From Candidatus Omnitrophota bacterium (GTDB lineage Bacteria > Ratteibacteria > UBA8468 > MWAK01): DNA of 12,104 bases. Each line of letters starts with the position of its first letter. Position 1 is the first letter of the stretch. Positions 1 to 12,104 of this stretch are shown piece after piece. The DNA lies in assembly GCA_043797665.1 (NCBI GenBank), contig JAZDPL010000064.1:1-12104 (forward strand), written 5' to 3'. The translations under genes were made by a program, and so were the position numbers. The notes under the pieces were generated by a model. It worked only from the letters and a program-made list of their open reading frames with translations. It searched no databases and had not been told where the DNA came from.

Positions 1-1
1 A

Positions 2-121
2 TCGGTGGGAGCCCGCAATCTGACTCACTTTGGCGGTATCTTTTTTATTCATCAATTCTGCAAGAAACTGAGACTCAAGTGGCATTTGCAGAAAAAGGTT
101 CTTTTTCATCAAGGGCTGTAG
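2..121 (+). pseudogene. Truncated transposase-like fragment resembling the N-terminus of IS1380-family DDE transposases (runs in from the window edge)
   Basis: Frame 2 is open from the edge: SVGARNLTHFGGIFFIHQFCKKLRLKWHLQKKVLFHQGL*. 'NLTHFGG...F...L.L...L' resembles the IS1380 N-terminal LTxxGG/AG motif as I recall it. The stop TAG (119-121) lies inside the GTAG of the REP element. Only 39 aa are visible. Confidence 0.4.
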
Positions 122-173
122 GGGTCGGATTCATCCGACCCTAAAACGCGGGCTTGATAAATCAAGCCCCTAC
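118..173. repeat. Inverted doublet of GTAG-family REP palindromes (REPIN/BIME-like)
   Basis: GTAG-GGGTCGGAT-tc-ATCCGACCC (118-141), then an 8-nt spacer, then GGGCTTGAT-aa-ATCAAGCCC-CTAC (150-173). Each unit is a perfect 9-bp stem with a 2-nt centre, and the GTAG/CTAC feet are at the outer ends. Confidence 0.85.
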
Positions 174-368
174 TTTTATTTAATCGCTTGTATTGATATT
201 TTTTAAAGGTGAAATCTCTATGATTTTTTGTCCATTTGCTGGAAATTGTAGAAATGAGACTCTGGAATTCCCAATGTTTTCGCGGTTTTCTGATTTTAGG
301 TATCATTTTTCACGCTTTTTTCAGGTTTCATACGGACTGATAAATACTGAATAACGGGAGCATAGGCA

Positions 369-1526
369 ATGAAAAGAAACAAAAACTGCTTGAAGAAATT
401 AGAAAGATTGAACAAAGCCCTTCATCACCAGGAGCCTGATAGAGTACCAATCAGCGATTTCTTCTGGGGGAGTTTTCTGGAAAGATGGCGAAAAGATTTA
501 AACCTGCCTCCCGATACCGATATTTATAAATACTATGACCTTGATTGGATAGTAACGGTTCCCAACATGGACCCGCACATAAAACAGTTTGAAATAATAA
601 AAGAGACTGATGAGGAAATTATTGTCAAAACAGGTTTTGAAGCCCATCTTGAAAAAAAATATAAATATCCCATGCCGGCTTATATAAAGTTTGAAACCGA
701 TACGATTGAAAAGATGGAGGCCTTCCGATTTGACGACCCGTGGGACAAGCGGCGTTATTTAAGCGGCGGCGACAACCAGATTGCCGGGGTCGGAGACGGA
801 TTCACCCGGAACCTGCCGCCCTGGGTTGACACCGTCAAATCCTTATACCCTGAATTTCCCGTTTACGGAAGCGTATGCGAGGCCCATGAAGAATTGTGGA
901 GGATTATCGGAACCGAGAACGTAATGCTGTGGATCGGGCTTTATCCTGAAGAACTGACCAAATTTATAAAAAGAACCGGTGAATTCCTTCTTGAAGTTGC
1001 AAAGGCACAGATAAAATATGCCGGTGGTATGCTTGACGGTCTGGTTGTCTGGGGCGACGTTGCCTATAGAAAAGACCTGTTCTTTTCACCGGACTTCTGG
1101 AGAAAAACCTTCAAGCCAGTTGTCAAGAATATAGTTGACGTGGCGCATGGCGCGGGAATTAATGTCATCTACCACGGATGCGGAAACGTTCACAAAATAT
1201 TGCCCGATTTCATTGAAGTGGGCATTGATGCCTATAATCCTTTGGAATATAAGGCGGGTATGGATGCCGTGGAATTACGGCGGCAATACGGACATAAACT
1301 TGGCATGTGCGGAAATATGGACGTAACGCTCTGGGCAAACGGAACCAGGGAAGAGATAAAAAAAGCGGTATTAACCAAACTCAATGCTGCCAAAGGAGGC
1401 GGGTTTATATTCCAGTCAGACCACTCCGTACCAAGCAATATTTCAGGACAGAATTATGATTATGTCATTAAACTCGTCCGTGAATACGGCAAATATCCTT
1501 TACAACTCGAGAAATATGACCTGTAA
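369..1526 (+). CDS. Uroporphyrinogen decarboxylase (URO-D)/MtaA-CmuA methyltransferase superfamily protein, 385 aa
   Basis: N-terminal 'ERLNKALHHQEPDRVP', 'WGDVAY...FSPDFWRK.FKP', 'YHGCG' (HxCG), 'CGNMD', C-terminal 'GGGFIFQSDHSVP'. GGAG at 357-360 precedes the ATG. Probably not the canonical hemE. Confidence 0.88.
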   Translation: MKRNKNCLKKLERLNKALHHQEPDRVPISDFFWGSFLERWRKDLNLPPDTDIYKYYDLDWIVTVPNMDPHIKQFEIIKETDEEIIVKTGFEAHLEKKYKYPMPAYIKFETDTIEKMEAFRFDDPWDKRRYLSGGDNQIAGVGDGFTRNLPPWVDTVKSLYPEFPVYGSVCEAHEELWRIIGTENVMLWIGLYPEELTKFIKRTGEFLLEVAKAQIKYAGGMLDGLVVWGDVAYRKDLFFSPDFWRKTFKPVVKNIVDVAHGAGINVIYHGCGNVHKILPDFIEVGIDAYNPLEYKAGMDAVELRRQYGHKLGMCGNMDVTLWANGTREEIKKAVLTKLNAAKGGGFIFQSDHSVPSNISGQNYDYVIKLVREYGKYPLQLEKYDL

Positions 1527-2577
1527 AGAAAGAGTCTTGACCGCATTTAACCTTAAGGAACCTGACCGTGTGTCTGCCTGGCTGGGCGCTTCACCTGAAT
1601 TTCGGGAACTGGCGCGGCAGCATTTAGGGCTGGATGATGACGAAAGTCTTTCGGTGCGCCTCGGAGACGACTTTCGCCGGGTCTGCGCCAAATACGCCGC
1701 TCCGGCCGCCGGTAATCAATCGACTGATTTACCGGAGAGGATAACCTCCTGGACCCCGTTCGGCATACCGCGGCACGGTTATGGCTACGGACAGCCCTTA
1801 GGACACCCGCTGGCAGACGCCACCGTCACGGAAATCCACCAATATCCCTGGCCGGACCCCAGGTGGATAGACGTTTCCAATGTCCGCAGCGAAGCGCTGA
1901 AGTACAACGGCAAGTATGCAATTTTGGGCGGCGACTGGTCTCCGTTCTGGCATGACGCCATTGACCTCTTGGGCATGGAGAACCTTTTTCTTAAGATGTT
2001 TGACCAGCCGGAAGCGGTTGACGCGCTCCTGAAACATATCGTTGACTACTACGCAGCCGCCAACCAACGCATCTTTGATACCGCCGCAGGCGCCATAGAC
2101 ATCTTATTCATCGGCAATGACTTCGGTTCTCAAAACGGACCATTGGTCGGTGAAAAATTATTCAGGCGGTTTATCCTTCCGCAACTTAAGCGGCTGGTTG
2201 ACCTGGGCCATGATTATGGCGTAAAAGTCCTGCTGCACTGTTGCGGCGGCTTCGTACCTCTGATGCCCGCCATGATTGAAATCGGCCTGGACGGCCTGCA
2301 ATCATTACAGCCGTCCTGTCCCGGCATGGAACCTACTGCACTTAAGGCTGAATTCGGTAAGAAAATCTTGTTGAACGGCTGCATTGACACTCAGCATGTG
2401 CTGATTGAAGGCAGACCTGCTCTGGTAAAAGCCAAAACACGCGAGGTCCTCCGGATAATGAAGCCGGGCGGCGGTTACGTCGCTTCGGCCAGCCACGACT
2501 ACCTTCTGCCGGAGACGCCGGTAGAAAACGTCATCGCCATGTTTGATACCATAAGGGAATACGGCGCTTATGAATAA
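1516..2577 (+). CDS. Second URO-D/MtaA-CmuA superfamily protein, 353 aa (start revised from 1384 to ATG 1516)
   Basis: Family-typical start 'MTCKERVLTAFNLKEPDRV', plus 'GNDFGSQNG', 'LHCCG', 'NGCID', 'PGGGYVASASHDY...TPVEN'. ATG 1516 overlaps the upstream gene's end by 11 nt, consistent with an operon. Confidence 0.88.
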   Translation: MTCKERVLTAFNLKEPDRVSAWLGASPEFRELARQHLGLDDDESLSVRLGDDFRRVCAKYAAPAAGNQSTDLPERITSWTPFGIPRHGYGYGQPLGHPLADATVTEIHQYPWPDPRWIDVSNVRSEALKYNGKYAILGGDWSPFWHDAIDLLGMENLFLKMFDQPEAVDALLKHIVDYYAAANQRIFDTAAGAIDILFIGNDFGSQNGPLVGEKLFRRFILPQLKRLVDLGHDYGVKVLLHCCGGFVPLMPAMIEIGLDGLQSLQPSCPGMEPTALKAEFGKKILLNGCIDTQHVLIEGRPALVKAKTREVLRIMKPGGGYVASASHDYLLPETPVENVIAMFDTIREYGAYE

Positions 2578-2958
2578 AAAATACACCGGATACAGATGGC
2601 AGAAAATCCTGGAAGACCTGAACACTAAACTGGAAAACGGAGAATTCCCGGTCGGAAAAGCATTTTATTCCATAAAAGGCGTATATGCGACCATTACCGG
2701 GTAAGCCAAATCACCGCCAGAAGGGTCTTCCAGGAACTCAAAAGAGAGGGCGGTCTTAACCCGGTACGCAGAAGGGGAACGTTCATCAGCCGCAGCAGCA
2801 AACTCCGTGAAATAATCTTTGTCACCTACGCAAACACCTCTCCCGGAGTCGGTGTTCTTCCACTAAGGTGGGACATTTACCACCTTATTTTTGAAGGATT
2901 AAAAAGAAAAGAAAATTTTTACAATGTCCAGGTCACGCCGATAAACTACCTGTGTTGA
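2570..2958 (+). pseudogene. GntR-family winged-HTH transcriptional regulator, frameshifted and C-terminally truncated
   Basis: ATG 2570 overlaps the upstream stop and reads MNKKYTGYRWQKILEDLNTKLENGEFPVGKAFYSIKGV, stopping at 2702-2704. Removing one TA from GTATATGC (2681-2688) continues as CDHYRVSQITARRVFQELKREGGLNPVRRRGTFISRSSKLREIIFV...NYLC* (TGA 2956-2958), a GntR HTH with 'VS..T.RR...L...G.....R.GTF'. Confidence 0.8.
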
Positions 2959-3110
2959 CCCTGGAACGCAAAAAGAAGTACAATCTTGAAAGAAGAAACT
3001 TTACCTACACAAACGACCTTGGTTGGTATAAAACCGCAAACTGGAAACCAGGCGATTGTTTCCACTGAATTCTGAAGATATACATTTGGCAATGTCAAGC
3101 AGCCAGAAAA

Positions 3111-3506
3111 ATGAAGCTGAAATTTATACGTAGAAAAACTCATCCAGGACCTCTTGACCCAAAGGAAAAAAGGAGATTCTGTCGGATCAACACCTCCTTG
3201 TTGGTGGGTTACGAAGTAGTCAATGAAAAGGAGGTTCCTCTAGAGAAAAAAGCGGTGGCCAAAAACCTCAGCAAAGGCGGCCTTTCTCTTGACCTGCCTG
3301 AGTATTTTCCAAAAGGTACCGTCTTGAGGATAAAGTTAGTCTTGCCCACCACCAAGGAAGACCGGCCCATTGTCGTCTTGGTAAAGGCGGCCTGGACAGA
3401 ACCATCCGAAACAAAAAATATCTATGACACCGGGGTCTATCTTGTCAAAATCACTCCGCAAGACGAGAAAGAACTTCAGGAATATATCTCTTTATTCTGC
3501 CAATGA
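3111..3506 (+). CDS. Stand-alone PilZ-domain (c-di-GMP-binding) protein, 131 aa
   Basis: RxxxR motif 'KRRFCR' and (D/N)xSxxG motif 'NLSKGG', followed by typical PilZ beta strands ('VLVKAAW', 'TGVYL'). Confidence 0.88.
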   Translation: MKLKFIRRKTHPGPLDPKEKRRFCRINTSLLVGYEVVNEKEVPLEKKAVAKNLSKGGLSLDLPEYFPKGTVLRIKLVLPTTKEDRPIVVLVKAAWTEPSETKNIYDTGVYLVKITPQDEKELQEYISLFCQ

Positions 3507-4297
3507 AAAGAATGAATTATAAGACAACCATTCCGATAATCTTCACTTTCTTAATTATCGGCTACACCTACCAGGCACATTTTAATCCCGACTATCTCTC
3601 TTTGGTTATTACCCGCGTTTTCTTTCCCTTAATGGTGGCTATAATAGGAATAATCTGGTATAAAGAAAATGCCACTACCGAAACCCTCAAAGAAACAAGA
3701 GTGAACCTGGAAATTGCCAAAGAACAAATTAAGGAAGGCTACCTTTCCGCCGTAAAGTCCTTAGCCTTAGCCATCGAAGCCAAAGACCTCTATACCAGGG
3801 GTCATTCCGCCCGGGTGGTAAAATACGCCCTGGCCATCGCCGAAGGACTTGGTCTTTCCGAAAAGGAAAAAGAGGTTATCAGGAACGCAGGCATCCTCCA
3901 TGACATAGGTAAGATTGCCATCTCCGACCAGATTTTAGGCAAGAAAGACAAACTCACCGAAGAAGAGTTTGATACCATCAAGAAGCACCCCGCCTTAGGA
4001 GAAAATATTCTCAAGCCGCTTTCTTTCTTGGATACGGAAGCCTCAATTATCCTGAGTCACCACGAAAGAATAGACGGAAAAGGCTACCATAAACTATCCC
4101 ATGAAGATATTCCCCTGGCCAGCAAAATACTAATTATCGTCGATAGTTACGACGCCATGACCAGCGACCGGCCTTACCGTAAAGCCCTCCCCAAAGAACA
4201 AGCCCTTCAGGAGTTAAAAAACAACGCCGGAACCCAGTTCGACCCTCACCTGGTCGAAGTCTTCATTCAAGTCCTGGGGAAAATGGACGCCGTTTGA
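3503..4297 (+). CDS. HD-GYP domain phosphodiesterase-like protein with two N-terminal hydrophobic helices, 264 aa
   Basis: 'EAKDLYTRGHSARV', 'LHDIGKI', 'IKKHP..G', 'HHERIDGKGYH', 'VDSYDAMTSDRPYR', 'GTQFDP'. ATGA overlap with the PilZ gene at 3503-3506. Confidence 0.92.
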   Translation: MKRMNYKTTIPIIFTFLIIGYTYQAHFNPDYLSLVITRVFFPLMVAIIGIIWYKENATTETLKETRVNLEIAKEQIKEGYLSAVKSLALAIEAKDLYTRGHSARVVKYALAIAEGLGLSEKEKEVIRNAGILHDIGKIAISDQILGKKDKLTEEEFDTIKKHPALGENILKPLSFLDTEASIILSHHERIDGKGYHKLSHEDIPLASKILIIVDSYDAMTSDRPYRKALPKEQALQELKNNAGTQFDPHLVEVFIQVLGKMDAV

Positions 4298-4345
4298 ATG
4301 CCGGGATTAGGTTTTTCTTGAAATCTCGTCGTTGACAGAAGTTTT

Positions 4346-4930
4346 TTAAGTGTCGCGTTTATTCCGGTCTTCAGCTAATTCCGACAGGCGCCGGTAAAAT
4401 TCGTCCCCGAAACGGCCGAAGCGTCCGACCAATCCCTCCCTGACAAACTGGTAGAGTCGGATATTCTTCTCGCGACCGTAAACCCGGGCGTTGCGGCAAA
4501 CGTCCCGGTGGTCAAAATGCAGAATTTCATAGGGCGGCCGTTCTACAACCCTTACCGGGTATAACTGACAGGAAATGGGCTTATGTAATTGGGAACCGTT
4601 TCTTTTTCCGGCGCGCTCTAAACCACAGAAGACAGTGCCGTCTTCTGTAACAACGTAGGCGCAGTCGCCGGTGTCCAGAAGAGGGGTTGTAAAAAAACTG
4701 CTTCCTGACCGTTCATATACGCCCCGGTCTTCAATCATCTCTACGCCTTGCCGGCTCAGGAAATTGATTATTTCCTGATAATTCTCTTCGTAAACCCCAC
4801 CTTCCGGAGTGGTCAGATCCGCACCGCTCTTGCCGCTGACGCAACAGAGACCATGACAATCCTTAAGGCGACAACAAAAATATTCCTTGATGACCTCATC
4901 GCTGACAATCACATTATCAATTAAAATCAT
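4346..4930 (-). CDS. DUF3109-like cysteine-rich protein (putative metal-binding), 194 aa
   Basis: 'FCCRLKDCHGLCCVSGKSGA', 'DCAY', 'CGLE', 'KPISCQLYPVR', 'VC..A' match the DUF3109 pattern as I recall it. AAGGA RBS and a dedicated promoter lie upstream. Confidence 0.8.
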   Translation of the reverse strand: MILIDNVIVSDEVIKEYFCCRLKDCHGLCCVSGKSGADLTTPEGGVYEENYQEIINFLSRQGVEMIEDRGVYERSGSSFFTTPLLDTGDCAYVVTEDGTVFCGLERAGKRNGSQLHKPISCQLYPVRVVERPPYEILHFDHRDVCRNARVYGREKNIRLYQFVREGLVGRFGRFGDEFYRRLSELAEDRNKRDT

Positions 4931-4988
4931 AAATTCCTTTACAATTCAAAGGGTAATTTTTGGACCACCCCCCCTGAGAACTATGAAA

Positions 4989-5017
4989 ATTATACCGCAA
5001 GGGTTGTTACGCGTCAA
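4989..5017 (-). promoter_or_regulatory. Sigma70-type promoter for the DUF3109-like gene
   Basis: Minus strand TTGACG (5017-5012), 17-nt spacer, TATAAT (4994-4989). Confidence 0.8.
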
Positions 5018-5055
5018 ACAATCGTCGTGTGTTTTGGCGCGGGTTCCCATATCCC

Positions 5056-5084
5056 TTGACTAAATTCTGACGGAGTGATAACAT
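5056..5084 (+). promoter_or_regulatory. Sigma70-type promoter with extended -10 driving the two lysine-rich small ORFs
   Basis: TTGACT (5056-5061), 17-nt spacer, TAACAT (5079-5084), with TG at 5076-5077 giving a TGn extended -10. Divergent from the promoter at 4989-5017. Confidence 0.7.
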
Positions 5085-5137
5085 TTAGAAAAGTAATTTA
5101 ATGAGCACATAACCGGTAAAACAAAAGGAGGAAAGAT

Positions 5138-5239
5138 ATGGGCAAAAGTCATGATGCTAAAAAAGATGTAAAAAAGAAAGCAGCAAAAACGCTAAAAGAG
5201 AAACGGCTTGAGAAAAAAGCGAAAAAAGCAGGCAAATAA
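5138..5239 (+). CDS. Lysine-rich microprotein 1, 33 aa: MGKSHDAKKDVKKKAAKTLKEKRLEKKAKKAGK
   Basis: AGGAGG at 5126-5131, 6 nt before ATG 5138; TAA 5237-5239; 14 of 33 residues are Lys. Below the ORF-track size cutoff. Confidence 0.8.
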   Translation: MGKSHDAKKDVKKKAAKTLKEKRLEKKAKKAGK

Positions 5240-5322
5240 AAATAACCGGAATTTGGTGTCAGACCGTTAAGCTGGAATCCAGGGCATAGTTTTAATTTTT
5301 CCGAAAAGGAGGTGAAGAAAAC

Positions 5323-5412
5323 ATGGGAGATAAAGGTAAAAAGGATATAAATAAGAAATCAAAACAAACAAAAGCAAAAAAGGAAGCAAAAAATAAAAAA
5401 CAAGTGAAATAG
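5323..5412 (+). CDS. Lysine-rich microprotein 2, 29 aa: MGDKGKKDINKKSKQTKAKKEAKNKKQVK
   Basis: AAGGAGGTGA at 5306-5315 before ATG 5323; TAG 5410-5412; 13 of 29 residues are Lys. Confidence 0.78.
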   Translation: MGDKGKKDINKKSKQTKAKKEAKNKKQVK

Positions 5413-5586
5413 CGGGGTCACCCCAGTCCAAGGATAAGGGTTCACTTCACCCGGTTTAATATATAGACCCATCCAGAAGTGATTATTTGGGTATTATATA
5501 TTATTGCGTATTCCGCTCAAAGGAACCTACCCCACCATCCAGTCGCAATAATTTTGACTTAGAACCTGGAAATGAATATACCCGGG

Positions 5587-5886
5587 TTATTCTCCGAGGA
5601 CTTTTACCATGACTCTCTTCGGACGGCAGCCGTCAAACTCACCGTAGAATATCTGTTCCCAGGGACCAAAATCCATTCTACCGTCGGTTATTGCTACCAT
5701 CACTTCTCTACCCATCACAGTTCTTTTCAGATGGGCGTCTCCGTTATCCTCTCCGGTTTGGTTGTGGTTATACGCGGTCTTTGAATAGGGTGCCAGCTTT
5801 TCTAACCATGCTAAAAAATCCCGGTGTAGTCCGGACTCGTCGTCATTGATAAAGATACGGCTGTTTTTATGTCTAATAAGAAACAC
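5587..5886 (-). pseudogene. yjbQ: YjbQ/UPF0047 family protein, N-terminally truncated
   Basis: '[13 protein letters not shown]...WLEKLAP...[15 protein letters not shown]...GREV...[26 protein letters not shown]' is clearly YjbQ. The usual N-terminal ~40 aa, ending in an H-x-T-A-S-type motif, is absent or scrambled, and the GTG start has no RBS. Confidence 0.8.
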
Positions 5887-5980
5887 CGATGTGCTAAAAT
5901 TAAAGCGTAGAGCGACCCTGGAAAGAAGGCCGTTGACGGGACGGGAGTTATACTTCGCTACTGGAGGGTGGTCCGAAAAA

Positions 5981-6003
5981 TCATAACCTCCAGGAGGTTA
6001 TGA
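5981..6003. promoter_or_regulatory. Perfect inverted repeat upstream of the GH2 gene (operator or hairpin candidate)
   Basis: TCATAACCTCC-A-GGAGGTTATGA has 11-bp arms and a 1-nt centre. A second IR, ATCCATA-N11-TATGGAT, follows at 6010-6034. Function is inferred. Confidence 0.5.
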
Positions 6004-6074
6004 AGGCGAATCCATAACACTCAAAACTATGGATGTTTATCATCCCGGTGCGCGCAAAATCGGAGGGAGACAGG

Positions 6075-8642
6075 ATGGATAATCCGGTCACAGACCTGTT
6101 TGTTCGTCCGGAGTACGACCATTCATGCATCACCGTTACATTCACCCCGCCATCCGGGTGCACCTGGGTTAAGTGGCGGGTTCTGGACGGAGACGAGGCG
6201 GTCTTCCATGGCAACGCGACAGTCTATAGTGGTGCACCTGTCCGGTTTAAGGCCCAGGTCCCGAATTTCAAGCCGTGGAACGTCAATACGCCGTACCTCT
6301 ACACCCTCGATCTTACCCTGGAAGTTCCTGGGAGGGAGTTCGCAATCCGCCAGCGCTTCGGCATGCGCAAGATCGAGGCAACCGCCGACGGTCTTTTTCT
6401 GAACAATGAACGCTTCTTCGTTCGTGGCTACATCCGGGGACGTGAGGCGCACGACCACCCGAACCTGGAAGGGATGCCATTAAAGGAGTACTACGCCAAG
6501 AATATCCGCATGGCCAAGGCGTACGGATTCAACTTTGTCCGTTTCCACTCAGTCATTCCACCGGAGGAATGCTTCCAGGTAGCCGACGAACTGGGCATCC
6601 TGATTCACATCGAGATGCGCAAGTACTACGGCAAGTATCAAAAAGAGCGCAAGTCAATGGAGTTCGAAGGAGACCTGTTGAACGAGACGGAGTGGCGCGA
6701 GATGGTCCTGAAATTGCGTAACCATCCGTCGCTGATGGTCTACTGCATGGGAAACGAAATCGACCATCCCGGCAAGAATCCCCGTTGCACGCACTTCTAT
6801 GACCTGACTAAAGAACTCGACCCCACTCGCCTTTTCATTGATACCTGCTCGCGCGGGGAATTCGACCGCAAGGCGGTGGACTTTGATGTCCAGTTCATGG
6901 GTTACTTCTACCCCTTCGGCAAAGATTACGACATGTTCGAGAACACCCTGAACTGGTTGGTCTACGGCTCCTGCACGGACCTGCCGCTGGTTGACCAGGA
7001 CTGCGAGGAACGGACCGCCTATCGGCTGACACGGACCATTCCTGTTCCGCGTCCGGTGGTCGCACACGAAATTTGTCACTATGTGGCGCTGCGCGATCTG
7101 GAGGTGCTTGACGGGAAATTCGAGCGCGCCGGTGTCGGGAAACCCTGGTGGCTCGGTGAGTTGAAGAAGCTTGTCGCGCTCAAAGGCCTCGAAAAGGACT
7201 ATCCGCTGATGTACGAGGCCAGTCGGCACTTCCAGTTCATCGGCTGGAAACTCGGCATCGAAGGAGCCCGCCGCAGCCGCATCCTGAGCGGATTCCACTT
7301 CCTGCAGTTCTCCGACACGGATCGTTACGAGAATAGCAACGGATTGGTGGACTGCTTTGATGATCCCCAGGGGATTGACCAAGACAGGTTTCTGCAGTTC
7401 AACGGTGATACGGTCCTCCTGGCAGACTTGCCACGGCGCACCTTTTTTGAGGAAGAGAAGGTCGTGGTCCCGATTGTCTTGTCACATTTTTCCGCTGAGG
7501 TCAAAGGCATGGCGGAGTTCTCCTTTGAGCTCAAGAGCAAGGTGGGCTCGACTGTCCGGATCGCGGGCAAACTGGGCAAAATCAGTTTGGACGAATGTGG
7601 CAGGCGCGAGGTTTGCCGCATTACATTGCACCTGCCGACAGCGGAGAAACCCGAGGCGCTGGAGCTGACTTGTCGGCTCACGGGAATGACCGGTGCCAAG
7701 TACATCAAAAATAGTTACAACCTGTGGCTCTATCCGAATCGGCCGGAGGCCATCGTCCCTATGGCGGCCACCGTGGCGCTCGATGAAGTGAACCTGCGCT
7801 CACGGTATCCGCAGATTGAGTCGAAAGGAACGCCGGAGAATCCCGAGCGGCTGATGATTATTGACCGCTTTTCCGACCCGGTAATCCGCCATCTCGCGCG
7901 GGGAGGAGACATCCTGATGCTCTATCGCGTCCCGGAGACCCGTGATCGGAGGGACCGTAATGCTCCGCGGGAGGCGTATTATCTTCCCGCCACCTGGGAC
8001 CGCTTCAAGACAGTCATCTGGGACCGCGGACACAACTGCGGGGCATTCCTGCGTCCAAGCCATGCCATGGACGGTTTCCCGCATGACGGCTTTCTGGACA
8101 TGCAGTTTTACGAACTGGTGGACGATTGCGACAAGATCAACCTCGATGACTTTCCCGTGGCGGTCGAACCGCTCATCCAGGGAGTTGACAAGGCCACGCG
8201 CGACCGGTTCGACGTCTATTCCTACGGTCTGAGCGAACTGCAGCCGTTCTACACCCTGCGCAAGTTCGCCTATCTCTTCGAAATTCGTGTCGGTAGCGGC
8301 CGTCTGCTCCTGACCGGTCTGAACTTCACCGGCCTGAGCCGGAACGTGCCGGAAACCTGCGCGCTCTTTGAATCGCTCCTGCGGTACGTCGTTTCCGACG
8401 CCTTCCGGCCGGCCGCGCAGATTTCGCCGGAAGCACTCGAACAATACCTGCTGGACAAGGGCAAGGCCCCGCACATCCGGGAGCGCCGGATGACGCAGTA
8501 TTGGCAGCTCGACGAAGAACCGCTGGAGTCTAATAAGTACTGGAAGGAATCGCTCGAATACATCGGCGAACAGGTCGTAGTGGACGACCATGTCTGGCAG
8601 CGTCGGTCGAAGACCCAAACGGAAGAAGAACAACGAAATTGA
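6075..8642 (+). CDS. Glycoside hydrolase family 2 protein (Ig-like domain + TIM barrel + C-terminal extension), ~855 aa
   Basis: 'KPWNVNTPYLY', 'RFGMRKI', 'LNNERFFVRG', 'KAYGFNFVRFHS', 'ADELGI', 'NHPSLMVYCMGNE' (acid/base Glu), 'DPTR', 'VVAHEI' (candidate nucleophile). ATG 6075 has GGAGG/GGAG upstream, so it is preferred over 6033. No signal peptide. Confidence 0.88.
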   Translation: MDNPVTDLFVRPEYDHSCITVTFTPPSGCTWVKWRVLDGDEAVFHGNATVYSGAPVRFKAQVPNFKPWNVNTPYLYTLDLTLEVPGREFAIRQRFGMRKIEATADGLFLNNERFFVRGYIRGREAHDHPNLEGMPLKEYYAKNIRMAKAYGFNFVRFHSVIPPEECFQVADELGILIHIEMRKYYGKYQKERKSMEFEGDLLNETEWREMVLKLRNHPSLMVYCMGNEIDHPGKNPRCTHFYDLTKELDPTRLFIDTCSRGEFDRKAVDFDVQFMGYFYPFGKDYDMFENTLNWLVYGSCTDLPLVDQDCEERTAYRLTRTIPVPRPVVAHEICHYVALRDLEVLDGKFERAGVGKPWWLGELKKLVALKGLEKDYPLMYEASRHFQFIGWKLGIEGARRSRILSGFHFLQFSDTDRYENSNGLVDCFDDPQGIDQDRFLQFNGDTVLLADLPRRTFFEEEKVVVPIVLSHFSAEVKGMAEFSFELKSKVGSTVRIAGKLGKISLDECGRREVCRITLHLPTAEKPEALELTCRLTGMTGAKYIKNSYNLWLYPNRPEAIVPMAATVALDEVNLRSRYPQIESKGTPENPERLMIIDRFSDPVIRHLARGGDILMLYRVPETRDRRDRNAPREAYYLPATWDRFKTVIWDRGHNCGAFLRPSHAMDGFPHDGFLDMQFYELVDDCDKINLDDFPVAVEPLIQGVDKATRDRFDVYSYGLSELQPFYTLRKFAYLFEIRVGSGRLLLTGLNFTGLSRNVPETCALFESLLRYVVSDAFRPAAQISPEALEQYLLDKGKAPHIRERRMTQYWQLDEEPLESNKYWKESLEYIGEQVVVDDHVWQRRSKTQTEEEQRN

Positions 8643-8664
8643 TACGTAATATTCAGTAGGACAT

Positions 8665-10746
8665 ATGATGAATAAAATTCCTCTACGCCTAAATATCATT
8701 GTTTTATTTTTGCTTGTAACTACTTTAATCCACGCACAATCTAACGATACCCTGATGGGAAATACCACTCTTACGAAACCAACACCAGGTAATTGGGTAA
8801 TAATCCCATATGGTGGACTTATTGATAGATCAACATTCACCCATTCGGGTGAAACAGTTGGTAATGTTATTCAGAAAATTGCAAGTAACAACAATGCTTT
8901 TAAAAACCTTGTACAGCAATACCTGGAGCCATATTCAATATTGTGTCATGACAAGTTACTATCCACCTTTAAAATTGCCACTCCTCCACTTGTAAATATT
9001 CTTGCACATTATCCAATCGGTTCCGAACAACCAGCCTGGGTAGACTTATTTAGGGAAGGGCATTTTCAGCTGTATTATAATGCAAACCTAATTAGAGTAT
9101 TCCTGAAAGGAACTGATCCTAAAGGTAGTTTTAAAAAATACCGCTCAGTTATAAGACTTCCCATTCAGGATGTTATGAATACTGAAGGTATGTCGATTAA
9201 AAATATAGAAGTGTACGTGTTCACTAACGATTATGCAACCACAGAAATAAGCCTAAACACAATTCCCATTACTTATGCCATAAACGACATTAATCTGTCG
9301 CCAAAACGTAAATCTATAGATTTAGACAGCATCGAAGAATTTCTCGAATCTGGTGTTATTTTGGAAGCCGTAGAAGTTGACAAAAATAATAATTTGTTTT
9401 TCTATGGCAGAAAAGCTTCAAATCAGACCATTGCCGATAAACCTGTTTCTATTTCAGATATTGCAGTGGTATATAGATCAGTATTTCACTATGGATATAA
9501 CTCCCCTTATATAAGTCTTGATAAACATGAGGATAACAGATATGCCAAAGTAAATTTTGGAGGGCATCTTGAAAATACTCATGTCGGCTATGTAGTTTTA
9601 GAAGCAGACAAATTATTTAAAACGCTATGCACAGGCATTGATCCCAACACACATGAACTCGTAAAATCTAAAATTACAAAAGATGTTCCTGGCTTTTTAA
9701 CAGAAAATGAAAGAGAATTCTTAGAAGATTCTGTTGAAGGACATAGTCGGATACGTTTTTGGTTTTATCCTGATAATATTGGTACCGTGACTGATGGTTC
9801 AATAGGTACTGTTCTAACATATCAGTTTCTCGCAGATGCCGAACGACTGGATGTTAAAATAAAAGTAGCTAAAGCAGTTAGAGAAACAATTGACCATCTG
9901 AATACAAATTTTATTCAGTATGAAAAAGCAGAAAATACTTATAAAGAACTAAGTACCGTAGGACGTATTATGGCTCTTATCAACTGGCTGAGAGAAATGA
10001 ATATGGGAGAAAGAATTGAATTGGATGATTTGCTTTCGGTTAAAATACCTGCCTTTTCTACTCCCGAAAAAACAAAGAGAATGCTGGTTATTACTGCAGG
10101 ACCATATTCTGAAGACTTACATATATCCAGTCAAAACGTCAGAGATTATACAAAAACTTATTACATTTCTTATCTACTTGATAAATATCCTCCATCTACT
10201 TCAAATGAAGAATTCCTTGAAATAGCCAAGAATTATTTCTCTCAAATTGATACCACCGAACTATATCCACCGAAATATAAGGAGATTAAATCCGAAGTTG
10301 ATTATTATGAAGGTCTTATCGATTCGAATAATGAAAAATTGGAGTTAATGAAAAAAGAAATTGAGGGAAAAAAAGAAATACTTGACAGCTCTAATTCGAG
10401 CGATATAGACCAGTGTAACAACCTAATTAATAACTATAACAACTTGTCGGCAAATCAGGAATCTTTGATTAACGTTTATAAATCAAAGATAAATGAATTG
10501 AACAGTATGGATAATATTCAATCACAAGAAATTGATTCTATTGGTGGCGGAATAAGCCTTAATCCTAAAGAATTTAAGCGAACAGTAGTGAACAGAAATT
10601 CACCTGAACTAAGTAAGATAGTAAGAATAAAAAGTCAATTAAAATCTTCTGGCAATACGGCTAAATCTGGAGATTGGATTCGGAGTAATTCAGGAATGGG
10701 TGGAGCCAGAATCAATAAATTACCACATAGTGTCGGTCTCCAGTAA
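8665..10746 (+). CDS. Secreted hypothetical protein, 693 aa, AT-rich, with a coiled-coil segment near the C-terminus
   Basis: Sec-type signal 'MMNKIPLRLNIIVLFLLVTTLIHA|QS', AGGA RBS, long open frame. Internal 'NTHVGYVVLEADKLFKTL..GIDP', 'RFWF' and 'GGGISL' motifs are loosely reminiscent of DUF1598-like domains (tentative). Confidence 0.75.
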   Translation: MMNKIPLRLNIIVLFLLVTTLIHAQSNDTLMGNTTLTKPTPGNWVIIPYGGLIDRSTFTHSGETVGNVIQKIASNNNAFKNLVQQYLEPYSILCHDKLLSTFKIATPPLVNILAHYPIGSEQPAWVDLFREGHFQLYYNANLIRVFLKGTDPKGSFKKYRSVIRLPIQDVMNTEGMSIKNIEVYVFTNDYATTEISLNTIPITYAINDINLSPKRKSIDLDSIEEFLESGVILEAVEVDKNNNLFFYGRKASNQTIADKPVSISDIAVVYRSVFHYGYNSPYISLDKHEDNRYAKVNFGGHLENTHVGYVVLEADKLFKTLCTGIDPNTHELVKSKITKDVPGFLTENEREFLEDSVEGHSRIRFWFYPDNIGTVTDGSIGTVLTYQFLADAERLDVKIKVAKAVRETIDHLNTNFIQYEKAENTYKELSTVGRIMALINWLREMNMGERIELDDLLSVKIPAFSTPEKTKRMLVITAGPYSEDLHISSQNVRDYTKTYYISYLLDKYPPSTSNEEFLEIAKNYFSQIDTTELYPPKYKEIKSEVDYYEGLIDSNNEKLELMKKEIEGKKEILDSSNSSDIDQCNNLINNYNNLSANQESLINVYKSKINELNSMDNIQSQEIDSIGGGISLNPKEFKRTVVNRNSPELSKIVRIKSQLKSSGNTAKSGDWIRSNSGMGGARINKLPHSVGLQ

Positions 10747-10858
10747 CCATTCTCTCTACCAACACAAAAACTGGTTTAGTGCGGCGGATTGCTAATCCTT
10801 AAAATTCAATTTTAATCGGAGGTTTTTTCTTGAGCTAATCCCCAGAATTCCCTTTCAT

Positions 10859-10911
10859 TGTCATTCCCGCGTGTAGTAAGCGGGAATCCAGTCATTGCGC
10901 ATGGCAATCTC
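10859..10911 (+). repeat. Palindromic intergenic repeat units (GTCATTCCCGC...GCGGGAATCC type plus a shortened GTCATTGCG...GCAATCTC unit)
   Basis: TGTC-ATTCCCGC-gtgtagtaa-GCGGGAAT-CCA is followed directly by GTC-ATTGC-gcatg-GCAAT-CTC. The first has the ATTCCC...GGGAAT core also found in Neisseria dRS3-type repeats. Confidence 0.7.
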
Positions 10912-10936
10912 ATCCTTTCCCCAATTTTACCGGTTT

Positions 10937-11032
10937 CTGTCACACACCTGTCACACTTTTTCACGCCTCTATTTCTACCGAAATTTGTTGATTATCAATA
11001 GATTTGAAAGGAAGTAATCCTGATGGCCCCAC
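10937..11032 (+). mobile_element. Putative attachment-site remnant (attR-like) of a tyrosine-integrase element
   Basis: Direct repeats CTGTCACAC (10937-10945, 10948-10956); back-to-back near-IHF sites around TTGATTATCAA (10981-11005); then AATCCTGATGGCCCCAC (11016-11032), which parses as a tRNA T-loop end, 5-nt T-stem strand, 7-nt acceptor strand and discriminator A. Confidence 0.4.
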
Positions 11033-11053
11033 ATTATTTTGAAAATGGAAATC

Positions 11054-11344
11054 TCACTGTGTTACCTTTATGCCAATATCTTCAAATATTTTATTAAGGG
11101 AATTGAAGCCTTCAATAACCATAGGGACATCTTCTTCTCTTACGAAACTGGTTAATACAAAATAGTCATTATCAAAAAAACACCTAAACTCTATACTTTT
11201 ATAATGAAATCTGAAATCACCCAAACCATAATAGACATCTGTACCTGAATCTTTTCTGTTGGTAAAATCTAATGTACTTCCTTCATTTTTTACTACCCCA
11301 TTCTCAATCAAATAGTTCGCCAACTTTATCCCATCAATTTTCAT
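11054..11344 (-). CDS. Hypothetical protein, 96 aa
   Basis: Open frame with AGGA 7 nt before the ATG, downstream of a strong promoter and a structured leader. No family recognised. Confidence 0.6.
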   Translation of the reverse strand: MKIDGIKLANYLIENGVVKNEGSTLDFTNRKDSGTDVYYGLGDFRFHYKSIEFRCFFDNDYFVLTSFVREEDVPMVIEGFNSLNKIFEDIGIKVTQ

Positions 11345-11393
11345 CGTAGTTTCCTATAGGTTAATATTTACCGTGGCTGACCTTTCCTCCAAT

Positions 11394-11567
11394 AAAAAAG
11401 GGGCTACAAATCCCCCTACCGGTAACCGCTAAGTTAATCCGATAAAAAAACCGTAACCCCTTACTGTGCTTTAACACAGGAGGATTACAGCCTTTCCCTT
11501 ACTTAGCGGTTAAGTAGGGAACCCTACTTTAAGAAAAAAAGCTGTAAACTTTCATCTTTTCAAAGAA
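11394..11567 (-). ncRNA. Putative structured leader RNA/attenuator with alternative pairings (architecture like phage C4/CI antisense-immunity regions)
   Basis: Several interlocking complementary segments: 12-nt perfect pair 11423-11434/11501-11512; hairpin AAGTAGGG-tt-CCCTACTT; a terminator hairpin; three related U-tailed boxes. The G-U pairs work on the minus strand only. Confidence 0.6.
11444..11495 (-). terminator. Intrinsic terminator-like hairpin inside the leader
   Basis: Minus strand GGCUGUAAUCCU-C-CUGUG-uuaaag-CACAG-UAA-GGGGUUACGGUU followed by a U run: 12-bp lower stem with G-U pairs and a 5-bp upper stem. Confidence 0.6.
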
Positions 11568-11573
11568 CTTTAA

Positions 11574-11602
11574 ATTATATCTTTTTGTGGAAAAGAAGTC
11601 AA
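11574..11602 (-). promoter_or_regulatory. Near-consensus sigma70 promoter
   Basis: Minus strand TTGACT (11602-11597), 17-nt spacer, TATAAT (11579-11574). Predicted start near 11567. Confidence 0.82.
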
Positions 11603-11633
11603 AATCAATTGCGGCTGAATGATGGGGTAGGGG

Positions 11634-12104
11634 TTAGTTGTCTAATGTTTTTTTAAACGCTTCAGAGAGTTTTGCTAACCCGTAGGGCTTTCGCAAAAAT
11701 ACCGGTTCCAGTTCCTTAGATGAAAATCGTTCTTTTATATCTTCCGGACTGTAACCGCTGGTAAGTATCACCTTAACATCCGGATTTAGCTCTTTCAATT
11801 TTTTCAGGGTAGTTATACCGTCCATTCTCGGCATTATCACGTCAAGCAGGACACAGGTAACGGTATTTGCCTGCGCTCTATATATCTTCAATGCTTCTAC
11901 CCCGTCGCTTGCTGTCAATACATTAAAACCCAGGTGTTTAACCAGACTGGCAACCATATTCAAAACCGTCGGTTCATCATCCACAACAAGTACTGTGCCT
12001 GAAAAAACAGAAGCAGGTTTAATCTCCTTCTCTTTTTCAATATCCGGTTTTTCCTGCTCTAAAACTTCCGGGGTTCTTTTCGGAATTGCCGGAAGATAAA
12101 TCCG
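11634..12104 (-). CDS. C-terminal part of a hybrid sensor histidine kinase (end of HATPase domain, linker, receiver domain); 5' end outside the window
   Basis: Frame is open to the window edge: RIYLPAIPKRTPEV...FSGTVLVVDDEP...VLLDVIMPRMDG...ILTSGYS...FLRKPY. 'RIYLP' is the typical last HATPase strand. The receiver has DD, the phospho-Asp and KP motifs. Confidence 0.88.
   Translation of the reverse strand, partial: RIYLPAIPKRTPEVLEQEKPDIEKEKEIKPASVFSGTVLVVDDEPTVLNMVASLVKHLGFNVLTASDGVEALKIYRAQANTVTCVLLDVIMPRMDGITTLKKLKELNPDVKVILTSGYSPEDIKERFSSKELEPVFLRKPYGLAKLSEAFKKTLDN

Follow-up and report, generated by a model that had tools for sequence, protein, structure and literature searches.

The DNA upstream of a 96-aa open reading frame (ORF) in a Candidatus Omnitrophota bacterium appears to encode a real, uncatalogued and rare structured RNA, and our folding and comparative analyses lend strong support to one fold and fair support to a switch between two. 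This leader is a ~180-nt untranslated stretch 5' of the ORF, within positions 11345..11602 on the minus strand of the 12,104-nt stretch that we analyzed (hereafter the window; assembly GCA_043797665.1, contig JAZDPL010000064.1). Its family is missing from Rfam, and it is a reusable module that sits before unrelated genes or right after stop codons. Intact copies are predicted to be bistable, and a 7-nt address that is re-coded from copy to copy is the predicted deciding contact. The explanation that we prefer, tentatively and at a little less than an even chance, is that this boxA-headed leader of acquired DNA is a transcription attenuator that would be tipped to 'off' by its own short terminated RNA.

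A structured leader missing from Rfam

An earlier note on this DNA had proposed a promoter-driven leader RNA with mutually exclusive pairings, and that core is supported, as the pairings are conserved and compensatory changes are found in homologues. The TTGACT-17-TATAAT promoter is present, with 11 of 12 consensus matches and a place among the two best of 26 sites in the window, and so is the 12-nt perfect inverted repeat (11512-11501 and 11434-11423). All of the strings that the note quoted lie at the minus-strand positions given for them, except that the first hairpin was off by one base and runs from 11529 to 11512. Absent from that account were the boxA, a second terminator rod of 24 bp and the recurrence of the module before unrelated genes or directly after stop codons. 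The parts of the leader and its surroundings are as follows.

11599..11632, minus strand: island promoter box, one of 55 copies in the genome; runs into the -35 hexamer; context, outside the RNA family
11574..11602, minus strand: sigma70-type promoter, TTGACT-17-TATAAT; transcription would start near 11569-11567
11557..11569, minus strand: boxA, predicted NusB/NusE site; the identical motif starts the rRNA leaders of the phylum, and TTCTTTGA is invariant in 5 of 5 copies
11530..11547, minus strand: segment A (box1 of the earlier note); pairs with B in the early and terminator folds
11512..11529, minus strand: hairpin H1, tip of domain 1; in the read-through fold, its 3' arm becomes part of the outer helix
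11502..11511, minus strand: variable address of 7 nt (11508-11502) plus three fixed bases; together they form a 10-nt bulge in the terminator fold but are base-paired in the read-through one
11482..11501, minus strand: segment B, whose partner is A or C
11464..11479, minus strand: small hairpin common to both folds
11439..11462, minus strand: segment C with the first U run (11450-11444); 3' arm of B:C or 5' arm of the 24-bp domain 2; B:C plus this U run is a possible terminator, T1
11423..11433, minus strand: address complement, in the apical loop region of domain 2
11398..11422, minus strand: 3' arm of domain 2, including segment D (box3 of the earlier note, 11409-11398)
11394..11399, minus strand: second U run, which follows domain 2 and is the predicted terminator T2; every copy long enough to include it (4 of 4) has retained the U run
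11054..11344, minus strand: 96-aa ORF, 31% GC against 48% for the genome
10771..11013, strand not assigned: island-end repeat module with an exact 28-bp tRNA-Ser(GCT) fragment (10771-10798), attachment-site-like

The 226-nt leader folds more stably than its shuffles (z -3.5; 0 of 200 reach the same stability), as does the segment 11390-11535 (z -5.9; 0 of 200 equally stable). The check on novelty that the earlier note had proposed came out in its favor, with no match at E<=1 in the window against Rfam 15; when the leader and the four homologue loci described below were searched at E<=10, only unrelated sub-threshold matches appeared. Topic searches of the literature, whose coverage leaves out most subscription journals, found no description of the motif. 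Near-identical DNA occurs in contigs from two other runs, over 11357-11581 with 0 differences and over 11387-11586 with 3 differences, which shows presence of the DNA only.

Five near-full copies, four of them in genomes of one phylum

Collecting homologues for compensatory change, as had been suggested, yielded four further near-full copies and so five in total (window, G013, L025, G009 and G003). The G013 copy was found by blastn (the L024 and L027 loci are the same contig), the L025 copy, on a metagenome contig, by an exact pattern (one true of two matches), and the G009 and G003 copies by a covariance model. G009 lacks the inner hairpin and G003 is cut by the contig end, with no other assembly containing its missing 3' end, which leaves three intact copies (window, G013 and L025). 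Carriers make up 4 of the 65 genomes of the phylum.

Three copies have their own promoter: TTGACT-17-TAYAAT also precedes G013 and G003. The L025 and G009 copies have none and begin 0-7 nt past an upstream stop codon. Sequence 3' of the second U run is not conserved among the copies.

A rebuilt covariance model returned no more full copies in the genomes of the phylum. With limited scoring of candidates, its version R2 found no copy in 86 genomes outside the phylum and none in 47 viral integrase loci, and five leader patterns gave 0 matches in viral contigs; likewise, with limited scoring and no positive control, R2 found none in 79 genomes of another phylum that carries a close integrase or in five further sequence entries. 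Blastn returned nothing against plasmids and two unrelated 27-nt matches against phages. Several candidates were set aside as chance: pattern matches inside protein genes at L023 and L026, a 31-nt match in G032 without any leader motif, and 12 of the 17 weak R2 matches viewed, which by eye had no leader layout. L132 and L133 (E 0.01-0.04) were dropped for lack of a boxA, the sole feature checked there.

Copies of the 5' half only occur at five loci (G000 C61, G000 C52, G009 C185, G009 C237 and G013 C152). Among the weak R2 matches viewed, G000 C61, L113, L114 and L115 were retained as halves; the G000 C52 half came from separate searches. The break in half copies tends to fall at the address or immediately beyond it, and two end at the same base before a tRNA-like junction. 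At L126:10535-11104 (-) and L127:691-1260 (-), a hicB-hicA pair is followed directly by a 5' half leader, and both half leaders stop at the same base before a junction that resembles a tRNA 3' end; the L127 half lies within a 16S-23S spacer region, after a tRNA fragment. In the half leader at G000 C61:56730-56830 (L032), a predicted pairing joins segment A to the ribosome site of the gene that follows, and this copy is possibly a derived translational repressor.

A conserved pairing chain and two competing predicted folds

The conserved pairings form a chain, A:B, B:C and C:D, that can be drawn as two folds. Fold R is a single rod consisting of an outer helix with the 7-bp address, the B:C helix and the small hairpin. 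Fold T has two rods. In the first, A:B is capped by H1 and the address falls within a 10-nt bulge; the second is the C:D rod of 24 bp, whose tip carries the address complement and whose foot adjoins a U run. In the five-sequence alignment, which was fitted to the structure model, 98.3% of 174 cells of fold R are paired and 13 of its 39 pairs changed on both sides, a result that 0 of 500 shuffles reach; an unfitted three-sequence MAFFT alignment gave 11 of 55 double changes. All seven address pairs are compensatory, such that the central 7-bp helix is re-coded in each copy and is still paired. Double-sided covariation is thin for T: domain 1 shows it at 2 of 20 pairs and domain 2 at 1 of 26, and all other pairs are invariant or G-U-compatible. 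T therefore rests on energy, on the conservation of A and D and on G-U-compatible changes.

The energy gap between R and T in the three intact copies is 4.3, 0.3 and 3.2 kcal/mol. In each of them, the best fold that shares no pair with the minimum-energy fold (R) lies below the minimum of all 150 shuffles (z -6.0, -9.5 and -7.1). Masking either strand of the address raises the expected number of C:D pairs from 0.2, 8.7 and 1.7 to 23-24, and all three copies flip to T. When prefixes of increasing length are folded, A:B is present between ~84 and 114 nt; B:C appears at ~120 nt and the address helix at ~144 nt. Direct-path barriers between the folds are 40-48 kcal/mol (upper bounds), which suggests that the choice of fold would be made during transcription.

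Cognate 11-nt address duplexes have predicted energies of -14.0 to -18.8, against -1.4 to -11.2 for 20 non-cognate pairs. Co-folding of the short RNA with the full leader, by a method that cannot represent loop-bulge kissing, gave no address-driven binding and was weakly self-specific (-7.5 to -9.8 versus -4.3 to -6.9 kcal/mol). The first U run doubles as a helix arm and is broken by a C in two copies, where its partner has a G; comparison of the copies indicates that the second U run, not the first, is the conserved one.

Parts of the earlier scheme fared less well. It had paired box3 with GGCUGUAA, which is likely wrong: D:C reaches -16.9, -18.9 and -16.9 kcal/mol and D:GGCUGUAA only -9.2, -6.2 and -8.2 kcal/mol in the three intact copies, so that the better partner of box3 is C, the segment before the first U run. 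The proposed role of GGCUGUAA in a three-way choice among boxes finds no support, as the chain described above is conserved instead. A competing hairpin with ACCGC in its loop occurs in two intermediate prefix folds of the window copy only, its 18-nt core is unfolded on its own in 5 of 5 copies, and the variable bases lie in the 10-nt bulge rather than in that loop. The GGAGG at 11390-11386 stands ~40 nt 5' of the ATG, which makes it an improbable ribosome site for the 96-aa ORF.

boxA at the start of the leader

The 5' end of the leader RNA is AGTTCTTTGA(A/G)A, which resembles the boxA consensus GYTCTTTAANA (PMC5725501). The same 12-mer lies just 5' of 16S rRNA (five loci), 23S rRNA, RNase P RNA and a CRISPR array in the phylum, and Rfam confirmed the RNA at two 16S loci and at the 23S, RNase P and CRISPR loci. 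Sites before RNase P RNA or a CRISPR array are L156:48-453 (-), L139:1501-1852, L146 and L138. Seven of the 30 boxA sites examined, plus L127, head a known RNA, and most of the others look like chance. Across the phylum the 12-mer is not enriched relative to a reversed control, so it is position, not count, that serves as evidence for boxA. Exact matches in G000 number three, all of them leader copies. The leader's boxA has the form used in the rRNA operons of the clade and opens an untranslated RNA in the sense orientation, and all 4 carrier genomes encode NusB and Rho.

Mobile settings and unrelated downstream genes

The G013 and G003 copies lie inside elements that are integrated at tRNA-Thr(CGT) and carry a tyrosine integrase and an excisionase, together with DUF5659 or a DUF3854 primase. 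The window copy belongs to an AT-rich unit made up of island box, promoter, leader, 96-aa ORF and the repeated end module with its exact 28-bp tRNA-Ser fragment; no integrase was found in the 12,104-nt window. The ~30-bp island box occurs at 55 sites in G000, against none in the reversed genome. Its copies cluster in islands with a common orientation; they mostly lie just 5' of sigma70-like promoters, at variable distance, and sometimes after repeats that resemble integrase arms. In the window, two such boxes, 11632-11599 (-) and 5525-5558 (+), face each other, and none precedes the G013 and G003 copies in the sequence examined.

The gene downstream differs from copy to copy: a 96-aa orphan, a 568-aa protein with a P-loop-like motif, a C39-peptidase-like protein and a gene truncated after 13 codons. 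Two copies have no complete gene downstream, and none of the three complete ones matches PHROGs or PADLOC. As a test for a metabolite riboswitch, the downstream genes are unrelated and offer no consistent pathway. The 96-aa ORF belongs to no Pfam, PHROGs, PADLOC or NCBIfam family and has two homologues, one near-identical and one distant; its Atlas matches are under 0.9, and its structure model (pLDDT 78.8) has no fold match at E<=0.001.

The P-loop motif of the 568-aa protein (L027:468-2174 (+)), which is encoded in a bacterial integrated element, was recognized by eye. Its Atlas look-alikes are unnamed, and in the nearest Atlas clusters 95-100% of those members that have a record are archaeal, which is a lead only. 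Elsewhere in the window, a REP-like palindrome (10859-10890) is inserted in the island-end module and has ~190 genome matches at <=7 mismatches, on both strands. The ORF at 8665-10746 (+) encodes an AT-rich (34% GC) 693-aa protein with a start that resembles a signal peptide, no Pfam, PHROGs or PADLOC family and a diverged relative in another run. A second URO-D-like ORF (1384-2577 (+)) overlaps the end of the first by ~140 bases if counted from its first ATG, and its real start is probably near 1510.

A candidate self-tipped attenuator and its alternatives

In the attenuator that we prefer, A:B would form first and leave the address in a bulge. If the address then met its complement, one long rod would result, D would stay free and polymerase would read through the second U run. 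If either address strand were already occupied, C:D would form its 24-bp rod directly before the second U run, and transcription would stop. The occupier may be previously transcribed leader RNA with an unpaired address, which came from the copy itself or from another with the same code and stopped at either U run. This is the simplest trigger because the terminated forms leave the address unpaired, cognate duplexes are predicted to be stronger than non-cognate ones and the copies share no opposite-strand promoter. The outcome could be a burst of downstream expression on entering a new cell, followed by shut-off, with a separate specificity for each element. boxA may recruit host Nus factors that would shield the untranslated stretch from Rho and steer folding. 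Termination at the second U run in T, read-through in R and a trigger in trans are all inferred.

Several observations weigh against this attenuator. There are few copies: of the five near-full ones, one is cut by a contig end and one lacks the inner hairpin, and five other loci keep the 5' half only. Address-led binding was not reproduced by the co-folding model, the variable helix could simply be an unconstrained stem, and the first U run in the window copy may end most transcripts regardless of address. The downstream genes are unrelated cargo rather than lytic or replication regulators, such that the benefit of a burst is not evident. A related and more speculative proposal, which we regard as unlikely, is a self-templating RNA immunity switch in which terminated two-rod leaders would capture nascent leaders of the same code and force them into the same terminated fold. 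As T exposes both the address and its complement, this would need no processing, counter-transcript or element protein; the host Nus complex at boxA would set the folding race, and each element would be an orthogonal 7-base channel.

A purely cis-acting attenuator is possible, if rather improbable. Here the folds would compete during transcription, elongation speed or Nus loading at boxA would set a fixed or growth-linked level of read-through, and the address helix would vary merely because its sequence is free. The near-equal energies of R and T, the barriers (40-48 kcal/mol on direct paths, as upper bounds) that put the choice during transcription and the lack of address-specific trans binding in co-folding all suit this idea, as does the report of mRNAs under the control of boxA alone, one of them from a toxin-antitoxin gene (PMC5725501). 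It leaves unexplained why both address strands are single-stranded and exposed in T in 3 of 3 intact copies, with conserved flanks. We think it quite unlikely that the leader is instead a stand-alone non-coding RNA, protected by boxA and ended by the second U run, with the RNA or a piece cut from the long rod acting elsewhere and the downstream gene incidental. boxA does head stable RNAs in the phylum, two full copies start 0-7 nt after a stop codon without their own promoter, and every copy has a different downstream gene. However, no convincing outside target emerged: the address 11-mer has two extra matches in 2.69 Mb against ~1.3 expected, and the available flanks of the other four copies hold no address matches; the conserved bistability would also better suit a cis switch.

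A translational switch with reversed logic, in which the long rod would free D to cover a ribosome site (off) and the two-rod fold would free that site (on), strikes us as doubtful. In 4 of 4 copies, the purine run that follows the second U run is a possible partner of D (-5.9 to -14.1 kcal/mol, with one copy's fold using the U run more than D), and the pairing predicted for segment A in the half copy at C61 is of this kind, but the 24-bp stem of the two-rod fold leads straight into a U run, which is a terminator arrangement, and the GGAGG that is paired in the window is ~40 nt from the start codon. Highly improbable, in our judgment, is an action at the DNA level, in which the element would serve as a hairpin or recombination site (similar to attC or to a promoter stem-loop) for the shuffling of cargo genes and RNA folding would be incidental. 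The leader does sit among repeated island modules, and half copies tend to end at the address or immediately past it, with two sharing the exact end base before the tRNA-like junction. Integron attC sites follow the rule RYYYAAC...GTTRRRY, with an unpaired spacer; the leader matches this rule in its left arm but not in its right, and it is paired throughout where the spacer would be, which does not support an attC site. Conserved G-U pairs make the helices specific to one strand, and promoter, boxA and U run are transcription signals. A role for the address in RNA-guided recombination was likewise set aside, as no address match was found in the available flanks. A pT181-type attenuator switched by a counter-transcript is the explanation to which we give least credence: a consensus scan of four copies found no opposite-strand promoter that they have in common (two have no site at all and two have a single weak, unrelated one each), and the sequence after the second U run is not conserved.

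Comparison with known systems

C4 and CI RNAs are multi-stem small RNAs, folded as a cloverleaf or a double stem-loop, that show their recognition boxes in loops. C4 relies on short complementary boxes that differ between elements and give each a separate specificity. The leader is like C4 in having such boxes, and upstream and downstream complementary sites in one transcript are found (A:B, B:C, C:D and the address pair); the multi-stem fold with boxes in loops is absent, as the predicted folds are one long rod or two and the address is paired in the rod. As to a phage or satellite setting, two of five copies lie in elements integrated at tRNA-Thr, and the patterns and model searched gave no match in viral contigs or in 47 viral integrase loci. 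The earlier note had likened the leader to the C4/CI family. Membership is not supported, because there is no Rfam match, the folds are rods rather than a cloverleaf, and tabulation of the downstream genes as it had advised turned up no antirepressor, kil, icd, ant or ash gene among the three tested (PHROGs). From P1/P7 C4 (RF01695) and the c4-a1b1 motif in particular, the leader differs in that it matches no Rfam family, lacks a cloverleaf or two-box code and an icd or ant gene, and has intrinsic termination as its predicted output; c4 motifs are listed in a table of PMC2864571, and further literature for comparison is in PMC8546580 and PMC12189769.

Phage P4 offers a precedent: CI RNA, itself derived from the leader, base-pairs at sites of the same transcript and so causes termination (PMC4825925). 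As described there for P4 CI (seqA, seqB and seqC) and the Gifsy-1 IsrK leader, ours is an untranslated leader of a mobile element with upstream and downstream complementary segments in one transcript, and, as in P4, the output would be premature termination and the regulator is proposed to come from the leader itself (PMC4825925). It is unlike P4 CI in lacking a Rfam match and in having a host boxA at its start, two long rods with one address helix and unrelated cargo downstream. The leader would function like P4 CI yet stand outside C4/CI. In pT181 and pIP501, on and off folds alternate and an RNA-RNA contact at an exposed loop biases the choice to off (PMC3753616). The leader shares the alternative read-through and terminator folds, here in silico, and differs in having no conserved counter-transcript promoter, both complementary strands in one transcript and no recognized plasmid Rep family downstream. 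As in the boxA/Nus leaders of rrn, suhB and a ParE-like toxin gene, boxA starts an untranslated stretch (PMC5725501 and PMC12360218); the available text of those two sources describes no bistable, address-coded attenuator behind boxA of the kind predicted here.

The leader thus adds an RNA family that is absent from Rfam, of clear two-state design, from an uncultured phylum and rare in the sequences searched. If the mechanism holds, it would provide a compact (~180 nt) attenuator whose specificity can be re-coded through 7 bp, with five natural codes already in existence, and it would join host boxA/Nus control to a P4-like, self-derived antisense switch.
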